Positions 1 to 60,855 of a stretch of 60,855 bases of DNA are shown here, in pieces. Location: assembly GCA_044375625.1 (NCBI GenBank), contig JBILMH010000005.1:1-60855 (forward strand). Reading direction: 5' to 3'. Numbering within the stretch: position 1 is the first letter of the stretch; the number at the start of each line of letters is the position of its first letter. Source of the DNA: Alphaproteobacteria bacterium (GTDB lineage Bacteria; Pseudomonadota; Alphaproteobacteria; CAISOG01). Below the pieces are notes generated by a model. The model did not search any database and had not been told where the DNA came from. It was given only the letters and a program-made list of their open reading frames with translations. The position numbers were made by a program, and so were the translations under genes.

Positions 1-91
1 TATTTTCTGGGGTGGTCTAATACTTATTGGGGCAATTTTTGTAATCGGCGGGATTGCTGGTTGGTTAAAAGAAGGATGGCAACACCTTTAA
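1..91 (+). CDS. 3' end of a hypothetical membrane protein (partial)
   Basis: Frame +2 reads IFWGGLILIGAIFVIGGIAGWLKEGWQHL* with TAA at 89-91; hydrophobic; truncated by the window edge. Confidence 0.5.
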   Translation, partial: IFWGGLILIGAIFVIGGIAGWLKEGWQHL

Positions 92-124
92 CTCTAAAAT
101 TGGCTAGACAGGTATATAGGCCCC

Positions 125-147
125 ATTTTTAAAGTGGAATGACTATA
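125..147 (+). repeat. Isolated right end of the RPE/MITE-like repeat family
   Basis: ATTTTTAAAGTGGAATGACTATA is identical to the right end of the element at 14804-14982. Confidence 0.75.
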
Positions 148-151
148 AAAC

Positions 152-982
152 TTACATCGCCCGAAAGGTGACCACCAATACGTCACGATAGGCGGGCAGG
201 GTGGGGTCGATGGGCGTGACGGGGGTAACGCCATGCATCACCCGTCGATCCTCCACCAGGGCAGCATCGAATGGTTGGGTCAGGGTGAAACTGCCCAACA
301 GGGGTGGTTTGGCTGAAGCCGATGACGGGGCAGGTGATAGGTCACCCCCCTGGCCTGCCTGCTGATCGGGGATGGTGTGCACCTGGGTGGTGCCGCTGGC
401 GATATTGACGCGGTTGATCATCAGCACCAAGACGTGATCCACCCCATCACGATGCACCCCTTCGGGCGTGGGTTTGCCCAGCATTTCCGCCGCCGCCTCA
501 ATCCGAAACTGATGCACCTCCACATGCCAATTGGGCACCGCGGGGTCAATCCCGCCGAACAGCTGGTGGCAGAAGGTCAGGATGGTGGTCAGGCTTTGCC
601 CGCCACCAATTTCAGGCAGAATCGGTTCAAACCACCGCTCAATCCCGCCGTTCAGGCTGTTGTAGTCGGTGCTTTGATAGTGCGGCTGATCGGGTTGCCG
701 CTGCACAGCCGGCTGCCCCGCTGCCCCGTCAGTCGCCCGATAAACCGCATGACGGCGTTTGCGATAGCGTCCCTGATCCGCCATGTAGCGATCGGGGTGC
801 AGGCTGTTCCAACTGTCGGCAAAATCCGCCCAATCGCTCAGCGACCCTGCCGCCTGCAACAGCGGCAACATCTGGTTGGCGGACACAAAGGCAAAGCCAG
901 CGCGCAGGAAGTCCTCCAGATTAAAGGATGCGGGCGCCAGGCTTGCGGAGTGGGCGGGCGCGGCGGCGGCTGTCATAGCCAA
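152..982 (-). CDS. 2OG-Fe(II) dioxygenase family protein (BsmA-like)
   Basis: Motifs EVHQFRI, PTPEGVHRDG (HxD), distal HGVTP and RDVLVVTF. Confidence 0.85.
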   Translation of the reverse strand: MAMTAAAAPAHSASLAPASFNLEDFLRAGFAFVSANQMLPLLQAAGSLSDWADFADSWNSLHPDRYMADQGRYRKRRHAVYRATDGAAGQPAVQRQPDQPHYQSTDYNSLNGGIERWFEPILPEIGGGQSLTTILTFCHQLFGGIDPAVPNWHVEVHQFRIEAAAEMLGKPTPEGVHRDGVDHVLVLMINRVNIASGTTQVHTIPDQQAGQGGDLSPAPSSASAKPPLLGSFTLTQPFDAALVEDRRVMHGVTPVTPIDPTLPAYRDVLVVTFRAM

Positions 983-988
983 TCCCCC

Positions 989-2572
989 CTAATGCCGAAA
1001 ATGGCGGACGGCGGTCAGCACCATCGGGATGCCAGCCTGATCGGCGGCGGCGACCACCTCCGCATCGCGCATGCTGCCCCCCGGTTGGATACAGGCGGCA
1101 ATCCCCGCCGCCAATGCCTTCTCCAGCCCATCGGCAAAGGGGAAAAACGCGTCGGAGGCGATGACGGCACCGGCGGGATCGGTTTGCTGCCGCGCTTTTT
1201 GCAGGGCGAATTCCACCGCATCCACCCGACTCATCTGCCCCGCGCCAATGCCAATGGTGGCCAAATCGCGGCTAAGGACGATGGCGTTGGATTTCACATG
1301 CTTGGCCACGGTAAAGGCAAAGCGCATCTCCGCCAGCTGCCCCGCCGTCGGTTGCGCGGCGGTTGGCACCGTCACATCCTGATACAGGCCGACATCCTGC
1401 CCCTGCGTCAAAAAGCCGCCCTGTAGGGTTTTGACCTCTGGGCTGGCCAGCTGCGACTGATAACGCTGCACCTGCAACACCCGCAGGTTTTTCTTAGCCT
1501 GCAACAGTTGCAACGCGGATGCGCTATAGCTGGGCGCCAACACCACCTCAGCGAACAGGGCGGCAATTTGCGCCGCCACCTCCTCCCCCACCTCAACATT
1601 GCAGGCGATAATGCCACCAAAGGCACTGATGGGGTCACAGGCCAGGGCTTTGTGCCAGGCGGCCAGCGCGGTTTCGCCCAGGGCGACGCCGCAGGGGTTG
1701 GCGTGTTTGATAATCGCCACCGCTGCCCCAGCTTCTGCCCCAGCCCCAGCCCCAAAGCTGCCATCGAATTCCTGCACCAGTTGCCAGGCGGCGTCGCTGT
1801 CGGCCAAGTTGTTATAGCTCAACGCCTTACCCTGCAGCTGTTTGGCATTGACCACCCCGCCGATGCCGCCTACCGTGGCGTACAGCGCGGCGGCCTGATG
1901 CGGATTTTCGCCATAGCGCAGGCTGGCCAGCTTGCTGCCCGCAATCACCATGGGGGCGGCCAAGGGTTCCGCCACCTGCCCCTGCCCCGCCACCTGTTCC
2001 GAAAGCCAACGCGCGATCAGGGCGTCATAGGCCGCCGTCACCGCAAAGGCCTTGGCGGCCAGCTGTTGCCGCATCGGCGCGCTGATAACCCCGCCATGCG
2101 CCGCCGCATCCTCCGCCACCCGATCAAAATCCTGCGGATCGGTTACAATCGCCACATGGGCATGGTTTTTGGCCGCCCCACGGATCAGGGCGACGCCGCC
2201 AATATCGATTTTCTCAATACATTCGGCCACGCTGCCCCCCGCCAGCAGGGTTTCGGCAAAGGGGTACAGCGTCACCACCACCAGGTCGAGGGGGGGGATG
2301 TCATGCTGCGCCAACTGATCCATGTCGGCCGCCACCTCACGCCGCGCCAGAATGCCACCGTGGATAGCGGGGTGCAGGGTTTTGACCCGCCCGCCCAAAA
2401 TTTCAGGAAAGTTGATCAGCGATTCGACCGCCTCCACCGGCAAGGCCGCCTGTTGCAAAAATTGGTGGGTGCCGCCGCTGGCAAAAATCCTGCTGCCCGC
2501 CGCGGCCTGGCACAGGCGGCTTAGAAAGTGGTCAAGACCTGTTTTGGTGTAAACGGAGGCAAGGATGTTCAT
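989..2572 (-). CDS. purH: Bifunctional AICAR formyltransferase/IMP cyclohydrolase
   Basis: GRVKTLHP, IDIGG, LRYGENPHQ, HVKSNAIV, ASDAFFPF and C-terminal RHFRH. Confidence 0.98.
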   Translation of the reverse strand: MNILASVYTKTGLDHFLSRLCQAAAGSRIFASGGTHQFLQQAALPVEAVESLINFPEILGGRVKTLHPAIHGGILARREVAADMDQLAQHDIPPLDLVVVTLYPFAETLLAGGSVAECIEKIDIGGVALIRGAAKNHAHVAIVTDPQDFDRVAEDAAAHGGVISAPMRQQLAAKAFAVTAAYDALIARWLSEQVAGQGQVAEPLAAPMVIAGSKLASLRYGENPHQAAALYATVGGIGGVVNAKQLQGKALSYNNLADSDAAWQLVQEFDGSFGAGAGAEAGAAVAIIKHANPCGVALGETALAAWHKALACDPISAFGGIIACNVEVGEEVAAQIAALFAEVVLAPSYSASALQLLQAKKNLRVLQVQRYQSQLASPEVKTLQGGFLTQGQDVGLYQDVTVPTAAQPTAGQLAEMRFAFTVAKHVKSNAIVLSRDLATIGIGAGQMSRVDAVEFALQKARQQTDPAGAVIASDAFFPFADGLEKALAAGIAACIQPGGSMRDAEVVAAADQAGIPMVLTAVRHFRH

Positions 2573-2721
2573 GGAATCGTGCAGCTCTATTTAGGGGTGG
2601 TTGGTTGGTGGTGGTTGACCATCATTAGGCCTTCACTGATAGGCCTATTTGCCCGCTTTGTCACGCGGCCATCAGGCTTTTTGGAATAATGAAAAAAGAC
2701 ATAGACCATATCAATTTTTTG

Positions 2722-2750
2722 TTGACATTAAACCAATTTGGTTGCATATT
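2722..2750 (+). promoter_or_regulatory. Putative sigma70 promoter
   Basis: TTGACA-N17-CATATT in the AT-rich intergenic region upstream of the ORF at 2837. Confidence 0.5.
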
Positions 2751-2836
2751 CAATTTCTGTTAATGATTTGCCCTAAGTTTTTGTGCGAATGGCAAGGAAT
2801 TGATGAAACAATATTTTGATTGAAAAGGATCATGTT

Positions 2837-3220
2837 ATGCAAAAAAAACTTGCTGTGTCTGCTTTGGCTGCTTTGCCTGTAATTGCTGCGGTTGCTTTCG
2901 GCAACCCTGCTAACGCTTCAGCCGCTGAGCAGACCAAACCTGCCGCGACCAAACCCACTCCAGAACAGTGCGCCCTAATCTTGAAAATGAAGCCCAAGCA
3001 AGTATTAAATTTGGCTCGTCAGATCGATCAGCGGGCTGCGTTTGGTAAACTCTTGAGCCCAGATGCTATACAACAGTGCCCCGTAACAGTGTCTTATCAA
3101 GAACTCAGGGGGGCGATAGATAGCGCTCAACAAAATCAATCTTTGGTTGGACTTACTTATGGTCTTGCTCTTGGTGCTGCTGGTGTTCTCGCTCTCACTC
3201 GTCACGGACGGGGACGGTAA
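2837..3220 (+). CDS. Hypothetical exported protein with C-terminal membrane anchor
   Basis: ATG 2837 follows AAAAGGA; signal peptide ending ANA/ASA; C-terminal hydrophobic helix plus basic tail RHGRGR. Confidence 0.65.
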   Translation: MQKKLAVSALAALPVIAAVAFGNPANASAAEQTKPAATKPTPEQCALILKMKPKQVLNLARQIDQRAAFGKLLSPDAIQQCPVTVSYQELRGAIDSAQQNQSLVGLTYGLALGAAGVLALTRHGRGR

Positions 3221-3355
3221 CGCCCCACTCCCCCTACGACCCCATTCCCGCCAGCCCCGAACATTTCGCTTGGCTAAGGGCAAAGTTTCTGGTAGAAGCG
3301 GCCAAATTGGCTCGTCCTATCAAACAACCCTTTACGCTAAAAAAGAGATTTTTCC

Positions 3356-3778
3356 ATGGCTGTTGAACAAACCCTATCCCTGATCAAACCCGATGCCACC
3401 CGCCGCAACCTGGTTGGCGCCATTTGCCAAGTGTTTGAGGCAGCCGACCTGCGGATTGTGGCGCAAAAACGCCTGCACCTGACCCTGGAACAGGCCAAGG
3501 CCTTTTATGCCGTGCATGCCAGCCGCCCATTCTACAACGATTTGTGCAGCTATATGGCCAGTGGCCCCATCGTGGCGATGGTGTTGCAGGGTGAGGGGGC
3601 GATTGCCAAAAACCGCGACGTGATGGGCGCCACCAACCCCGCCAATGCGGCTGAGGGTACCATTCGCAAACTGTTTGCCGAATCGATTGAGGCCAACAGC
3701 GTGCACGGTTCCGACGCGCCCGAAACGGCGGCGCAGGAAATCAGCTATTTCTTCAGCGGGTTGGAATTGGTTGGCTAA
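3356..3778 (+). CDS. ndk: Nucleoside diphosphate kinase
   Basis: [25 protein letters not shown]; 140 aa. Confidence 0.98.
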
Positions 3779-3915
3779 GCGGTTAACCGCAAAGCCCTTG
3801 TGAATCGCATCGGCTTTTGGGCATGATAACGCGGCACGCTGTCAACAAAAACGGGGCAATCCTTTTTGGCAATCAGGGTGCTATCGCCTGATTCAAAAAC
3901 GCAACCCGCGATGGC

Positions 3916-5451
3916 ATGACGCAACATTCTTCCACCACCAAATCCTTGACTGTTGAACGGCCACCGTCGCATTTACAGGCTGGGCAGCCCTTTGCCGTGG
4001 TGGTGTTGGGTTCCAGCTCCATCACCGCTGAGGCGTTTTATTTCTGGCCCAGCCTGCCCCTGGTCGGCCTGTACCGCCAGCCTGGGGATGAGGCGCCGTT
4101 GACCAGCCCGTTGCAGCTGAAGCAATCCTGCCGTTTCCTTAGCCAGCCGGGGCAGCCTGCCCGCCTCGACCCCATTTCCCTCCATCGCGCCTTCGACATC
4201 CTGCTGCCCTATATTCAGGCCGCCAGCGCCAGCGGGGTTCAACGCTTTTTCGGCGTGGCGACTGAGGCGTTTCGGCGCGCCGACCCCGCCATGGTTGACA
4301 GTTTTTTGCAATCCATTTACCACCGCAGCCATGAAAAACTGGCCATCACCCTGATTTCTGGCGCTGAGGAGGCGGAGTTGGCGGCGGCGGCGGCCAGCTG
4401 GCAATTGGGGGAATCGGCGGCCAACGGCCTGGTGCTGGATTTCGGCTCCGCCAGCCTGGATCTGGCCTGGATGCAGCGGGGCAAGGTGTTGGCGGCTGAC
4501 AGCCTGCCGCTGGGGCCCCTATGCAACGATCATGCTGGCCGCGCGGTGCAGGAATTGTTGATCAGTCGGCTGGGGCGGCAACTGAATGGCCAAACCCTGA
4601 TCCTGCGGGGTGGGCTGATGACCCGCACGGGGCTGATGGCGCTGCGTGAGGCGCATTACCCCCTGGATCGGATTGATGGCTTTGCGGTCAGCACCTCGGC
4701 GTTGTTGCCGATTTTGGCGCGTTGGATGCACCAGGATTTTACCAAATCCCGTGAGCTGGCGGTGCGCTTTAACCTGGCCGCGGGGCAACAACCCTATTTC
4801 GCCTATGCGTTGCAGGTTTTGCACGGCCTGCTCAGCGCGACCAACCCCTCCAACATTATTTTTACCCAGGCTGGATTGCATGAAGGCTTGGCCTATGGGC
4901 TGTTCCCATCCGATTGGCGGGGGCAGGATCGGATGTTGGATTGGTGCCAACAGCTGGCCGCCCCATGGACAACGGCCAGCAGCCAGGCCTATCTGCAAGA
5001 GCTTGAAAAACAAGTGTTGTTGCAACAGCCGATGCAAACCCATTGGCATCGCCGCCTGTTAAAGGCCTTATGCTGGCTAACCCTGGTGCAACAGGCGGTG
5101 GCGGCGGGGCAGACCACATCCCCCCTGCCGCTGTTGACCAACGCGACGATCCCGGAACTTAGCCCGCGGGAACGGGTATTCCTGCTTATCGCGCTGATTT
5201 TTTATGAGCATTTGCAGGAGGTGCATCGGGGCAAGTTGGAGGCGTTTGCTAAGCTTATGCCGCATGAGGATATCGCCCGCGCCCAAAATCTGGGCTTCCT
5301 GCTGCGGGAAATTGCTGAGCTGTTGCTGACCATGCCCGCGCCCTATGGCTGGGGGCATAGCGCCCCGCCCACCGCTGACCTGCCACCCATCGCCGCTAGC
5401 ATCTTGGGCGACGCCGCCGACCCCGCCGACCCTGCCGACCCCACTGCCTAA
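3916..5451 (+). CDS. Divergent Ppx/GppA phosphatase family protein
   Basis: ASKHA-like motifs VLGSSS, ATEAFR, ISGAEEA, DFGSAS, SLPLG, GLHEG; several deviate from consensus. Confidence 0.7.
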   Translation: MTQHSSTTKSLTVERPPSHLQAGQPFAVVVLGSSSITAEAFYFWPSLPLVGLYRQPGDEAPLTSPLQLKQSCRFLSQPGQPARLDPISLHRAFDILLPYIQAASASGVQRFFGVATEAFRRADPAMVDSFLQSIYHRSHEKLAITLISGAEEAELAAAAASWQLGESAANGLVLDFGSASLDLAWMQRGKVLAADSLPLGPLCNDHAGRAVQELLISRLGRQLNGQTLILRGGLMTRTGLMALREAHYPLDRIDGFAVSTSALLPILARWMHQDFTKSRELAVRFNLAAGQQPYFAYALQVLHGLLSATNPSNIIFTQAGLHEGLAYGLFPSDWRGQDRMLDWCQQLAAPWTTASSQAYLQELEKQVLLQQPMQTHWHRRLLKALCWLTLVQQAVAAGQTTSPLPLLTNATIPELSPRERVFLLIALIFYEHLQEVHRGKLEAFAKLMPHEDIARAQNLGFLLREIAELLLTMPAPYGWGHSAPPTADLPPIAASILGDAADPADPADPTA

Positions 5452-5484
5452 ACGCCGCCCCCGTCATCACGCCGCAAGAAAAAA

Positions 5485-5566
5485 ACAGCTTTTAAGCTGT
5501 AATTCGTCAATTTACTTACAGCTTTTATTCTGTTAGAATGAATTTAATAAACAGACTATAGGCTGT
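5485..5566. promoter_or_regulatory. Three palindromic operator-like sites ACAG-N8-CTGT
   Basis: ACAGCTTTTAAGCTGT (5485), ACAGCTTTTATTCTGT (5518), ACAGACTATAGGCTGT (5551); period 33 bp; directly upstream of an HTH gene. Confidence 0.75.
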
Positions 5567-5569
5567 AAA

Positions 5570-6019
5570 ATGTTCGGCAAATTCACCCAGCTGCAACGGC
5601 AAACGCTCGATCGGCACTTGGCCAACCTGCGCGATTGTGATCGCCCCACAGGCGGTTGGATCGTGGCTATCCGCAAATCTCTGGGCATGAGTGTGCGCCA
5701 AATGGCTAAGCGCATGGGGATAACCCAACAATCCGCCGCGCGTTTAGAAGCCAATGAGGTGGAGGAGGCCATCACCCTAAAGTCGCTGCGTAGGGTCGCC
5801 GAAGCCTTGAATTGCCGCCTGGTCTACGCGCTGGTGCCAGAGGGGGGTAACCTGCAACACCTTCTCGAACAACAGGCACTAATTAAGGCCAAAGACATCG
5901 TGGCAGCGGTGGATCACACCATGCAGCTTGAGGCGCAGGGCGTTGGCAATCTTCACCAAAAGATTCAAGAGATTGCGGAAGAACTGGCCAAAAACCCCAA
6001 CACCAAGCTGTGGGATTAA
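5570..6019 (+). CDS. Mobile mystery protein A (XRE-type HTH)
   Basis: GWIVAIRKSLGMS...LEANE...ITLKSLRRVAEALNCRLVYALVP, HTMQLEAQ, C-terminal LWD; paired with a Fic gene. Confidence 0.9.
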   Translation: MFGKFTQLQRQTLDRHLANLRDCDRPTGGWIVAIRKSLGMSVRQMAKRMGITQQSAARLEANEVEEAITLKSLRRVAEALNCRLVYALVPEGGNLQHLLEQQALIKAKDIVAAVDHTMQLEAQGVGNLHQKIQEIAEELAKNPNTKLWD

Positions 6020-6022
6020 ACC

Positions 6023-6613
6023 GTGCAATACCACTATATCGCAGGCCAAACGCCGCTGGATGAGGAGGAAAAGCGCGCCCTGATCCCTAGCCTTATCACC
6101 CGTGAAGATCTCAATGCGTTCGAACAAGAAAATATCCTGGAAGCCCGCCAGTGGGCGATGCAGCAAGCCACGCTCAGCAAACTGGATGTGTTCACAGAAA
6201 AGTTCCTGCTCAACCTCCACAAACGCATGTTTGGCCATGTGTGGAAATGGGCAGGCACTTTTCGCAAGACCAATAAGAATATCGGCGTGGATCGCCTGTG
6301 CATCATCACCGAACTGCACCAGCTGCTTGGTGATGCCTTATATTGGTCAGATCACAAAACCTATCCGATCAGCGATTTGGCCGTGATTTTCCATCATCGC
6401 CTGGTAAAGATTCACCTGTTCCCCAATGGTAATGGCCGTCATGCACGCATGTGCGCCGATGTTATTGTGGCCAAGTTCAATGGCGAGAAACTCAGCTGGG
6501 GCGGCAATTTAGACCTCACCAGGCCAGACGACCTGCGCACCCGCTATATTGCTGCCCTGCGCGATGCAGATGCTGGCCATTACCAACCGTTGCTGGCATT
6601 TGCGCGGTCATAG
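6023..6613 (+). CDS. Mobile mystery protein B (Fic domain)
   Basis: GQTPLD, MFGHVWKWAG, Fic motif HLFPNGNGRHAR, C-terminal FARS. Confidence 0.92.
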   Translation: MQYHYIAGQTPLDEEEKRALIPSLITREDLNAFEQENILEARQWAMQQATLSKLDVFTEKFLLNLHKRMFGHVWKWAGTFRKTNKNIGVDRLCIITELHQLLGDALYWSDHKTYPISDLAVIFHHRLVKIHLFPNGNGRHARMCADVIVAKFNGEKLSWGGNLDLTRPDDLRTRYIAALRDADAGHYQPLLAFARS

Positions 6614-6758
6614 CGATACTTATTCCTCTTGCCCCATAAAGAAGCGGCCAGATTTGAACACCACGCCAGGCCAGCAAAGCTATCCTTTGCGCTGGACACA
6701 AATTGTTGCTAAGGTGACAACATAATGGGTATGGTTTTTGCCGTTGGATGCCATTAAA

Positions 6759-6893
6759 GGAAGCGTGGCCGAGTGGTTTAAGGCGGCAAGTCTTGACAAA
6801 AGTCCAGGAGGACTTTTGGGAATCGAGCGGAGCGAGAGACCCCCAGAGGGGGCGCGTAGCCAGTAGGCGGAGCGTCAAAACTGCCGAGGGGGC
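6759..6893 (+). pseudogene. Truncated tRNA-Ser(TGA) copy with an 81-bp insert in the anticodon loop
   Basis: 6759-6796 and 6878-6893 match the 5' part of the tRNA at 6947; 6797-6877 is extra; T arm and 3' acceptor strand are absent. Confidence 0.85.
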
Positions 6894-6946
6894 TGGGGGG
6901 ATGTTGGTGTAGGTGATGGTTGATGTCGAAAGGCGAATGATATTAA

Positions 6947-7036
6947 GGAAGCGTGGCCGAGTGGTTTAAGGCTGCAGTCTTGAAAACTGCCGAGGGGGCA
7001 ACTCCTCCGTGAGTTCGAATCTCACCGCTTCCTCCA
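6947..7036 (+). tRNA. tRNA-Ser(TGA)
   Basis: Acceptor GGAAGCG/CGCTTCC, anticodon arm GCAGT-CTTGAAA-ACTGC, long variable arm, TTCGAAT loop, encoded CCA. Confidence 0.97.
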
Positions 7037-7103
7037 TTCCCGCAACCTGGTCATGCCATCAGCGTTAACAACAAGAAATGACATTTTTTAAGGAGTATGG
7101 GTT

Positions 7104-8330
7104 ATGAGCGATTTTCTGGGACTCAAAGACTGCAACGCTAAAGGCCAACGGGTGTTGGTGCGGGTGGATTACAACGTGCCCGTCGCCAATCAGGATGGGC
7201 AGGTGGTGGTAACCGATGCCAGCCGTATCGAAAAATCGCTGGCCACCATCAAAACCCTGGCGGATCAGGGGGCGCGCGTTATCCTGCTGGCGCATTTTGG
7301 CCGACCCAATGGCCAACGCGATACCACCCAATCGTTGCGCCCCGTCTATGACGTTCTTAAGGCGCAATTGGCCGCTTATCCCGTGGATTTTTGCGATCAA
7401 ACAGTCGGTGCAGAGGCCGAAGCCGCGGTGGCGGCACTGGGCGATGGTCAAATTCTGCTGTTGGAAAATGTGCGGTTCGAAGCGGGGGAGGAGGCGAATG
7501 AGGCCGCCTTTGCCCAGGCCTTGGCCAAATTGGGCGATATTTATGTCAACGATGCCTTTTCAGCGGCGCATCGTGCCCATGCCTCGACGGAGGGGGTTGC
7601 CCACCTGCTGCCCGCCTATGCTGGCCTGCTGATGGAGGCGGAGTTGGCGGCGCTGGCCAAGGCGTTGGAGCAGCCGACCCGTCCGGTAGCAGCCCTGGTT
7701 GGCGGTTCCAAGGTTTCCACCAAGTTAGAGCTGTTGTCCAACCTGTTGGATCGCGTTGACCATCTGTTGATTGGCGGCGGCATGGCCAACACCTTTTTGC
7801 ACGCGCTGGACTATCCTGTTGGCAAATCGCTGTGTGAGAAGGAATTGATTGGCACCGTGACCCGTATTTTGGATCAGGCGGCCGCGGCGGGGCGCAAAAT
7901 CCACCTGCCCACCGATGTGGTGGTCGCGCGGGAGTTTAAGGCGGGCGCGGAAAGTCGGGTGGCGGCACTGGGCGATGTGCAGGCGGATGAGATGATTTTG
8001 GATATTGGCCCCGCCACCGTGCAGGCCTGGAGCCAGGTTATTGCCGCCAGCAAGACAATGGTCTGGAACGGCCCCGTTGGCGCGTTTGAGCTGACCCCCT
8101 TTGATGCTGGCACCATCGCCCTGGCGCAACGGGTGGCCGAATTAACGGGACAGGGGCAGTTGCTGTCGGTTGCAGGCGGTGGGGATACCGTGGCCGCCCT
8201 GGCCAAGGCGGGGGTTACCGACCAAATCAGCTATGTTTCGCTGGCGGGTGGTGCCTTTTTGGAATGGTTGGAGGGCAAAACCCTGCCAGGGGTGGCCGCC
8301 CTTAAGCGACCCCTGCAACAGGCGGCCTGA
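7104..8330 (+). CDS. pgk: Phosphoglycerate kinase
   Basis: [51 protein letters not shown]. Confidence 0.98.
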
Positions 8331-8360
8331 ATCCCAATTGCTAGCCAAAAAGCCTAAGCC

Positions 8361-8855
8361 GTGACAATCGCGTGCCATCAGCCGATTCATCGTTTGGCGC
8401 TGCGGGTTTATTATGAGGATACCGACGCGGGTGGCGTGGTTTATCACCCCCGCTATCTGCATTTTGCCGAACGCGCCCGCACGGAATGGTTGCGCACTGG
8501 TTGGCCACGGCAATCGGCCGATCTGCGCGACCAGGGGATGGCCTTTGTCGTGCATCACCTGAACGCCACCTATCACCGCCCCGCCCGCCTGGATCAGCTG
8601 GTGGTGGTCAGCAGCTGGCTGCATCAACATCGCCCCAGCCGCCTTATCATGACCCAACAGATTCATCGCGCCGATGAACAGCCCCTGGGCGCGCTATCGG
8701 CCGGGCAACAAGCGATGGTGGGGGATTCGGGGGATGCGGGGAGTTCGGGAGATCCTGCCCAAACCCTGCTGGTCAGCCTGTCGGTCACCCTTGCCCTGGT
8801 CAAGCTGGACAGCGGCAAACCGCAACGCCTGCCCGATTGGCTGGTGGGGGGATAA
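8361..8855 (+). CDS. ybgC: YbgC/FadM-family acyl-CoA thioesterase
   Basis: RVYYEDTDAGGVVYH..YL.FAERARTEWLR hotdog-fold motif. Confidence 0.85.
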   Translation: MTIACHQPIHRLALRVYYEDTDAGGVVYHPRYLHFAERARTEWLRTGWPRQSADLRDQGMAFVVHHLNATYHRPARLDQLVVVSSWLHQHRPSRLIMTQQIHRADEQPLGALSAGQQAMVGDSGDAGSSGDPAQTLLVSLSVTLALVKLDSGKPQRLPDWLVGG

Positions 8856-8891
8856 CCAGCCCAATCAAATCCCCTGCAGAGCGAAAACGCT

Positions 8892-9215
8892 CTAACCGCC
8901 CAGTTTTTCGGTCAGCCAGCTATCGAGTTGGGTTTTTGACATGCTGCCCACATGGGTGGCAATCGCCTGTCCATCCTTAAACAGCACCAGGGTTGGGATG
9001 CTGCGCACGCCATATTTGACGGGGGAATCGGTGTTTTCATCAACATTCACCTTAACCACCCGCACGCTATCCTTTTTTTCCTCAGCGACCTGGTCAATGA
9101 CGGGGGCAATGGCGCGGCATGGGCCACACCAGGGCGCCCAAAAATCCACCAGCACGGGTTTGTCGGACTTCAAAACTTCCTGGGCAAAATTGGCATCGGT
9201 GGTGTTGTGGGTCAT
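8892..9215 (-). CDS. trxA: Thioredoxin
   Basis: VDFWAPWCGPC, SIPTL; start placed at the ATG downstream of AGGAG. Confidence 0.96.
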   Translation of the reverse strand: MTHNTTDANFAQEVLKSDKPVLVDFWAPWCGPCRAIAPVIDQVAEEKKDSVRVVKVNVDENTDSPVKYGVRSIPTLVLFKDGQAIATHVGSMSKTQLDSWLTEKLGG

Positions 9216-9334
9216 GGCCATCTCCTGTAAGGGGAAAAAAGTATCTATCCCCAATGTAATACCGACTGGCGCCGCCTGCAAGGGTGGGCATCAGCGCACA
9301 CAAAATGGTCGCCTACCCCCAAAGCATAACCGCC

Positions 9335-9823
9335 CTAACCGCCCCCGTTCAGGCGGCGCCAGGCGATCATGTCGATGGCGGCCTGGGCGGCCTCCCACCC
9401 CTTATTAAACCCATCATCCTGCGAACGGGCGATCACCTGTTGCAGGTCGGCAACGCCGATAATTTCGTTCAGAATCGGGATGCGATGCCGCAACATCACC
9501 TCGGTCAGCCCCTGCGCGCACATATTCAGCAGCATGTCGTAATGGGCGGTTTCCCCCCGCTGAATAATGCCGAAACAGATGATGGCATCGGGTTTGGGCT
9601 GGGCACCCGCCAAATCCTGCGCCGCCAGCACCAGTTCCAGGGATCCTGGCAAAACATGCTGCGTCACCTGTTGACAGCCAGCCTCCGCCAGCAGTTGGCG
9701 GCATTTGGCAATCATGCGATCGGTATGCGGGTGGTGCCAACGGCTTTGCAGGATGGCCACCCGCGCCCCCGCAATGTTGGGCAAATCAACGGGTTTTTGA
9801 TAAGGGTGTTGCAAGCTGGCCAT
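9335..9823 (-). CDS. ribH: 6,7-dimethyl-8-ribityllumazine synthase
   Basis: PGSLEL, GIIQRGETAHYD, NKGWEAAQAAIDM; start uncertain. Confidence 0.88.
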   Translation of the reverse strand: MASLQHPYQKPVDLPNIAGARVAILQSRWHHPHTDRMIAKCRQLLAEAGCQQVTQHVLPGSLELVLAAQDLAGAQPKPDAIICFGIIQRGETAHYDMLLNMCAQGLTEVMLRHRIPILNEIIGVADLQQVIARSQDDGFNKGWEAAQAAIDMIAWRRLNGGG

Positions 9824-9876
9824 GTTTCGGTTGATATAGACGGGAATTTTCCCCACCATTTAACACTGTTGACCTT

Positions 9877-10224
9877 ATGTTGAAAACCTTTCTCCACGGC
9901 AAAATTCATCGGGCGCGCGTCACCGCGACCGAGCTGGATTATGAGGGCAGTTTAAGCGTGGATGAAGCCCTGTTGGCCGCCGCCGGCATTGCGGTGCATG
10001 AGCAGATTCATGTGGTCAATTTGCGCAACGGTGCCCGCTTTGTTACCTATGCCATCGCCGCCCCCGCCGGCAGTGGGGTAATCCAGGTCAACGGATCCGC
10101 CGCCCATTTGTGCGAACCCGATGATTTGGTTATCATCTTTGCCTATGGCTTGGTGACTGAGGCTGAGGCCGCCACCCTTACCCCCAAAGTTGTGTTTGTC
10201 GATGCCCAAAACCGCCCTGTTTAA
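9877..10224 (+). CDS. panD: Aspartate 1-decarboxylase
   Basis: KIHRARVT, YEGS autocleavage site, NGARFVTYAI, NGSAAH. Confidence 0.96.
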   Translation: MLKTFLHGKIHRARVTATELDYEGSLSVDEALLAAAGIAVHEQIHVVNLRNGARFVTYAIAAPAGSGVIQVNGSAAHLCEPDDLVIIFAYGLVTEAEAATLTPKVVFVDAQNRPV

Positions 10225-10705
10225 GCTTGCTCGCTCCCTTTTCGCCCTGGTGCCCCTACTGCTGCTGGCCGCCTGTGCCACCACCATGGGGGGGGATAGC
10301 GATGATGCGGGGTCGCCAGCGTCACTCGCGTCGCCCGCGCCCTCTACATCCCCGAGAGCCAGCCAGAATTTCAGCCGCGCCTGCGCCAAAACGGGTTCCT
10401 GCACCGGCCTGACCGGCTATCAGGTGGTGTGGAACAGCGGCACGGTGGGCGACAATGGCGGCAGCTTCACGGTCTATTGCCCCGATGGCCAGGTGGCGAT
10501 TGGCGGCGGTGGAGAGGTGGGCGGTGACGGCCTATCTTTGAGCGCCAGCAAGCCGTTGGGCGGCAATATCCAGGGTCTGTTCGGCCAGGATGGGGTGGCC
10601 AGCGGTTGGCAGGTGGTGGCCACTGGCCAGGCGAAAACGGCACAACCGACGGGGCTGCCGCTTAATCCCATCAGCGTCTATGCCTTTTGCGTCGATGGCC
10701 GTTAG
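10202..10705 (+). CDS. Hypothetical lipoprotein
   Basis: Lipobox LLAAC, Ser/Pro linker, small Cys-bounded domain CP.G..AIGGGG...W...VYAFC. Confidence 0.65.
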   Translation: MPKTALFKLARSLFALVPLLLLAACATTMGGDSDDAGSPASLASPAPSTSPRASQNFSRACAKTGSCTGLTGYQVVWNSGTVGDNGGSFTVYCPDGQVAIGGGGEVGGDGLSLSASKPLGGNIQGLFGQDGVASGWQVVATGQAKTAQPTGLPLNPISVYAFCVDGR

Positions 10706-10717
10706 GTAGATTCCGCT

Positions 10718-11716
10718 ATGTACCTCTGGACATCCAACGCAGAAAATCGGTTGCGACTAGAGATGGGATCATCTTTGGTACAGTTGGCGAGTAGCAGTTA
10801 CGGCAGCGGTCATCAATTCGCGGCTGTTGGAGTGGGCAAGGTTGCGGGGAAACCAATTTTGGTTCGTGGTGTCAACCAGAAATATGAGGCATTAGGGCAC
10901 GGCGTTTGTGCGGAGACCACCGTCATGAACGGTTTTGTCCAACAGGGTGGCATTCTGGAACGGATGTTCCTGCTGGGTCCACGGGGTGCAGGGGAAAGTT
11001 GTGGTGCCTGTTTGCAGCTGATGACCGAATACGCGCAACTTTCAGGCGGTCTTTTTCCTTGGAAATTGCCCTCTGCAAACGTTCAGATTGATTACTTTGA
11101 CAGTGACGGTGCATGGTATCAGCGCCGCGCGCTTGATAATTTGCTTCCTAGCCCGTTTCTCAACGAAAGGCGAAAAACGCTGCGGCAAAGATTGAATGAT
11201 GCCAATTTGCAGGCGGATCCTATCGCGCCTGATACCATACTGACATTGTTGAATCAGCCATCTGTACCGACCAAGCTAACGTCGACAGAGATGCCCCAAT
11301 ATTTGGCTAGATTGGCCAATGATTCAGGGCTAGAAAAACGGGCGGTGTTAGCTGGCTTGGTCACGACCGATAATCAGTTATTTGTTGGGATCCGTTTGCA
11401 TCCTGGCGGTGCTTATACGGCTCCCGCAGTACTAACAGCCTTGGCTGCTAAGGCCGCCGCAGGGTGCGTTACTCCGCTAGCGCATCTTATCCTGCTGGGC
11501 GGAGATGATCAGCCAACAGTTGAGATAAATCCTGCCCGTCAGCTGTTGCGTGCACATTTGATGCAAAATGAGAATGGGGATACTTGGGAAGATTTGCCTG
11601 TCGATCTCTATAACCGCTCTGGCGAGATGCTGAAAAGCTATACCTTGGCGACCCTGCCAGTGATGTTTGATGACGACATTCATCGTTTTATTTTAAAAAT
11701 TGGGCTGACACAATGA
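10718..11716 (+). CDS. Cytidine deaminase-like protein with two deaminase-fold domains
   Basis: N-domain CAE and SCGAC Zn motifs and LLPSPF; C-domain lacks the Cys ligands; lower GC than flanks. Confidence 0.65.
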   Translation: MYLWTSNAENRLRLEMGSSLVQLASSSYGSGHQFAAVGVGKVAGKPILVRGVNQKYEALGHGVCAETTVMNGFVQQGGILERMFLLGPRGAGESCGACLQLMTEYAQLSGGLFPWKLPSANVQIDYFDSDGAWYQRRALDNLLPSPFLNERRKTLRQRLNDANLQADPIAPDTILTLLNQPSVPTKLTSTEMPQYLARLANDSGLEKRAVLAGLVTTDNQLFVGIRLHPGGAYTAPAVLTALAAKAAAGCVTPLAHLILLGGDDQPTVEINPARQLLRAHLMQNENGDTWEDLPVDLYNRSGEMLKSYTLATLPVMFDDDIHRFILKIGLTQ

Positions 11717-11741
11717 CCGCTTTTTGTGTAAGGCTCTATCC

Positions 11742-13124
11742 ATGACCCAATCCCCCCTTCTCACCAATCCCAAGCTGTTCGGCACCGATGGCGTGCGCGG
11801 ACGGGCAAATCAGGCGCCAATGACCGCCACCATCGCCACCCGTATCGCCATGGCGGCGGGCAGCATTGGGCATCAACCTGGCCGACGGCGGCTGGCGGTG
11901 GTGGGTAAGGATACCCGACGGTCGGGTTATATGTTAGAGGCGGCGATGACCGCGGGCTTTACCAGCGTTGGCATGGATGTGGTGCTGGTGGGTCCCGTGC
12001 CAACCCCCGCGATTGGCTTTTTGGTGCGTTCCCTGCGGGCGGATATGGGGGTGATGATCACCGCATCCCACAACCCCTATCACGACAACGGCATCAAAAT
12101 TTTTGCCCCCGATGGCCATAAATTAAGCGATGAGCAGGAGGCGGCGATTGAACGGTTGGTGGCGGGCGATGATTTCCCCCTGGCCAGCGATGATCAGATT
12201 GGCAAGGCGCAACGGTTGGATGACGTGGCGGGACGCTACATCGAATTTATCAAATCGCATTTTCCCGCCGATTTAACCCTGGATGGCATGCGAATCGCCC
12301 TGGATTGCGCCAACGGGGCGGCCTATAAAATTGCCCCGACGGTGCTGCGCGAATTGGGGGCTGAGGTGGTGGCGATAGGGGTTGATCCGAACGGGATGAA
12401 CATCAACGATCGCCTGGGCGCAACCAACCCCGCCCGCCTGCGCCAAACCGTGGTGGAACAGCGCGCCGCCATCGGCCTGGCGCTGGATGGGGATGGCGAT
12501 CGGCTGGTGGTGGTGGATGAACGAGGCAATGTGGTCGATGGTGACCACCTGCTGGGCGCGTTGGCGATCGGCATGCATCAGTTGGGGCAGTTGCAGGGGG
12601 ACGGGGTGGCCTTTACCGTTATGTCCAACCTGGGGCTGGAGCGGTGGTTGACCAGCCAGGGGATTCAATCTTTCCGCACCCCCGTCGGCGATCGCAAGGT
12701 GATGGCCAGCCTGCGTCAGCATGAATTGAGCTTTGGGGGGGAGCAGTCGGGACACCTGCTGTTCCCGCAAAAGGCCACCTGCGGCGATGGGTTGTTGGCG
12801 GGGTTGCAACTGTTGGCATTGCTGCTGCGTTGGAAACAGCCGACCAGCGCGCTTAGCCAGCTGTTCCCCTTGTGGCCGCAGCGGCAGGCCAACCTGCCAC
12901 TGACCGATCCCACCCTGCTGACCCAGCCAGCGGTGGTCAGCGCGATTGCGGCGATTGAGGCGGAGTTGGGGGAGCATGGTCGCCTGCTGGTGCGGCCATC
13001 GGGCACCGAACCGCTGATCCGCCTGTTGGTGGAGGGGGAGGATCTGGGGCAGGTCAATCGGGTGATTGAGCAGTTAACCGCGCTGCTGACACCCGTGCCT
13101 ATCTCAGCTACGTTTGCCCAATAG
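11742..13124 (+). CDS. glmM: Phosphoglucosamine mutase
   Basis: FGTDGVRG, GKDTRRSGY, TASHNP, DGDGDR, GGEQSGH, RPSGTEP. Confidence 0.97.
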   Translation: MTQSPLLTNPKLFGTDGVRGRANQAPMTATIATRIAMAAGSIGHQPGRRRLAVVGKDTRRSGYMLEAAMTAGFTSVGMDVVLVGPVPTPAIGFLVRSLRADMGVMITASHNPYHDNGIKIFAPDGHKLSDEQEAAIERLVAGDDFPLASDDQIGKAQRLDDVAGRYIEFIKSHFPADLTLDGMRIALDCANGAAYKIAPTVLRELGAEVVAIGVDPNGMNINDRLGATNPARLRQTVVEQRAAIGLALDGDGDRLVVVDERGNVVDGDHLLGALAIGMHQLGQLQGDGVAFTVMSNLGLERWLTSQGIQSFRTPVGDRKVMASLRQHELSFGGEQSGHLLFPQKATCGDGLLAGLQLLALLLRWKQPTSALSQLFPLWPQRQANLPLTDPTLLTQPAVVSAIAAIEAELGEHGRLLVRPSGTEPLIRLLVEGEDLGQVNRVIEQLTALLTPVPISATFAQ

Positions 13125-13172
13125 TGGCCTGTGGCCGATTGCCAGCCCAGATCTAAAATTAAGCGCAAAGCC

Positions 13173-13754
13173 TCAAGACGATGATAGGCGACCCTTTAGC
13201 TTTTCAACAAAACGCCCCATATGAGGGTCTGATTTTGCATAAGGAATGTCGTCAAAATGAAACCAGCGAACATCATGAAATTCACTCTCATCAAAGCTGT
13301 AGGTTTGATGACTATCCCCCCTAAGCACATACCACAAACTGACGTCTGTATGACCCGCCGTTAAGCCAACTGTTATTGTAGAGGTTAAAAAGAGAGGATT
13401 TGGCGACCAAAAATCGGCCTGCAATCTCAGTTCTTCTTGACATTCTCTTTCAACAGTAATTTTTGGATCTTCATCTATTTCTACATGCCCTCCGGTTGGA
13501 AGCCAAAGCAGTGCTTTTTTATGATCGACCAGCAAGATTTTTTGATGAACTTCGTCAAAAAGCACAAAATACGAAACCAAGTGCCTGATTGGAACATTAG
13601 GTTTTTTGATACGAAAAATAGGCGCACCACTTTCAATCCAAAGACGTGCATCCGTAATTTGCTCTTGTTCAATATCATCATAGGGCACAATGTTGGTAAC
13701 AAGATGATGAATATGTTTTCGAATAAATCTATTTTTCACAGCAAGGTTATTCAT
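13173..13754 (-). CDS. NUDIX hydrolase (AT-rich)
   Basis: Nudix-like box GGHVEIDEDPKITVERECQEEL; HTDVSLWY. Confidence 0.85.
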   Translation of the reverse strand: MNNLAVKNRFIRKHIHHLVTNIVPYDDIEQEQITDARLWIESGAPIFRIKKPNVPIRHLVSYFVLFDEVHQKILLVDHKKALLWLPTGGHVEIDEDPKITVERECQEELRLQADFWSPNPLFLTSTITVGLTAGHTDVSLWYVLRGDSHQTYSFDESEFHDVRWFHFDDIPYAKSDPHMGRFVEKLKGRLSSS

Positions 13755-13844
13755 TTCATCAAGCTCAAAAATTCTTTAAGAAAACTTATTTTTTATAGCA
13801 TGTCCGCGTCCGATCAAAGGGAAAATATCTCCAAATGGACAACC

Positions 13845-14606
13845 TCAGACCTCTACCCCCTGCAAATGCCGTTTAAGCTGTTGGTAGGCGCCGTTGATGT
13901 TCTTCATGACGTCGTCAGCCCCCGCTGGCGGCTCATTTGACCCGGTGCCGCTGGCTGTTCCTGCCGCTGTAGCCACCACATCGGGGTGATACTGCTTAAC
14001 CAGCTGGCGATAGCGTTGCTTAAGCTGTTGCGCCGAAAATGGATAGGGCAGGTTGAACAGCGCCAACGCGCTTCGCAAATGGCGCGGCGGGGTCATGCCA
14101 TGCAGCTGCGCCATGGTGGCCGCATCGGCCGCCGCCCTGTTTTGCCCGCCGGCTTGACCCGAACTTTTTCCCGATCCTTGACCCGCTGTTTGCCCCGCCC
14201 GCCCATCGGCATGCGCCTGAAAAAACTGTGGCGCAAACTCGGTCAGGCCAATTTCGTCCAACAATTGCCGTTCCGAATCGTGCCAGCCGCGAAAGCTTTG
14301 GCCAGGGCGCCAGGTTGGCCGCCGCCAGGTCATGTCGGCCTTGCGATGCTCCTCCAACAGCTCATCGCCCAGCCCGTCAAAATAGTTCCATTTGGTGTTA
14401 TAGCTTTTGATATGTTCCAGGCAGAACCAACGGTATTGGCGCAGTTGGTGGCGGGATCGCGGCGCGGGATAATCGCCCGCCGCCGTGCAATCGGGATGTT
14501 CACAACCGCGGGCGGGTGCCTCACCCCGCTCCTGTCCCTGCCCCTTGCCAGGCTTAGCGTCTGCGGTTGACCCCAAATCGAGCCAGGGGTTACGGGGGCG
14601 CACCAT
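13845..14606 (-). CDS. J-domain (DnaJ-family) protein with C-terminal J domain
   Basis: N-terminal C..P.C...WFCLEH..YN..WNYF and C-terminal YRQLVKQYHPD. Confidence 0.88.
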   Translation of the reverse strand: MVRPRNPWLDLGSTADAKPGKGQGQERGEAPARGCEHPDCTAAGDYPAPRSRHQLRQYRWFCLEHIKSYNTKWNYFDGLGDELLEEHRKADMTWRRPTWRPGQSFRGWHDSERQLLDEIGLTEFAPQFFQAHADGRAGQTAGQGSGKSSGQAGGQNRAAADAATMAQLHGMTPPRHLRSALALFNLPYPFSAQQLKQRYRQLVKQYHPDVVATAAGTASGTGSNEPPAGADDVMKNINGAYQQLKRHLQGVEV

Positions 14607-14635
14607 ATTCCATTTTCCTTCCGACTTTGTCAGAT

Positions 14636-14754
14636 TATAATCGTTTCAATTTAGAAGGCTACAGCATGCGAAATTTCGGTTGGGTGCATAAGCCCCGTAT
14701 CGCAGCCATCCTGTTCGTTGCAGCACTGCAGCCTTTTAAAGTGGAATGATTATA
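14636..14754. repeat. RPE/MITE-like palindromic element (short copy)
   Basis: Imperfect 25-bp terminal inverted repeats TATAATCGTTTCAATTTAGAAGGCT / AGCCTTTTAAAGTGGAATGATTATA. Confidence 0.8.
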
Positions 14755-14803
14755 GCGCAAGCTGATGAAATTTTGACAATTGCCCACCGCCTTTTTACCC
14801 CCC

Positions 14804-14982
14804 TATAGTTGTTCCAATTTAGAAATATACAGCCTGCGAAAATGTTACGAGGTCGAGAAACGGAGCGGCTGGGCGCGCCATAGCGTAGCGACGGCGGGAG
14901 TGTACATGGACGTACATGAGCACCGTATCGCAGAGATCGTGACATTTGCAGCACTGGAGATTTTTAAAGTGGAATGACTATA
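14804..14982. repeat. RPE/MITE-like palindromic element with an internal ~30-bp insertion
   Basis: Nearly identical to 43547-43694 apart from extra CTGGGCGCGCCATAGCGTAGCGACGGCGGG; TATA ends. Confidence 0.85.
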
Positions 14983-15002
14983 ATTTTTTGAGATAAAACC
15001 CT

Positions 15003-15338
15003 ATGCCCGATTCACCCACCGCCACTCAGCCGCAGCCAGCCAGCCGTCAACAGCGAATCCACGCCACCCTGCACGCTGCCTTTGCCCCCAGCCATTTGGA
15101 ACTGATCGACGAATCGGCGCAACATGCGGGGCATCAGGGGGTTAGGGAGGCTGGCCATGATGGGGGCGAAAGCCATTTTGCCCTGCGCATCGCCGCCGCC
15201 AGCCTGCAAAACCTATCCCGCCTGGAACAGCATCGCCGCATCAACCAGGCCGTCGCGGCCGAGTTTGCCAGCGGCCTGCACGCCCTGCGCATCACCGTGT
15301 TGCGGGATGAAAAACCGTCTACTACCATCAACCCTTAG
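15003..15338 (+). CDS. bolA: BolA family protein
   Basis: DESAQHAGH, GESHF, HRRIN, GLHALRI. Confidence 0.9.
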   Translation: MPDSPTATQPQPASRQQRIHATLHAAFAPSHLELIDESAQHAGHQGVREAGHDGGESHFALRIAAASLQNLSRLEQHRRINQAVAAEFASGLHALRITVLRDEKPSTTINP

Positions 15339-15351
15339 GAAATAATCGCCG

Positions 15352-16911
15352 ATGTTATCCAGCAAGATTGATCTGAATCCTGATTTTCAACAGGCCATTG
15401 ACCTGATGGAACATGGCCGCCAAAGCCTGTTCATTACGGGTAAGGCGGGCACCGGAAAATCAACCTTGCTGTCTTATTTCTGTGCCAACACGACAAAAGA
15501 ACCAGTGGTGTTGGCACCGACGGGGGTGGCCGCACTGAATGTTAAGGGGCAAACGATTCACAAATTCTTTGGATTCTCCATTGATGTGACCCGCGAAAAA
15601 ATTGAGGCGGGCGAATTTAAGCCCAAAAGCGCCAAGCTTTACAAAAAACTGGCGCTGATTGTTATCGATGAAGTGTCGATGTTGCGCGCCGATTTGTTGG
15701 ACTGCATCGATATGTTTTTGCGGCTTTATGGCCCCGAAGCTAAGCAGCCTTTTGGTGGGGTCAAGATGATTTTTATTGGCGATCTTTACCAACTGCCCCC
15801 CGTGGTTTCGCCCGCTGAGCGGGAAATGTTTTCCACCACCTACCAAACCCCCTATTTCTTCAGCGCCCACGCCCTGAAACATCTTGATCTTGAGTTGATC
15901 GAGCTGGAAAAAGTCTATCGCCAAAAGGATCCCGCCTTTGTTGAGCTGTTGAATCGCATTCGCAACAATTCTGTTGAAGATGACGATATTGTTCAGTTAA
16001 ACCAACGGTTTCAGCCCAACTACACCGCGCCCGAAAAGGTCTTTACGATTCATCTGACCACCACCAACCAACGGGCGGATGAAATCAACGACGCGCATTT
16101 GGATGGATTAACAGGAAAGATGCATCACGCCTCCGCCGGCATAAAGGGTGACTTTGGCAAAGAATACTACCCTACCGCGACCGATTTACGCTTTAAGGCG
16201 GGGTCACAAATCATGATGGTCAGCAATGATCAAAGTCGTCGTTGGGTTAATGGCAGCATCGGTGTCATCGAATCCCTGCAAAAAGATGAGGATGGATACC
16301 CCTGTTTATCGGTACGGTTGCAGGGGCAGGATGAGGCGGTAACGGTGTATCCCTTTACCTGGGAAATTTACCGCTTTGCTGTTGAGGGTGGCAAGATTGT
16401 TTCGGAACCCATGGGCAGCTTTACGCAGTTCCCCTTTCGCTTGGCCTGGGCGGTGACCATTCACAAAAGCCAGGGCAAAACCTTTGACCATGTGGTGATT
16501 GACCTTGGCCGCGGCACCTTTGTTGCGGGTCAATTGTATGTCGCGCTAAGCCGTTGCACCTCCTTTGAGGGGATTGTGTTGAAAACCCCAATCCGCAAGC
16601 AACATATTCGTACCGACTTTCGGATCTATAAATTTCTAACGGGCTATCATTATCGCAAGTCAGAGGCCGCCCTATCCCTGCAAGACAAGGTAAAATTGAT
16701 TGGCCAGGCGATTGCAGAAGGCAAAAACTTGGGGCTAACCTATCTTAAAGCCAACGATACCAAGTCGGAACGGGTGGTGACCCCCCTGACCGTTGGCAAA
16801 GAAACCTATAAGGGCGCGGAGTATTTGGGCGTGAAGGCCTATTGCACCAAACGCCATGAGGAACGGATGTTTCGGGTCGATAGAATCCTGACCATGCAGC
16901 TGCTGTCCTGA
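15352..16911 (+). CDS. Pif1-like SF1B helicase with C-terminal WYL domain
   Basis: GKAGTGKS, APTGVAA, DEVSM, GDLYQLPPV, TIHKSQG, YVALSR; tail Y...SERVVTP...AYCTKRHEERMFRVDRI. Confidence 0.88.
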   Translation: MLSSKIDLNPDFQQAIDLMEHGRQSLFITGKAGTGKSTLLSYFCANTTKEPVVLAPTGVAALNVKGQTIHKFFGFSIDVTREKIEAGEFKPKSAKLYKKLALIVIDEVSMLRADLLDCIDMFLRLYGPEAKQPFGGVKMIFIGDLYQLPPVVSPAEREMFSTTYQTPYFFSAHALKHLDLELIELEKVYRQKDPAFVELLNRIRNNSVEDDDIVQLNQRFQPNYTAPEKVFTIHLTTTNQRADEINDAHLDGLTGKMHHASAGIKGDFGKEYYPTATDLRFKAGSQIMMVSNDQSRRWVNGSIGVIESLQKDEDGYPCLSVRLQGQDEAVTVYPFTWEIYRFAVEGGKIVSEPMGSFTQFPFRLAWAVTIHKSQGKTFDHVVIDLGRGTFVAGQLYVALSRCTSFEGIVLKTPIRKQHIRTDFRIYKFLTGYHYRKSEAALSLQDKVKLIGQAIAEGKNLGLTYLKANDTKSERVVTPLTVGKETYKGAEYLGVKAYCTKRHEERMFRVDRILTMQLLS

Positions 16912-17008
16912 TACCAACCTGTGAAAGGGCTTTTTGAATGGCGGCTGGGGATAAAAATAATGGATGCGCCCGCCGCCAAGCTCTGCTAAACTGCCCGCCT
17001 GAATAGAT

Positions 17009-17096
17009 GGAGAGGTGGCCGAGTGGTCGATGGCGCACGCCTGGAAAGTGTGTATACCGAAAGGTATCGCGGGTTCGAATCCCGCTCTCTCCTCCA
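17009..17096 (+). tRNA. tRNA-Ser(GGA)
   Basis: Acceptor GGAGAGG/TCTCTCC, anticodon arm CACGC-CTGGAAA-GTGTG, long variable arm, encoded CCA. Confidence 0.97.
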
Positions 17097-17157
17097 TCCC
17101 CCGATGCCAAGGCATCCAAAGGCAGCCAGAAAACTGGGGATTCTGGCTATTCCAGGA

Positions 17158-17499
17158 TTAAAAATCCAGCTGGGTTTCATCAATGCCAAAAGCCTGCGCG
17201 ATTCTTTGGCGGCTGGATTTGCGGATGGTTTTTTTGCTCTCAAGCTGGGCATAGGATCCCTGGGTAATGCCCATGCGGGTGGCAACATCGGTTTGGGTAA
17301 GCTCAAGATACTCCCGCCAGGCACGGGCAGCCGACCAATCATGCGCCAGCGCCCTATCCACCACCTCAAGCGGGATGGCGGGCTCCGCCCTAGGCTTGTT
17401 ATGAATCAACGCTTGGTATTCGGCAAAGGGCAACACGGCAAAGGCAGGCTGGCCAGCGTTGTCACGCAGAATTTGTACAGTATCAGTAAGTGTGTTCAT
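17158..17499 (-). CDS. XRE-family HTH antitoxin (HigA-like)
   Basis: RAWREYLELTQTDVATRMGITQGSYAQLE; ATG 17499 overlaps the toxin 3' end. Confidence 0.85.
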   Translation of the reverse strand: MNTLTDTVQILRDNAGQPAFAVLPFAEYQALIHNKPRAEPAIPLEVVDRALAHDWSAARAWREYLELTQTDVATRMGITQGSYAQLESKKTIRKSSRQRIAQAFGIDETQLDF

Positions 17500-17737
17500 C
17501 ACGTTTCTTAACCTCCTCGATTGAGACGATGCGAACAACACCGTCAAAATTGAAAAAAACTCGAAAATTACCAACGCGCAGACGGTACTGATAGTCGTGA
17601 TTGCTAAGGGCTTTGACGTTGATGCAGTTGGGCATGTCAGCAAGGCTGTAGCACGCCGCAACAATGGCTTTACTGTCTTCGCCCTGCAACTTACGCAACT
17701 GTTTGGCGGCCTTGCGGGTAATCTCGACCTTGTTCAT
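17483..17737 (-). CDS. RelE/ParE-family toxin
   Basis: 84 aa; AAKQLRKL, VKAL, YRLRVGNFRVFF; lies upstream of the antitoxin. Confidence 0.88.
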   Translation of the reverse strand: MNKVEITRKAAKQLRKLQGEDSKAIVAACYSLADMPNCINVKALSNHDYQYRLRVGNFRVFFNFDGVVRIVSIEEVKKRDEHTY

Positions 17738-17744
17738 AGGTCTT

Positions 17745-17772
17745 ATTATGGGTTATTTATTGGATTTGTCAA
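17745..17772 (-). promoter_or_regulatory. Putative sigma70 promoter of the TA operon, probably leaderless
   Basis: TTGACA-N16-CATAAT, with the -10 box 7 nt upstream of the toxin ATG. Confidence 0.6.
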
Positions 17773-17819
17773 CAGTTTTCTAATAATTGGGAGCAGAGGT
17801 AAGGGGAGGGATCACCGTT

Positions 17820-17858
17820 TCTATACCTCAGAGTCTATACCTCAGAGTCTATACCTCA
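17820..17858. repeat. 14-bp tandem repeat (about 2.8 copies) over the hisD stop codon
   Basis: TCTATACCTCAGAG repeated twice plus a partial third copy. Confidence 0.9.
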
Positions 17859-19153
17859 AATTTTGGGGCGCGGCATTCGACGGCGCGGGCGTGCGCCTCT
17901 AACCCCTCTAACCGTGCCAGGGCGGCAATTTCCCGTGCCAACTGGCCTGGTAAGGTTGAAGGCAAGGATTGGGTGTATGCCGCCGCGCCATGATCGGTGA
18001 TAAAGGTTTTGGGCTTTAGAAAATTGCTGACCGACAGGCCAGCATGGAAGCGCCCCGACCCGTTGGTGGGCAGGGTGTGGTTGGGGCCCAGCCCATAGTC
18101 GCCCAACACTTCGGCGGCGCGGGCACCGACAAAAATACCGCCATATTGGGTGCATTGCTGCCCCCAATGCGATGGGTTTTCGGTCATGATTTGCAGATGT
18201 TCTGGCGCCAATTGGTTGGCCAGCTGCACCGCCTGTTCCAAACTAAGCTGTACCATGGCACCCTGGGACAATGCCGCGCGCGCGGTTGATTGATTCGGCT
18301 GCGGCAGGGTGGGCAGCTGGGCGGCCAGGGCATCTTGCACGCTGGCCAACAAAGCGGACGATGGCGTCAATAGGGTGACAATCGCTTCGGTATCATGTTC
18401 GGCCTGCGCCAACAAATCGGCGGCGATCCAGGCGGGATTGGCACTGTCATCGGCAATAATCAGCAATTCGGATGGACCCGCCAGAAAATCGATGCCGCGC
18501 TGATTGGCGACCATTTGCTTGGCCGCCGCCACCCATTGATTGCCTGGGCCAACAATCATGTCACAGGGGTCAATCAGGCCGCCACCAAAGGCCAGGGTGG
18601 CAATCGCCTGCGCCCCGCCAATCGCCAACACCGCATGCGCGCCCGCAATCGCCGCCGCCGCCAACATCAGGGGGGCGGGGTTGGGCGAGGCCAAGGTAAT
18701 CTGCCGCACCCCCGCAACCTGGGCGGGAATGACCGTCATCAACACGCTGGACACCAGGGGATAGCGCCCGCCCGGCGCATAGCACCCAACCCGTTCAATC
18801 GGGATGTGGCGCACCCCCATGCTTAGCCCTTCTGCGCCAGCGGGCATGTCAAAATCCTGATACAGCTGGCGTTGGCGGGCGGCAAAGCCGCGAATCCGTT
18901 CCGCCGCGGTTTGCAACAGCTGGCGCGGCTCATCGGCCAGATTGGCCAGGGCGGCTTCACAGGCGGCGCGATCATACAGCATCGGCTGTCCCGCAACCCA
19001 TCCATCCCATTGCGCGGCATAGTTTTCGACCGCGGATCGGCCGTGGCGACGAACATCCTCAAGAATCTGTTGCGCCCCCGCCAACACTTCAGCGGGCAGC
19101 GGGTTTGCGGCGCGTGCCAGCAGGCTGGCGGCATCCTTGATAGGCATGATCAT
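17849..19153 (-). CDS. hisD: Histidinol dehydrogenase
   Basis: GCYAPGG, GPGNQWV, AGPSE, DLLAQAEHD, APEHL, GPNHTLPT, EGLEAHA; ATGA overlap with the upstream fusion gene. Confidence 0.96.
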   Translation of the reverse strand: MIMPIKDAASLLARAANPLPAEVLAGAQQILEDVRRHGRSAVENYAAQWDGWVAGQPMLYDRAACEAALANLADEPRQLLQTAAERIRGFAARQRQLYQDFDMPAGAEGLSMGVRHIPIERVGCYAPGGRYPLVSSVLMTVIPAQVAGVRQITLASPNPAPLMLAAAAIAGAHAVLAIGGAQAIATLAFGGGLIDPCDMIVGPGNQWVAAAKQMVANQRGIDFLAGPSELLIIADDSANPAWIAADLLAQAEHDTEAIVTLLTPSSALLASVQDALAAQLPTLPQPNQSTARAALSQGAMVQLSLEQAVQLANQLAPEHLQIMTENPSHWGQQCTQYGGIFVGARAAEVLGDYGLGPNHTLPTNGSGRFHAGLSVSNFLKPKTFITDHGAAAYTQSLPSTLPGQLAREIAALARLEGLEAHARAVECRAPKFEV

Positions 19154-20430
19154 GATGTGGCCTTTCTGTCGCCCCCACGGCGGGCAATTTTGCGGGAACG
19201 GCTGTTCAGTTCGTCCCAAACAGCTGACCAGGGAATGTGCTGTTGCGCCAGCTTGACGGCGGCAAAATACAAAACATCGGCGGTTTCGGCGACAATCTCC
19301 TGCACGGAATTGGCCATCGCCAGCTCGCCCCCCTCCTCCTGAATCTTGGCGTTTAACAGCCCCGGTTCGGCCAGCAATCGTTGGGTATAGGATTGCGCAT
19401 CCTCCGCCTGCATCGCACGATCTATCCGCTGCGCCAGCGCGCTGATACCGCCATTTGTGCCAAAGTCGGCCTCAAAACAGCTGGCTGTTCCCAAATGGCA
19501 AAAGCCGTCGCCCAGTTGTTGCACCGTGAATTGCAGGGCGTCGCGATCGCAATCCACCGCAATCCGCAACAGTTTCTGGCGGGCGCCTGAGGTTTCCCCC
19601 TTACGCCACAGGCCGCCGCGTGATCGGGAATGGTAAATGCCCGCCCCCTCAGCCAACGCCGCCTGCAAGCTTTCGCCATTGGAATAGACCAATCCCAGCG
19701 CCTGGTGGTTGCTATCCACCACCACAGTTGGCCACAGGCCGTCGGCACGGTCGGAAATCATCATGGCCGCCAAACAATCGGCGATGGTCAATTTGCCCGT
19801 ATACAGCGCCATCCCAACCTGGGCATCCACCCCCATCCTGTCCAATTCGGCAATCTGTTGCGCGGTGGTAATGCCGCCCGCCATGGTCAGCTTAACGGTT
19901 GAGGCCGCCGCCAAAATCGGTGCCACCGCCGCGGTGTCAAAGCCGCCCATGGTGCCTTCGATGTCGATGTTGGTTACCAAAAAGCCGCCAACCCAATCGC
20001 GCAGCTCAGCCATGCGGGTCAGGCCAGAGGTTTCCTGCACCGTTTTCCACCCCTCAACCGCTACCTTGCCGCCACGCATATCCACCGCGGCCATCACCCG
20101 ATCCCTGGGCAATTGCGACAAAATGGCCGGCTCAGCCTTAGTGCCCAAAATGACCTTCACCGCCCCCGCGTTCAGCCAATCGCTGGCCGCCTCAAGGCTG
20201 CGAATCCCGCCACCAACGCGACAGGGGGCATGACGGCACAGGGTTTTGATCAGATCGCGGTTATCGCCCTGCCCCATGGCGGCATCCAGATCAATCACCG
20301 CCACCTCACCCGTCATGCCAAATTGTTTGGCCAGGGCAATCGGATCCTCAGCCGCCTGCAACGCCATTTTTTCACCCTGTACCAGCTGAACGGCTTTGCC
20401 ATTCATGATATCTATTGATGGGATAATCAC
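19150..20430 (-). CDS. hisA/hisIE: HisA-HisI-HisE fusion protein
   Basis: N-terminal IIPSID..GKAVQL...VGGGIR barrel; middle SRSR..LWRKGETSG, DCDRD, FCH..C; C-terminal SYTQRL...KIQEE..E...ETADVLYF. Confidence 0.9.
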   Translation of the reverse strand: MIIPSIDIMNGKAVQLVQGEKMALQAAEDPIALAKQFGMTGEVAVIDLDAAMGQGDNRDLIKTLCRHAPCRVGGGIRSLEAASDWLNAGAVKVILGTKAEPAILSQLPRDRVMAAVDMRGGKVAVEGWKTVQETSGLTRMAELRDWVGGFLVTNIDIEGTMGGFDTAAVAPILAAASTVKLTMAGGITTAQQIAELDRMGVDAQVGMALYTGKLTIADCLAAMMISDRADGLWPTVVVDSNHQALGLVYSNGESLQAALAEGAGIYHSRSRGGLWRKGETSGARQKLLRIAVDCDRDALQFTVQQLGDGFCHLGTASCFEADFGTNGGISALAQRIDRAMQAEDAQSYTQRLLAEPGLLNAKIQEEGGELAMANSVQEIVAETADVLYFAAVKLAQQHIPWSAVWDELNSRSRKIARRGGDRKATS

Positions 20431-21167
20431 GGGCGAATCTCCTGACCGGCTTGCGAAAGATAGGTTTTGACGTCGGGGATGCTAAGGATGCCATCATGGA
20501 ACAGGCTAGCGGCCAAAACCGCGCTGGCGCCTGCCTGCAACGCGGCCAGGAAGTCGGGCAACTGCCCCGCCCCGCCTGAGGCGATGACGGGAATGGCAAC
20601 GCTGCCGCTGACCGCCCGCAACAAATCGGTGTCATAGCCGCTTTGCTGACCATCCCGATTCATGCTGGTCAACAGGATTTCGCCCGCCCCCAACTGTTCG
20701 GCCTGTTTAGCCCAGGCGGTTACGTCCCAGGCGGTGGCGTCATGGCCTGCGCGGGTAAAGACCTTGCCGTCTTTCGCGTCAATGGCCACCACCGTGCATT
20801 GACGGCCATAAGCGTTCGCCACCTGTGTAATCAAATCGGGCTGCGCCAGGGCGGCAGAATTCAGCGAGACTTTGTCCGCCCCGACATTCAGCAAGGCCTG
20901 CACATCGGCCAAACTGCGCACACCCCCCCCAACCGTCAGGGGGATCGACAACACCTGTCGAACATCATGCACCAGCGACAGGGTGGCCATGCGGTTTTCA
21001 ACCGTGGCCGTGATATCTAAGATGACCAGCTCATCCGCGCCCTGATCCTGATACAGCTTGGCCGCGGCCACGGGATCGCCCGCATCGCGCAAATCTTTGA
21101 ACTGCACGCCTTTGACAATGCGGCCATTTTTCACATCCAAACAGGGAATAATGCGGCGGGTTAGCAT
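20427..21167 (-). CDS. hisF: Imidazole glycerol phosphate synthase cyclase subunit
   Basis: RIIPCLDV, GADELV.LDI, TVGGGVR, GEILLTSMNRDG, ASGGAG. Confidence 0.97.
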   Translation of the reverse strand: MLTRRIIPCLDVKNGRIVKGVQFKDLRDAGDPVAAAKLYQDQGADELVILDITATVENRMATLSLVHDVRQVLSIPLTVGGGVRSLADVQALLNVGADKVSLNSAALAQPDLITQVANAYGRQCTVVAIDAKDGKVFTRAGHDATAWDVTAWAKQAEQLGAGEILLTSMNRDGQQSGYDTDLLRAVSGSVAIPVIASGGAGQLPDFLAALQAGASAVLAASLFHDGILSIPDVKTYLSQAGQEIRP

Positions 21168-21781
21168 GAAGCGCCCTCCAACCACTGGCTAATTAGGCCT
21201 TCGCCCGCCTTGCCCGACAACTCTGGGTGAAATTGACAGGCCATCACCCCCTGCCGCCTTAGCATGGCCACATAGGGGTAGGCGGCGTCATCGCCATAGG
21301 CAAAGGTGGATAGCTGCCAGCCATCATCGGCCTGCAAGCTTTCCAATCCCACAGCGGGCAGGGCATAGGAATTGGCGAAATAGACATAGTCCTTTTCAGG
21401 CGACATCAGGTTCCAACCCATTTGCGGCACCGGCAGTTTTTGGGTGTTGAGCTTTTTGACGGTTGCGTCTATCACGCCCAACCCCGCCACCCCCGGGCTT
21501 TCATCACTGCCCGCGCACAGAATTTGCATGCCAAGGCAGATCATAAGGGTTTTCTGCCCCGACAAAATGCGGGCACGCAGGGCATCCGTCCAGCCGCGAT
21601 CCGTTAGCGTTTGCATCGCCACGCCAAAGGTGCCCACCCCCGGCACCGCCAGGGCGGGCGCATCGGCAATATCCTGAGCGGTTTCAGCATAGGTTACCGT
21701 GTATCCCAGCCGCTTTAGGCAGGCCGCCATTGAGGCAATGTTGGCAACCCCGCTCGACAAAATACAGACATCGCGGCTCAT
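21161..21781 (-). CDS. hisH: Imidazole glycerol phosphate synthase glutaminase subunit
   Basis: PGVG, ICLGMQ, PQMGWN, QFHPELSG. Confidence 0.94.
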   Translation of the reverse strand: MSRDVCILSSGVANIASMAACLKRLGYTVTYAETAQDIADAPALAVPGVGTFGVAMQTLTDRGWTDALRARILSGQKTLMICLGMQILCAGSDESPGVAGLGVIDATVKKLNTQKLPVPQMGWNLMSPEKDYVYFANSYALPAVGLESLQADDGWQLSTFAYGDDAAYPYVAMLRRQGVMACQFHPELSGKAGEGLISQWLEGASC

Positions 21782-22359
21782 AAAACGCCCTTGGTGCTGA
21801 CGCTGCCATTAACGGTGACGGCGGCCGCCTGGCGAAAGGCCAACGCAAAAGCCTTAAAGGCCGATTCAACCTTATGATGGTCATTCTCCCCACGTAGCAC
21901 GTCAAGATGCAGGGTCAGGCAGGCTTCAGCCGCCAACGTCCGAAAAAAATGGCTGATGTTTTCACAGGCGACATCGCCGATATTCTCACGGTTCAGATTC
22001 AGCGAAATGATGGCGGTCACCCGCGTCGCCAGATCGATAACGGCGCGGCTTAAGGCCTCATCCAACGGGGCATAGGCCGACCCAAAGCGCTGAATCGATT
22101 GCCGCTTGTCCAACGCCTGGCCAACCGCCTTGCCCAGCACGATGGCACAATCCTCAACCGTATGGTGATCATCCACCTGCAGATCGCCTGTCGCCTTCAG
22201 CTGCAAATCCCAGCCAGCATGTTTGGCCAAACATTCCAACATGTGATCAAAAAACCCCAGACCGGTGGCTATCTCACACTGCCCCTGGCCATCCAGATTC
22301 AGGGTCAGGGTGATGGCCGTCTCACGGGTTTGACGGGTTACGGTGGCGTGACGGGTCAT
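21778..22359 (-). CDS. hisB: Imidazoleglycerol-phosphate dehydratase
   Basis: TGLGFFDHML, DDHHTVED, NDHHKVE, STKGVL. Confidence 0.97.
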   Translation of the reverse strand: MTRHATVTRQTRETAITLTLNLDGQGQCEIATGLGFFDHMLECLAKHAGWDLQLKATGDLQVDDHHTVEDCAIVLGKAVGQALDKRQSIQRFGSAYAPLDEALSRAVIDLATRVTAIISLNLNRENIGDVACENISHFFRTLAAEACLTLHLDVLRGENDHHKVESAFKAFALAFRQAAAVTVNGSVSTKGVL

Positions 22360-23393
22360 GGGGAAACCTTTGTTATAGCGTTCATCAGGGTGGCCAGATC
22401 CTGTTCATTTAAGGGTACACCAATGCGGACACAATGGGCGATATGGGGATCATTGGGAAAGCAACGCACCGAAATCCCGCGATCCCCCAAGGATTCGAAC
22501 ATCCTTTGGGCTTGTTCCGCATTTTTGCAGGCAAAGAATACAAAATTTGCCTGGGATGGCCAAACAGAAAAACCAAGCTTGGTCAGGGCGGATTGCAACA
22601 GGGTGCGGTTGGCCTTAATCGCCGCGATGGCCGTATCAACCTGATGCTTTGCGGCCAAAAGCTTTAACCCCTGGTTGATGCTGGGCTGGGAAATGCCATA
22701 GGGTTGCGCCACCTTTTGCATGGCCAGCAGCAGATCGGCATGGCGGCTAAGGGCGTAACCCAACCGCAATCCCGCCGCGCCATAAGCCTTGCTGAAACTT
22801 TGCACCACCACCGTGTTGGGCATGGCCAGCACGGCATCGGTGATATCCTGATCGCTATAGGCCATGTACACCGCATCCAGCACGATTAAGGCCTGGGGGG
22901 CATGATCACGAATGCGGGCGATGACATCAATGGGCACCACCTGCCCCGTTGGATTGTTGGGGGAGGTGACCAGAACAATTCGGGTTTTGGCATCAATGCT
23001 GTCAACGATAGCCTGTTCGGGAAAGGCGGGATCAATCCATGGCACGCAACGCATATCACCGCCCGCCATCGCCACATAGCGCTGAATCATCGGAAAGGTT
23101 GGCACGGCGGTTACCAAATTCCCACCTTCCTCCATCATCGCCAGCATGATTTGCAACAGGGCATCATCCCCCCCCGCGGTGGGGTGAACCATGGCCATGG
23201 GCAGCCCTAGATTGTTGGCCAACGCATCCCGCCAGCCATCAATTTTGGGATAGGAGCCGGCGCAATCACCCAGGATCGCTTGGAAATCAGGAATCACATC
23301 GCGCAGATCCAGCTGGGGGGGACGTTTAGGCCGTGGCGGGGCATAGGGCGCACCAAGGCGGGCAACCCGTTCGGCAAATTGCAACGTCATCAA
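22356..23393 (-). CDS. hisC: Histidinol-phosphate aminotransferase
   Basis: SPNNPTG, DAVY, SFSKAYGAAGLRLGY, SQANF; operon context. Confidence 0.9.
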   Translation of the reverse strand: MMTLQFAERVARLGAPYAPPRPKRPPQLDLRDVIPDFQAILGDCAGSYPKIDGWRDALANNLGLPMAMVHPTAGGDDALLQIMLAMMEEGGNLVTAVPTFPMIQRYVAMAGGDMRCVPWIDPAFPEQAIVDSIDAKTRIVLVTSPNNPTGQVVPIDVIARIRDHAPQALIVLDAVYMAYSDQDITDAVLAMPNTVVVQSFSKAYGAAGLRLGYALSRHADLLLAMQKVAQPYGISQPSINQGLKLLAAKHQVDTAIAAIKANRTLLQSALTKLGFSVWPSQANFVFFACKNAEQAQRMFESLGDRGISVRCFPNDPHIAHCVRIGVPLNEQDLATLMNAITKVSP

Positions 23394-24256
23394 AGCACCA
23401 CTTTGGCCAAATTGGTGATGATAATGTCACAGGCGCCCGCGTTCTTAAGGGCAGGGATCAGGGCAATCACTTGCTTTTTTTCCACCACCGATTTGATGGC
23501 ATAGCCCTGATCGCCCAACAGGTTGGCAACCGTCGGTTGCTTCATCGCTGGGAAAATTTGCATCACCTCAGGCAATTTTTCGGGCGGCACATTGGCTTCG
23601 ACCATGACGCGGCGGCGCCCCTCCAACACCGATTGCAACACCAAACAAAAATCCTGAATCTTTTTGGCTTTTTGGGGGTCTTGCATGGCCTTACGGCTGG
23701 CATACAGGCGGGTGGAGGACTGAAAAATCTTTTCCACAATCGTCAACCCATTGGCGTCCAGGGTTGCCCCCGTTGAGGTGATGTCGAGAATATAGTCGGC
23801 ATCCTCACTAGGAAACACCTCGGTCGAGCCAAAGGATCGGACAAAGGTATCTTGGCGCCCCCCTTGTTGCTGCCAATCGGCGGTCAGCTTAGCATACTCA
23901 CTGGCAACCGTCAGCTGGCGGGGGGGCAGCGCGCCATCCTGAAGCAATTTGTTGGGGGCGGCCACCACCAACCATACGGGATCCAACGCTGTATCCAACA
24001 GCTCCACCAGATTGGCGCCCAATTCCTTAACCCAATCCGCGCCGGCAAAGCCCAAATCGCGCGTGCCCATATCCAGCATTTCAATGATGTTTTGCGGCTT
24101 TAGCATTTTGGCCTCCATCGCGGCGCCGCTGATGGTTGGGCGATAGGCGCGGCTGGCCGTCCGCACGATGACGCCGGCATCCGCCAACAGCCGTTCGACG
24201 CCATCGAACATCCGCCCCTTTGGCAGTGCTAAGCGTAAGGATTGCTCTGAACTCAT
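23390..24256 (-). CDS. hisG: ATP phosphoribosyltransferase, long form
   Basis: LALPKGR, DLGFAG.DWV.E, GSTEV, DITSTGATL, C-terminal regulatory domain LKNAGACDII; ATG follows GAGGGGG. Confidence 0.95.
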   Translation of the reverse strand: MSSEQSLRLALPKGRMFDGVERLLADAGVIVRTASRAYRPTISGAAMEAKMLKPQNIIEMLDMGTRDLGFAGADWVKELGANLVELLDTALDPVWLVVAAPNKLLQDGALPPRQLTVASEYAKLTADWQQQGGRQDTFVRSFGSTEVFPSEDADYILDITSTGATLDANGLTIVEKIFQSSTRLYASRKAMQDPQKAKKIQDFCLVLQSVLEGRRRVMVEANVPPEKLPEVMQIFPAMKQPTVANLLGDQGYAIKSVVEKKQVIALIPALKNAGACDIIITNLAKVVL

Positions 24257-24259
24257 GGT

Positions 24260-24393
24260 TATTTCCCCCTCAAATGTTGGTGCCGTCAAAACCTTGCTGG
24301 CGGGGAATATCTGCAAAAACCATGAAACGCCTAAACAGAGTCACCGCCATATCAAAAGCCCTGGCGGCGGTTGCGTAAAAATTAAAGCCGCCA
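24260..24393 (-). promoter_or_regulatory. Putative his attenuator with alternative pairings and an anti-SD segment
   Basis: mRNA segments UGGCGGC (24393-24387), GCCGCCA (24368-24362), UGGCGG (24349-24344) and UAUUCCCCGCCA (24309-24298), the last complementary to the SD region GGGGGAAAUA; no U-tract terminator seen. Confidence 0.6.
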
Positions 24394-24552
24394 AAGCCCA
24401 TGATGCTGCGCACCATGATGATGCACATGATGATGCACATGATGATGCACATGATGATGCACATGATGATGCACATGATGATGCACATGATGATGCACAT
24501 GATGATGCAACAGATGGATGCAATGCTGGCAAATTGGCGTGTTCTGAATCAT
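24382..24552 (-). CDS. hisL: His operon leader peptide, 56 aa with 28 His (absent from ORF track)
   Basis: Hand translation MIQNTPICQHCIHLL(HHHV)7HHHGAQHHGLWRL*; same strand, 125 nt upstream of hisG. Confidence 0.82.
   Translation of the reverse strand: MIQNTPICQHCIHLLHHHVHHHVHHHVHHHVHHHVHHHVHHHVHHHGAQHHGLWRL
24415..24508. repeat. Perfect 12-bp tandem repeat, about 8 copies
   Basis: ATGATGATGCAC units on +, reading CAT CAT CAT GTG on -. Confidence 0.97.
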
Positions 24553-24822
24553 GATGCCATGCTGATACAGATGATTTCCCTTGTCAAGCTTCAGGCATCC
24601 GACTCAACGTCCAAATCCTTAACCCAATCCGCGCCGGCTGTTCCCTGCATCGTCAATCTTGACTATTGGCGATCCATACTGGGCTATTCATAAATGCTCA
24701 GCCCATCTTCATTCCTTTTGACGAAACAATCAACCGAAAAAGGAACAGGAGCCTTGACTTTAACCTTTTCTCAGGATAACCTTAGACCCAATTGCCAAAA
24801 AACTTAAGAACCGGAGGAAAAA

Positions 24823-25593
24823 ATGGCACAAGATCATCAGAACAATTTTTGGAGATACAAAGCAGAAGTTGGATTTTGTGGCGCTTTATTAGCACTATCA
24901 GCAGCCGCATGCAGTGGTAACCATCAAACTTCCCCACAACCACCTTCAGCAAACCCTTGCCCGAACATTTCACCAAAAGTTTTTTTAAATGATCGTGCAC
25001 TTAGAGCTGACAGTACAAACAGTTTTTTAAAAAGACGTTTGCCAGAATACAGCGTAAGATTGATCGCCGAAGAAAAACGTACAGGTGCGATTTTGGAAAG
25101 TGGAGATAGTACATGCACATACATCGTAGACCGCGCAGCCCCATTTATTGTTAACGTAACTTATAGTGACGCTGCATCGTCCAACCTGTTTACCCACACA
25201 TACGATTATGATGGAGAATTTTTAAATAGTGGTAACCATAAAATTGCCCCACAACCACCTTCAGAAAACCTTTGCCCGAGTATTCTCCCAAGAGTTTTTT
25301 CAGACATAGCTTCTAAGGGTGTAACACAATCTATTAATCAAAAAATCGATGGAATTGCTTTAAGAAAATTTCCAAGACATGAATCTGGAGCAATAGGCAG
25401 GGCTTTCGACAACAGAATATATACAGGTGCGATTTTGAACGGTGGAGATGTTCAATGCACATACCTCGTAGACCGCGCAGCCCCATTTATTGTTAACGTA
25501 ACTTATCGTGGCGCTGCATCGTCCAAACCCTTACAGTTTATCCGCACATACGATTATAATGGAAAATTTTCAGGAGAACGACCTACCAGATAA
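24823..25593 (+). CDS. AT-rich hypothetical lipoprotein with an internal domain duplication
   Basis: GGAGG RBS, lipobox-like AAAC, two repeats SGNH..PQPPS.N.CP...TGAIL..GD..CTY.VDRAAPFIVNVTY...TYDY.G.F. Confidence 0.75.
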   Translation: MAQDHQNNFWRYKAEVGFCGALLALSAAACSGNHQTSPQPPSANPCPNISPKVFLNDRALRADSTNSFLKRRLPEYSVRLIAEEKRTGAILESGDSTCTYIVDRAAPFIVNVTYSDAASSNLFTHTYDYDGEFLNSGNHKIAPQPPSENLCPSILPRVFSDIASKGVTQSINQKIDGIALRKFPRHESGAIGRAFDNRIYTGAILNGGDVQCTYLVDRAAPFIVNVTYRGAASSKPLQFIRTYDYNGKFSGERPTR

Positions 25594-25911
25594 CATGAAA
25601 AATTTATCAAGACAGCATGCCCCCCCCTCAGGGATGAATCCCGCACCTCAGGTTAACGTATCAGCCGTGAAGTCTGCCGATCCTGTCCAATCGGCAGATA
25701 TCAGCGACCGCATCCGCGGATAAGCAGGTCACCCCCTCACCGAACTTTGCCTTGCTTTTTCGTGTCGGAATTCGCCACACTTACCTTGCCAAAAACCATC
25801 AGCTGTGGCAGGGTTGCGACCTGGTTGGTTGGTCAGCCCTTTTCTAAGGAATCTGTTTTTCAGCAGATATCCTTAAAAGTTGTGGCATAAACTTCCACCA
25901 AAGTCTTGCAG

Positions 25912-25986
25912 GCCGCTATAGCTCAGTGGTAGAGCGCACCCTTGGTAAGGGTGAGGTCGACAGTTCAATCCTGTCTAGCGGCACCA
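25912..25986 (+). tRNA. tRNA-Thr(GGT)
   Basis: Acceptor GCCGCTA/TAGCGGC, anticodon arm CACCC-TTGGTAA-GGGTG, encoded CCA. Confidence 0.97.
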
Positions 25987-26091
25987 GCCTTTATCCCACC
26001 CCGCCCCCAACATATATCTTGACGTAGGGCGCTGGTGGCCTGCAAATCATAAAGTCCCCCTTTTTTTCACACCGGGTGTTTGCCTGTTGTC

Positions 26092-28173
26092 ATGCTGAAA
26101 ATCTTTGAATCTTTTGGTCTGGAATCTCTTAGCCAGCTGCCCCCCGAGTTGTTGACCCGGTTCGCAACCATACTGGCGATGATCGCTGCGGCAATTGCCC
26201 TGCTGGCCAGCCTGCTTGTCGGCCTTATGTACCGCCGTCACGGCCAACGGCTGATGCATCTGGCTGGGCAACAGCAGGCCAAGCGGATTGAGGATTTGCA
26301 GGCGATGTTGAACGCCATTCCGATTCCGCTGTGGCGGCGGGATGGTGCCGGGCACATCATCACCTGCAACCAATTCTATGCCGACCAGGTTGGGTTAACG
26401 GCAGAGGCGGTGGTGGCCAACCAAACCGAATTGGGTGCCAGCGTGATCAGCGATGGGGGATTGGGGCTGCACCGCCGCGCCATGCAGGTTGGCCAGTCGC
26501 AAAGCGAAAGCCATCATATCATTGTTAAGGGGCAACGGCGGCTGTTGGAATTTCACGAAATACCGTTAGCGGAGCAGGCGGGGGCGGGGCAGGCGGAAAT
26601 GGGTGCGGGCGGCATTGGTTTTGCCCTGGACTATACCGCGCTGGAGGATACGCAGCAGCAGTTGGCGCGGCAATGGGATGCCTATGCCGATATCTTAGAA
26701 AGCCTGCGCATCGGGATTGTCATGTTTAACCGCAGCCAGCGGGTAATCTATTTCAACACCGCCTTTGCAAAGCTTTGGCCATTGGATCCGCAATGGCTGG
26801 CCAGCAGCCCCAGCTTTGGTGAGGTGTTGGAGGAGTTGCGCCTGCGCCGCCGCCTGCCCGAAGTATCGGATTTTCCCGCCTACAAAAAACAACAGCTCAA
26901 ATTGTTCAGCACCCTGTTGGCGCGCCATGAGGAATTGTTGCATCTGCCCGATGATACCACCCTGCGCATGACGGTGGTGCCACACCCCCTGGGCGGGTTG
27001 TGCTTTACCTATGATGATGTCAGCAACACCCTGGCGTTGGAGCGGTCATTCAACACCATGTTGGCGGTGCAGGGCGAAACCCTTAGCAATCTCTATGAGG
27101 GGGTGGCGGTGCATGCCAGCGATGGTCGGCTACGCCTGTTTAACACCGCCTTTGCCAAATTGTGGGAATTTGACCCCGATTGGTTGGGCAGCCAACCGCA
27201 TTTGGGCGAGATCGCTAAACGCCGCCAGGATCAATTTCCCTCACAGGAAGCTTGGCAACAGTTTGAGCAGCAAACCCTTCATGCCGCTGAGGCACGCATT
27301 CCCGCGCATGGCACCATCGAACGGCGGGATGGTAAGATTTATGAATATCGCCTGGTACCCCTGCCCGATGGCAGCTTTTTGATCAGCTATGTGGATATCA
27401 CCGACCAGTTGCAGGTTGAACGCGCCCTGCGCGAACGGGGGGAAGCGTTGGAAAATGCCGATCGCCTGAAAAGCGACTTTTTGGCCAGCATGTCTTATGA
27501 ATTGCGCACCCCGCTGAACAGCATTGCCGGCTTTAACGAACTGTTGCGGCTGGAACTGTTTGGCCCGCTTAACCCCAAACAGCTGGAATATGCCGAAGGT
27601 ATCCACCAGGCCAGCCAGCATCTGACCACCCTGATCAACGACATGCTGGATCTGGCCAGTTTTGAGGCGGGGATTTTTGCCCTAAACCGCAACCAATTGG
27701 ATGTGTCCGCCTGGTTGGCCAACCAAATCAGCCTGGCACAGCCAACCGCGATGCAAAAATCGGTGCGGCTGATTCTGAACATGGATGAGGAGCTAGGCAA
27801 TATCCAGGCCGATGCCCAACGCCTACGCCAAGCGTTCTACAACCTGTTGAACCATGCGATTAAGGGAACGCCCGATGGCGGTATGGTCAGCTTAAAAGCG
27901 GGCTTAACCGAACAACAGGGTGCCGCCTATCTGGAAATCCTGCTGCAAGATGGGGCGAAAGGCACCCTGATGCAGGAGCAGGAGCAGGCCTACAAAACCG
28001 CCTGGGCACAATCCACTCCCGCCAACAGCCGCCGCAGCAGTGGTGGTGGTGGCGACATCGGGTTATCGCTGGCCAAAACCATCATCGAAGCCCATGACGG
28101 CCAGCTGCAGCTAAGTGGCGATCCGACGGTTGGCGTTACGGTGCGCTGCCTGCTGCCTGTGGCGGGAACTTAG
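26092..28173 (+). CDS. divL: DivL-like multi-PAS pseudo-histidine kinase
   Basis: N-terminal TM, several PAS repeats, H-box SYELRTPL with Tyr replacing His, degenerate ATP-binding domain. Confidence 0.8.
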   Translation: MLKIFESFGLESLSQLPPELLTRFATILAMIAAAIALLASLLVGLMYRRHGQRLMHLAGQQQAKRIEDLQAMLNAIPIPLWRRDGAGHIITCNQFYADQVGLTAEAVVANQTELGASVISDGGLGLHRRAMQVGQSQSESHHIIVKGQRRLLEFHEIPLAEQAGAGQAEMGAGGIGFALDYTALEDTQQQLARQWDAYADILESLRIGIVMFNRSQRVIYFNTAFAKLWPLDPQWLASSPSFGEVLEELRLRRRLPEVSDFPAYKKQQLKLFSTLLARHEELLHLPDDTTLRMTVVPHPLGGLCFTYDDVSNTLALERSFNTMLAVQGETLSNLYEGVAVHASDGRLRLFNTAFAKLWEFDPDWLGSQPHLGEIAKRRQDQFPSQEAWQQFEQQTLHAAEARIPAHGTIERRDGKIYEYRLVPLPDGSFLISYVDITDQLQVERALRERGEALENADRLKSDFLASMSYELRTPLNSIAGFNELLRLELFGPLNPKQLEYAEGIHQASQHLTTLINDMLDLASFEAGIFALNRNQLDVSAWLANQISLAQPTAMQKSVRLILNMDEELGNIQADAQRLRQAFYNLLNHAIKGTPDGGMVSLKAGLTEQQGAAYLEILLQDGAKGTLMQEQEQAYKTAWAQSTPANSRRSSGGGGDIGLSLAKTIIEAHDGQLQLSGDPTVGVTVRCLLPVAGT

Positions 28174-28257
28174 CGCGCTGGCGTCGATACCACCGCACCA
28201 TCCGCTGCGCCTAGCTCAGACCAATACGCGCCAGACAGTGCCTGGTTGCGGTATAAA

Positions 28258-28698
28258 TTATAGCCAATCACCTGTGATCGACATTACAGCACACAAAGAA
28301 ACGAAGAGTGCAAAGTATATGTTTACAGCAAAAAAGATAATTGTAGGTATTCTATACCCTCTATTTTTAAAACAGCAATAAATGCCGTAAATTAAAAATA
28401 CAGCCAAAACAAACACAACAAAATATACAACAAAGTTCGGCCAGTCAGATGGATTTTTTTGATCCCTAAAAACACCTCCCCATAATCCTATGATAACCCA
28501 AAATGCTGGCATCAAGGCGATAGATTTTCTTACATAGAAATCTTTGATGAAGCGATATGGTAAGAATGCCAATAGTACAGGCAATATTATTGCAAACGGC
28601 ATTATAGGGTGAAGTAAGTTGCTGGCCGACATAGAAATAAACCAACATAAAGACATGTAGGTCGCAGCTATTTCTTGAAACAAATTAATATCACCCAT
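28258..28698 (-). CDS. Hypothetical AT-rich multi-pass membrane protein
   Basis: 146 aa with four to five hydrophobic segments; composition far from the flanks. Confidence 0.6.
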   Translation of the reverse strand: MGDINLFQEIAATYMSLCWFISMSASNLLHPIMPFAIILPVLLAFLPYRFIKDFYVRKSIALMPAFWVIIGLWGGVFRDQKNPSDWPNFVVYFVVFVLAVFLIYGIYCCFKNRGYRIPTIIFFAVNIYFALFVSLCAVMSITGDWL

Positions 28699-28764
28699 CC
28701 GTCAATTACATTTTTTTATCACTGATTTTTAGGCCAAATTGCTTTGCCCGGTTACTGAACCCAA

Positions 28765-29211
28765 TCATTGCTGCAGGGGGGCGCTGTAGTCACCACCGAT
28801 ATAGGCGCGCATGTGATTCAGATCGATGGCCAACGCCTGATTCACCAAACTGTAAATCTGGCGAATCGACAAAATGTCAATCACCCTGCCGTTATCCACC
28901 ACCAGCAAATGATGCAGGCGATGGCGTTCCAACAACCCCAAAGCATGATCGATGGTATCATTGGGCGAGGCCGCCACCACAATCGGGCTCATCACGGTGC
29001 AAACCATGGTTTTGCGCGGATCCAAATTGCGATCCAAAACATTGGTGGCCAAATCATGTTCGCTGAACAGACCCGCCACCTCAGAACCATTAACCACCAC
29101 CAGCATGGAAACATGGTTTTTGGTCATGCGATGGCAGGCGGTATAGACGCTATCACCGACATCGATGGAAACCACGTTTTTTTCCTGCCGCAGCAAATTT
29201 TTTACTAACAT
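28765..29211 (-). CDS. CBS domain pair protein
   Basis: GLFSEHDL, VMSP, HHLLVVDNG.VIDILSI; GGAGG RBS. Confidence 0.85.
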   Translation of the reverse strand: MLVKNLLRQEKNVVSIDVGDSVYTACHRMTKNHVSMLVVVNGSEVAGLFSEHDLATNVLDRNLDPRKTMVCTVMSPIVVAASPNDTIDHALGLLERHRLHHLLVVDNGRVIDILSIRQIYSLVNQALAIDLNHMRAYIGGDYSAPLQQ

Positions 29212-29370
29212 TGTTTTAGCCCCTCCTATTGGCTAACCGGCGAAAGAAAACTCCATTTCAAGCAAAGCTAAGAAGAATACGGTGCATCGCCGTTAATGCA
29301 TCCAATCCTTCCAACCAAACACCCCCTTTCCGCCAAACCAAATTTACGAACCAAAGGATTTTGAACTGTT

Positions 29371-29817
29371 TTAGGCCGTCACCCCGTACACATCACCGTT
29401 CACATAGGATCGTATCCGCCGCATACCATCCTCCAGCTCGACACGCATGCATTCGTACAATTCCTGTATCGACAGCACCGCGATAATTTCGCCATTGACC
29501 TCAACGGGCAAATGCCGCACCCCATATTCCCGCATAACCGACAAAGCCTTATCGGTGGTGTCCAGGGGCGAAATGGTTGCCGTCACCGGCACCATAACCC
29601 GCCGCAGCTGGGTTGTTTCGGGATCCATTTTCTGGGCGACCACCCTGACCAAATCATGCTCCGTGAAATAGCCGACGATCGTGTTGTTTTCGGTAACAAA
29701 GACGATGTTGGTATCACGGCTTGCCAAAATGCTACAGGCGGCCTGGACAGTGGTTATGGCCGATACCGAAATAACGCCCATCTGCTTAAAAACACTGCTT
29801 AGAACCATATGTTCCAT
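29371..29817 (-). CDS. CBS domain pair protein (tandem paralog)
   Basis: GYFTEHDL, RHLPV; same 148-aa length as its neighbour. Confidence 0.85.
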   Translation of the reverse strand: MEHMVLSSVFKQMGVISVSAITTVQAACSILASRDTNIVFVTENNTIVGYFTEHDLVRVVAQKMDPETTQLRRVMVPVTATISPLDTTDKALSVMREYGVRHLPVEVNGEIIAVLSIQELYECMRVELEDGMRRIRSYVNGDVYGVTA

Positions 29818-30093
29818 AAAAAGCCCCCGCTATCGTTAATACAAAGTTAGTATAACACAAAAAAGCCGCAAAATCATCACAAAATTTTTTGATCTTACTT
29901 GACAGTTTTTTCAGAAGGGTTTTGATGAAAGGTTTTTTTACTGCAGATTATTGTATGCTGCTTTGGGTGCTGCCCCGTTGGAGTCGTTTCCGGATCCTGC
30001 GGGGCATTTAGCCATCGTGGATTCGGGCACCATCACGATTGGATTTGTCTTTTTAATTTGTCTTGGCATCATTTTCTGCCTAACAATCACACC

Positions 30094-30573
30094 ATGCCGT
30101 CGCATCGTGAACAGAAACTGTTGCCCTATCCCACCGATTTTGTTTTCGATTTGGTGGCGGATGTGGCGCGTTACCCCGAATTTGTCCCCTGGTGCGTCAG
30201 TTCAAAGATTTTGCGCTGCGGCGATTCTTGGTTTATGGCCAATTTGGGCATTGGCTATAAATTGATTCAGGAACGCTTTACGTCAAAAGTTCTGTTGGAT
30301 CGCGCCAATCGCATCGATGTCGAATATTTTGACGGCCCCTTTCGCACCCTGACCAACAGTTGGCAATTTCAGGCGGTGGCGGATGACCAGTGCATGATTG
30401 ATTTCTCGCTGGCGTTTGAATTTAAATCCCGCCTGCTACAAACCGTGGTCGAAGGTCTATTTCTTGAGGTGGTGCGGCGAATGGTTGGCGCCTTTGAGCA
30501 ACGCGCCCTACAAATTTACACCAAACAAACTGGCCTGGCCGAAGATTCCCCCAACCATTCGGCGCCCCTTTAG
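30094..30573 (+). CDS. RatA/Coq10 START-domain protein
   Basis: FDLVADVARYPEFVPWC, ERFTS, GPFRTLTN.W.F, AFEQRA. Confidence 0.9.
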   Translation: MPSHREQKLLPYPTDFVFDLVADVARYPEFVPWCVSSKILRCGDSWFMANLGIGYKLIQERFTSKVLLDRANRIDVEYFDGPFRTLTNSWQFQAVADDQCMIDFSLAFEFKSRLLQTVVEGLFLEVVRRMVGAFEQRALQIYTKQTGLAEDSPNHSAPL

Positions 30574-30761
30574 AAAAAATTTTCATTTGCCGCTATTGGC
30601 TAACGCCTTGCTTAATCGTTATTTTTTTCAGGACAGGCATTATCTTACTCGGGCAAACTTAATTTTAGATAAATTTACAGTTGACACACAAACCAATTAT
30701 GGTATTTATAGTTGGCGACGATAAAACCTAATTGATCTTGTCAAAATTAAGGGAATTTGTA

Positions 30762-31364
30762 ATGATGAAAAAAATGGCTACTTTAAGGCAAACCATGACT
30801 GAGTCCGACTACGCGGAATATTTCAACGGTCTTAACCCTTTTGAACGTGTTTTAGAGGCTGAAAGGCTTTTTCGGGGGCTGCAGTCCATCGATATAGCGC
30901 AGCTGTATGAAGCGCAAGAACTGTTGGGCGGTGAGCTGGCGGTTCAAGAAAAGTTTGCGATGACCGAATCCTTTTTGCTGAACATTAAATCCCGTCACCC
31001 TAAGGATTCCACAGCTTTTATCCTAAGTCAAAAACTGTTGGGCGCGGCGGTGCATGACGCCTGTCGTTTCTGGATCAGCGTGCCGGGTCAATTGCTGTTT
31101 GACTTTGACAATTTCCAACATTTGGAAATGGCGGAGATTGTTTTAAAGGCGATGAACCGCATCAACCGCGCCTATTTGCACCAGGTGCAAACCCGTCGGT
31201 TAGAGGATTTGCGGGTGATTATGCGCCGCGCCACCGATCAGCAGGATTTTCGTCATGAAATGGAAACCAGGACTAAGGTGATCGAGTTCCTGAACTTTGT
31301 GCATTATGAGGAGCAGTTGCAGCAACCATTTGCCCACAGCGGCTCTGTGGTTGCCAGCCAATAG
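30762..31364 (+). CDS. Hypothetical protein
   Basis: About 200-aa helical-looking ORF filling the gap before cutA; no motif recognised. Confidence 0.65.
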   Translation: MMKKMATLRQTMTESDYAEYFNGLNPFERVLEAERLFRGLQSIDIAQLYEAQELLGGELAVQEKFAMTESFLLNIKSRHPKDSTAFILSQKLLGAAVHDACRFWISVPGQLLFDFDNFQHLEMAEIVLKAMNRINRAYLHQVQTRRLEDLRVIMRRATDQQDFRHEMETRTKVIEFLNFVHYEEQLQQPFAHSGSVVASQ

Positions 31365-31367
31365 GCG

Positions 31368-31706
31368 ATGCCCCCTGTGGATGCCGATACGCCCTGTTTG
31401 GGGTACATCACCACCGCCAGCGTTCACGATGCCCAGAATTTAAGCTATCGATTGCTAGAGGCGGGCGTGATCGCCTGTGCCAACATCCTGCCCACCATGA
31501 CCAGCATTTACCGCTATCAGGGCAAAATGGAAAGCGCGACCGAAGTCGTGTTGCTGATCAAAACCACGACAGCGCGGCAGCAGGCGATTAGCGATTTGGT
31601 GCGCAAACACCACCCCTATAAACTGCCCTGCCTAATCTTTCTGCCCATCACCGGCGGCCTGCCAGGATTTTTGGACTGGGTGAAGTCTAGCTGCACCGCG
31701 CCTTAA
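31368..31706 (+). CDS. cutA: Divalent-cation tolerance protein CutA
   Basis: ACANI, SIYRYQG, E..LLIKT, HPYKLP. Confidence 0.92.
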   Translation: MPPVDADTPCLGYITTASVHDAQNLSYRLLEAGVIACANILPTMTSIYRYQGKMESATEVVLLIKTTTARQQAISDLVRKHHPYKLPCLIFLPITGGLPGFLDWVKSSCTAP

Positions 31707-31728
31707 AAACCATCAAACCAGGTTTTGG

Positions 31729-32508
31729 TTATAAAAGGTGTTTCTCAAGATATTTCGTAGCTAGGGGAACACCAATTCCCCCTGCAACCTTAAGTACCCA
31801 ATCTCCTGCCGCCCTACCAAGGGCAGACAACGCTTTCGAGATTTTCGCATTGTCTTTTTCTTTGGCTCCCTCTTCTGCTTCCGCTACAGCGTCAATAATG
31901 ATCTGATCTTGGCCGTCTTTTGCTTGAGTAGCTAGGGCTTCGCGTAATTGACCCAACTCCTGCGCCAGCGGTTCAAAGTCAGACGCTTGAATATTAACAG
32001 TGTTGGTAGATTGGTCATGAGAGTTAACACTTACACGCGCATTCGGACCATTGAGATGAAAATGGTTCTGATTTAAGAAACCCTGAGGCAGCGATGCGGC
32101 CTCGCCAATAGGCTGGTTTACCGGGGCAGGGATTTCATCATAATCCAATTGCTCTTCAAGATTCTTAACCGCGGCATTAAGTGATGCTCTTTTATCTTTT
32201 ATGCATTTGATAATTTTTTCTTTTTTTTCTTCTAAATCGACGCACCCCAAAGCAAATGGAATAAGGTCTACAATATATCGATTGTAATTGAATTCGGTTT
32301 TATCAAATGCTTTTTTGAGAAGATCTTTTATGCTAACATCTAATTCTTTAATTTCAGAAGGAACATCATACCCCTGCTGAATAGTGCTAGGATCAAAAGC
32401 ATCCAGTGCAGCAATGCGCTCCTTGATTTTCTTGATATAGAATCTCTTCTGGTCTGCCGTTTGTTGAGATCTTGTTGGTATTTGCTGTAGGGTACTACGC
32501 GTTGCCAT
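31729..32508 (-). CDS. Hypothetical AT-rich protein
   Basis: 259-aa ORF with two helical regions joined by a low-complexity linker; upstream AAGGA. Confidence 0.7.
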   Translation of the reverse strand: MATRSTLQQIPTRSQQTADQKRFYIKKIKERIAALDAFDPSTIQQGYDVPSEIKELDVSIKDLLKKAFDKTEFNYNRYIVDLIPFALGCVDLEEKKEKIIKCIKDKRASLNAAVKNLEEQLDYDEIPAPVNQPIGEAASLPQGFLNQNHFHLNGPNARVSVNSHDQSTNTVNIQASDFEPLAQELGQLREALATQAKDGQDQIIIDAVAEAEEGAKEKDNAKISKALSALGRAAGDWVLKVAGGIGVPLATKYLEKHLL

Positions 32509-32630
32509 AATTTATATCCTTTAGAATTACTAACACTTCTAAAGCTATGATAAGTCATTTGTTTGTGTCAACAGCAGATCTTTTTTAGCTCTTCTAAGAA
32601 CCTACGATCCATCGCCACCTACTTTGCCCC

Positions 32631-33419
32631 CTACTTCGCAAAGAACAGTTCGGTGACGATATAGTTGGCGAACAGGATCAGGATTGAGGCGGTGACGACC
32701 GCGTTGGTGGTCGCCGTCCCCACCCCCTCTGCCCCGCCGCGCGAACGAAATCCCTGGTAACAGCCCATCATGGCGATGATAAAGCCAAATACCGCCGCCT
32801 TTACCAGGCCAGAGAATACATCGATAAATTCCAAATACTGCACGGTGTTGTGCAAATAGGCGGCGGCGTTGAAGTTCAGTTTGTAAACCGAAATGATATA
32901 GCCGCCCAAAATTCCGATGACATCGGCCACCCCCACCAACAGCGGCAGGGTGATGGTCGCCGCCAACAGCCGCGGCGCGATCAGGTACTTAAAAGGGTTG
33001 GTGGACAGGGTGGTCAGGGCGTCAATTTGCTCCGTCACCCGCATCGTCCCCAGCTCCGCCGCGATCGCCGCGCCAACGCGCCCCGCCACCATCAGCCCCG
33101 CCAGCACGGGCCCCAACTCCCGCGTCATTGACAGCACCACCACGGTTGCGACCGAACTTTCCGCCGAAAAGCGGGAAAAGCCAGAATAGGTTTGCAGCGC
33201 CAACACCATGCCGGTAAACAGCGCGGTTAGCCCCACCACCGGCAGCGAGTAAAAGCCGATGTCGCGCATTTGTTTGATTACCAAGCGCAGGTAAAACGGC
33301 GGGGTAACCGTGTGGTGCAGGCTGGTTCCCACAAAGGCGACCAGCCGCCCAATCACCTGGGTGATGATCAGCACGCCGCGGCCAAGGGCGGTTACAATGG
33401 GAATCTGATTGGTCAGCAT
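32631..33419 (-). CDS. mlaE: MlaE-family lipid asymmetry ABC permease
   Basis: RELGPVLAGLMVAGRVG, ELGTMRVTEQIDAL, GGAEGVG.ATT.AVV. Confidence 0.95.
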   Translation of the reverse strand: MLTNQIPIVTALGRGVLIITQVIGRLVAFVGTSLHHTVTPPFYLRLVIKQMRDIGFYSLPVVGLTALFTGMVLALQTYSGFSRFSAESSVATVVVLSMTRELGPVLAGLMVAGRVGAAIAAELGTMRVTEQIDALTTLSTNPFKYLIAPRLLAATITLPLLVGVADVIGILGGYIISVYKLNFNAAAYLHNTVQYLEFIDVFSGLVKAAVFGFIIAMMGCYQGFRSRGGAEGVGTATTNAVVTASILILFANYIVTELFFAK

Positions 33420-33441
33420 CTGGGGGTTACCTCACGCGCGG

Positions 33442-34641
33442 TTAAACATCATCACTGTAATGCCGTTGCAACCGTCCGCCAAGCCCTGTTAGCACGCTGT
33501 AGCCTATCGTGCCCGTATCACGCGCCAACGACTCAGCGTCATAGCGGGCGCCCAGCACGATTGCCTCCCTGGCCTTCGCCAACAGCGATTCTGGCACGGC
33601 CGACACATCAATCACGGTCAGATCCATCGATACCCGCCCGACCACCGGGCATGGCACATCGTCGATATAGCACACACTGTGGCTGGTTGGCCGCCACGGC
33701 ACGCCATCGGCATACCCGATGCCTAAGGTGGCCAGCCTGCTTACCCCCGCGGGAATCGGGGTGGCGTGATAGCCAACGCTCAACCCCGCCCCCGTCACTT
33801 TGACAGAGCGCAGCTGCAAAATCGGCGCGGTCAGGGTAACGACCATCCGCATGGGGTTGGCGGCGGCGGGTGTGGGGTTCAGGCCGTACAGCGCCATGCC
33901 GGGGCGCACCTGATCAAAATGGTACCCCGCGCCCAGGAAGATGCCCGATGAGTTGGCCAGCGATTTGTGTTGGTGGTCACGCCATGGCCGAATCGCATCC
34001 AACGCATCCCGCTGCTTAGTATTCATCGGATGGTCGGGCAAATCGGCGCAGGCCAAATGGCTCATGATCCCATCAATGGGCAGGGCGCGAAAATCCGCCG
34101 CCTGGCACAACTCGGCCAAATCCTGCACCCCCAGCCCCAATCGGTTCATGCCGGTGTCGATATGGATGATGGCGTTTGTGGAATCGGGGGCGGCCTGTTG
34201 GCACAGGGCGGCAAAATCGATCACCTGTTGGCGGCTGTTCAACACGGGGGTCAGCCGCGCCGCCAGAATCGTTGCCGCCTCATCCGCCTGAAAACCATGC
34301 AGCACCACCACCGCGGCGGGGGGATCGGCTGGGGGAGCGGCTGAGAGCGCGCAATCCTGGAGCGCTTGACGCGCCGCCACCCCCTCAGCGGTGGTGGCAA
34401 CGTAAAACCGCCGACAGCCCGCCCGCGCCAACGCCTGCACCACAGGCCTAAGCCCCAAGCCATAGGCATTGGCCTTCACACAGGCACCGACCTGCACCTT
34501 AGGGGTCGCGGCCTGGGGCGCGGTGGGGTTGGAATTGGGGTTGGTGGCGGCGCATAACTGGCGATAGTTGGCCTGCACCGCCGCCAAATCAATGGTCAGC
34601 CGCGCCGCATCGCTGTGGGGAAACATCTTGCTCATGGCCAA
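33442..34641 (-). CDS. alr: Alanine racemase
   Basis: VKANAYGLG, DTGMNRLG, SHLACAD, RPG..LYG, GYADG, GRVSMD. Confidence 0.95.
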   Translation of the reverse strand: MAMSKMFPHSDAARLTIDLAAVQANYRQLCAATNPNSNPTAPQAATPKVQVGACVKANAYGLGLRPVVQALARAGCRRFYVATTAEGVAARQALQDCALSAAPPADPPAAVVVLHGFQADEAATILAARLTPVLNSRQQVIDFAALCQQAAPDSTNAIIHIDTGMNRLGLGVQDLAELCQAADFRALPIDGIMSHLACADLPDHPMNTKQRDALDAIRPWRDHQHKSLANSSGIFLGAGYHFDQVRPGMALYGLNPTPAAANPMRMVVTLTAPILQLRSVKVTGAGLSVGYHATPIPAGVSRLATLGIGYADGVPWRPTSHSVCYIDDVPCPVVGRVSMDLTVIDVSAVPESLLAKAREAIVLGARYDAESLARDTGTIGYSVLTGLGGRLQRHYSDDV

Positions 34642-34718
34642 CAGCTTGCCGCATTGGCGGCCAGAACTCTACCGATTTCTTTTCTTCTGTTCCGTGAATC
34701 GGCGGGCATGGCTGTCCG

Positions 34719-36335
34719 CTAAAACGGGGCGGGGACGGGCAACCGTTCATTCGGCTGATAATCGCTAAAGCGGGTGACCGCGCCATCAAAGTGCAGCTGC
34801 ACCTTACCCGTTGGCCCATGGCGGTGCTTGGCCAAAATCACCTCAGCCAGGTTTTGCAACGATTCAAATTTTTGGCGCCAGGCGTCATAGGCCAATTTGT
34901 CGTTGGGCGACGGTTCCTTACGCGCCTCATAATACTCCTCACGGTACACAAACAGCACGGCATCGGCATCCTGCTCAATCGATCCGGATTCGCGCAAATC
35001 GGCCAGCTGGGGGCGTTTGTCATCGCGTGATTCGACCGCCCGCGACAGTTGCGACAGGGCGATGACCGGCACGTCCAATTCTTTGGCCAGGGTTTTCAGG
35101 CCACGGGTAATCTCCGACAATTCCTGCACCCGATTTTCCCGCCGACTGGTGCTGTTGGGATGAATCAGTTGCAGATAGTCGATCACGATCATCGACAGGT
35201 TGTGACGGCGTTTCAGGCGGCGGGCGCGGGTGCGCAGCGCGCTGACCGTCATGCCGGGGGTGTCATCGATATACAGGGGCAGTTGGTGCAAACGCTGGCT
35301 GGCCTGCACAATGCGATCGAAATCGCCCTTACTCAGCTCCCCCCGTCGGATTTTTTCGGTCGACAGGCCGGTTTGCTCCGCCAAAATACGGGTGGCCAGT
35401 TGCGGCGCCGACATTTCCAGGGAAAAAAAGCCGACCACCGCGCCATCGACAATCCGTTCCACCCCCTGATCATCATGCTGGCGACGGCAATTTTGGGCGG
35501 CAAAAAAGGCAATGTTGGTGGCAAAGGCGGTTTTGCCCATCCCTGGCCGTCCCGCCACGATTAACAAGTCGGATTTTTGCAACCCGCCCATCAATTTGTC
35601 CAAATCATGAAAGCCGGTGGAAATGCCCGGCAACTGCCCCTGGCGGCCAAAGGCGGCGTTGGCGGATTTAACCGCCTCGGCCAGGGCTTGGTCAAAGGCC
35701 TGAAAGCCCCCCTCAATCTGCCCCGTGCTGGCCAAATCATACAACTGCTGCTCCGCCTGCTCAATTTGGGTGCGGGCGGGCTGTTCAATCAGCTGTTCAT
35801 GAGCGCGGTTCACCACCTCCTCCCCCACCGCAATCAGCTGGCGCCGCAGGTGCAGATCGTGAATCAGTTTGGCATAGTCGGTGGCGTTAATGATGCTGAC
35901 CATCGCGCCGGTAATCGCGCTGAGATAGCCGATGCCGCCAACGCTGGCAATATCGGGATCCTGCTCAAAAAATGGTTTCAGGGTGATGGGGCTGGCCAAC
36001 TGGTGCCGTTCCAACAGCTTGCCAATCGCGGCAAAGATGCGGCCATGCAGACCGCTGGCAAAATATGCCGGCTCAAGAAACTCAATCACCCGTTCATAGG
36101 CGGCGTTGTTCAGCAAAATGGTGGCCAGAAGTGCCTGTTCCGCCTCAAGATTAAAGGGCAATTGGCGGGGTGCGGTGATGGAAGCGCCCGCAACGCCATG
36201 ACCCGATGCGGCATTGACCAACATCGGCAGCTGGCTGTCGCCCTTATTATCACTGGTCGCCGCAGAAAATTCGCCCAAACCCTGCTGGGTTGCGGCCAAT
36301 TCGGCGGGGGATAGCGATGCAACACCAGTTGCCAT
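34719..36335 (-). CDS. dnaB: Replicative DNA helicase
   Basis: GRPGMGKT, FSLEM, IDYLQL, LSQLSR, DLRESGSIEQDAD; no intein. Confidence 0.98.
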   Translation of the reverse strand: MATGVASLSPAELAATQQGLGEFSAATSDNKGDSQLPMLVNAASGHGVAGASITAPRQLPFNLEAEQALLATILLNNAAYERVIEFLEPAYFASGLHGRIFAAIGKLLERHQLASPITLKPFFEQDPDIASVGGIGYLSAITGAMVSIINATDYAKLIHDLHLRRQLIAVGEEVVNRAHEQLIEQPARTQIEQAEQQLYDLASTGQIEGGFQAFDQALAEAVKSANAAFGRQGQLPGISTGFHDLDKLMGGLQKSDLLIVAGRPGMGKTAFATNIAFFAAQNCRRQHDDQGVERIVDGAVVGFFSLEMSAPQLATRILAEQTGLSTEKIRRGELSKGDFDRIVQASQRLHQLPLYIDDTPGMTVSALRTRARRLKRRHNLSMIVIDYLQLIHPNSTSRRENRVQELSEITRGLKTLAKELDVPVIALSQLSRAVESRDDKRPQLADLRESGSIEQDADAVLFVYREEYYEARKEPSPNDKLAYDAWRQKFESLQNLAEVILAKHRHGPTGKVQLHFDGAVTRFSDYQPNERLPVPAPF

Positions 36336-36454
36336 CTTAGGATAGCCTTAACATTACAGGCAAAATTGACGCCATATGGATAACCAAGTGGTCAGCCAAG
36401 TGGACAGCCCTGTTATCCGCCAAATTGGACACAAACGGCTGAGAAGGCAAAGCC

Positions 36455-37012
36455 TTAGGCCGCCTGCTCAGGGTTGTCCGCCTCAACCTCGGCTGGCGAT
36501 TCCACTGCCGCTGCTGCTGCTGCCTTGGTTTTGGCCGCTGGCGGGTTGCGCAAGGCCTCCGCCTGTTCCGCAGAGCTGGCCACCACCAGGGTAATGGTGC
36601 GCGCCACATCGGGGTGCAACCGCACGGTCACCTCATAGATGCCAACCAATTTGATCGGCTTGGTCAGCTCAATTTGCTCAACATTCAGGGCAAAGGCATG
36701 CTCCGCCAGGGTTTTTTGAATGTCGCGCTTGGAAACAGAGCCAAACAGGGCGCCGCTGTCGGCGGCCTGACGCAACATGGTGCAAACCAACCCTTCCAAT
36801 TTCTTGGCGGCGGTTTCGGCATCCTGACGCTGCTGATCCGCTACGGCGGCCAGTTGTTGCTTTTGCGATTCATACAATTTTTTGTTGGCTTCGGAAACGC
36901 GCAACGCCAATTTTTTCGGCAACAAAAAGTTGCGGGCAAAGCCAGGCTTAACCGATACAATTTCGCCCATCTGCCCCAATTTGGCGATACGGCTTAACAG
37001 AATAACTTCCAT
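36455..37012 (-). CDS. rplI: 50S ribosomal protein L9
   Basis: MEVILL..I.KLG..G..V.VKPGFARNFLLP, LFGSV, LHPDV. Confidence 0.97.
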   Translation of the reverse strand: MEVILLSRIAKLGQMGEIVSVKPGFARNFLLPKKLALRVSEANKKLYESQKQQLAAVADQQRQDAETAAKKLEGLVCTMLRQAADSGALFGSVSKRDIQKTLAEHAFALNVEQIELTKPIKLVGIYEVTVRLHPDVARTITLVVASSAEQAEALRNPPAAKTKAAAAAAVESPAEVEADNPEQAA

Positions 37013-37306
37013 AATATAACTCCATGCTAGCGGGCTGATAGTTGTCGCAAGTTTTTATCCATTTGGCAACTGTTGATTGCGGGTGATACGGTTTTTTTGT
37101 TGCCCCCACCATTTTTTGCCGTGAATAGCAGGGTATCAGGACGGGTATGGGTTGGATATGGGGCGGATATAGGGCAGATATGGTGTCTGGCTTGCCGAGC
37201 TTTAGGCGGGCTTACCCCCCCCTACATCCCCTTTGCTTTTGGCCAAAATTGGCGCATTCTGGTATCATCGCAACAACATTGTTCGACCAACAGTTTTGGA
37301 TCCGCT

Positions 37307-37966
37307 ATGGCCAGCCCGCACGATTCCTCTCATCCCCATACTCATCCCCATACTCATCCCCATGCCCATCACGGGGATCATCACGGGGATCATCATGGCG
37401 CGCATGGCGCCGATACGCCGACGGCGCTTATGGACGGCCTGTTGGCGATACTGGCGCAGCAGGGGTGGCGATGCTATCCCACCGCCAGCTTGGCCAGCGC
37501 CCTTGGCATTGCCGAGCCACAGCTGCAGGCCTGTTTCCCCAGCCCTGGGTCGGTCATCACCGCCCTGAACCGCCATTTGAACCAAGCCATGTTGGATGGC
37601 TATGCGGTCGTGGTGGGGGAATCGGTGCGGGATCGCCTGTTCGACCTGATTATGCGGCGGTTTGATGCCATGCTGCCCTATCGCCCCGCCCTGGTGCGCC
37701 TGACCCGTGATTGGTGGTGCCACCCGTTGCTGAAAGCCAGCGTGCTGGAAACCACTAAGGGCACCATCGCCCTGATGTTGCGCCAGGCGGGCGGGCCCAC
37801 CCATGGCTGGCAAAAAAGCTTAGCTGAGGCGGGATTGACCCTGTTGTACGCCGATACCATGCGGATCTGGCTGAAGGATGACAGCAGCGATCAGGGGCAA
37901 ACCATGGCGCGGCTGGAACGCAATTTGGAACGCGCCGATGGTTGGGCGCATAAGCTGTTGGGCTGA
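37307..37966 (+). CDS. TetR-like regulator with His-rich N-terminal repeats
   Basis: HTH-like region, RDRLFDLIMRRFDAM, W..D.S.D...TMA.L; start chosen at ATG 37307. Confidence 0.72.
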   Translation: MASPHDSSHPHTHPHTHPHAHHGDHHGDHHGAHGADTPTALMDGLLAILAQQGWRCYPTASLASALGIAEPQLQACFPSPGSVITALNRHLNQAMLDGYAVVVGESVRDRLFDLIMRRFDAMLPYRPALVRLTRDWWCHPLLKASVLETTKGTIALMLRQAGGPTHGWQKSLAEAGLTLLYADTMRIWLKDDSSDQGQTMARLERNLERADGWAHKLLG

Positions 37967-37971
37967 CCCGC

Positions 37972-39462
37972 ATGCTGAAAAAATCCTATGTCTGCCAATC
38001 CTGCGGCGCCTGCACCACCAAATGGGCGGGGCGGTGTGAGGAATGTGGCGCGTGGAACAGCCTGACTGAGGAAAGCGTGGTATCGCTGCCCATCAGCAGT
38101 CGGGCGGCGGCCATGCCCGCCAAGGCTGGCAGTGGTAAGATTCGCGGCGGCCAGGCCATGCCCCTGCACAGCGTGGCGTTAAGCGATAGTGAAGAGGCGG
38201 AGAGTCGGGTGCCGACCAGCATGGCGGAGGTGGATCGGGTTTGCGGCGGCGGGCTGGTACGGGGCAGCGCGGTGTTGATCAGCGGCGATCCGGGTATCGG
38301 CAAATCCACCCTGCTGCTGCAACTGGCCAGCCAGCTTTCGCCCATACTGGCCAGCGTTTATGTGTCGGGGGAGGAGTCGGTGCGGCAAATCCGCCTGCGC
38401 GCCAACCGATTGGGCTTGGGGCAAGTGCCGTTGCAGCTGGCGGCGGAAACCCATCTGCCCACCATTTTGGGCTTGTTTGCCTCCAAAACCCCGCCGCAAC
38501 TGGTGATCATCGATTCGATCCAGACCCTGTATCATGACGAAATCAGCGGCGCACCCGGCACCGTCTCGCAGGTGCGTGCCTGCGCCCATGAGCTGATCGT
38601 ACAGGCTAAGCAGCATAACTGCACCCTGCTGATCGTCAGCCATGTGACCAAGGAGGGGTTGATTGCCGGCCCCCGCGTGTTGGAACATATGGTGGATACC
38701 GTGTTGTATCTGGAGGGGGAACGCAGCCATCAGTACCGCATCCTGCGCGCCTTTAAGAACCGCTTTGGTGCCAGCGATGAAATCGGGGTGTTTGAAATGG
38801 GGGAGGCTGGCTTGGCGGAGGTGCCCAACCCATCCGCCCTGTTCCTGAACCAACATGCCGAAGCCGTCAGCGGCAGCGCGGTGTTTTGCGCGTTGGAGGG
38901 CACGCGCCCACTGTTGGTGGAGATTCAGGCACTAACCGCGCCCGCCAATTGGGGGGGCACCCCGCGCCGCAACGTGGTGGGTTGGGACAGCAGCCGTCTG
39001 GCCATGTTGCTGGCCATCCTGGAAACCCGTACCGGCTTTCGCTTTAGCGATCAGGAAGTGTATCTGAACGTGGCGGGCGGCATTCGGATTCAGGAACCAG
39101 CCGCCGATCTGGCGGTGGCGGCCGCCCTTATCTCCGCCCTGACCGGACAACCGCTGCCAACTGGGGCGGTGTTCTGCGGCGAAATTGGCCTAGCGGGGGA
39201 GGTGCGGCCAGTTAGCCAGCTGAGCCAACGGATGAAAGAAGCGCAAAAGCTGGGCTTTTTGCGGGCGATTGCTCCCAAATCTACCCCACTGGCGGGAACG
39301 GCCAACCATTCGACCAAGCCAACTGGGGCGGGGGCAGCGGCCAAGGCGGGCAATGCAACAGCGCCCACAGGTCAGGCTTTTGCGATGCAGGTTGATGAGA
39401 TCTCTTCCATCCGCCAGCTGCATCGGGTAATACAGACTCAACCCTCCAAGCTTGCCTCCTAA
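37972..39462 (+). CDS. radA: DNA repair protein RadA/Sms
   Basis: C4 zinc finger, GDPGIGKST, KNRFG, EGTRP, GEIGLAGEVR. Confidence 0.98.
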   Translation: MLKKSYVCQSCGACTTKWAGRCEECGAWNSLTEESVVSLPISSRAAAMPAKAGSGKIRGGQAMPLHSVALSDSEEAESRVPTSMAEVDRVCGGGLVRGSAVLISGDPGIGKSTLLLQLASQLSPILASVYVSGEESVRQIRLRANRLGLGQVPLQLAAETHLPTILGLFASKTPPQLVIIDSIQTLYHDEISGAPGTVSQVRACAHELIVQAKQHNCTLLIVSHVTKEGLIAGPRVLEHMVDTVLYLEGERSHQYRILRAFKNRFGASDEIGVFEMGEAGLAEVPNPSALFLNQHAEAVSGSAVFCALEGTRPLLVEIQALTAPANWGGTPRRNVVGWDSSRLAMLLAILETRTGFRFSDQEVYLNVAGGIRIQEPAADLAVAAALISALTGQPLPTGAVFCGEIGLAGEVRPVSQLSQRMKEAQKLGFLRAIAPKSTPLAGTANHSTKPTGAGAAAKAGNATAPTGQAFAMQVDEISSIRQLHRVIQTQPSKLAS

Positions 39463-40272
39463 ATGCCCATGTTGACCGTTGCAGACATTGCCATGATAGC
39501 CCTGATCGGTTTGTCCGGTCTTTTTGCCTTTGTGCGCGGCTTTGTGCGCGAACTGTTTGGGGTGGGCAGCTGGATCGGCGCGGCGGTTATCACCTTTTTC
39601 GGATACCCCTTTAGCACCCAATTGGGGCGTGAGCTGATCGAAAATCGTCTGTTTGCTGAGGTGGCGGGCATTGCCGGCCTATTTGTGGTCAGCCTGGTAA
39701 CCTTTTCCCTGATTGCCCATGTGGTGTCGGATCAGGTGCGCGACAGCATCTTTAGTGGGGTGGATCGCGCGCTGGGTCTGGCCTTTGGGCTGATTCGCGG
39801 CCTGTTCGTGGTGGCGGTGGTGCTGCTGGGCATTCATAACTTTGTGGCTGAGGAAAAATTGCCAGACTGGTACAAAGAATCGTCCCTGGCGCCGATTATC
39901 CTGAAATACAGCGAGCAGGGGTTGCATGAGGCCACCAAAACCTATGGCCTAGGGGGTGATGGCGCCACCAAGCAACAAGATGGTGGGAAACAAGATGGTG
40001 CGAAACAAGATGGCCAGCAACAGGATGGCAACAAAGACGGGGCAACCTCCGCCCCCCCTCATAACGGCCAGCATGGGGGTGCCGCGCCCACGCCCGCACC
40101 AACGCCGTCCAATCCCGCCCCTAATGCTCCAGAGAGCGGCCATAATTCCCCTGCCGCGCCTGCTCCCACGCCTGCACCCGCACCCGCACCCGCAGCTACC
40201 CCTAGCGCAAAGCCTGGCTACGGTATAGAAGAACGTAAGCGGCTGGATGACTTGTTTACCAAAAAGCCCTAA
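39463..40272 (+). CDS. cvpA: CvpA family membrane protein with long low-complexity tail
   Basis: RGFVRE, DRALGLAFGLIRG; lies between radA and purF. Confidence 0.9.
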   Translation: MPMLTVADIAMIALIGLSGLFAFVRGFVRELFGVGSWIGAAVITFFGYPFSTQLGRELIENRLFAEVAGIAGLFVVSLVTFSLIAHVVSDQVRDSIFSGVDRALGLAFGLIRGLFVVAVVLLGIHNFVAEEKLPDWYKESSLAPIILKYSEQGLHEATKTYGLGGDGATKQQDGGKQDGAKQDGQQQDGNKDGATSAPPHNGQHGGAAPTPAPTPSNPAPNAPESGHNSPAAPAPTPAPAPAPAATPSAKPGYGIEERKRLDDLFTKKP

Positions 40273-40336
40273 CCTGTTGTGCTGGTTGAGAATTGCTCAG
40301 CCTATCGTTTTGCCCCATTATGCCTAAGGGAAAAGT

Positions 40337-41773
40337 TTGATCGTGCCTTTTGATAAATTCAACGATGAATGTGGCGTTTTTGGCATCTATGCCCACCCCG
40401 ACGCCAGTGCCCATGCCGCCCTTGGGCTGCACGCCCTGCAACACCGTGGGCAGGAGGCGGCTGGGATCGTTTCCTATGATGGCCAGCGGTTCTACGTTCA
40501 CCGCGGCCTGGGTCATGTCGCCGACAATTTTAGCAATGACGCCACCATCAAAAAGCTGGTGGGCAACACCGCCATTGGCCATGTGCGCTATGCTACCAGT
40601 GGCGATACCAGCCTGCGCAATGTTCAGCCGATTTTTGCCGACCTGGCTAAGGGGGGGTTCGCCCTGTGCCATAACGGCAATTTGACCAACGCCATCAGCC
40701 TGCGTCAGGAATTGGTGCAGGGTGGGGCGATTTTCCAAAGCACCTCCGATACCGAGGTGATTATCCACCTGATGGCGGCAGCGAAAAAACGTAACCCGGT
40801 GGACGACCTGATCACCGCGTTGCAGCAGGTGCAGGGTGCCTATTCGCTGGTAGCGCTGGCGCGTGACCAGCTGATTGGGGTGCGTGACCCCTGGGGGGTG
40901 CGTCCTCTGGTGCTGGGTCAATTGGATGGCAGCCCCGTGTTGGCCTCGGAAAGCTGCGCCCTCGACATCCTGGGGGCGAAACTGGTGCGGGATGTGGAGC
41001 CGGGGGAGGTGGTGGTTATCAGCCAGAGTGGGGTAAAATCGCTGTTTCCCTTTCGCACCGTGCCCAAACGCTTTTGCATCTTTGAGTACATCTATTTCGC
41101 CCGCCCCGACAGCCAGATGGAGGGAACCAGCGTCTATCTTGGCCGCAAGGGAATAGGCGCCGAATTGGCGCGGGAACATCCGGTTGAGGCCGATGTGGTG
41201 GTTCCCGTGCCCGATTCGGGCGTGGCATCGGCGCTGGGCTATGCGGAGGCGGCGGGTTTACCCTTTGAAATGGGGATTATCCGCAACCACTATATCGGCC
41301 GTACTTTTATTGAACCGACGGCTCAAATTCGTGACCTGGGCGTGAAGCTGAAACACAACGCCAATCGGGGGGTGTTGGCGGGTAAGCGGGTGGTGTTGGT
41401 GGATGACAGCATCGTGCGCGGCACCACCAGCACCAAAATCGTTTCCCTGGTACGCAACGCTGGCGCGCGGGAGGTGCATTTTCGGGTAGCCAGCCCGCCA
41501 ATCGTTAATTCCTGTTTTTACGGGGTGGATACCCCCGATCGCGATAAGCTGTTGGCCGCCAACATGGATTTGGCGGAAATGGCACGCTACATCGGGGCGG
41601 ACTCGCTGGCCTTTGTTAGTTTGGATGGGCTGTACCGCGCCTTGGGGGAGGCGGGTGGGCGTCACCCTGACCAGCCGCAATATTGTGATGCCTGCCTCAG
41701 CAACGACTACCCGATTCCACGCACCGATTATGAGCAGCAATACTCGCTGCCCGTCAATTCCACCCTGTTTTAG
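40337..41773 (+). CDS. purF: Amidophosphoribosyltransferase
   Basis: ECGVFG, LQHRGQE, HNGNL, FEYIYFARPDS, VDDSIVRGTT. Confidence 0.98.
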   Translation: MIVPFDKFNDECGVFGIYAHPDASAHAALGLHALQHRGQEAAGIVSYDGQRFYVHRGLGHVADNFSNDATIKKLVGNTAIGHVRYATSGDTSLRNVQPIFADLAKGGFALCHNGNLTNAISLRQELVQGGAIFQSTSDTEVIIHLMAAAKKRNPVDDLITALQQVQGAYSLVALARDQLIGVRDPWGVRPLVLGQLDGSPVLASESCALDILGAKLVRDVEPGEVVVISQSGVKSLFPFRTVPKRFCIFEYIYFARPDSQMEGTSVYLGRKGIGAELAREHPVEADVVVPVPDSGVASALGYAEAAGLPFEMGIIRNHYIGRTFIEPTAQIRDLGVKLKHNANRGVLAGKRVVLVDDSIVRGTTSTKIVSLVRNAGAREVHFRVASPPIVNSCFYGVDTPDRDKLLAANMDLAEMARYIGADSLAFVSLDGLYRALGEAGGRHPDQPQYCDACLSNDYPIPRTDYEQQYSLPVNSTLF

Positions 41774-41789
41774 ACCACGCGCACCGCAA

Positions 41790-42359
41790 CTAACGGCCAC
41801 AGCTATGAACGGCTAGAGCGGGAGTGGTGAAAAGGTTGTGGGGTAAGGGCAGGTTGGCTGGCCATGCCTGTGAGCAGGGGGCGACCGCCGTCATGACGGG
41901 GAAAAGGCTGGCCATAACAGGCATCACGCCAAGATCGCTATCATCAGGGGTTATCGCCGCCAACAGCAGAGCCATGCGGTAATCCTCCGCCTGCTGCTGG
42001 GTAGAAAACTGTTGCCGCAGGGGGCCAACCGCACGGGCGGTGACCTGATGGCCGAAATCGCCGTTCAGTTGGGCGCACAGCTGTTGCGCCGCCGCCCTGT
42101 TGGGGCACAAATCCATGAAGGACACCACCTGCAAATCCTCCGTCACCCCATAGCCGCCGTTATCCAGGACGCTAACATCGCCACCATCATCCACCACGAA
42201 ACCGATTGCGTGATCGCCCGACAGCGGACAATCGGGGCGCAAGGTTACCTGGACACCGAATTTTTGCGACGCTACAGTTGCGGCAACAGCCAAATCCGAA
42301 ATTGCCCCCTTAATGAAATCCCGATCGGCGCCTATACCGTTTTCACCAAAAAGACTCAT
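41790..42359 (-). CDS. Hypothetical protein
   Basis: 189-aa ORF with upstream AAGGA and an AT-rich promoter region; no motif recognised. Confidence 0.55.
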   Translation of the reverse strand: MSLFGENGIGADRDFIKGAISDLAVAATVASQKFGVQVTLRPDCPLSGDHAIGFVVDDGGDVSVLDNGGYGVTEDLQVVSFMDLCPNRAAAQQLCAQLNGDFGHQVTARAVGPLRQQFSTQQQAEDYRMALLLAAITPDDSDLGVMPVMASLFPVMTAVAPCSQAWPANLPLPHNLFTTPALAVHSCGR

Positions 42360-42438
42360 GCCCCATATCCTTTTTTATTTAGGCTGTTTGTTACAAATTT
42401 TTTACAACTGATAACCAATAAACTATAAAAGTGTTACC

Positions 42439-43521
42439 ATGCCCTTAACGTCTTCCTGTTTCTGGTCGCTTGGCCTGATGAGTGGCACCTCAGCCGATGG
42501 GGTGGATGCCGCCCTGTTGCTGACCGATGGGGTGCGGGTGGCGGCCTGTGGGGCGCATCTGACCCTGCCCTATCCCGCCGATTTCCGCCAAGCGCTGTTG
42601 GCCAGCTATGGCCAGACCAGTGCGCCAGCCGCCCTGGTGCGGCAATTAACCGATTTTCATCTGCAGGCCTGTCGGCGGCTGTTGGCGGGCTTTGACCAGC
42701 CGGTCGCGCTGATCGGCTTTCACGGCCACACCCTGTGGCATGATCCCGCCAACCGTTGCACGGTGCAGATTGGCGATGCCGCCTGGCTGGCCGCGCAGTT
42801 GCAAATCCCCGTTGTATCGGATTTTCGCCGCGCCGATGTGGCGGCAGGGGGGCAGGGGGCGCCGTTGGTGCCGATTTTTCATCAGGCCTTGGCCGCCGAT
42901 CTGGCCAAACCCTTAGCGGTGGTCAATATCGGCGGGGTGGCCAATATCAGCTATATCCCCAACGATCAGCCTGAGGCGATGATCGCTTTTGACACGGGGC
43001 CCGGCAACGGCCTGATCGACGATTGGATGCAGCAGCAGTTGGGGCAGCCCTTTGACGCGCAGGGGGCGCTGGCGGCGCAGGGCAAGGTGGATGAGGGGGC
43101 GTTGGCGCAGCTGATGGATCATCCCTATTTTGCCACACCGCCGCCCAAATCGCTGGATCGCCGCGCCTTTAGCCTAGCCCCTGTGACGGGACTGTCAGCC
43201 GCCGATGGTGCCGCCACCCTAACCGCCTTTACCGCCGCCACCATCGCCGCCGCCGTCCACCATCTGCCCCTGCCACCAAGGCAATGGATTATCGCGGGAG
43301 GGGGAACCCAAAACCGCACGCTGATGGCCATGTTGGCACAGCGGCTGGGGGATGTGCCCGTCTGCATCGCGGAGGCGGTGGGGTGGTCGGCCGGCGCGCT
43401 GGAGGCGCAAACCTTTGGCTATCTGGCCGCCCGCCATCAACGCGGCCTGCCCATCAGCTTTCCAGGCACGACGGGCGCACCGCAACCGATGACGGGCGGG
43501 GTGCTGTCACAGGTACAATAA
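42439..43521 (+). CDS. anmK: Anhydro-N-acetylmuramic acid kinase
   Basis: GLMSGTSADGVD, GFHGHT, GGQGAPLVP, NIGGVAN, FDTGPGN. Confidence 0.96.
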   Translation: MPLTSSCFWSLGLMSGTSADGVDAALLLTDGVRVAACGAHLTLPYPADFRQALLASYGQTSAPAALVRQLTDFHLQACRRLLAGFDQPVALIGFHGHTLWHDPANRCTVQIGDAAWLAAQLQIPVVSDFRRADVAAGGQGAPLVPIFHQALAADLAKPLAVVNIGGVANISYIPNDQPEAMIAFDTGPGNGLIDDWMQQQLGQPFDAQGALAAQGKVDEGALAQLMDHPYFATPPPKSLDRRAFSLAPVTGLSAADGAATLTAFTAATIAAAVHHLPLPPRQWIIAGGGTQNRTLMAMLAQRLGDVPVCIAEAVGWSAGALEAQTFGYLAARHQRGLPISFPGTTGAPQPMTGGVLSQVQ

Positions 43522-43546
43522 TCGCAAAGGCAGGGCGTTTTTACCC

Positions 43547-43694
43547 TATAGTCGTTTCAATTTAGAAATATCCAGCCTGCGAAAATGTTACGAGGTCGAG
43601 AAACGGAGCGGAGTGTACACAGAAGTACATGAGCACCGTATCGCAGAGATCGTGATATTTGCAGCACTGGAGATTTCTAAAGTGGAATGACTAT
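43547..43694. repeat. RPE/MITE-like palindromic element (148 bp)
   Basis: TATAGTCGTTTCAATTTAGAAAT...ATTTCTAAAGTGGAATGACTAT with internal GTAC hairpin; lies between convergent genes. Confidence 0.88.
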
Positions 43695-44365
43695 TAGCCC
43701 CGTCGCCCGCCAGACTTCGGCTGAATCGGCGCGAAGGAGACGTTGCCGATATAGGCATCCGCCACCGTCATCAGATCGTCCACCTTACCCCCAAACAGGT
43801 GTTTGGCACCCTCAACCGTTTGGAAATCGACATGAACATCGCGTTGGCGTGACAATTTGGCGGCCAGCACTTTGGCGGAATCGGGCGGCACGATTTCATC
43901 CTGATCCCCAATGACAATCAGGCCAGAGGCCGGGCAGGGTGCCAAAAAGCTGAAGTCATACATGTTGGCGGGCGGGGCAACCGCCACAAAGCTGCGAATT
44001 TCTGGCCGCCGCATCAGCAATTGCATGGCAATCCAGGCGCCAAAGGAAAAACCCGCCACAAAACAGTTGACGGAGGAGTTGTTGACCGATTGCAACCAGT
44101 CCAGGGCGGCGGCGGCATCGCTAAGCTCCCCCTCCCCCCGCGCAAATTTCCCCTGGCTGCGCCCAACGCCCCGAAAATTAAAGCGCAAAACCGAATAGCC
44201 ACGATTCACGAACAAATGAAACAGGCCATAGGTCACCTTATTGTTCATGGTGCCGCCATGTTGCGGGTGGGGGTGCAGCACGATGGCCAGCGGCGCCCCC
44301 TCAGGCCCCTGGTGATAGCGACCCTCCAAACGCCCCTCTGGGCCGTTAAACATAATATCAGCCAT
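43694..44365 (-). CDS. Alpha/beta hydrolase
   Basis: GPEGRLEGRY, HPHPQHGGTM, FNFRGVG, GFSFG nucleophile elbow. Confidence 0.92.
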   Translation of the reverse strand: MADIMFNGPEGRLEGRYHQGPEGAPLAIVLHPHPQHGGTMNNKVTYGLFHLFVNRGYSVLRFNFRGVGRSQGKFARGEGELSDAAAALDWLQSVNNSSVNCFVAGFSFGAWIAMQLLMRRPEIRSFVAVAPPANMYDFSFLAPCPASGLIVIGDQDEIVPPDSAKVLAAKLSRQRDVHVDFQTVEGAKHLFGGKVDDLMTVADAYIGNVSFAPIQPKSGGRRG

Positions 44366-44592
44366 TTTATTTCCCTTTTTAATTTTTTCGGCGCAATCCA
44401 GCGCTCTGCGTTCTTTATGTAGCCCCTTTGGCACGAAAAACCAATGACTTTCTGCACGATTTTCTTAACCAACCTTGCGCTTTTTTGGGCAAGGGGGGCT
44501 TATCATTATTTGGGCAATCGCCCAGGGACTGGCCAGCATCCAGATTCGTGCTAAAGTCTTTCTTAGCACTTTTGTTTTAGGATGCTGGGGTT

Positions 44593-45207
44593 ATGGTAAT
44601 GTCTACAGCCAACAGCCTGGGGGCGGTGGTACCCTTTGGCCTTGCGGGCAGCGCGGAGCGGGTGCGGCCGTCGGCGCGGGTTGATGGCGGCCGTTTGTTG
44701 CAGGGCGATAGGCAGGCATGGGATTCCCCCCAGGATGCTTATCAAGACGGCCAGCCGCCCTCAAAAACCGCGGTTTTGACCGCTGTTGGGGACGTGTTGG
44801 AGGATGGGGGGCGCCAAGGCGGCCATTCCCGCCAGGGCTTAGAGTCCGGCAAAACCGCCGATCAACGCTTGCTGAGCTATCACCAGCCGATCGATGCTAC
44901 AGCCGAGGCGCCAACAGCCGTGCGCACGGGGCAGGTGGTGGATTTCCCCAAAACGCCCCAAAGCCGCCCGCCAGATTTTCTAAGCGCGCAACCTGCCACC
45001 TATTCCGCCGCCCAGGCCGCCGCCCATTCCACCACCCAGGCCACTGATACGATGGATTTTGTGCAACCAGCCCTGCTGGCGCAGATGATCAGCCAGAATG
45101 ATCAGTCACCACGGCTGAACATCGAACCCTTTCGCCAAACCGCCAGCCTGTATGCCCGCCAACAAACCCCCACCCCCGCGCTATCCGCGCTGGATATAAG
45201 GATTTAG
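44593..45207 (+). CDS. Hypothetical protein
   Basis: 204-aa low-complexity ORF ending PTPALSALDIRI. Confidence 0.55.
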   Translation: MVMSTANSLGAVVPFGLAGSAERVRPSARVDGGRLLQGDRQAWDSPQDAYQDGQPPSKTAVLTAVGDVLEDGGRQGGHSRQGLESGKTADQRLLSYHQPIDATAEAPTAVRTGQVVDFPKTPQSRPPDFLSAQPATYSAAQAAAHSTTQATDTMDFVQPALLAQMISQNDQSPRLNIEPFRQTASLYARQQTPTPALSALDIRI

Positions 45208-46663
45208 CGGGATCGTTTTATCGTGTTACCAATTCATTCCTGGCGGCAGCTATTCGTTCGCAGGCTATTTCCAGCTCGCTTTTAGGAAGATTGAGCGACC
45301 CACGTAACATGGGTTCTTGGTAATTAAAGGGAGCGCCAAACATCATCGCCACACCAGCTTTTTCAACGAGATGATTGGCAACATCGAGATCTGTTTCAAA
45401 TGTCGTTTTTCCATCTTTGGTGATAAGTTCCGTCCAATCTCCGCATTCGATGCGAACGTAGAAAGTTGACATCGGTGATATAGCATGCAATCCCCTAACC
45501 TGTTGGTTAATCCCGCACACGAAGGCATCGCGGCGATCCTGTAGCTCAGCCATCCAAGCTTCCAAGAAGTCGTGATTACCCCCAAAAGCTGCCTTCATAG
45601 CCCACTGGACTGGTGTACAAATACTTGATGTAGTAATCGATTGATGGTTGGTCATTGCAAAAATTGTTTCTTCAGAGCCAGAGGCAAAGCCCCCACGTAA
45701 TCCAGTCCCAGCATAAACTTTGGATATCCCATTAGCCACCACCACTCTATCTTTTAAATCAGGAGCAACAGTCAGCAGGCTACAAAACTCATGGCCATCG
45801 AACACCAGTTGTTCGTAAATCTCGTCGAGAAAAATCCTAACATGAGTATTTTTGCGCAACACCTTGGCGATTTGAACGAAATCCTCTCTAGTATAAAGAC
45901 TACCCGTCGGATTAGTTGGTGAGTTTATTATTAGCCATTTGGTTTGTTGGGTAATGGCATCCTCTAACTGCTTAGCGATTACGTTATAATTGTTATCTTT
46001 ACTGCAAGGGACAAATTTACATACGCCACCATATTTGGTGATGTTAGGCTTATAGACCCAACAAGGTGCTGGTATTAATACCTCGTCGCCTGGCTCAAGG
46101 GCTACGGCAAACAGGTTTTCAATCACCTGTTTAACACCATTTGATAGCATCACTTCTCTTGGTGAATAGGAAATTTTGTAGTCGCGCTCAAGTTTTGCGC
46201 GTATAACTTCTAGAACCTCTTGTTCCCCTTGGGGATCAGTGTAGCGGGTTCTATTCGCATCAATAGCCTCGTGCATCGCAGCTTTGATATGTGCAGGAAC
46301 TTCAAAGAATGGTGGCTGCAACTCACCCAGCACCATTTCCAATATATCTCTACCTTCGGCTCTTAATGCACTTACCTTTGCAGCGTAATTCAGGGTTGGA
46401 GACCCTTGTTGGTACCGGGGGTTCAAATAATGTACTTGCGTCATGACGTTATCTTCCTTTATCGTAAAAGAAATAATGAAAACGCAACTTAATCAAAAAA
46501 CTTTCCCCATGCCAAGCAAAAAATGCACCCCCCCCAACTATTAGTACAGGGGCATGGCAGGGGTTTGGGGGCGCACCATAGGGTAAGGATGCTGGCCAGC
46601 TGCCGGCGCGCAGCGGCTGTACCCCCCACCCCCGCCCTATCCGCGCTGGATATAAGAATCTAA
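45169..46663. mobile_element. About 1.45-kb insert bounded by 39-bp direct repeats
   Basis: 45169-45207 and 46625-46663 are 35/39 identical and flank an AT-rich gene; no integrase seen. Confidence 0.6.
45218..46444 (-). CDS. Class I/II PLP aminotransferase (AT-rich, divergent AspC-like)
   Basis: INSPTNPTG, DEIY, NGISKVYAGTGLRGG. Confidence 0.9.
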   Translation of the reverse strand: MTQVHYLNPRYQQGSPTLNYAAKVSALRAEGRDILEMVLGELQPPFFEVPAHIKAAMHEAIDANRTRYTDPQGEQEVLEVIRAKLERDYKISYSPREVMLSNGVKQVIENLFAVALEPGDEVLIPAPCWVYKPNITKYGGVCKFVPCSKDNNYNVIAKQLEDAITQQTKWLIINSPTNPTGSLYTREDFVQIAKVLRKNTHVRIFLDEIYEQLVFDGHEFCSLLTVAPDLKDRVVVANGISKVYAGTGLRGGFASGSEETIFAMTNHQSITTSSICTPVQWAMKAAFGGNHDFLEAWMAELQDRRDAFVCGINQQVRGLHAISPMSTFYVRIECGDWTELITKDGKTTFETDLDVANHLVEKAGVAMMFGAPFNYQEPMLRGSLNLPKSELEIACERIAAARNELVTR

Positions 46664-46711
46664 CCAAATTTAAGCGGTTAGGTGGCTGATGAGAGGGGAT
46701 GGAGAAAGGGG

Positions 46712-47956
46712 CTAGGCCGCGACCGCGTCACTGCCTTGCAGCTTGGCCACCGCCGCGCTCATTTTTTCACAAGCTTCCCGCAGTTTGGCCTGATTGACGT
46801 TACCAAAGGACATCCGCAAATGGGGTGACAGGCCACAGGTATAGCCAGGCAAGGCCACCACGCCCGCCGATTCCAACAGATAGGCGGCCACATCCTGATC
46901 ATTGGCCAATTGTTTGCCCGCTGGCGTGGTGCGACCAATCAGGCCGCCACAATTGGGGTAAACATAAAAGGCACCGTCGGGGGTCAGGCATGTGATGCCA
47001 TCAATGGCGTTCAACCCCGCCACCAACACATCACGGCGCCCCTGAAACTCCGCCACCCATGATGGCAAAAAGCTTTGGTCACCCTCCAACGCGGCCGCCG
47101 CCGCCGCCTGGCTGAGTGAAGAGGGGTTAGAGGTGGATTGCGATTGAATCAGGGTCATCGCCGCAATCAACTCCTTCGGGGCGGCGGCAAAGCCCAAACG
47201 CCACCCGGTCATTGCATGCGATTTGGACACACCATTGGCGACCATGGTGCGATCCTTTAAATCAGGGGCAACATTCAGAATGTTGCAAAAGCTCTTTCCA
47301 TCAAACACCAGCTTTTCGTAAATATCATCGCTTAAGATCATAACGTGATCGTTGCGGCGCAACACATCGGCCAGGGCGGTTAATTCATCCCTGCTATAGG
47401 CACTGCCGGTTGGGTTGGACGGCGAACACAGAATCAGCCATTTGGTGTGGGGGGTAATGGCGGCCTGCAACGCATCGGGGGTCAGCTTAAAATTGCTATC
47501 CTGGCCACAGGGGACAACCACGGGCTTGCCGCCCGCCAACAACACCATGTCGGGATAGGATACCCAATAGGGTGCGGGAATAATCACCTCATCCTGGGGG
47601 TTTAGGGTGGCCAAAAAAGCATTAAACAACAGCTGTTTGTTGCCTGTACCCGCCATCACCTCATCCGCGGTATAGTCCAGGGCGTTATCCTGCAAAAATT
47701 TGGCGCAAATGGCCTTTTTTAACGCCGGCGTGCCACCAACCGCGGTATAGCGGGTTTCGCCACGCGCCATCGCCGCAATCGCCGCCTGTTGCACATGGGG
47801 GGGCGTGTCAAAATCCGGCTCACCCGCCGACAGGTCGATAACATCGCGCCCCGCCGCCTTTAACTCCTTCGCCAATTGCACCAACGCCAGGGTGGGGGAA
47901 GGCTTAACGACGGCCAAACGGTCGGCCAAAAATTTGACTAAGGAATTGCCTGACAT
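46712..47956 (-). CDS. aspC: Aspartate aminotransferase
   Basis: GEPDFDTP, PYWVSYP, SPSNPTG, DDIYE, SKSHAMTGWRLG; start at ATG 47956. Confidence 0.9.
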   Translation of the reverse strand: MSGNSLVKFLADRLAVVKPSPTLALVQLAKELKAAGRDVIDLSAGEPDFDTPPHVQQAAIAAMARGETRYTAVGGTPALKKAICAKFLQDNALDYTADEVMAGTGNKQLLFNAFLATLNPQDEVIIPAPYWVSYPDMVLLAGGKPVVVPCGQDSNFKLTPDALQAAITPHTKWLILCSPSNPTGSAYSRDELTALADVLRRNDHVMILSDDIYEKLVFDGKSFCNILNVAPDLKDRTMVANGVSKSHAMTGWRLGFAAAPKELIAAMTLIQSQSTSNPSSLSQAAAAAALEGDQSFLPSWVAEFQGRRDVLVAGLNAIDGITCLTPDGAFYVYPNCGGLIGRTTPAGKQLANDQDVAAYLLESAGVVALPGYTCGLSPHLRMSFGNVNQAKLREACEKMSAAVAKLQGSDAVAA

Positions 47957-48207
47957 CCATAACCCCTTTCGTTTTTTGCAAAGATGACGCCCCCCACTTA
48001 ACCATAAAGAATGGCCATCGCCAAGGAAAAATCCAAAAAATGACAGGGGGGATGATAGGGGAATGATAAGAGGTTCGGGGTGTTGTTGTCGGGAGGGGGA
48101 GAGGGGGAGAGGGGGGGAGGGGGAGAGGAAGGGAGAGAGCCCGCTAGGAGAGAGCCCGCTGCCCACCGATGGTTGCACCCCATGCGATAGGCGGTTACAG
48201 GCTGTTT

Positions 48208-48897
48208 TTATCGTCCTTTCTGTGCTATTTCATTATAGCCAGGCGTCGCAGTGAAATCTCCAACAAACCCGTATTCATCCTCTTTGAGATTAGGAGTGGT
48301 CTGGCTAGTTGCGTCTATTCGGCCTTGTTCTTCGTCCGTTAGTCCCTGTTTAGAATTATCGTTAGAGCGACTGGGACTGGCAGCAGCTTGGGGCGCGGCA
48401 TAGCCAAATTTAATAAGCATACCCGGATACATATTGACCAACACAACCGCCAAGGTAGCCTTAACAGGTGCGGTAATGACGGTTGTCGTTGTTCCCAACA
48501 GATCCATCATGGCTTGAATTAATTCTTTATCCTTATTATTGGCATCGATCAGAAAGCTGGCGAAATTAAAGGCGGCATCGGTCGCCATCCATGCCCCATC
48601 AACAGCGCGACGCCATGTCGAACCAATACCATTTAGGCCTTTGGCAACGTTCTGTACATAGGCTGGTGCTTTTGCGTCAGCTACAAAACGCCAAGTCTGC
48701 TCCTCAGTTATCTCAGCATCCATAACATTTAGGATTGTTTTAGCGCCTGAAACCGCCTGGGCAGTATATTCAGGATGATCCCTTGCCCAAGCGGCACTGA
48801 CATAGGTGGGATGCGGTGCTACATGAATTTGCGTTCTTGATGGCGCGGTAGCAGTGGCGGGAGCCATAGGCTTTTCCATGAATCTATTTGTTAACAA
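48208..48897 (-). CDS. Hypothetical protein
   Basis: About 225-aa ORF with AGGAG upstream; start uncertain. Confidence 0.6.
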   Translation of the reverse strand: MLTNRFMEKPMAPATATAPSRTQIHVAPHPTYVSAAWARDHPEYTAQAVSGAKTILNVMDAEITEEQTWRFVADAKAPAYVQNVAKGLNGIGSTWRRAVDGAWMATDAAFNFASFLIDANNKDKELIQAMMDLLGTTTTVITAPVKATLAVVLVNMYPGMLIKFGYAAPQAAASPSRSNDNSKQGLTDEEQGRIDATSQTTPNLKEDEYGFVGDFTATPGYNEIAQKGR

Positions 48898-48969
48898 ACT
48901 CCTTCTAATCTACCCAAGTTTTATGAAGATTATGTGAAGGTCGCCCGATTTTGGGTATCGGGGGGGGAA

Positions 48970-49064
48970 GTTATCCCCGCACGGGTGAAGGCGGGGATTC
49001 ATAAGGCCGAAACCAATCAATTTTGCGGTTACGGTTGGTGGATTTCCGCCTGCGCGGAAATGAC
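48970..49064. repeat. Inverted pair of REP-like palindromes (REPIN-like)
   Basis: GTTATCCCCGC...GCGGGGATTC and GGATTTCCGCCTGCGCGGAAATGAC in inverted arrangement. Confidence 0.65.
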
Positions 49065-49074
49065 AAGGCTTTCT

Positions 49075-49827
49075 CTAACGCAGCACCGCCAGATAATTGA
49101 CCGCGACGTCGTTGCTTAGCCCCCATGTTCGGCTCAGCGGGTTCAGGGTCAACCCCGTCAATCGATCCATGGTCAGGCCGACATCGCGTGCCGCCGCCGC
49201 CAGCTCACTAGGCTTAACAAATTGCGACCAACGGTGGGTGCCCACCGCCACCCAACGCAACACCCGCTCTGCCGCCACCACCCCCAACAGATAGGATCGG
49301 GTGGTACGGTTCAGGGTGCTGATGATCACCAGGCCGCCTGGCTTTAACCGCTTGGCCAGCTCTGCCACAAAGCGCGCGGGGTTGGCAACATGTTCGATGA
49401 TCTCCAGGGCGATAATCGCGTCAAACGGGGCATCGGTGGGCAAATCCTCAACCGCGCTGCAACGATAATCGATGCTTAACCCCTGCTCCGCCCCGTGCGC
49501 CGCCGCCACCGCCACCGTTGCGGGCTCGGCATCCACCGCGGTCACCGCCGCCCCCAGCCGACTTAATGGCTCAGCGATCAGGCCGCCGCCACAGCCAACA
49601 TCCAACATGGTCAGCCCCGTCAACGGCTGCGCCGCCGCCGTATCCAGGCCAAAATGTTGGCACAGCTGTTCGCGGATATAGCTTAGGCGCAACGGGTTGA
49701 TGGCGTGCAACACGTCATAGCCACCGCCGCTGATCCACCAACGGTCGGCCTGCGCCGCGAAATGGCGTAGTTCCTCAGGGCGCGCCGTGCTGGTTGCAGA
49801 TGGTTGAGGGTTCGTGGTGGTGGTCAT
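49075..49827 (-). CDS. ubiG: Ubiquinone biosynthesis O-methyltransferase
   Basis: LHAINP.R, LDVGCGGG, LEIIEHV, STLNRT, GTH.W.QFVKP.EL, VNY. Confidence 0.95.
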   Translation of the reverse strand: MTTTTNPQPSATSTARPEELRHFAAQADRWWISGGGYDVLHAINPLRLSYIREQLCQHFGLDTAAAQPLTGLTMLDVGCGGGLIAEPLSRLGAAVTAVDAEPATVAVAAAHGAEQGLSIDYRCSAVEDLPTDAPFDAIIALEIIEHVANPARFVAELAKRLKPGGLVIISTLNRTTRSYLLGVVAAERVLRWVAVGTHRWSQFVKPSELAAAARDVGLTMDRLTGLTLNPLSRTWGLSNDVAVNYLAVLR

Positions 49828-49974
49828 ATAGGTGATTCAATCCAAAAAGCAGCAACTAACGAAAATGACAATCGAGCGAGAAACAGAACGGCGTGTACTT
49901 TTGCGTACATAAGCATTGTATCACAGACTGAGCGCATTTGCAGCACTGGTGCTTTCTAACGAGGAATACCTATA
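49827..49974. repeat. Degenerate RPE/MITE-like element (148 bp)
   Basis: TATAGGT...ACCTATA ends; shares CGAGAAAC, GTGTAC..GTACAT and ATTTGCAGCACTGG with 43547-43694. Confidence 0.7.
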
Positions 49975-50761
49975 GCGGCAACAGTCCCCCATTAACGTGG
50001 CGCAGGCTGGCTAAGGCTTGTTCAATGGCGGGCACCAAAATCCTGGCAACCGAATCGGCCTTAGCAGGCGTATCAATCTGATCCGATCGAACCTCTAAAA
50101 CAATGTTTGGCAAGGCCAGCGGGACAGCATGAAAAGAAATGGCAAAAGATACGCCGCCGCGAATGTCATAGGGCTCATTATCTCCCACCACCCAATCGGT
50201 AGCGGTGGTCAACTGCGCCAACATCGCGGCGCTTAACCCAAAATCCTGATCCCACAATACCCCAACCTGCCAAGGGCGCTGCTGGCCATGAAAATTGGGG
50301 GTAAAGCTGTGAACACTGATTAGGGCGGGGCGCACGCCCTCTAACAGGCTTTGGCTAATTTGGCGGGTGATAGCCTGATGATATGGCCAGAACCAAGTTT
50401 TGGCGCGCTCCGCCACCTCCTCCTGCTGCAGATTCTGGTTGCCGGGGATCTCCAACATTTTCTGTACCCGCTGTGCCACAAATTCGGGGTCATAGGGCCA
50501 TCGGTTACATTCCACCACCAAACGGCTGACAGTGGCCAGCACGGCGGGGGCATGCAACCACTTTGCCAAGGCACGAGTTAGATCGGCCGCCCCCACGTCC
50601 AACAGCGCGTTCAAATGCTGGTCGGGATCGTTAAAACTGGTGGGTAGCCCCAGGCCGTTTAGCGCGGTCGGAATAAAGCTGCCTGCATGTTCGCAGGTCA
50701 GCACCAGATCGGATCGACCCGTAGGATTCAACACGGAAAAAGGATCTGGCATAGCCGTCAT
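49970..50761 (-). CDS. N-formylglutamate amidohydrolase family protein
   Basis: TCEHAG, D.GA, SRLVVECNR, PYH, SVHSFTP, GDNEPY, EVR.D; start uncertain. Confidence 0.88.
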   Translation of the reverse strand: MTAMPDPFSVLNPTGRSDLVLTCEHAGSFIPTALNGLGLPTSFNDPDQHLNALLDVGAADLTRALAKWLHAPAVLATVSRLVVECNRWPYDPEFVAQRVQKMLEIPGNQNLQQEEVAERAKTWFWPYHQAITRQISQSLLEGVRPALISVHSFTPNFHGQQRPWQVGVLWDQDFGLSAAMLAQLTTATDWVVGDNEPYDIRGGVSFAISFHAVPLALPNIVLEVRSDQIDTPAKADSVARILVPAIEQALASLRHVNGGLLPL

Positions 50762-50877
50762 GCCAACCATCATGCGCCGCCGCCCGCTGCAAATCAAGAT
50801 CTGGCGGTAACACTCCATCGCAAGAGGGGGGGAATTGGTGGCGACAGAAAAAGGCTAAACTTATCCGCACCACCAAC

Positions 50878-50971
50878 TGTCATTCTACCCTTTATGGGTA
50901 GAATCTCTAATCCTAACCGCTGTACAGGCGGTGCCATCGCATGGATCCTACCCACAAGGGGTAGGATGACA
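50878..50971. repeat. Inverted pair of REP-like palindromes (REPIN-like)
   Basis: TGTCATTCTACCC-TTTAT-GGGTAGAATCT and GGATCCTACCC-ACAAG-GGGTAGGATGACA. Confidence 0.7.
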
Positions 50972-51008
50972 ACAGAGAGGCGGGAATGTTTCATCATCCC
51001 CCATCGCC

Positions 51009-51046
51009 AGAGGGGGGATGCCCAGCACGCCGAACATCCCCCCTCT
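51009..51046 (-). terminator. Hairpin downstream of the pilin gene
   Basis: Perfect 12-bp stem AGAGGGGGGATG/CATCCCCCCTCT with a 14-nt loop; no clear U-tract. Confidence 0.4.
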
Positions 51047-51078
51047 AATCTGATAGTCGGGTGGCCAAAGCCCCCTAT

Positions 51079-51867
51079 CTACAGCGCGATGAACAGCAGG
51101 CAGTTGCGGTCGCTGCTGGTGCCATCATAGCTAAGGTTGGGTGCCGTCCCGGTGGTGCAGCCCGTGCCCGTCGCCATAACCTTGCCCGTGCGGGGATTGC
51201 CATCGTCCAAGGCTTTATCAATCTGATAGGCCTGATCAGGTTTTAGGATAGGGGTGCCTGCAAAATCACCCGTTGTTGCACCATCCGCCGTGGTTGGGGA
51301 TCCATCGCCAACCCGTAACCATGTCCCCTTGGGAATGGCCACCGAATTGCTGGTGGTGGTTCCGTCGGCCGCAACCGCAACGATGCCACCGCCCAGACGG
51401 GTGGCGGGAATATCCTTACCCAACTTAGCGCTGGATGCAGTTGCGGTGGGATTGGCATTGACCCCCGTCACCAAATTGGCCGCAACCAGATGCTGCCAGA
51501 ATTGGGCGTTTTCCGTGCTGGCAGCACTAAGGGCGGTTGAGCCTAAGGCGCCTGAACCACTGCCGTTGCTTAAGCTGGCGTTCAAGCGGGTGGTGGCCTC
51601 AGAAAAATTGCCGGGCAGCGCATTGTATTTGTCCTGAAACGTGGTGACCGCCGTGCGATAGCCCTGCACCTGATCCACCAACGACTGTATGCGGGCATTT
51701 TCAATCAAGGTTTGCCCCTGCAAGGCGCCGCCAATCAACAGACCCGCCACCGCCAAGACAATGGCGGCTTCGATCAGGCTGAACCCCGCCTGGCGATTTT
51801 TTCGTTTGGCGGCGGATTGTTGGGATGGATTGGTCAAAATTTTGGCCAAAATTTTGGAATTTTTCAT
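51079..51867 (-). CDS. Type IV pilin-like protein (prepilin N-terminal cleavage/methylation)
   Basis: Basic leader, G|FSLIE plus hydrophobic helix, C-terminal Cys pair, GGAG RBS. Confidence 0.88.
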   Translation of the reverse strand: MKNSKILAKILTNPSQQSAAKRKNRQAGFSLIEAAIVLAVAGLLIGGALQGQTLIENARIQSLVDQVQGYRTAVTTFQDKYNALPGNFSEATTRLNASLSNGSGSGALGSTALSAASTENAQFWQHLVAANLVTGVNANPTATASSAKLGKDIPATRLGGGIVAVAADGTTTSNSVAIPKGTWLRVGDGSPTTADGATTGDFAGTPILKPDQAYQIDKALDDGNPRTGKVMATGTGCTTGTAPNLSYDGTSSDRNCLLFIAL

Positions 51868-51891
51868 GGAAATAGCTCCTGATGGTTGATG

Positions 51892-53718
51892 TTACGGGTT
51901 AGGGTTAGAGGAAATTGGTGCAGGGGGTGATGATTCCCGCGGCGTATCGCCTGGCGACCTGGCCGCAGGATCCTGTTCTTCCGGCAACGTCTCGGCGCTA
52001 TAGCCTGGCAAGGCTAAGGGGCGCGGATCGCGGGTAAATTTCTGATACAACTTGGCATCGGCGGGGCTAACGCTGGCCTGGGCATCGGCGGGCGGCAACA
52101 GGGTTGCGCGCAGGAAGATAACCAATTCCACCACCTCCTGCGAATCATCCTTTGCGGCCACCAGCGGGCTTAGCAGGGCGGGCACATTATCCTTTAGCCC
52201 TGGAATCCCCTCCTTCTGATTTAGCCCGCGATCCTGCATCAATCCGCCCATCACAATCGCCTCACCCGATTGCAGGCGCAGCACCGAATCCAATTCCCGC
52301 ACCTCAACAATTGGCACGCTGGACACCACCGTGTTGTTTGAGGCAATCGCCACCGCGGGATCGGCGGTAAAGCCGGTAATGCGGGAAATGGTGGGGCGCA
52401 AGGTTAGGGTGACGTTTTGGCTGTCGGGGTTAATGGCGGGTTGCACGCTCATCACCAGCCCGATGGGCACCGTGTACAGCTGGCTGCCAACCGACACCAC
52501 ATCGGGATCGCCGTTTTTGCCCTGGCGCCGTTCATAGTCCAGGGTGAAATACACCTGATTCTGCGCCACTTTCAGAATAGCGTTTTGGTTGTTCATCACG
52601 GTTAGGCGGGGGTTGGATAGGGTGCGGGTGGTGCCAAAACTGTCCAAAAAGCCCAATACACCCGCAAAATTGCTGTCGTTAAGCGATAGGGTTAGAAAGC
52701 CTGGGGCAACCTTACCGGTTGAATCATAAGGACCTTCCTGTAGGGCAGAGCCCGCACCAAAGCTGCCCGCCGCGTTAAGAGCGGGTTTGCCCTTAACAAA
52801 AGTGCGCCAGTTGATGCCGCTGCGATACTGATCATTCAAGCTGACCTCAACCACCTTGGCCTCAATCAACACCTGCCCCGTCATTTGCCGTTGCAGCTCC
52901 GCCAGAAATTCTGTCACCCGTTTTTGTTGTACCTTGGTGCCGGTCACGGTCAACATCCCCGCCTGACGGTTCAGGCTGAAACTGCTGGCACTGTTCTCAT
53001 TATCCTCGGCCTTGCTGACCCGTCCATCCTTACTAAGCAGCAGGCGTAGGTTGGTTTCCAAATCGCCAAAGGGATCCGCCGTTGCCGTGCTACGAATGCG
53101 GCTTTTCGACCCGTTATCGCCGCTGTTGTTGGCATTCTGACCCTTAGCGACCGCGCCAAACACATCGGTGGAAATCCCAATGCTGCCCTGGCTTTCGCGC
53201 ACCGCGTTCAGGAAGTCCAGATGGTAATCCTGGGTATAGGGCAAATCCCGCTCCACCTGCAAAAAGCCGTTGCGGACGTGATAGCGGGTGTTGGTGCGGC
53301 TGGTAATTTGATCCAGCACATCGCGCAGAGGGCGGTTTTGCACGTTCATCAGCAAGCTACCCTGCACCTGTGGATCAATATCGGCGTCCAACCCCGTTTG
53401 GCGCGCCAGTTCCAGCAACAGGTCGCGCAGCGGCACCCCATCCCCCACGCTTAACGACACCGGCTTTAGCAGGGCGGCATCAATCGGCTCAACGGTAATC
53501 GCCTTATTGGGGGCAGGCGGGGTGGCAGCGGGCGGTTGCGCGGGCGGCATGGTGTTGTTGGGGTTGATCAGCGATTGGCGATAATCCTCAGGCGTCAGTT
53601 TTAGGGTGGGGTCGTGCATCGCCTCATGCCCCGGGTCACACCCCATCAGCATGGCTATCAGGCCAGCAAGCAGCAGCGGCCTGCAAACAAATCGATGGTG
53701 GGGCAACAGTTTGGTCAT
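51892..53718 (-). CDS. Secretin (MshL/GspD-like lipoprotein)
   Basis: Lipobox-like LMGC, QVLIEAKVVEV.L...GINW, LSNPRL, GGLM, ELVIFL. Confidence 0.9.
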   Translation of the reverse strand: MTKLLPHHRFVCRPLLLAGLIAMLMGCDPGHEAMHDPTLKLTPEDYRQSLINPNNTMPPAQPPAATPPAPNKAITVEPIDAALLKPVSLSVGDGVPLRDLLLELARQTGLDADIDPQVQGSLLMNVQNRPLRDVLDQITSRTNTRYHVRNGFLQVERDLPYTQDYHLDFLNAVRESQGSIGISTDVFGAVAKGQNANNSGDNGSKSRIRSTATADPFGDLETNLRLLLSKDGRVSKAEDNENSASSFSLNRQAGMLTVTGTKVQQKRVTEFLAELQRQMTGQVLIEAKVVEVSLNDQYRSGINWRTFVKGKPALNAAGSFGAGSALQEGPYDSTGKVAPGFLTLSLNDSNFAGVLGFLDSFGTTRTLSNPRLTVMNNQNAILKVAQNQVYFTLDYERRQGKNGDPDVVSVGSQLYTVPIGLVMSVQPAINPDSQNVTLTLRPTISRITGFTADPAVAIASNNTVVSSVPIVEVRELDSVLRLQSGEAIVMGGLMQDRGLNQKEGIPGLKDNVPALLSPLVAAKDDSQEVVELVIFLRATLLPPADAQASVSPADAKLYQKFTRDPRPLALPGYSAETLPEEQDPAARSPGDTPRESSPPAPISSNPNP

Positions 53719-55073
53719 GGCTTAGGGGCTGCAGTTTCTTTGGGGGTTGAGGATTTCGGCTTAGCGGTTGTTGGTTGGGGTTTGGGGGATGGATGGGGAA
53801 GAGTGGGCGGCAATTCGGTGGCCAATTCAGCGGACAATTCGGTGGATAAGGGTGGTGGTGGCGGCAAAATCGCCTGTCCCGCCATCGGGTGATAGCCAAC
53901 TGGCCGCAAGCCTTTTGCACTGGCGGCAGACTCTGACGCTGTAGAAGGAACCACATTGACCATTGGTGCCAGGGGACTATCGCTGCCCCCCGCCGACAGT
54001 TTCAGCAGGCGGCCATCCACGCTGTGTTGCCACAAAACCGATTGGGCGGAAACCGTCAACAGCTGCCAATCGCCCAGCTGAATGCTGGGGCTGCTGCTGT
54101 CATATTTCTGACCATTCAGCCAAAAGCTCCAGCGTTCGGGGCTAAGGTACAAAATCGCGCTGACCGTCATGGGTCTTGCGCCAGCTACCCCAACGCCCCC
54201 CCCCATTTGGTCAGAGGGCGGCGCCATCGATGCCCGCGGGTCGGCCAAGCCAACCGCTTCGGGTGACAGCAGCGGCCGCTGCATCCCCTGAGCTATCCCC
54301 TGATTCACCCCCTGATACGCGGCTTGATAACCGTTCCTATCCCCCTCTTGGGCGCTAAATTGAGGGGCTAACCCATCTTGCCCAGCTTTTTTGGCCTGCG
54401 TTTCCAATGAACCACCCGCCTGGCTAGCCGCCGCCAGTGCTGGCCAAGCTGGCAAGGGATCGGCCAGCCCGATGAGCAGCAATTGCCATTGGCTATCCAC
54501 CAGGGCGGGGCTTTTGTCGCTGGCGAGCAACGGCTTTTGGGTTAATTGCAAGGGAATCACAAAGCCTGGCAGTTGCGACGCCAAGGTCATCACCACTTGC
54601 CGCCCCTGCAAATCATCGACGGTTTTAACTGCCAGCTGCAGCTTAAAGGCGTTCAGCTTAAGACTTTGCTCGGTTGTGCCATCCAACTGATCCTCTAACG
54701 GATAGCGCGCCGCCCCCACCATCAGGTCACCCAGTTGTGGGCGCAGCTGTTGCACATTGGGATCTTGCCGCAATTTGGCCAGGGCAACGGTTACCGCCTG
54801 CGCCGTCAGCGGGCTGGCCAGGCTTTGGCGCTCATACAGCCCTATGGCGGGCAGGCGTTGTTGCCAAGCCTGCAAATTGTTCAGCTGCTGATTGGCCAGG
54901 CGGGCGGTCTGCTTAGCCTGCGTCAACCGTTGCTGCTGCTGCCCACGCCAGCTGTGACCCGCGATGACCATCAGCACGCCGACCATCAGCACCAGCATGG
55001 CCAGCCATTGCCCCTGGCGGTTTTGGCGCATCAGCGGGCTGGTGGATTGGGGATGGGGGTGGGAAGGCTTCAT
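53715..55073 (-). CDS. Hypothetical pilus assembly protein
   Basis: N-terminal TM and coiled coil, overlap with the secretin gene, operon position. Confidence 0.55.
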   Translation of the reverse strand: MKPSHPHPQSTSPLMRQNRQGQWLAMLVLMVGVLMVIAGHSWRGQQQQRLTQAKQTARLANQQLNNLQAWQQRLPAIGLYERQSLASPLTAQAVTVALAKLRQDPNVQQLRPQLGDLMVGAARYPLEDQLDGTTEQSLKLNAFKLQLAVKTVDDLQGRQVVMTLASQLPGFVIPLQLTQKPLLASDKSPALVDSQWQLLLIGLADPLPAWPALAAASQAGGSLETQAKKAGQDGLAPQFSAQEGDRNGYQAAYQGVNQGIAQGMQRPLLSPEAVGLADPRASMAPPSDQMGGGVGVAGARPMTVSAILYLSPERWSFWLNGQKYDSSSPSIQLGDWQLLTVSAQSVLWQHSVDGRLLKLSAGGSDSPLAPMVNVVPSTASESAASAKGLRPVGYHPMAGQAILPPPPPLSTELSAELATELPPTLPHPSPKPQPTTAKPKSSTPKETAAPKP

Positions 55074-55075
55074 GA

Positions 55076-56332
55076 CTACTCGTTCGCCCCCGCTTTGCCA
55101 GAATCTTTGGATGCCTGATTGGCCGCCTGATTGGCTGGCTGAAGCGTCAGAATTTGCGCCCCGTTGGCGGCGGTTTGCCAGCTGGCGGTCATGGATGCGG
55201 CTTTGTCAGCGGGCTGGCCAGCATGGTCACCTGATGATTCAGAAGATTCGGGCGATTCGGCGGATTCGGCCAGTTGGCTGGGCAACAGGGCGATGATGTT
55301 GGCAACGGTGGGATCCTCCGCCAGGGTGGCGGGCACCTGGATCTGCAATTCGGGCTGGCTGGTTTTGGTTAGGGCGGCATGGCTGGGTTGCCACCATTGC
55401 TCTGGCTTGCTGCGACCCGCCTGCCAGCTTAGTTTGTCGGCCATCAGCGCACTTGGCCAAACCGCGGATACCCTCGACAACCAGCCAAACAGGGGGGGAT
55501 GGTTGGCCACCTGCTGTTGCCACCAGCGATCGGCCAATTGCCAATGGTGACTATCGGCTAACGGCATCGGCATCTGACCCGCCAACTGTTGAACCGATTG
55601 TTGGGTGGTGACCGCCTTGACCTGCATCGCCATCGCTTCCTGCCGCAGCTGCACCCCATCCAGCAGCAACAAAATCGTCACCGCCACCGCCGCCGCCCCG
55701 CTGACCCATTGGCATCGCCGCAACCACAGCCATTGCTGGCTAAGCCGTTGCCAAATCGCGGTCAGCGGTAGCCATAGCGGAATCGGCGCGCCATCGTCCC
55801 GCCCCGCCAACATAACCTTGCTCAGGCGGTGGCCATCCCCCTGCAACAGATCCAGCAGTTCGGGCAAATAGCCAAGACCGCGCAACAACCACACATCGCG
55901 GCCACCCGTGGCGGGCTGCCCGCCGCCAATGCCACCCTGATACCCATTCGGGCTTGATCGCGGCATGGCCGTTGCGCCCACCGCCACCAATTCCCCCGCC
56001 ATCAGCTGTCGGCTAAAGCGTTGCTGCAAAAACGGCGCCCATTCACGGCGCTGCAACTTTGGCCACACCATCACCTGGGTCTCGGCGGTTTCATGAGCGA
56101 TGACCAGCTGAAGCGGGCTAGCGGGGGGCAGGTGATCGCGCAGCTGCCGCCAAATGCCTGGGATACCATCTTGGCCAGAGGGGTTGGCCGCGCTGTTCAT
56201 GATGGGGGGAACGGCAACAGACCCCTCCTCCTGCCAGCCATCCGGCGACCAGGATTGCACCCGCACCGATTGTTCATCCAGCAACAGGCGCCAAGCGTTT
56301 TGATTCAACCGGGACAACAGGCGCTTGAGCAT
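55076..56332 (-). CDS. Hypothetical pilus alignment protein (GspL/PilN-like topology)
   Basis: Central TM followed by coiled coil; in-operon spacing of 0-2 bp. Confidence 0.55.
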   Translation of the reverse strand: MLKRLLSRLNQNAWRLLLDEQSVRVQSWSPDGWQEEGSVAVPPIMNSAANPSGQDGIPGIWRQLRDHLPPASPLQLVIAHETAETQVMVWPKLQRREWAPFLQQRFSRQLMAGELVAVGATAMPRSSPNGYQGGIGGGQPATGGRDVWLLRGLGYLPELLDLLQGDGHRLSKVMLAGRDDGAPIPLWLPLTAIWQRLSQQWLWLRRCQWVSGAAAVAVTILLLLDGVQLRQEAMAMQVKAVTTQQSVQQLAGQMPMPLADSHHWQLADRWWQQQVANHPPLFGWLSRVSAVWPSALMADKLSWQAGRSKPEQWWQPSHAALTKTSQPELQIQVPATLAEDPTVANIIALLPSQLAESAESPESSESSGDHAGQPADKAASMTASWQTAANGAQILTLQPANQAANQASKDSGKAGANE

Positions 56333-57577
56333 CTAAAAACCCTTGCCCAACTGACCGACCGCCTGATAGACGGGCAGCATCATCGCCGCCAGCACCCACA
56401 GGATCATGCCGCCCGCCACCAGCAGCAGGCCGTTTTGCAGCTGGCTCCAACGGCGAGGCCAGGTAATCGCCAACTGCCGTTCCAACAGGGTTAGCCCTTG
56501 TTGCAAACAGTGATCCAGCCGCCCCGTTTGCTCTCCCATCAGCACCAAATCCTGCAACAGGGGGGGCAACAACCGACTGCCCATCAGGGCGATGCTAAGG
56601 CTTTGGCCATCGGCCAGCTGCTGTTCCAACCGTTTGGCCTGTTCCACCAAGCTGCGATTGCTCAACGCCGCCCTGGCCAGCTCTAGCCCGCGCAACAGCG
56701 GCACCCCCGCCTGCCAGGCCAACAGCCAGGCATGGGTATAGGGAATAATCTGGCCATCACGATGCAGTTCGCCCAACAGCGGCAGTTTCAGGCGCACCCT
56801 ATCCACCACCGTTCTTACCCGCGGCAGGCTTATAGCGGCGATAACCACAGCCACGCTAAGGCCAACCAGCGCTATCAGCACCGCCCCGCCGAAACGGCCG
56901 ACCGCACCCGAAAATTGCATCAACAGCTTGGCGGCCAGGCTGGGTTGGCTGCCCAAACTTTGCAACAGACCGCTCAGCCCGGGCAACAGCTGCTGACTGA
57001 TCATGCTCAACAACATCAACACCACGCCAATCACCATCAGGGGATAGCGCATCGCCTGCCAATTCTGTTGCTTCCAGGATAGGTGCCAGCGGTAGTGGGC
57101 GGCCAGGCGATCAAAACAGCCCGCCAACTGACCAGTTTGATCCGCCGCCTGAAACAGGCTGGTGGCCAGGGCGCCAAACCCCCCATGGGGTAAGGTTGAT
57201 ACCGCCTGCCCCAGGCTTTGCCCCGCCAACAATTCCATCCGCAATTGCTTAAGCATGTGGCGCAGGCGGCGTTGCCGCACCATCGTTTCACTTTTGGCCA
57301 GCGCGTCCAGCAGGGGGATGCCCGCCGTCATCAACATCGCCGCCCGCTCAAAAAAACTGGCCAACTCTGCCCTATCCAGCTTTTGCCAGGGCATTACCAG
57401 CGACAGCCAACGGCGACGAGCACTTAGCAGCACCAGCCCCTGCCGATGCAGCAATTGTTGCAGCTGTAGGCGATCGGGCGCCTCTAACAATCCCCGCACA
57501 ATTTGGCCAGCGCCATCAGGGCTTGCCCCCCCATGACCAACGCCCGCCGTCATCGCGCGATAGGCAAAGCGGTTCAT
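56333..57577 (-). CDS. GspF/PilC inner-membrane platform protein
   Basis: F.YRA, AGIPLLDAL, AMRYP, GEQTGRLD, MLPVY. Confidence 0.9.
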   Translation of the reverse strand: MNRFAYRAMTAGVGHGGASPDGAGQIVRGLLEAPDRLQLQQLLHRQGLVLLSARRRWLSLVMPWQKLDRAELASFFERAAMLMTAGIPLLDALAKSETMVRQRRLRHMLKQLRMELLAGQSLGQAVSTLPHGGFGALATSLFQAADQTGQLAGCFDRLAAHYRWHLSWKQQNWQAMRYPLMVIGVVLMLLSMISQQLLPGLSGLLQSLGSQPSLAAKLLMQFSGAVGRFGGAVLIALVGLSVAVVIAAISLPRVRTVVDRVRLKLPLLGELHRDGQIIPYTHAWLLAWQAGVPLLRGLELARAALSNRSLVEQAKRLEQQLADGQSLSIALMGSRLLPPLLQDLVLMGEQTGRLDHCLQQGLTLLERQLAITWPRRWSQLQNGLLLVAGGMILWVLAAMMLPVYQAVGQLGKGF

Positions 57578-59355
57578 GCCACCTGCCCAACCAGTTTCAG
57601 GGGTGACGCTGTTTCAGCAATGTTCTCAGCCATGCTCATGGCGGCGGGCAACACCCGTTCCACCTCGGCCAGGCTGGTTTGGCCAGTAGCGGCCAGCATC
57701 AACCCCTGTTGCCGCAAATTCAGCTGGCCATCCATCAACGCCTGGGCACGCAACAGCTTGCGGTTGGCGGAGCTGGCAATCAAATCGGCCAGCGTCGGGG
57801 AAACGGGCAACAGCTCGCCCACCGCCAGGCGGCCACGATAGCCGGTATCGTCGCACAGGGGGCAGCCGACCGCCTGGTGATGGTGGCTGGGGGCGCTAAG
57901 CCCCGCCAGCTCATACAGCTTGGCCTGGGCGGGCGATAACGGCTGGGCAATCATGCAGGACTCACACAGGCGGCGCAGCAGCCGTTGCGCCAACCCCGCC
58001 AGCCAGCTTTCGGCCAGCAACCCTGGCGCCACGCCAAAATCCAACAGGCGGCTAACAATCCCAATGCTGTCATGGCTGTGCAGGGTGGTCAGCACCAAAT
58101 GCCCCGTCAGCGCCGCCCGCAAGGCCATATGGGCGGTATCCTCATCACGGATTTCGCCGACCATGATCACGTCGGGATCCTGCCGCATCAGGGCACGAAT
58201 CCCCTCCGCAAAGCCAAAACCTATATCGTCGCGCACCGGCGTTTGCCGCACACCCGCCAACACCGCCTCCACCGGTTCTTCCAGGGTCATGATGTTGCGC
58301 TGTTGGGCATCCAGACCGCGCAGCAGGGCGTAAAGGGTGGTGGTCTTACCGCTGCCGGTGGGGCCACTGATGACCATCAACCCCTGCGGATAATGGCTTA
58401 GTTGGGTCAGCTTGGCCGCCAAATTGGCCTCAAAGCCCAGCTCGGTCATCGCCAACAGCCGATCCGGCCGATCCAACAGCCGCACCACCAGATTTTCGCC
58501 ATGCAGGGTGGGTTGGGTCGCCACCCGCATATCAACCGCCCGCCCGTTGATGCTATAGCTTAGGCGGCCATCCTGCGGCAAACGGCTTTCGGTGATGTTC
58601 ATCTCGGCCAACAGTTTCAACCGCACCAGCAACCCTGCCCAGCGTTCCTTATGCAATTCGCGCACCGTCACCAACCGCCCATCTTGACGCAGGCGGATGC
58701 GCACAAAGGCTTGTTCGGGTTGCAAATGAATGTCTGAGGCGTTGGTGCGAATCGCCAGCTGCAAAATCTCATCGACCAGATCGACCGCGCTGTTTTCGCC
58801 CCCCTCACTGACCTGCCAACGCATCGCCGACACCGCCTGTTCATTCGGATAAGCCTTGGCATGGGCGGCGCGTATCGCACTGGGGCAGGCCAGGTGCAGG
58901 TGGATGTCGCCAGCCGTGCTATGACCGCCCTCGCCATGACCGCCCGCGCTATGACCACTATGACCAGCCGTTAAGCCGTGCCGAACCGCCTCCCGCAGCG
59001 CCATTGCGGGTTTGGGATAGGCGGTGGCCAGGTGGGTTTGGCCATCCCGTTGCCAACTAATCATCAAAAACCGTTCGGCCACCATACGGCCAAAGGGTTG
59101 GTCGGCTACCCAGGCTTGCCAATCCTGATGGGGGCGATAGGGCAGCTGTTGCAGGCTGGCCAGCACTGGCCACAACCCCTCCTCCGTCACAAAACCAAGG
59201 GTCAGCAGCAATTCGCCCAACGGTTTTTGCTGACCATCAGGCTGACGCGCCTGCTCCGCCAGGGCAATCGCCAACTGGTCGGGGGTAATCTGTTTGGCCT
59301 GCAACAAGGCTTGGCCAAGCAAGGGGGTGGAGAGTCTTGCCAACAATCTTGCCAA
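57574..59355 (-). CDS. GspE/PilB assembly ATPase
   Basis: ASDIH, RLPQDGR, GPTGSGKTTTLY, RQDPD.IMVGEIRD, TGHLVLTTLH, two CxxC; N-terminal LG..L repeats. Confidence 0.95.
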   Translation of the reverse strand: MARLLARLSTPLLGQALLQAKQITPDQLAIALAEQARQPDGQQKPLGELLLTLGFVTEEGLWPVLASLQQLPYRPHQDWQAWVADQPFGRMVAERFLMISWQRDGQTHLATAYPKPAMALREAVRHGLTAGHSGHSAGGHGEGGHSTAGDIHLHLACPSAIRAAHAKAYPNEQAVSAMRWQVSEGGENSAVDLVDEILQLAIRTNASDIHLQPEQAFVRIRLRQDGRLVTVRELHKERWAGLLVRLKLLAEMNITESRLPQDGRLSYSINGRAVDMRVATQPTLHGENLVVRLLDRPDRLLAMTELGFEANLAAKLTQLSHYPQGLMVISGPTGSGKTTTLYALLRGLDAQQRNIMTLEEPVEAVLAGVRQTPVRDDIGFGFAEGIRALMRQDPDVIMVGEIRDEDTAHMALRAALTGHLVLTTLHSHDSIGIVSRLLDFGVAPGLLAESWLAGLAQRLLRRLCESCMIAQPLSPAQAKLYELAGLSAPSHHHQAVGCPLCDDTGYRGRLAVGELLPVSPTLADLIASSANRKLLRAQALMDGQLNLRQQGLMLAATGQTSLAEVERVLPAAMSMAENIAETASPLKLVGQVA

Positions 59356-59357
59356 AG

Positions 59358-59373
59358 GTTAACAAATGCTTAA
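59358..59373 (-). promoter_or_regulatory. CtrA-type binding site
   Basis: TTAA-GCATTTG-TTAAC on the minus strand matches TTAA-N7-TTAAC at the head of the pilus operon. Confidence 0.6.
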
Positions 59374-59488
59374 GATATATCGGGCTATTATTATGGTATG
59401 CACATACAATTGTAAACCATCTTTTTTTGGTCGCGTTCCCATCAACCAACTGTAAATCATCAAAAATTCTTATTCTAAAGGAAGTTTC

Positions 59489-60211
59489 ATGGCGTATCAT
59501 CACGGGCGGCGGGTGTCGCGGGGGCAATGGATAGGGCTGCCAGGGTTTGGCCTGGCTATGGGAATCTGTGGCGGGCTGATGCTGGCGATGATGGCGGCGG
59601 CCAACCCAGTGATGGCGCATGGAACCGATCACAAAAAGACGCCAGCGGGCAGCGTGATTGCGGGGGATGAGGGCGGATCTGAGGCCGCGCCCGCAGCGGA
59701 TACAGCCGCGGTCAACAGTTGGCAACCCAGCTTTGATTTGGTGGATCAGCGCAATCAGCCCCGCCAGGCCAGGGATTTTCAGGGACGTTTTATGCTGGTG
59801 TTCCTGGGCTACACCGCCTGCCCCGATGTTTGCCCAACCTCCCTCGGTACCATGAAGCAACTGTTGAACGGATTGGATAAGGGGCAGGCCGCCAGCATTG
59901 CGCCGATTTTTCTCAGCGTCGATCCCGCCTCTGACACCCCCGCCCATCTGGCCAATTATTTGGGGGCGCTGGATCCCCGCCTAATCGGCCTGACGGGTAG
60001 TGAGGGGCAGGTGGCGGCGGCGGTTAAATCCTTTAAAGCCTATGTTGCCCGCCAACCGGCCGATGCCAAGCTGCCAAAAGATGAACAGGGGCGGGTTGAC
60101 CATACCGCCTTTTTCTATCTGCTGGATCGCCAGGGACGCTTTGTCACCATCCTGGATCCCACCATGCCTCTGCCCAAACTGATCGCCGCCCTTAAGCTGA
60201 ATATGCGCTAA
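59489..60211 (+). CDS. SCO family copper chaperone
   Basis: GYTACPDVCP (CxxxC), SVDP..D, GLTG, VDHT. Confidence 0.93.
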   Translation: MAYHHGRRVSRGQWIGLPGFGLAMGICGGLMLAMMAAANPVMAHGTDHKKTPAGSVIAGDEGGSEAAPAADTAAVNSWQPSFDLVDQRNQPRQARDFQGRFMLVFLGYTACPDVCPTSLGTMKQLLNGLDKGQAASIAPIFLSVDPASDTPAHLANYLGALDPRLIGLTGSEGQVAAAVKSFKAYVARQPADAKLPKDEQGRVDHTAFFYLLDRQGRFVTILDPTMPLPKLIAALKLNMR

Positions 60212-60365
60212 GCCACCACGGCCATAACGCTTTACGGTTGATTTTTGGGGCAAAGTCTGGCATTTTAAGAAAATCCTCATCATTGCGTAACAGTCGGCGG
60301 GCTAAGCTGAAAGCTGTGAGGGAAAAAATACCCACCGCCCCGATGGCTTAGAAAGGTTTTTTGCG

Positions 60366-60683
60366 ATGACCGCTGCTGCACTTACGGCTGAGGCAAATAC
60401 GAGCTATGCGGATTCCCCCGAAATGCCAAGTTTTAAACCAGTTATAGAGGCATGTGCCAATTTGATTGGCACGACAGCGCGTGGGATCGTAAGCACGGGA
60501 TGGTCGGCCGTATGCAGCCTGATTGATCCCAGTTGTGGAGGTGGGCAGAGCTTTGACACCACCTGCACACAGGTTTTTGCGGCCACAAAAGCAACGGGCG
60601 AAGCGCTATACAGCTTTTTCCAAGCAACCCGTCAATACCAAGCGCAGCGTAACGCACAGTTTGCCTATGCGCGGGCGCGCTAG
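60366..60683 (+). CDS. Hypothetical protein
   Basis: 105-aa ORF with upstream AAGG, convergent with flhB. Confidence 0.5.
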   Translation: MTAAALTAEANTSYADSPEMPSFKPVIEACANLIGTTARGIVSTGWSAVCSLIDPSCGGGQSFDTTCTQVFAATKATGEALYSFFQATRQYQAQRNAQFAYARAR

Positions 60684-60685
60684 CT

Positions 60686-60855
60686 CTAATCCCGTCTTAA
60701 ACGGCTGCCTGGTGGCGGGACAGCGGGGCCCTGGCTGCGCACCTTGCCTTTTAGGCGCAGGATATAGCCAATGATTTCCGCCACCGCCTGATAATGTTCC
60801 ATCGGAATTTCCTGCTCCAACTCGACATCCTTATGCAGGGCGCGTGCCAGCGGCG
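60686..60855 (-). CDS. flhB: Flagellar export protein FlhB, C-terminal part (partial)
   Basis: Hand translation PLARALHKDVELEQEIPMEHYQAVAEIIGYILRLK...*; could also be a FlhB-like paralog. Confidence 0.8.
   Translation of the reverse strand, partial: PLARALHKDVELEQEIPMEHYQAVAEIIGYILRLKGKVRSQGPAVPPPGSRLRRD

Follow-up and report, generated by a model that had tools for sequence, protein, structure and literature searches.

A HisA-HisI-HisE fusion in an alphaproteobacterial histidine operon and its relationship to fungal HIS4

The window, that is the whole stretch of 60,855 nucleotides analysed here, carries a histidine operon in which a single gene encodes the HisA, HisI and HisE domains. It is considered quite probable that its product is a trifunctional enzyme, the activity being predicted, encoded in a mobile operon, and that the family to which it belongs also gave the HisA-HisIE block of eukaryotes, with a decayed barrel in fungi and a separate origin of HisD. 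A more specific proposal about fungi is held as likely, with somewhat less confidence: the N-terminal 160-220 residues of HIS4 would be a decayed HisA barrel from a bacterial-type hisA-hisIE fusion, retained as a scaffold without catalytic function once a separate isomerase had assumed that step, and HisD would have joined from another lineage.

Geneticists have relied on HIS4 since the 1970s, and the isomerase of yeast is a separate protein, HIS6. To our knowledge no origin has so far been assigned to the front domain of HIS4. A literature search found no printed description of this domain as a decayed HisA; Fani et al. (2007, PMC1963479) refer to an N-terminal region of unknown function, for which no relatives could be detected at that time, and report no prokaryotic HIS4-like protein. 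The genes of the operon and the domains of the fusion are as follows.

17849..19153, minus strand: hisD, histidinol dehydrogenase, 434 aa from ATG (PF00815, E 5.1e-127; TIGR00069, 408 bits)
19150..19153, minus strand: ATGA overlap, with the hisD ATG at 19153-19151 and the fusion TGA at 19152-19150
19150..20430, minus strand: hisA-hisI-hisE fusion gene, 426 aa, GTG start, TGA stop
19150..19455, minus strand: HisE (PR-ATP pyrophosphohydrolase) domain, residues 326-426 and stop (PF01503 PRA-PH, 331-411, E 1.1e-14)
19456..19764, minus strand: HisI (PR-AMP cyclohydrolase) domain, residues 223-325 (PF01502 PRA-CH, 247-320, E 3.8e-26; NF000768, 223-324)
19765..20430, minus strand: HisA (ProFAR isomerase) barrel domain, residues 1-222 (PF00977 His_biosynth, 1-215, E 2.6e-43)
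20427..21185, minus strand: hisF, start at GTG 21185 or the in-frame ATG 21167
21161..21781, minus strand: hisH (TIGR01855, 135.9 bits, cut-off 105.4)
21778..22359, minus strand: hisB, IGP dehydratase only, without phosphatase domain (PF00475; NF002111)
22356..23393, minus strand: hisC-like aminotransferase (PF00155; TIGR01141, 199 bits, under the cut-off of 276.55)
23390..24316, minus strand: hisG, long form with C-terminal regulatory domain (PF01634 and PF08029)

The single 426-aa reading frame with HisA, HisI and HisE that an earlier note on this DNA had described was confirmed by the list of open reading frames and by Pfam, in which PF00977, PF01502 and PF01503 follow one another in order and uninterrupted. 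In a pairwise alignment the N-terminus of the fusion (MIIPSID) is collinear from residue 1 with that of E. coli HisA (MIIPALD). The canonical HisA and HisIE of E. coli have the same folds and chemistry as the domains of the fusion, at 32% and 33% identity, respectively. The window domains score under the NCBIfam equivalog cut-offs, both for HisA (TIGR00007, 154.1 against 228.95) and for HisIE (NF002747, 143.9 against 187). The catalytic and ligand positions that were checked are conserved without exception in the 111 family sequences compared (111 of 111), among them the window protein. They comprise D7, D117 (E. coli D129), E158 (E. coli D176), GGGIR 73-77 and GG 185-186 of the HisA domain, together with D293, C294, D295, D297, C311, H312 and C318 of HisI and E365, E366, E369, E382 and D385 of HisE. 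The acid at the position of E. coli HisA D176 is Glu throughout the fusion family. The protein is thus predicted to be a working trifunctional enzyme, in which the HisE part would convert PR-ATP to PR-AMP, the HisI part PR-AMP to ProFAR and the HisA part ProFAR to PRFAR, three consecutive steps of histidine synthesis; a benefit from channelling within such a fusion is conceivable.

The operon order is hisG-C-B-H-F-(A-I-E)-D, with chain-overlapping genes, and the fusion would be expressed from it by translational coupling. The overlap of the fusion TGA with the hisD ATG as ATGA at 19153-19150, claimed previously, was verified by reading the sequence, in which, around 19153, the frame of the fusion runs ...aca tca TGA and that of hisD ATG atc atg cct. 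The junction between the hisF stop and the GTG start of the fusion is of the same kind (GTGA, 20430-20427). Since hisD is a separate open reading frame, in another frame than the fusion, the window holds no in-frame HisA-I-E-D protein. The operon is flanked by a tRNA-Ser (17009-17096) and a ParE/HTH pair on one side and by a tRNA-Thr (25912-25986) on the other. The idea of a genomic island was dropped, the GC content not being distinct and no insertion site being definable; no integrase was seen among the reading frames scanned in 24823-29817. Rfam gave the two tRNAs and nothing else, promoter and terminator scans stayed at or below chance, and the region upstream of hisG showed no his leader.

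The host genome (1.6 Mb, 97.5% complete) has its sole hisA/hisI/hisD set in the window: PRA-CH and HisD were each matched once, and strong His_biosynth matches were confined to two genes, hisF and the fusion. The full-length fusion occurs in 5 of 41 related genomes (G000, G001, G003, G030 and G035). Another genome of the same genus (G002, 99% complete) has instead the canonical hisA-hisF-hisIE arrangement with hisD elsewhere, at 39% identity, and the operon flanks are not syntenic with it. In this genus, the fusion operon thus appears to take the place of ordinary hisA, hisF, hisIE and hisD, which are still present in a sister species.

Such fusions are by no means rare. They form a large family, spread over many bacterial phyla and sharing this operon order, of which the window protein is an ordinary member and no special intermediate. 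Of the best 120 database relatives, 119 share its three-domain Pfam architecture, with identities of 53-99% over 95% or more of the length; the remaining one (P0009) is a 327-aa fragment. The family comprises 433 clusters at E<=1e-30, and at least 530 relatives were found in species-representative genomes, whose names include Phycisphaerae, Planctomycetota, Myxococcota, Gemmatimonadota, Alphaproteobacteria and Acidobacteriota; the NCBI name of most members is 'phosphoribosyl-ATP diphosphatase'. The exact order G C B H F A~IE D was found in 41 of 80 related loci. In 70 of the 80 hisD directly follows the fusion and in 5 it is fused in frame, and the 4-nt ATGA junction of fusion and hisD is the commonest (37/80). 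The whole operon is probably a horizontally mobile unit. Four-domain HisA-HisI-HisE-HisD proteins also exist in bacteria, for instance P0121-P0134, which are called 'histidinol dehydrogenase' in MAGs of Phycisphaerales, Myxococcota and Gemmatimonadetes; their HisA, HisIE and HisD are of the same lineages as the window genes, but are joined in one frame, whereas the window hisD is its own reading frame with a 4-nt overlap.

Witek et al. (2021, PMC8102479), in analysing sequence networks, mention bacterial trifunctional proteins that combine ProFAR isomerase, PRA-CH and PRA-PH, and HisA/F-HisIE fusions are mentioned for four archaeal MAGs (PMC11237513). With the bacterial trifunctional fusions the window protein shares domains and their order, 53-69% full-length identity, operon order and invariant residues, and it differs from them in nothing essential. 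What sets the window copy apart is its setting, namely a small genome, a sister species with ordinary genes and, as closest named relative, a MAG labelled Holosporaceae. The Holosporaceae are a group living inside protists. A protist-dwelling symbiont as direct donor to, or recipient from, eukaryotes is not supported, because in the HisIE tree described below the window clade is sister to a large crown group and not to the eukaryote clade.

Fungal HIS4 has the same domain order as the window, with HisD fused where the window has a separate reading frame, and its HisIE is of the same subfamily. The fungal HisIE parts show 45-51% identity to the window protein (46-49% and 199 bits in BLASTP with named fungal His4), whereas E. 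coli HisIE reaches 33% and 90 bits; the family HMM gives mean scores of 286 bits to fungal and 120 bits to canonical HisIE. The earlier note had held certain motifs to be closer to the fungal enzyme, and this was borne out: DRADGLWPTVVVD..ALGLVYS, GFCHL..SCF and the tail RR.G..K of the window protein recur in the Umbelopsis and Ogataea His4 proteins in BLASTP alignments, and the E. coli alignment is weaker in these segments, that of the 203-residue E. coli HisIE ending at query residue 413, short of the RRGGDRK tail. The fungal-type protein P0379 is collinear with the window fusion from residue 1 to 423.

A careful HisIE tree of 64 rows was constructed, in which the labels 'protist' and 'fungal-type' depend on source tags (eukprot), architecture and tree position only. 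Twelve fungal and three protist rows together with P0097 and P0254 formed one clade (100/90, starred) inside the bacterial family, parted from deeper bacterial lineages by two further starred branches (98/90 and 100/97), and the bacteria were monophyletic in 0 of 200 bootstrap trees. The window HisIE thus falls in a family with fungal His4 and does not group with ordinary proteobacterial HisIE, so that the outcome which the earlier note had named as refuting its proposal did not occur. Other bacterial sequences lie closer to the fungal clade than that of the window. The outgroup consisted of 10-20 HisIE sequences of a single phylum and the root branch is weak (42/51 in this tree; 85 SH-aLRT in the other HisIE tree), and for these reasons the direction of transfer is not settled; passage from bacteria to eukaryotes would fit the nested position of the eukaryotes. 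The HisA-HisIE block of eukaryotes would then derive from this family, some protist giant proteins keeping all domains intact.

Among these giant proteins, P0243 and P0244 have the arrangement HisA-I-E-D-HisC-HAD and P0210 HisA-I-E-HisG. All three carry an intact family-type HisA (E 1e-79 to 1e-104) and, in P0243 and P0244, HisD is family-type as well; they are single eukaryote-type polypeptides of 777-1682 aa, whereas the window has an operon. A heptafunctional histidine protein of Acanthamoeba is described by Rice et al. (2018, PMC6029752); compared by that description, its listed HisF-HisA-HisI-HisE-HisD order equals that of the window operon.

Comparison of the His4 N-terminal extension with the window barrel, which the earlier note had proposed, supports homology of this region with the family HisA barrel, as judged from sequence profiles and a predicted fold. 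With hhalign, 53 fungal-type N-termini matched the family HisA domain at 98.0% (E 2.3e-13), at 97.6% (E 3.4e-12, 157 columns, template 3-200 of 200) after trimming of 25 linker residues, and at 98.6% in global mode, and the controls were graded as expected, with 91.4% for canonical HisA, 68% for family HisF, 26% for canonical HisF and 0.1% for HisIE. A Foldseek search with the full-length His4 model returned only HisD, HisIE and other dehydrogenase matches and was silent on the N-terminal domain, which was therefore folded alone. AlphaFold2 with fungal-only alignments predicted eight beta-alpha units (pLDDT 84), the best match of this model being S. enterica HisA in Foldseek (E 1.5e-5, TM 0.67) and HisA 4gj1 in VIA (Z 16.0, rmsd 2.7 A, 179 of 199 residues aligned); ribulose-phosphate epimerases reach Z 14.9, so that structure alone cannot separate the phosphate-binding barrels. 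The ESM Atlas gave neither a usable match nor a model for residues 1-190 of Umbelopsis His4. Unlike the intact HisA domain of the window, the fungal N-terminal domain is degenerate and invisible to Pfam: PF00977 had no match even at E<=1 in seven fungal-type His4 proteins, and the family HisA HMM reached E<0.01 in 8 of 67 long proteins without an intact HisA domain. The fungal barrel has lost the HisA signature residues, only G62 and R87 being invariant in residues 1-199 of 53 sequences, and it has probably lost catalysis. It would appear that the N-terminal domain of HIS4 is what remains in fungi of a HisA barrel that decayed and is no longer catalytic, HisI and HisE having stayed active.

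The history of HisD is different. In a HisD tree built by a quick method, the window HisD falls in one clade with its counterparts from the bacterial four-domain fusions (99, starred), whereas the HisD of fungal His4 groups with E. coli-type HisD (100, starred), in the other starred half from the window HisD. Because of this grouping, His4 is not simply the window arrangement minus a frameshift, and the suggestion that the window lies one frameshift from the full His4 fusion is not supported; the tree argues against simple descent of the whole of His4 from an A-IE-D fusion. Coming from a different lineage, the HisD of fungal HIS4 would therefore have been joined or replaced separately, and the A-IE-D layout would have been reached independently in bacteria and protists on the one hand and in fungi on the other. 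The broader idea of a bacterial relative of the lineage that founded His4 holds for HisIE and the N-terminal HisA barrel; it does not extend to HisD, nor to a special intermediate in the window.

Other explanations deserve consideration. It is exceedingly improbable that the single reading frame is an assembly or frameshift artefact fusing separate hisA and hisIE genes: the genome is a draft of 69 contigs, but nothing was found in favour of such an error, and two further genomes of the genus carry the same 426-codon gene at 96% identity, public data contain a 426-aa protein with 99% identity (P0001), and thousands of relatives have the same length and linker. Recruitment of the fungal N-terminal barrel from another TIM-barrel protein, with the fungal HisIE merely of the same subfamily, would agree with the blindness of Pfam to HisA in these N-termini, with the few single-sequence HMM matches and with the other phosphate-binding barrels lying within about 1 Z unit of HisA. 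It is nevertheless very unlikely, since the profile match is specific and graded from family HisA down to the unrelated control and is collinear across the whole domain, the weak HMM matches are all in the same register, some fungal-type proteins begin MIIP..D as HisA does (P0379 aligning from residue 1), and the barrel stands directly ahead of HisI as in the bacterial fusion.

It could also be argued that the HisA-HisIE(-HisD) fusion arose in eukaryotes, from which bacteria, this genus included, acquired it. The weak HisIE root, the Holosporaceae label of the closest named relative and the existence of giant eukaryotic histidine proteins, the Acanthamoeba one among them, would be in keeping with such an origin. 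With the canonical outgroup, however, three-domain proteins of bacteria make up several of the deep branches of the family, and the eukaryote clade is nested behind the three starred branches; the bacterial genes are tightly packed in operons, overlap by 4 nt and keep one order in many phyla, and the eukaryote clade has a nearer neighbour than the window clade. A eukaryotic origin is thus regarded as unlikely, if less so than the recruitment of another barrel, and descent of the eukaryotic HisA-HisIE block from the bacterial family is preferred.

For the organism, the fusion is ordinary metabolism, the sole predicted route in this genome from PR-ATP to PRFAR, and the exchange of all the histidine genes between members of one genus for another set would be a tidy case of operon-level horizontal transfer. 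For the family, the window fusion offers a well-preserved reference for a group of proteins that may account for a long-standing oddity of the textbook yeast HIS4. If the front domain of HIS4 is indeed a dead HisA barrel, concrete experiments on residual substrate binding or a scaffolding role are opened, and it would be a clean case of the decay of an enzyme to a pseudoenzyme within a multi-enzyme protein. The split histories of HisIE and HisD suggest, moreover, that the same multi-enzyme layout can arise more than once.

The histidine operon of the window consists of seven overlapping genes, all on the minus strand and all named by Pfam and NCBIfam:

24316-23390, minus, hisG
23393-22356, minus, hisC-like aminotransferase
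22359-21778, minus, hisB
21781-21161, minus, hisH
21185-20427, minus, hisF
20430-19150, minus, HisA-HisI-HisE fusion gene of 426 codons
19153-17849, minus, hisD

The fusion protein contains the Pfam domains His_biosynth (residues 1-215, E 2.6e-43), PRA-CH (247-320) and PRA-PH (331-411). The GTG start of its gene overlaps the stop of hisF (GTGA) and its TGA overlaps the ATG of hisD (ATGA, 19153-19150). The earlier note's observation of a single 426-aa HisA-HisI-HisE ORF with this overlap holds in every detail.

Between the end of hisD and tRNA-Ser(gga) (17009-17096) lies an overlapping ParE/HTH_3 pair (17158-17737), and beyond the tRNA a BolA-like gene (15003-15338) adjoins a helicase gene:

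17483-17737, minus, ParE-family toxin ORF (PF05016, E 7.7e-6)
17158-17664, minus, ORF of 168 aa with an HTH_3 domain at the C-terminus, overlapping the ParE-family ORF
15352-16911, plus, PIF1-like helicase carrying a WYL domain at its C-terminus

A repeat of about 180 bp is dispersed through the DNA and looks like a MITE-type element. It lies at 14804-14983, with further copies at 43538-43694 and incomplete ones at 14684-14754 and 49890-49974. The genome to which the window belongs contains 41 matches, of which about 23 are nearly full-length (76-98% identity), and G002, a genome of the same genus, contains at least 20 copies (71-79% identity).

In the host genome (1.61 Mb, 69 contigs, 97.5% complete) PRA-CH and HisD each have a single match, and His_biosynth matches strongly only to hisF and the fusion gene; the operon is therefore the organism's only histidine pathway. 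The HisA barrel aligns with E. coli HisA from residue 1 (32% identity) and retains D7, D117 (E. coli D129), the GGGIR motif and the GG of the second phosphate site, with Glu158 standing at the position of E. coli D176; D7, D129 and D176 are the HisA catalytic residues known from work on S. enterica and T. maritima. In an alignment of 111 proteins of the fusion family, D7, D117, E158, G73-G75, R77, G185 and G186 of HisA, D293, C294, D295, D297, C311, H312 and C318 of HisI, and E365, E366, E369, E382 and D385 of HisE were invariant (111/111), which is the mark of purifying selection at each of the three active sites. The fusion gene is real and in all likelihood functional, its product presumably an active enzyme.

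Of 8000 candidates scored in a word-indexed search, 7698 proteins reached E<=0.001, and the three-domain Pfam architecture was found in 119 of the 120 best matches, the exception being a 327-aa fragment. An exhaustive search over cluster representatives gave 433 clusters at E<=1e-30, and at least 530 relatives were encoded among 600 candidate stretches of species-representative genomes. The MAG names of the best 80 of these loci include Phycisphaerae/Planctomycetota, Myxococcota, Gemmatimonadota/Longimicrobiales, Alphaproteobacteria, Acidobacteriota, Krumholzibacteria, Methylomirabilota and others; the closest relative among the matches listed bears the title "uncultured Holosporaceae bacterium" and is 96% identical. 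With A~IE denoting the fusion, the window order is G C B H F A~IE D; it was exactly reproduced in 41 of the best 80 loci. In 70 of the 80 hisD directly follows the fusion, and in five it is in the same frame. At the junction the two genes overlap by 4 nt in 37 loci and by 8 nt in nine and are fused in five, the remainder showing small gaps or other arrangements and ten not being assessable. From these counts the ATGA junction is the norm in this family, with the four-domain form, HisA-HisI-HisE-HisD in one frame, as a recurrent variant; the 15 four-domain rows require 11 changes on the HisIE tree. The family is large and under-named, and the window fusion is an ordinary member. Further fusion orders exist within the family: in P0341, P0291 and P0319 (850-911 aa) the HisA-HisIE block is C-terminal, behind about 450-500 residues of something else.

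Among 41 related genomes the full-length fusion was found in G000, G001 and G003 of the same genus (96%), and in two of 37 same-class genomes, G030 (52%) and G035 (54%). The same-genus genome G002 (99% complete; loci L046, G002:C27:1-6000, and L153) carries separate canonical hisA, hisF and 209-aa hisIE genes consecutively, followed by a PmbA/TldD gene; its hisD lies on a different contig (39% identity). Since G002 keeps the canonical set, two different histidine gene sets coexist in one genus. The window HisD has the lowest TIGR00069 score among matches in 37 phylum genomes (408 bits vs 430-548), and the HisIE part does not reach the cut-off of the HisIE equivalog, which is passed in 20 of 151 phylum genomes. 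On these findings the operon is foreign to the lineage: it entered the genus by horizontal transfer and takes the place of the native genes.

A search for longer proteins with residues 223-426 returned bacterial four-domain proteins intermixed with named fungal "histidine biosynthesis trifunctional proteins", the latter at 45-51% identity (E about 1e-45 to 1e-47). By BLASTP the window protein scored 199 bits with Umbelopsis and Ogataea His4 vs 90 bits with E. coli HisIE; among solved structures, Ogataea His4 scored just 70 bits against Shigella HisIE, 50 against Medicago HISN2 and 43 against an archaeal HisI. A 112-row HisIE tree, with 20 canonical proteobacterial HisIE as the root, grouped 25 of the 26 fungal-type rows in a starred clade deep within the fusion family. 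A careful 64-row tree gave a clade (100/90, starred) of 12 fungal, three protist-like and two other rows, nested behind branches 98/90 and 100/97 (both starred); in none of 200 bootstrap trees did the bacterial rows form one group. The window protein fell in a separate starred clade with the proteins P0002, P0005, P0008 and P0017. The trees place the window HisIE with the His4-containing fusion family and not with ordinary proteobacterial HisIE, so the proposal of the earlier note is not refuted on this point.

According to Fani et al. (2007, PMC1963479), the fungal HIS4 N-terminal region comprises 160-220 residues that contain no conserved domain and for which PSI-BLAST gave no relatives, and prokaryotes have no HIS4-like protein. 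Umbelopsis His4 starts MIIPAFD, which is HisA-like, and the fungal-type P0379 aligns with residues 1-423 of the window protein (34% identity, E 7e-60). With a family HMM built here, an intact HisA domain was present in 53 of 120 longer proteins and absent in 67. The family HisA HMM matched eight of these 67 at E<0.01, the best being Steccherinum (4.5e-8), and one common register was kept throughout. Profile-profile comparison of 53 fungal-type N-termini with the family HisA domain gave 98.0% (E 2.3e-13), and after trimming of 25 linker residues on both sides 97.6% (E 3.4e-12, 157 columns, template 3-200 of 200) or 98.6% in global mode; controls gave 91.4% for canonical HisA (E 9e-7), 68% for same-operon HisF (5e-5), 26% for canonical HisF and 0.1% for the HisIE region.

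AlphaFold2 modelled Umbelopsis His4 from a fungal-only alignment (mean pLDDT 84) with eight strand-helix units in residues 1-195, and the N-terminal domain alone, from 13 fungal-type sequences, with the same eight units (pLDDT 84.3, pTM 0.81). Foldseek placed S. enterica HisA 5ahf first (E 1.5e-5, TMq 0.67), with HisA structures in 14 of the first 20 rows, 13 being variants of one S. enterica protein. In VIA-align against 48,161 chains the best match was HisA 4gj1 (Z 16.0, 179 residues aligned at rmsd 2.7 A); HisAp scored 14.9, HisF-LUCA 14.8 and yeast His6 14.5, with ribulose-phosphate epimerases tied at 14.9. The fold alone therefore indicates a phosphate-binding barrel, and its identity as HisA comes from the sequence profiles. 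Across residues 1-199 of the 53-sequence alignment, G62 and R87 are the sole invariant positions; because neither the catalytic Asp nor the GGGIR site is conserved, the fungal barrel is most likely non-catalytic. P0353 and P0361 (360-364 aa) start MIIPLLD, continue with about 160 residues unrecognised by the family HMM and then a family-type HisIE, with no HisD; from this layout a form with a decayed HisA may also occur outside HisD-fused fungal proteins.

The window HisD is 34% identical to the HisD part of Umbelopsis His4 and 37% to E. coli HisD, and by phmmer it scored 256-395 bits with bacterial four-domain, 248-325 with protist-like, 189-293 with canonical and 180-215 with fungal-type proteins. 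A 45-row tree, made by a quick method, put the window, its genus, 14 four-domain and three protist-like proteins on one side (99, starred) and 12 fungal-type rows with three E. coli-type HisD on the other (100, starred). Since their HisD falls on the window side, the protist-like giant proteins carry the whole family block. The relation to fungal His4 proposed in the earlier note thus holds for the HisA-HisIE block, by profiles, fold and HisIE trees, but fails for hisD, as fungal HisD groups with the E. coli type, away from that of the window.

On the basis of a sequence-similarity network, Witek et al. (2021, PMC8102479) trace fungal HIS4 to orders close to Myxococcales. Other reports describe HisA/F-HisIE fusions in four archaeal MAGs (PMC11237513) and a seven-domain histidine protein of Acanthamoeba (Rice et al. 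2018, PMC6029752), and the sections used of a 2023 Fani-group review give fusions for hisD, N, B, H, F, I and E, hisA-hisIE not being among them. No paper that interprets the HIS4 N-terminus as a relic of HisA was found in the literature searched, most subscription journals lying outside its scope. The nesting favours transfer from bacteria to eukaryotes, a direction not settled because the outgroup is narrow and the root branch weak. Judged by these comparisons, fungal HIS4 joins a relic of the family HisA and the family HisIE to another HisD lineage.

What the first reader, a model, noticed from the sequence alone, without database searches (positions are those of the whole stretch)
24382..24552. 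Hidden his leader peptide with 28 His codons built from a 12-bp tandem repeat
Seen: an ORF below the track cutoff, on the his-operon strand, encoding MIQNTPICQHCIHLL(HHHV)7HHHGAQHHGLWRL*. All 28 His codons are CAT, and 24 come from a perfect CATCATCATGTG array. Known: enterobacterial hisL has 7 consecutive His codons, and ribosome stalling there controls attenuation. Inference: this is a greatly amplified histidine sensor. Because the unit is 12 bp, slippage keeps the frame, so copy number could tune sensitivity like a contingency locus.
Basis: partly seen in the sequence, partly recalled or inferred. Interest (0 to 1): 0.85.

Follow-up and report, generated by a model that had tools for sequence, protein, structure and literature searches.

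The report
Tandem-amplified histidine leader peptide
A short regulatory gene in front of the histidine-synthesis operon of an uncultured lake bacterium has had a 12-base piece amplified from one to about eight tandem copies, raising its histidine codons from 7 to 28, which probably makes the operon switch on at milder histidine shortage.

Summary
Window 24552..24382 (-) encodes a 56-aa peptide with 28 His, all CAT. It lies 125 nt upstream of a hisG-C-B-H-F-(A-I-E)-D operon.

It is a real his leader. Two congeners carry the same ORF with 7 His and no array. The region between leader and hisG is more conserved than hisG third codon positions. Constrained folding gives mutually exclusive hairpins, chosen by where a ribosome sits. 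These hairpins are shared with a 70%-HisG relative that has a clean terminator.

The array is 8 perfect copies of TGCATCATCATG, which is single-copy in the ancestral allele. Contigs of three lake metagenomes enter the array from both sides. A fourth sample holds a near-identical strain with the exact 84-bp-shorter allele. Copy number therefore differs between close strains.

Not shown: translation, a histidine response, variation within one population, or any selective value. The terminator here is weak and non-canonical. Rfam has no match. A toy race model puts half-derepression at about 1.6-fold rather than 5-fold slowing of His decoding.

Verdict: a new variant of a known kind, of moderate interest.

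The parts
24582..24587 (-). -35-like hexamer TTGACA. Similarity to the congeners begins here.
   Evidence: Read. The pattern TTGACA-17 nt-CAGCAT-6 nt-ATG was found. Identity to the congeners is 42% upstream of it and 92% from it to the ATG.
24559..24564 (-). -10-like hexamer CAGCAT, 6 nt before the leader ATG. No Shine-Dalgarno sequence lies between, so a leaderless transcript is predicted.
   Evidence: The same geometry (-35-like, 16-17 nt, -10-like, 5-9 nt, ATG) holds in 7 of 8 sequences tested. The eighth (L039) is cut off by its contig end. This is a pattern match only; no transcription start site is mapped.
24382..24552 (-). his leader ORF: 56 codons plus TAA, with 28 His (all CAT)
   Evidence: Orthologous 28-aa ORFs in congeners.
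24414..24509 (-). Tandem array: 8 perfect copies of TGCATCATCATG, read in frame as (HHHV)7HHH. Compared with the ancestral allele, 84 nt are extra.
   Evidence: The alignment with congeners shows an 84-nt gap. A contig of run X8 joins 24413 to 24498, skipping 84 nt.
24387..24399 (-). Region 2 (GGGCTTTGGCGGC), the 5' arm of the antiterminator. It covers the last leader codons, G-L-W-R-L.
   Evidence: 12.7 expected 2:3 pairs when a ribosome is placed on the HHH or array codons, and 0 when it is placed on the stop or the last HH..
24356..24368 (-). Region 3 (GCCGCCAGGGCTT). It pairs either with region 2 or with region 4.
   Evidence: 2:3 hairpin -21.1 kcal/mol; 10 of 10 pairs, both here and in L049.
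24342..24349 (-). Region 4 (TGGCGGTG), the 3' arm of the terminator-like hairpin. It is followed by ACTCTGTTTAGG, which is not a clean T tract.
   Evidence: 6.9 expected 3:4 pairs with the ribosome at the stop; -15.5 kcal/mol. Not called as a terminator by the scan.
24263..24271 (-). hisG Shine-Dalgarno sequence GAGGGGGAA. It is predicted to pair with TTCCCC at 24302-24307 whatever the ribosome position.
   Evidence: the mean unpaired probability of the SD is 0.23 in all seven states folded for the window.
23390..24256 (-). hisG, long form with the HisG_C domain. It is the first gene of the operon, which runs down to hisD at 17849.

Best explanation
This is the leader peptide gene of a ribosome-mediated attenuator of the his operon. 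The organism is an uncultured freshwater alphaproteobacterium; its close relatives are labelled Holosporaceae or Alphaproteobacteria MAGs.

Proposed mechanism:
- The leader ORF starts at, or within a few bases of, the predicted transcript 5' end.
- If the ribosome runs through to the stop codon, it covers region 2. Region 3 then pairs with region 4, giving the terminator-like hairpin.
- If the ribosome stalls on His codons for lack of charged tRNA-His, region 2 stays free. It forms the stronger 2:3 hairpin, which excludes 3:4, and hisG-D is expressed.

The amplification:
- The ancestral leader has 7 His codons.
- In this lineage a 12-nt segment holding the HHH triplet was amplified in frame, by tandem duplication or slippage, from 1 to 8 perfect copies. 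This added 21 His and 7 Val codons and created a self-pairing 96-nt RNA stretch.
- The event is recent, because all copies are identical. It is polymorphic among close strains.

Its most likely effect is to make the race between ribosome and RNA polymerase depend on about 26 rather than 5 His codons. Derepression would then occur at much milder His-tRNA shortage, with higher basal read-through.

What is shown: the ORF, the array, the ancestral allele, the polymorphism, the conservation, and the hairpin alternatives in silico. What is inferred: translation, histidine sensing, the output step (termination) and the direction of the array's effect.
For: Position and orientation:
- The ORF lies upstream of hisG-C-B-H-F-AIE-D and is co-oriented with it.

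Orthologs:
- Two congeners with HisG 97% and 96% identical carry the same ORF with 7 His.
- The 70%-HisG relative L049 has a similar short leader with 3 His.
- In a class-level sample centred on one of the Phycisphaerales MAGs, plus two other such MAGs, 14 of 18 loci have His-rich short ORFs (3-7 His) 176-323 nt upstream of hisG.

Constraint on the RNA:
- The stretch from leader stop to hisG ATG is identical at 121 of 123 positions in both congeners. hisG third codon positions are identical at 260/288 and 255/288. The binomial P values are 3e-4 and 5e-5.
- Similarity ends at the -35-like hexamer.

RNA switch:
- Constrained folding gives 2:3 when the ribosome is on HHH or on the array. It gives 3:4 when the ribosome is on the stop or the last HH.
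- The 2:3 helix has 10 of 10 pairs both here and in L049, with three one-sided changes that all keep pairing and the same 20-nt loop. In L049 the 3:4 helix is a clean terminator with a T tract.

Array:
- Eight perfect copies.
- Both flank-to-array junctions are present in contigs of X1, X3 and X6.
- X8 carries the exact 1-copy allele in a strain with the window-type upstream DNA, differing at 4 of 329 letters.
- In X1 the two cycle contigs have depths 46 and 38.7. That is the 6:5 ratio I expect for 8 copies (my inference from de Bruijn graph logic).

Toy race model, with rates taken from passages of PMC1183508:
- Half-maximal read-through moves from about 3 to about 9.5 His codons per second.
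- Basal read-through rises from 0.002 to 0.04.
Against: - There is no canonical intrinsic terminator. The scan found 0 terminator-like sites in 24100-24900. The 3:4 helix has 2 mismatches and its tail is ACTCTGTTTAGG, against a T-rich tail in L049. The output step may therefore be weak or different.
- In the free RNA the 2:3 helix dominates. Unlike the classical design, the default state without translation is ON.
- There is no Rfam match. The window region 23800-25200 had no His_leader hit at E up to 10, and 7 related loci gave nothing but tRNA at E up to 1.
- No RNA or ribosome data could be obtained.
- The promoter and transcription start are pattern matches only. The tool's own promoter scan found 0 sites in the region.
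- K-mer depth per array copy is about half that of the flanks in X1, X3 and X6. The number 8, or its uniformity, is therefore not verified.
- The toy model uses E. coli rates. It ignores pausing and the -30 kcal/mol array hairpin.
Confidence: 0.72

Rival explanations
1. Neutral or mildly harmful slippage product. The leader is real, but the 8-copy array is a recent replication-slippage accident in a hairpin-prone segment. It has no selected regulatory role and simply has not yet been removed.
For: All copies are identical, so the array is young. The ancestral 1-copy allele persists in a near-identical strain (X8) and in two congeners. None of the 18 other leaders read is expanded. The unit is self-complementary with G-U pairs, and the array folds at -30.4 kcal/mol.
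Against: Array k-mers are present in contigs of three runs dated 2020 and 2024, so the allele persists in nature. MutS and MutL are present. No other short-period array in the genome scores as high: it ranks first of the 10 passing the filters. Adding 21 regulatory codons inside a control region is unlikely to be without effect (toy model; passages of PMC1183508).
Confidence: 0.25
2. Tunable contingency-type locus. Frequent in-frame gain and loss of 12-nt units creates subpopulations with different his-operon set points, and selection acts on them.
For: A perfect 8-unit tract. Copy number differs between close strains: 1 copy against at least 4, and 8 as assembled. K-mer depth per array copy is about half the flank depth in three runs, which could reflect mixed copy numbers. 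There is a precedent for repeat-variable leader peptides acting through attenuation in the Streptococcus gallolyticus pil1 locus (abstract of PMC3894217).
Against: Only two allelic states are documented. No intermediate copy numbers were seen. Contigs cannot show variation within a sample. The depth deficit may be technical.
Confidence: 0.2
3. Vestigial attenuator. The terminator has decayed in this genus, so the leader no longer regulates anything and the array is tolerated because the ORF is without function.
For: The 3:4 helix is weaker than in L049 and lacks a T tract. No terminator-like site was found. 2:3 dominates in the free RNA.
Against: The leader ORF and the 123-nt spacer are more conserved than hisG third codon positions in both congeners. 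The ORF, its start and its stop are intact in the window, in both congeners and in the X8 allele. Terminator-like sites are not enriched over shuffles anywhere in the first 40 kb of the window (21 against 26.0, 20 against 25.8). Canonical terminators may therefore simply be uncommon in this organism.
Confidence: 0.12
4. The array, or its copy number, is an assembly artefact.
For: The genome is a 69-contig MAG. A 96-nt perfect repeat is hard for short-read assemblers. Depth per array copy is about half the flank depth. Logan contigs break inside the array and cannot count copies.
Against: Both junctions and the closed 31-mer cycle appear in contigs of three runs; one of them (X1) may be the source sample. 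By my reasoning the cycle requires at least 4 copies. The depth ratio of the two arcs in X1 (46 to 38.7) fits 8 copies.
Confidence: 0.08
5. The 56-aa His-rich peptide acts in trans, for example as a metal-binding peptide like the small His-rich proteins of Helicobacter (recalled, not checked here).
For: The peptide is 50% His and contains a C-x-x-C.
Against: Orthologs have only 7 His in 28 aa and lack the first Cys. There is no Pfam match. Position and RNA structures fit a cis-acting leader.
Confidence: 0.03

Closest known systems
Enterobacterial hisL / his attenuator (Rfam His_leader RF00514)
   Same: A short ORF with a run of His codons lies upstream of hisG. The position of the ribosome chooses between an antiterminator and a terminator hairpin. 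According to passages of PMC1183508, a larger number and fraction of regulatory codons gives higher sensitivity.
   Different: There is no match to the Rfam model at E up to 10. No Shine-Dalgarno sequence is present and a leaderless start is predicted. No stable 1:2 hairpin is predicted, so the state without translation is ON. The terminator lacks a T tract.
His-leader attenuators outside the gammaproteobacteria (Bacillus cereus group, Peptostreptococcaceae, Erysipelotrichales)
   Same: Lineage-specific His-rich leader ORFs with antiterminator and terminator hairpins upstream of his operons, found by comparative genomics. They too are not matched by RF00514 (passages of PMC9413887).
   Different: Those leaders have three to five His codons in a row (same passages). 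No tandem amplification is described in the passages I read. Additional file 6 of that paper, which holds the alignments, could not be opened.
Streptococcus gallolyticus pil1 leader peptide with GCAGA repeats
   Same: Gain or loss of a tandem repeat inside a leader-peptide gene changes the read-through of a downstream terminator (abstract of PMC3894217).
   Different: There the 5-nt unit shifts the frame and changes the length of the leader, giving an ON/OFF phase switch for pili. Here the 12-nt unit keeps the frame and adds sensor codons of an amino-acid attenuator, so a graded change is expected.
Leaderless leader peptides (Deinococcus deserti; mycobacterial polycysteine sORFs)
   Same: Regulatory sORFs whose AUG sits at the transcript 5' end and which are enriched in the cognate amino acid (passages of PMC4007540; 10.1101/834739 seen only in the search listing with the start of its abstract).
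   Different: In those cases the transcription start sites were mapped. Here the leaderless start is inferred from promoter-like hexamers only. The His cases in these lineages (alphaproteobacterial and Phycisphaerales MAGs) were not found in the papers I searched.

Membership tests
Ribosome-mediated leader-peptide attenuator of an amino-acid operon | A short ORF immediately upstream of, and co-oriented with, the biosynthetic operon, enriched in codons of the operon's end product | tested here: met
   28 His of 56 codons, 125 nt upstream of hisG.
Ribosome-mediated leader-peptide attenuator of an amino-acid operon | Mutually exclusive hairpins, with the choice set by whether the ribosome sits on the regulatory codons or at the stop | tested here: met
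   (constrained partition-function folding of the window and L036). (the 2:3 helix has 10 of 10 pairs in the window and in L049). In silico only.
Ribosome-mediated leader-peptide attenuator of an amino-acid operon | An intrinsic terminator (GC-rich stem followed directly by a U tract) before the first structural gene | tested here: not met
   0 terminator-like sites; the 3:4 helix has 8 of 10 pairs and its tail is ACTCTGTTTAGG. The homologous element in L049 does meet the feature.
Ribosome-mediated leader-peptide attenuator of an amino-acid operon | Conservation of the ORF and the leader RNA in relatives | tested here: met
Ribosome-mediated leader-peptide attenuator of an amino-acid operon | Operon expression responds to the charging of the cognate tRNA | not testable with these tools
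   The organism is uncultured and no RNA reads could be laid.
Rfam His_leader (RF00514) | A match to the covariance model | tested here: not met
   only 5 chance-level matches at E up to 10, none to His_leader; none in 7 related loci at E up to 1.
Contingency (simple-sequence-repeat) locus | A perfect tandem tract whose unit number differs between closely related strains | tested here: met
   (8 perfect units). (X8 has 1 copy; X1, X3 and X6 have array cycles). (congeners have 1 copy).
Contingency (simple-sequence-repeat) locus | High-frequency, reversible variation within a population, with a change in phenotype | tested here: inconclusive
   only contigs were available. Depth per array copy is about half the flank depth, which is ambiguous.
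Leaderless regulatory sORF | The start codon lies at the transcript 5' end and there is no Shine-Dalgarno sequence | tested here: inconclusive
   a -10-like hexamer lies 5-9 nt before the ATG in 7 of 8 sequences. No transcription start site data. The tool's stricter promoter scan found 0 sites.
His-rich metal-binding small protein | His-rich composition conserved among orthologs, or a recognised domain | tested here: not met
   (orthologs have 7 His in 28 aa). (no Pfam family).

The most novel reading that the evidence does not exclude
The array is an evolvable gain control. In-frame gain and loss of 12-nt His-codon units in a leader peptide lets lineages, or subpopulations, of this small-genome lake bacterium reset the histidine level at which the his operon turns on. 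That would be a graded, repeat-driven rheostat acting on an amino-acid attenuator, rather than the ON/OFF switches known from contingency loci.
Probability: 0.22. Interest if true: 0.75.

Novelty: new variant of a known kind. Interest (0 to 1): 0.55.

Why it matters
Theory and old genetics hold that the number and density of regulatory codons set the sensitivity of an attenuator (passages of PMC1183508). Here nature supplies two alleles of one attenuator, with 7 and 28 His codons, in nearly identical backgrounds. This is a ready-made test pair for reporter assays.

If the tract proves unstable, it would show that simple repeats can tune the set point of a metabolic operon and not only switch surface genes on and off.

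The work also shows a family of apparently leaderless His-leader attenuators. They sit upstream of long-form hisG in alphaproteobacterial and Phycisphaerales MAGs, and Rfam does not cover them. Gene callers miss them: the exact peptide is not in the 15-billion-protein collection.

Tried and rejected
1. Translational model. I proposed a chain of alternative hairpins (2:3, 3:4, 4:5, 5:SD) that would free the hisG Shine-Dalgarno sequence when the ribosome stalls. Constrained folding did not support it. In the window the SD is equally paired in all seven states (mean unpaired probability 0.23). In L036 the change goes the wrong way (0.62 with the ribosome at the stop, 0.34-0.38 when stalled).

2. 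The 2:3 hairpin as the terminator. I rejected this. The logic would be inverted. Its T run also varies (TTTT here, TTT in the congeners, TTTC in X8). In L049 the homologous helix is clearly the antiterminator.

3. Metagenome scans. The scan for the 5' flank of the array found 0 stretches. The scan for two array units found 6 stretches, none near his genes or similar in their flanks. Neither gave information on copy number.

4. Protein searches. The search with the 56-aa peptide found 490 word-sharing candidates, none with E at or below 0.01. The exact look-up did not find the peptide in the collection. Both results say little, because the query is low-complexity and short ORFs are rarely called as genes.

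5. Other alphaproteobacteria. Only 10 of 401 genomes sampled from the class have a close long-form HisG. None of the 7 such loci read (L004, L005, L050-L054) has a His-run short ORF. Among 61 genomes in the relatives-of-G404 search (G404 included), 3 have a match (G404 and two genomes already seen), so no new leader was found.

6. Laid runs. Only 4 of the 20 listed runs were laid (X1, X3, X6, X8).

7. Rho-dependent termination was considered but not tested.

9. Supplementary files of the papers were closed. Additional file 6 of PMC9413887 may list leaders with other His counts.

Full report
WHAT IS THERE. On the minus strand, window 24552..24382 is an ATG-started ORF of 56 codons: MIQNTPICQHCIHLL(HHHV)7HHHGAQHHGLWRL*. 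It has 28 His codons, all CAT, and 7 GTG. Its core is a perfect tandem array at 24414-24509. The array can be read as seven CATCATCATGTG units plus CATCATCAT, or more naturally as eight copies of TGCATCATCATG. In TRF it is the highest-scoring row of the 63 in the window. Across the whole 1.6-Mb genome it ranks first of the 10 arrays with period 30 or less, at least 3.5 copies and at least 90% matches. The array pattern occurs nowhere else in the genome. The stop codon lies 125 nt upstream of hisG (ATG at 24256, preceded by GAGGGGGAA). hisG heads an operon of HisG (long form), HisC, IGPD, HisH, HisF, a HisA-HisI-HisE fusion and HisD, all confirmed by Pfam.

THE ORGANISM AND ITS RELATIVES. The window is contig 8 of a 69-contig, 1.6-Mb genome, 97% complete. 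The nearest public records are MAGs labelled 'uncultured Holosporaceae bacterium' and 'Alphaproteobacteria bacterium'. The runs that hold the DNA are lake-water metagenomes. Two congeners have HisG 97% and 96% identical. Both carry the same leader ORF without the array: a 28-aa peptide with 7 His...IHLLHHHGAQHHGLWRL*. In the alignment the window has a clean 84-nt insertion. The ancestral segment TGCATCATCATG is present once in the congeners and eight times here. The Val codon GTG is created at each junction. All copies are identical, so the amplification is recent.

IS THE ARRAY REAL, AND DOES COPY NUMBER VARY? Only assembled contigs of public runs could be laid; 4 of the 20 listed runs were used.
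- In X1 (possibly the source sample), X3 and X6, contigs enter the array from both flanks and stop 20-30 nt inside it. Separate 36-42-nt contigs represent the repeat cycle.
- This is what a 31-mer graph does with a perfect repeat. By my reasoning it needs at least 4 copies. That Logan uses k=31 is partly recalled.
- In X1 the two cycle pieces have depths 46 and 38.7. This is the 6:5 ratio expected for 8 copies.
- Depth per copy (about 7.7) is only about half that of the flanks (13.4-18.8). X3 and X6 show a similar deficit. I cannot tell technical bias from mixed copy numbers.
- In X8 one contig (depth 14.9) joins 24413 to 24498, skipping exactly 84 nt. It continues into the window-type upstream DNA and differs at only 4 of 329 letters, with no indels.
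- X8 is therefore a very close strain with the 1-copy allele. Copy number differs within what is probably one species.

IS IT A HIS LEADER? Several lines agree.
- Conservation. The 123 alignable bases between the leader stop and the hisG ATG are identical at 121 positions in both congeners. The leader ORF outside the array is identical at 86/87 and 83/87 positions. hisG third codon positions are identical at only 260/288 and 255/288. The binomial P for the spacer is 3e-4 and 5e-5. Similarity stops abruptly at a TTGACA hexamer (24587-24582). Upstream of it the congeners have a tRNA gene and unrelated DNA (42% identity).
- Relatives with classical attenuators. L049, an alphaproteobacterial MAG with 70% HisG identity over the 128 residues held, has the leader MINKPCIDHHCRHA*. 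It has a helix homologous to 2:3 here and a clean terminator: 10 of 10 pairs followed by a T-rich tail. Phycisphaerales and Planctomycetales MAGs with 50-57% HisG identity have leaders with 3-7 His, followed by GC hairpins and T runs. That was 14 of 18 loci, and 7 of the 14 loci as read, two of those by eye. Three loci (L038, L041, L042) are counted in both sets.
- The RNA switch. With a ribosome footprint placed on the stop codon or on the last two His codons, region 2 (24399-24387) is masked. Region 3 then pairs with region 4 (6.9 expected pairs). With the footprint on the HHH triplet or anywhere in the array, region 2 pairs with region 3 (12.7 expected pairs) and 3:4 disappears. The 2:3 helix keeps 10 of 10 pairs in both the window and L049 despite three base differences, all one-sided and compatible with pairing. 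The loop length is the same.
- Start of the ORF. In 7 of 8 sequences tested, a -35-like TTGAnn, a 16-17-nt spacer and a -10-like nAnnnT lie 5-9 nt before the leader ATG, with no Shine-Dalgarno sequence. The eighth sequence is truncated. This suggests a leaderless leader ORF. That arrangement is known in Deinococcus (passages of PMC4007540) and reported for mycobacteria (listing of 10.1101/834739). It rests on pattern matches only, and the tool's stricter promoter scan found nothing.

WHAT DOES NOT FIT THE TEXTBOOK.
- Rfam has no match. There is no His_leader hit at E up to 10 in the window region, and nothing but tRNA at E up to 1 in seven related loci.
- In this genus the 3:4 hairpin is weaker (-15.5 kcal/mol, two mismatches compared with L049). 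It is followed by ACTCTGTTTAGG rather than a T tract. The terminator scan finds nothing.
- Terminator-like sites are not enriched over shuffles in the first 40 kb of the window (21 against 26.0±5.7; 20 against 25.8±5.4). Canonical terminators may be uncommon in this organism, but the output step remains uncertain.
- The free RNA folds into 2:3 (-21.1 kcal/mol). Without translation the predicted state is ON, unlike the trp-type design.
- My alternative idea, that the switch frees the hisG ribosome-binding site, failed the folding test.

WHAT THE ARRAY SHOULD DO. Passages of Elf and Ehrenberg (PMC1183508) state that sensitivity grows with the number and fraction of regulatory codons. They state this is why the his attenuator is more sensitive than the trp attenuator. 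In a toy race I used their rates (15 codons/s, 50 nt/s) and no pausing. The ribosome must reach the codon four before region 2 before the polymerase has made region 3.
- For the 1-copy allele (5 His among 20 codons), read-through is half-maximal at about 3 His codons per second.
- For the 8-copy allele (26 His among 48 codons), it is half-maximal at about 9.5 per second.
- Basal read-through rises from 0.002 to 0.04.
The array also forms a -30.4 kcal/mol self-paired structure that could slow the ribosome or pause the polymerase. This was not modelled. The direction of the effect (earlier and stronger derepression) is an inference, not a result.

RIVALS. The main rival is a recent neutral slippage product. 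The contingency-locus idea needs variation within a population, which contigs cannot show. A vestigial attenuator is made unlikely by the conservation figures. An assembly artefact is made unlikely for the array itself by three runs, but the exact number 8 is not verified. A trans-acting metal-binding peptide is not supported by the orthologs. MutS and MutL are present, so the genome is not a general repeat mutator.

COMPARISON AND NOVELTY. In function this works like a his leader-peptide attenuator. It is not a member of the Rfam His_leader family. Together with the L049 and Phycisphaerales leaders, it belongs to an apparently undescribed group; my searches gave no paper on His leaders in these lineages. 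I found no paper describing tandem amplification of the regulatory codons of an amino-acid attenuator. The nearest precedent is the frame-shifting GCAGA repeat in the pil1 leader of Streptococcus gallolyticus (abstract of PMC3894217). I rate it a new variant of a known kind, with interest 0.55. It is a neat natural allele pair for testing attenuator theory, in an uncultured organism, with no functional data yet.

Noticed in passing
window 24608-24638 and 24016-24046: A 31-nt piece of hisG coding sequence is repeated (94% identical) about 20 nt upstream of the -35-like hexamer. This is exactly where similarity to the congeners ends, so it looks like a rearrangement scar. The X8 strain has it too, so it predates the array.
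   Followed up: partly
window 19150-20430 (-): A single 426-aa ORF joins HisA (His_biosynth), PRA-CH (HisI) and PRA-PH (HisE). The operon order is hisG-C-B-H-F-(A-I-E)-D, with hisD last.
   Followed up: no
L063, L065, L066, L070-L079, L083 (upstream of hisG): 14 of 18 loci from Phycisphaerales-type genomes with long-form hisG have a short His-rich ORF (3-7 His) 176-323 nt upstream. L083 is doubtful, and in L074 the start called by the script lies too far upstream. In the four such loci read closely (L038, L039, L041, L042) a GC hairpin and a T run follow. Rfam gave no match in those four.
   Followed up: partly
HisG tree; L039, L004, L005, L050-L054: The HisG of the window's genus groups with a Phycisphaerales MAG (support 94/86, below the starred level). 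It does not group with the other alphaproteobacterial long-form HisG proteins, which have no leader. A third congener (G002, L022) has only a 25%-identical hisG, next to an ORF that looks by eye like a cytochrome oxidase subunit (not checked). This suggests possible horizontal transfer of hisG together with its leader. L049 was left out of the tree because it is partial.
   Followed up: partly
window 24414-24509, runs X1, X3, X6: K-mer depth per array copy is about half the flank depth in all three runs that hold the array (for example 7.7 against 13.4-18.8 in X1). This is either technical bias or mixed copy numbers.
   Followed up: partly
window 24823-25593 (+): The divergently oriented 256-aa ORF has no Pfam family. 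It has a lipoprotein-like N-terminus and two internal repeats of roughly 100-115 aa (seen by eye in the translation).
   Followed up: no
L059 7917-7988: An AT-rich 69-kb metagenome contig carries the same 12-nt unit in about 7 tandem copies, in an unrelated context with no his genes in the 400 nt read.
   Followed up: no
G000:C23, minus strand, open frame of 351 aa: This is the only other strongly His-rich frame in the genome: a run of 12 His, then Asp, then 6 His, near the N-terminus of a membrane-protein-like frame. It may be a metal transporter. This was not checked.
   Followed up: no
G000:C26:27089-27144: A perfect 8-nt x 7 tandem repeat (TAGGAGAC), the second-highest-scoring perfect short-period array in the genome.
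   Followed up: no
window 24168-24554 (+), 24400-24693 (+), 24270-24500 (-), 24341-24532 (-): Four further ORFs of 63-128 aa run through the array in other frames or on the other strand. They look like by-products of the repeat. I did not check whether any of them survives in the 1-copy allele.
   Followed up: no
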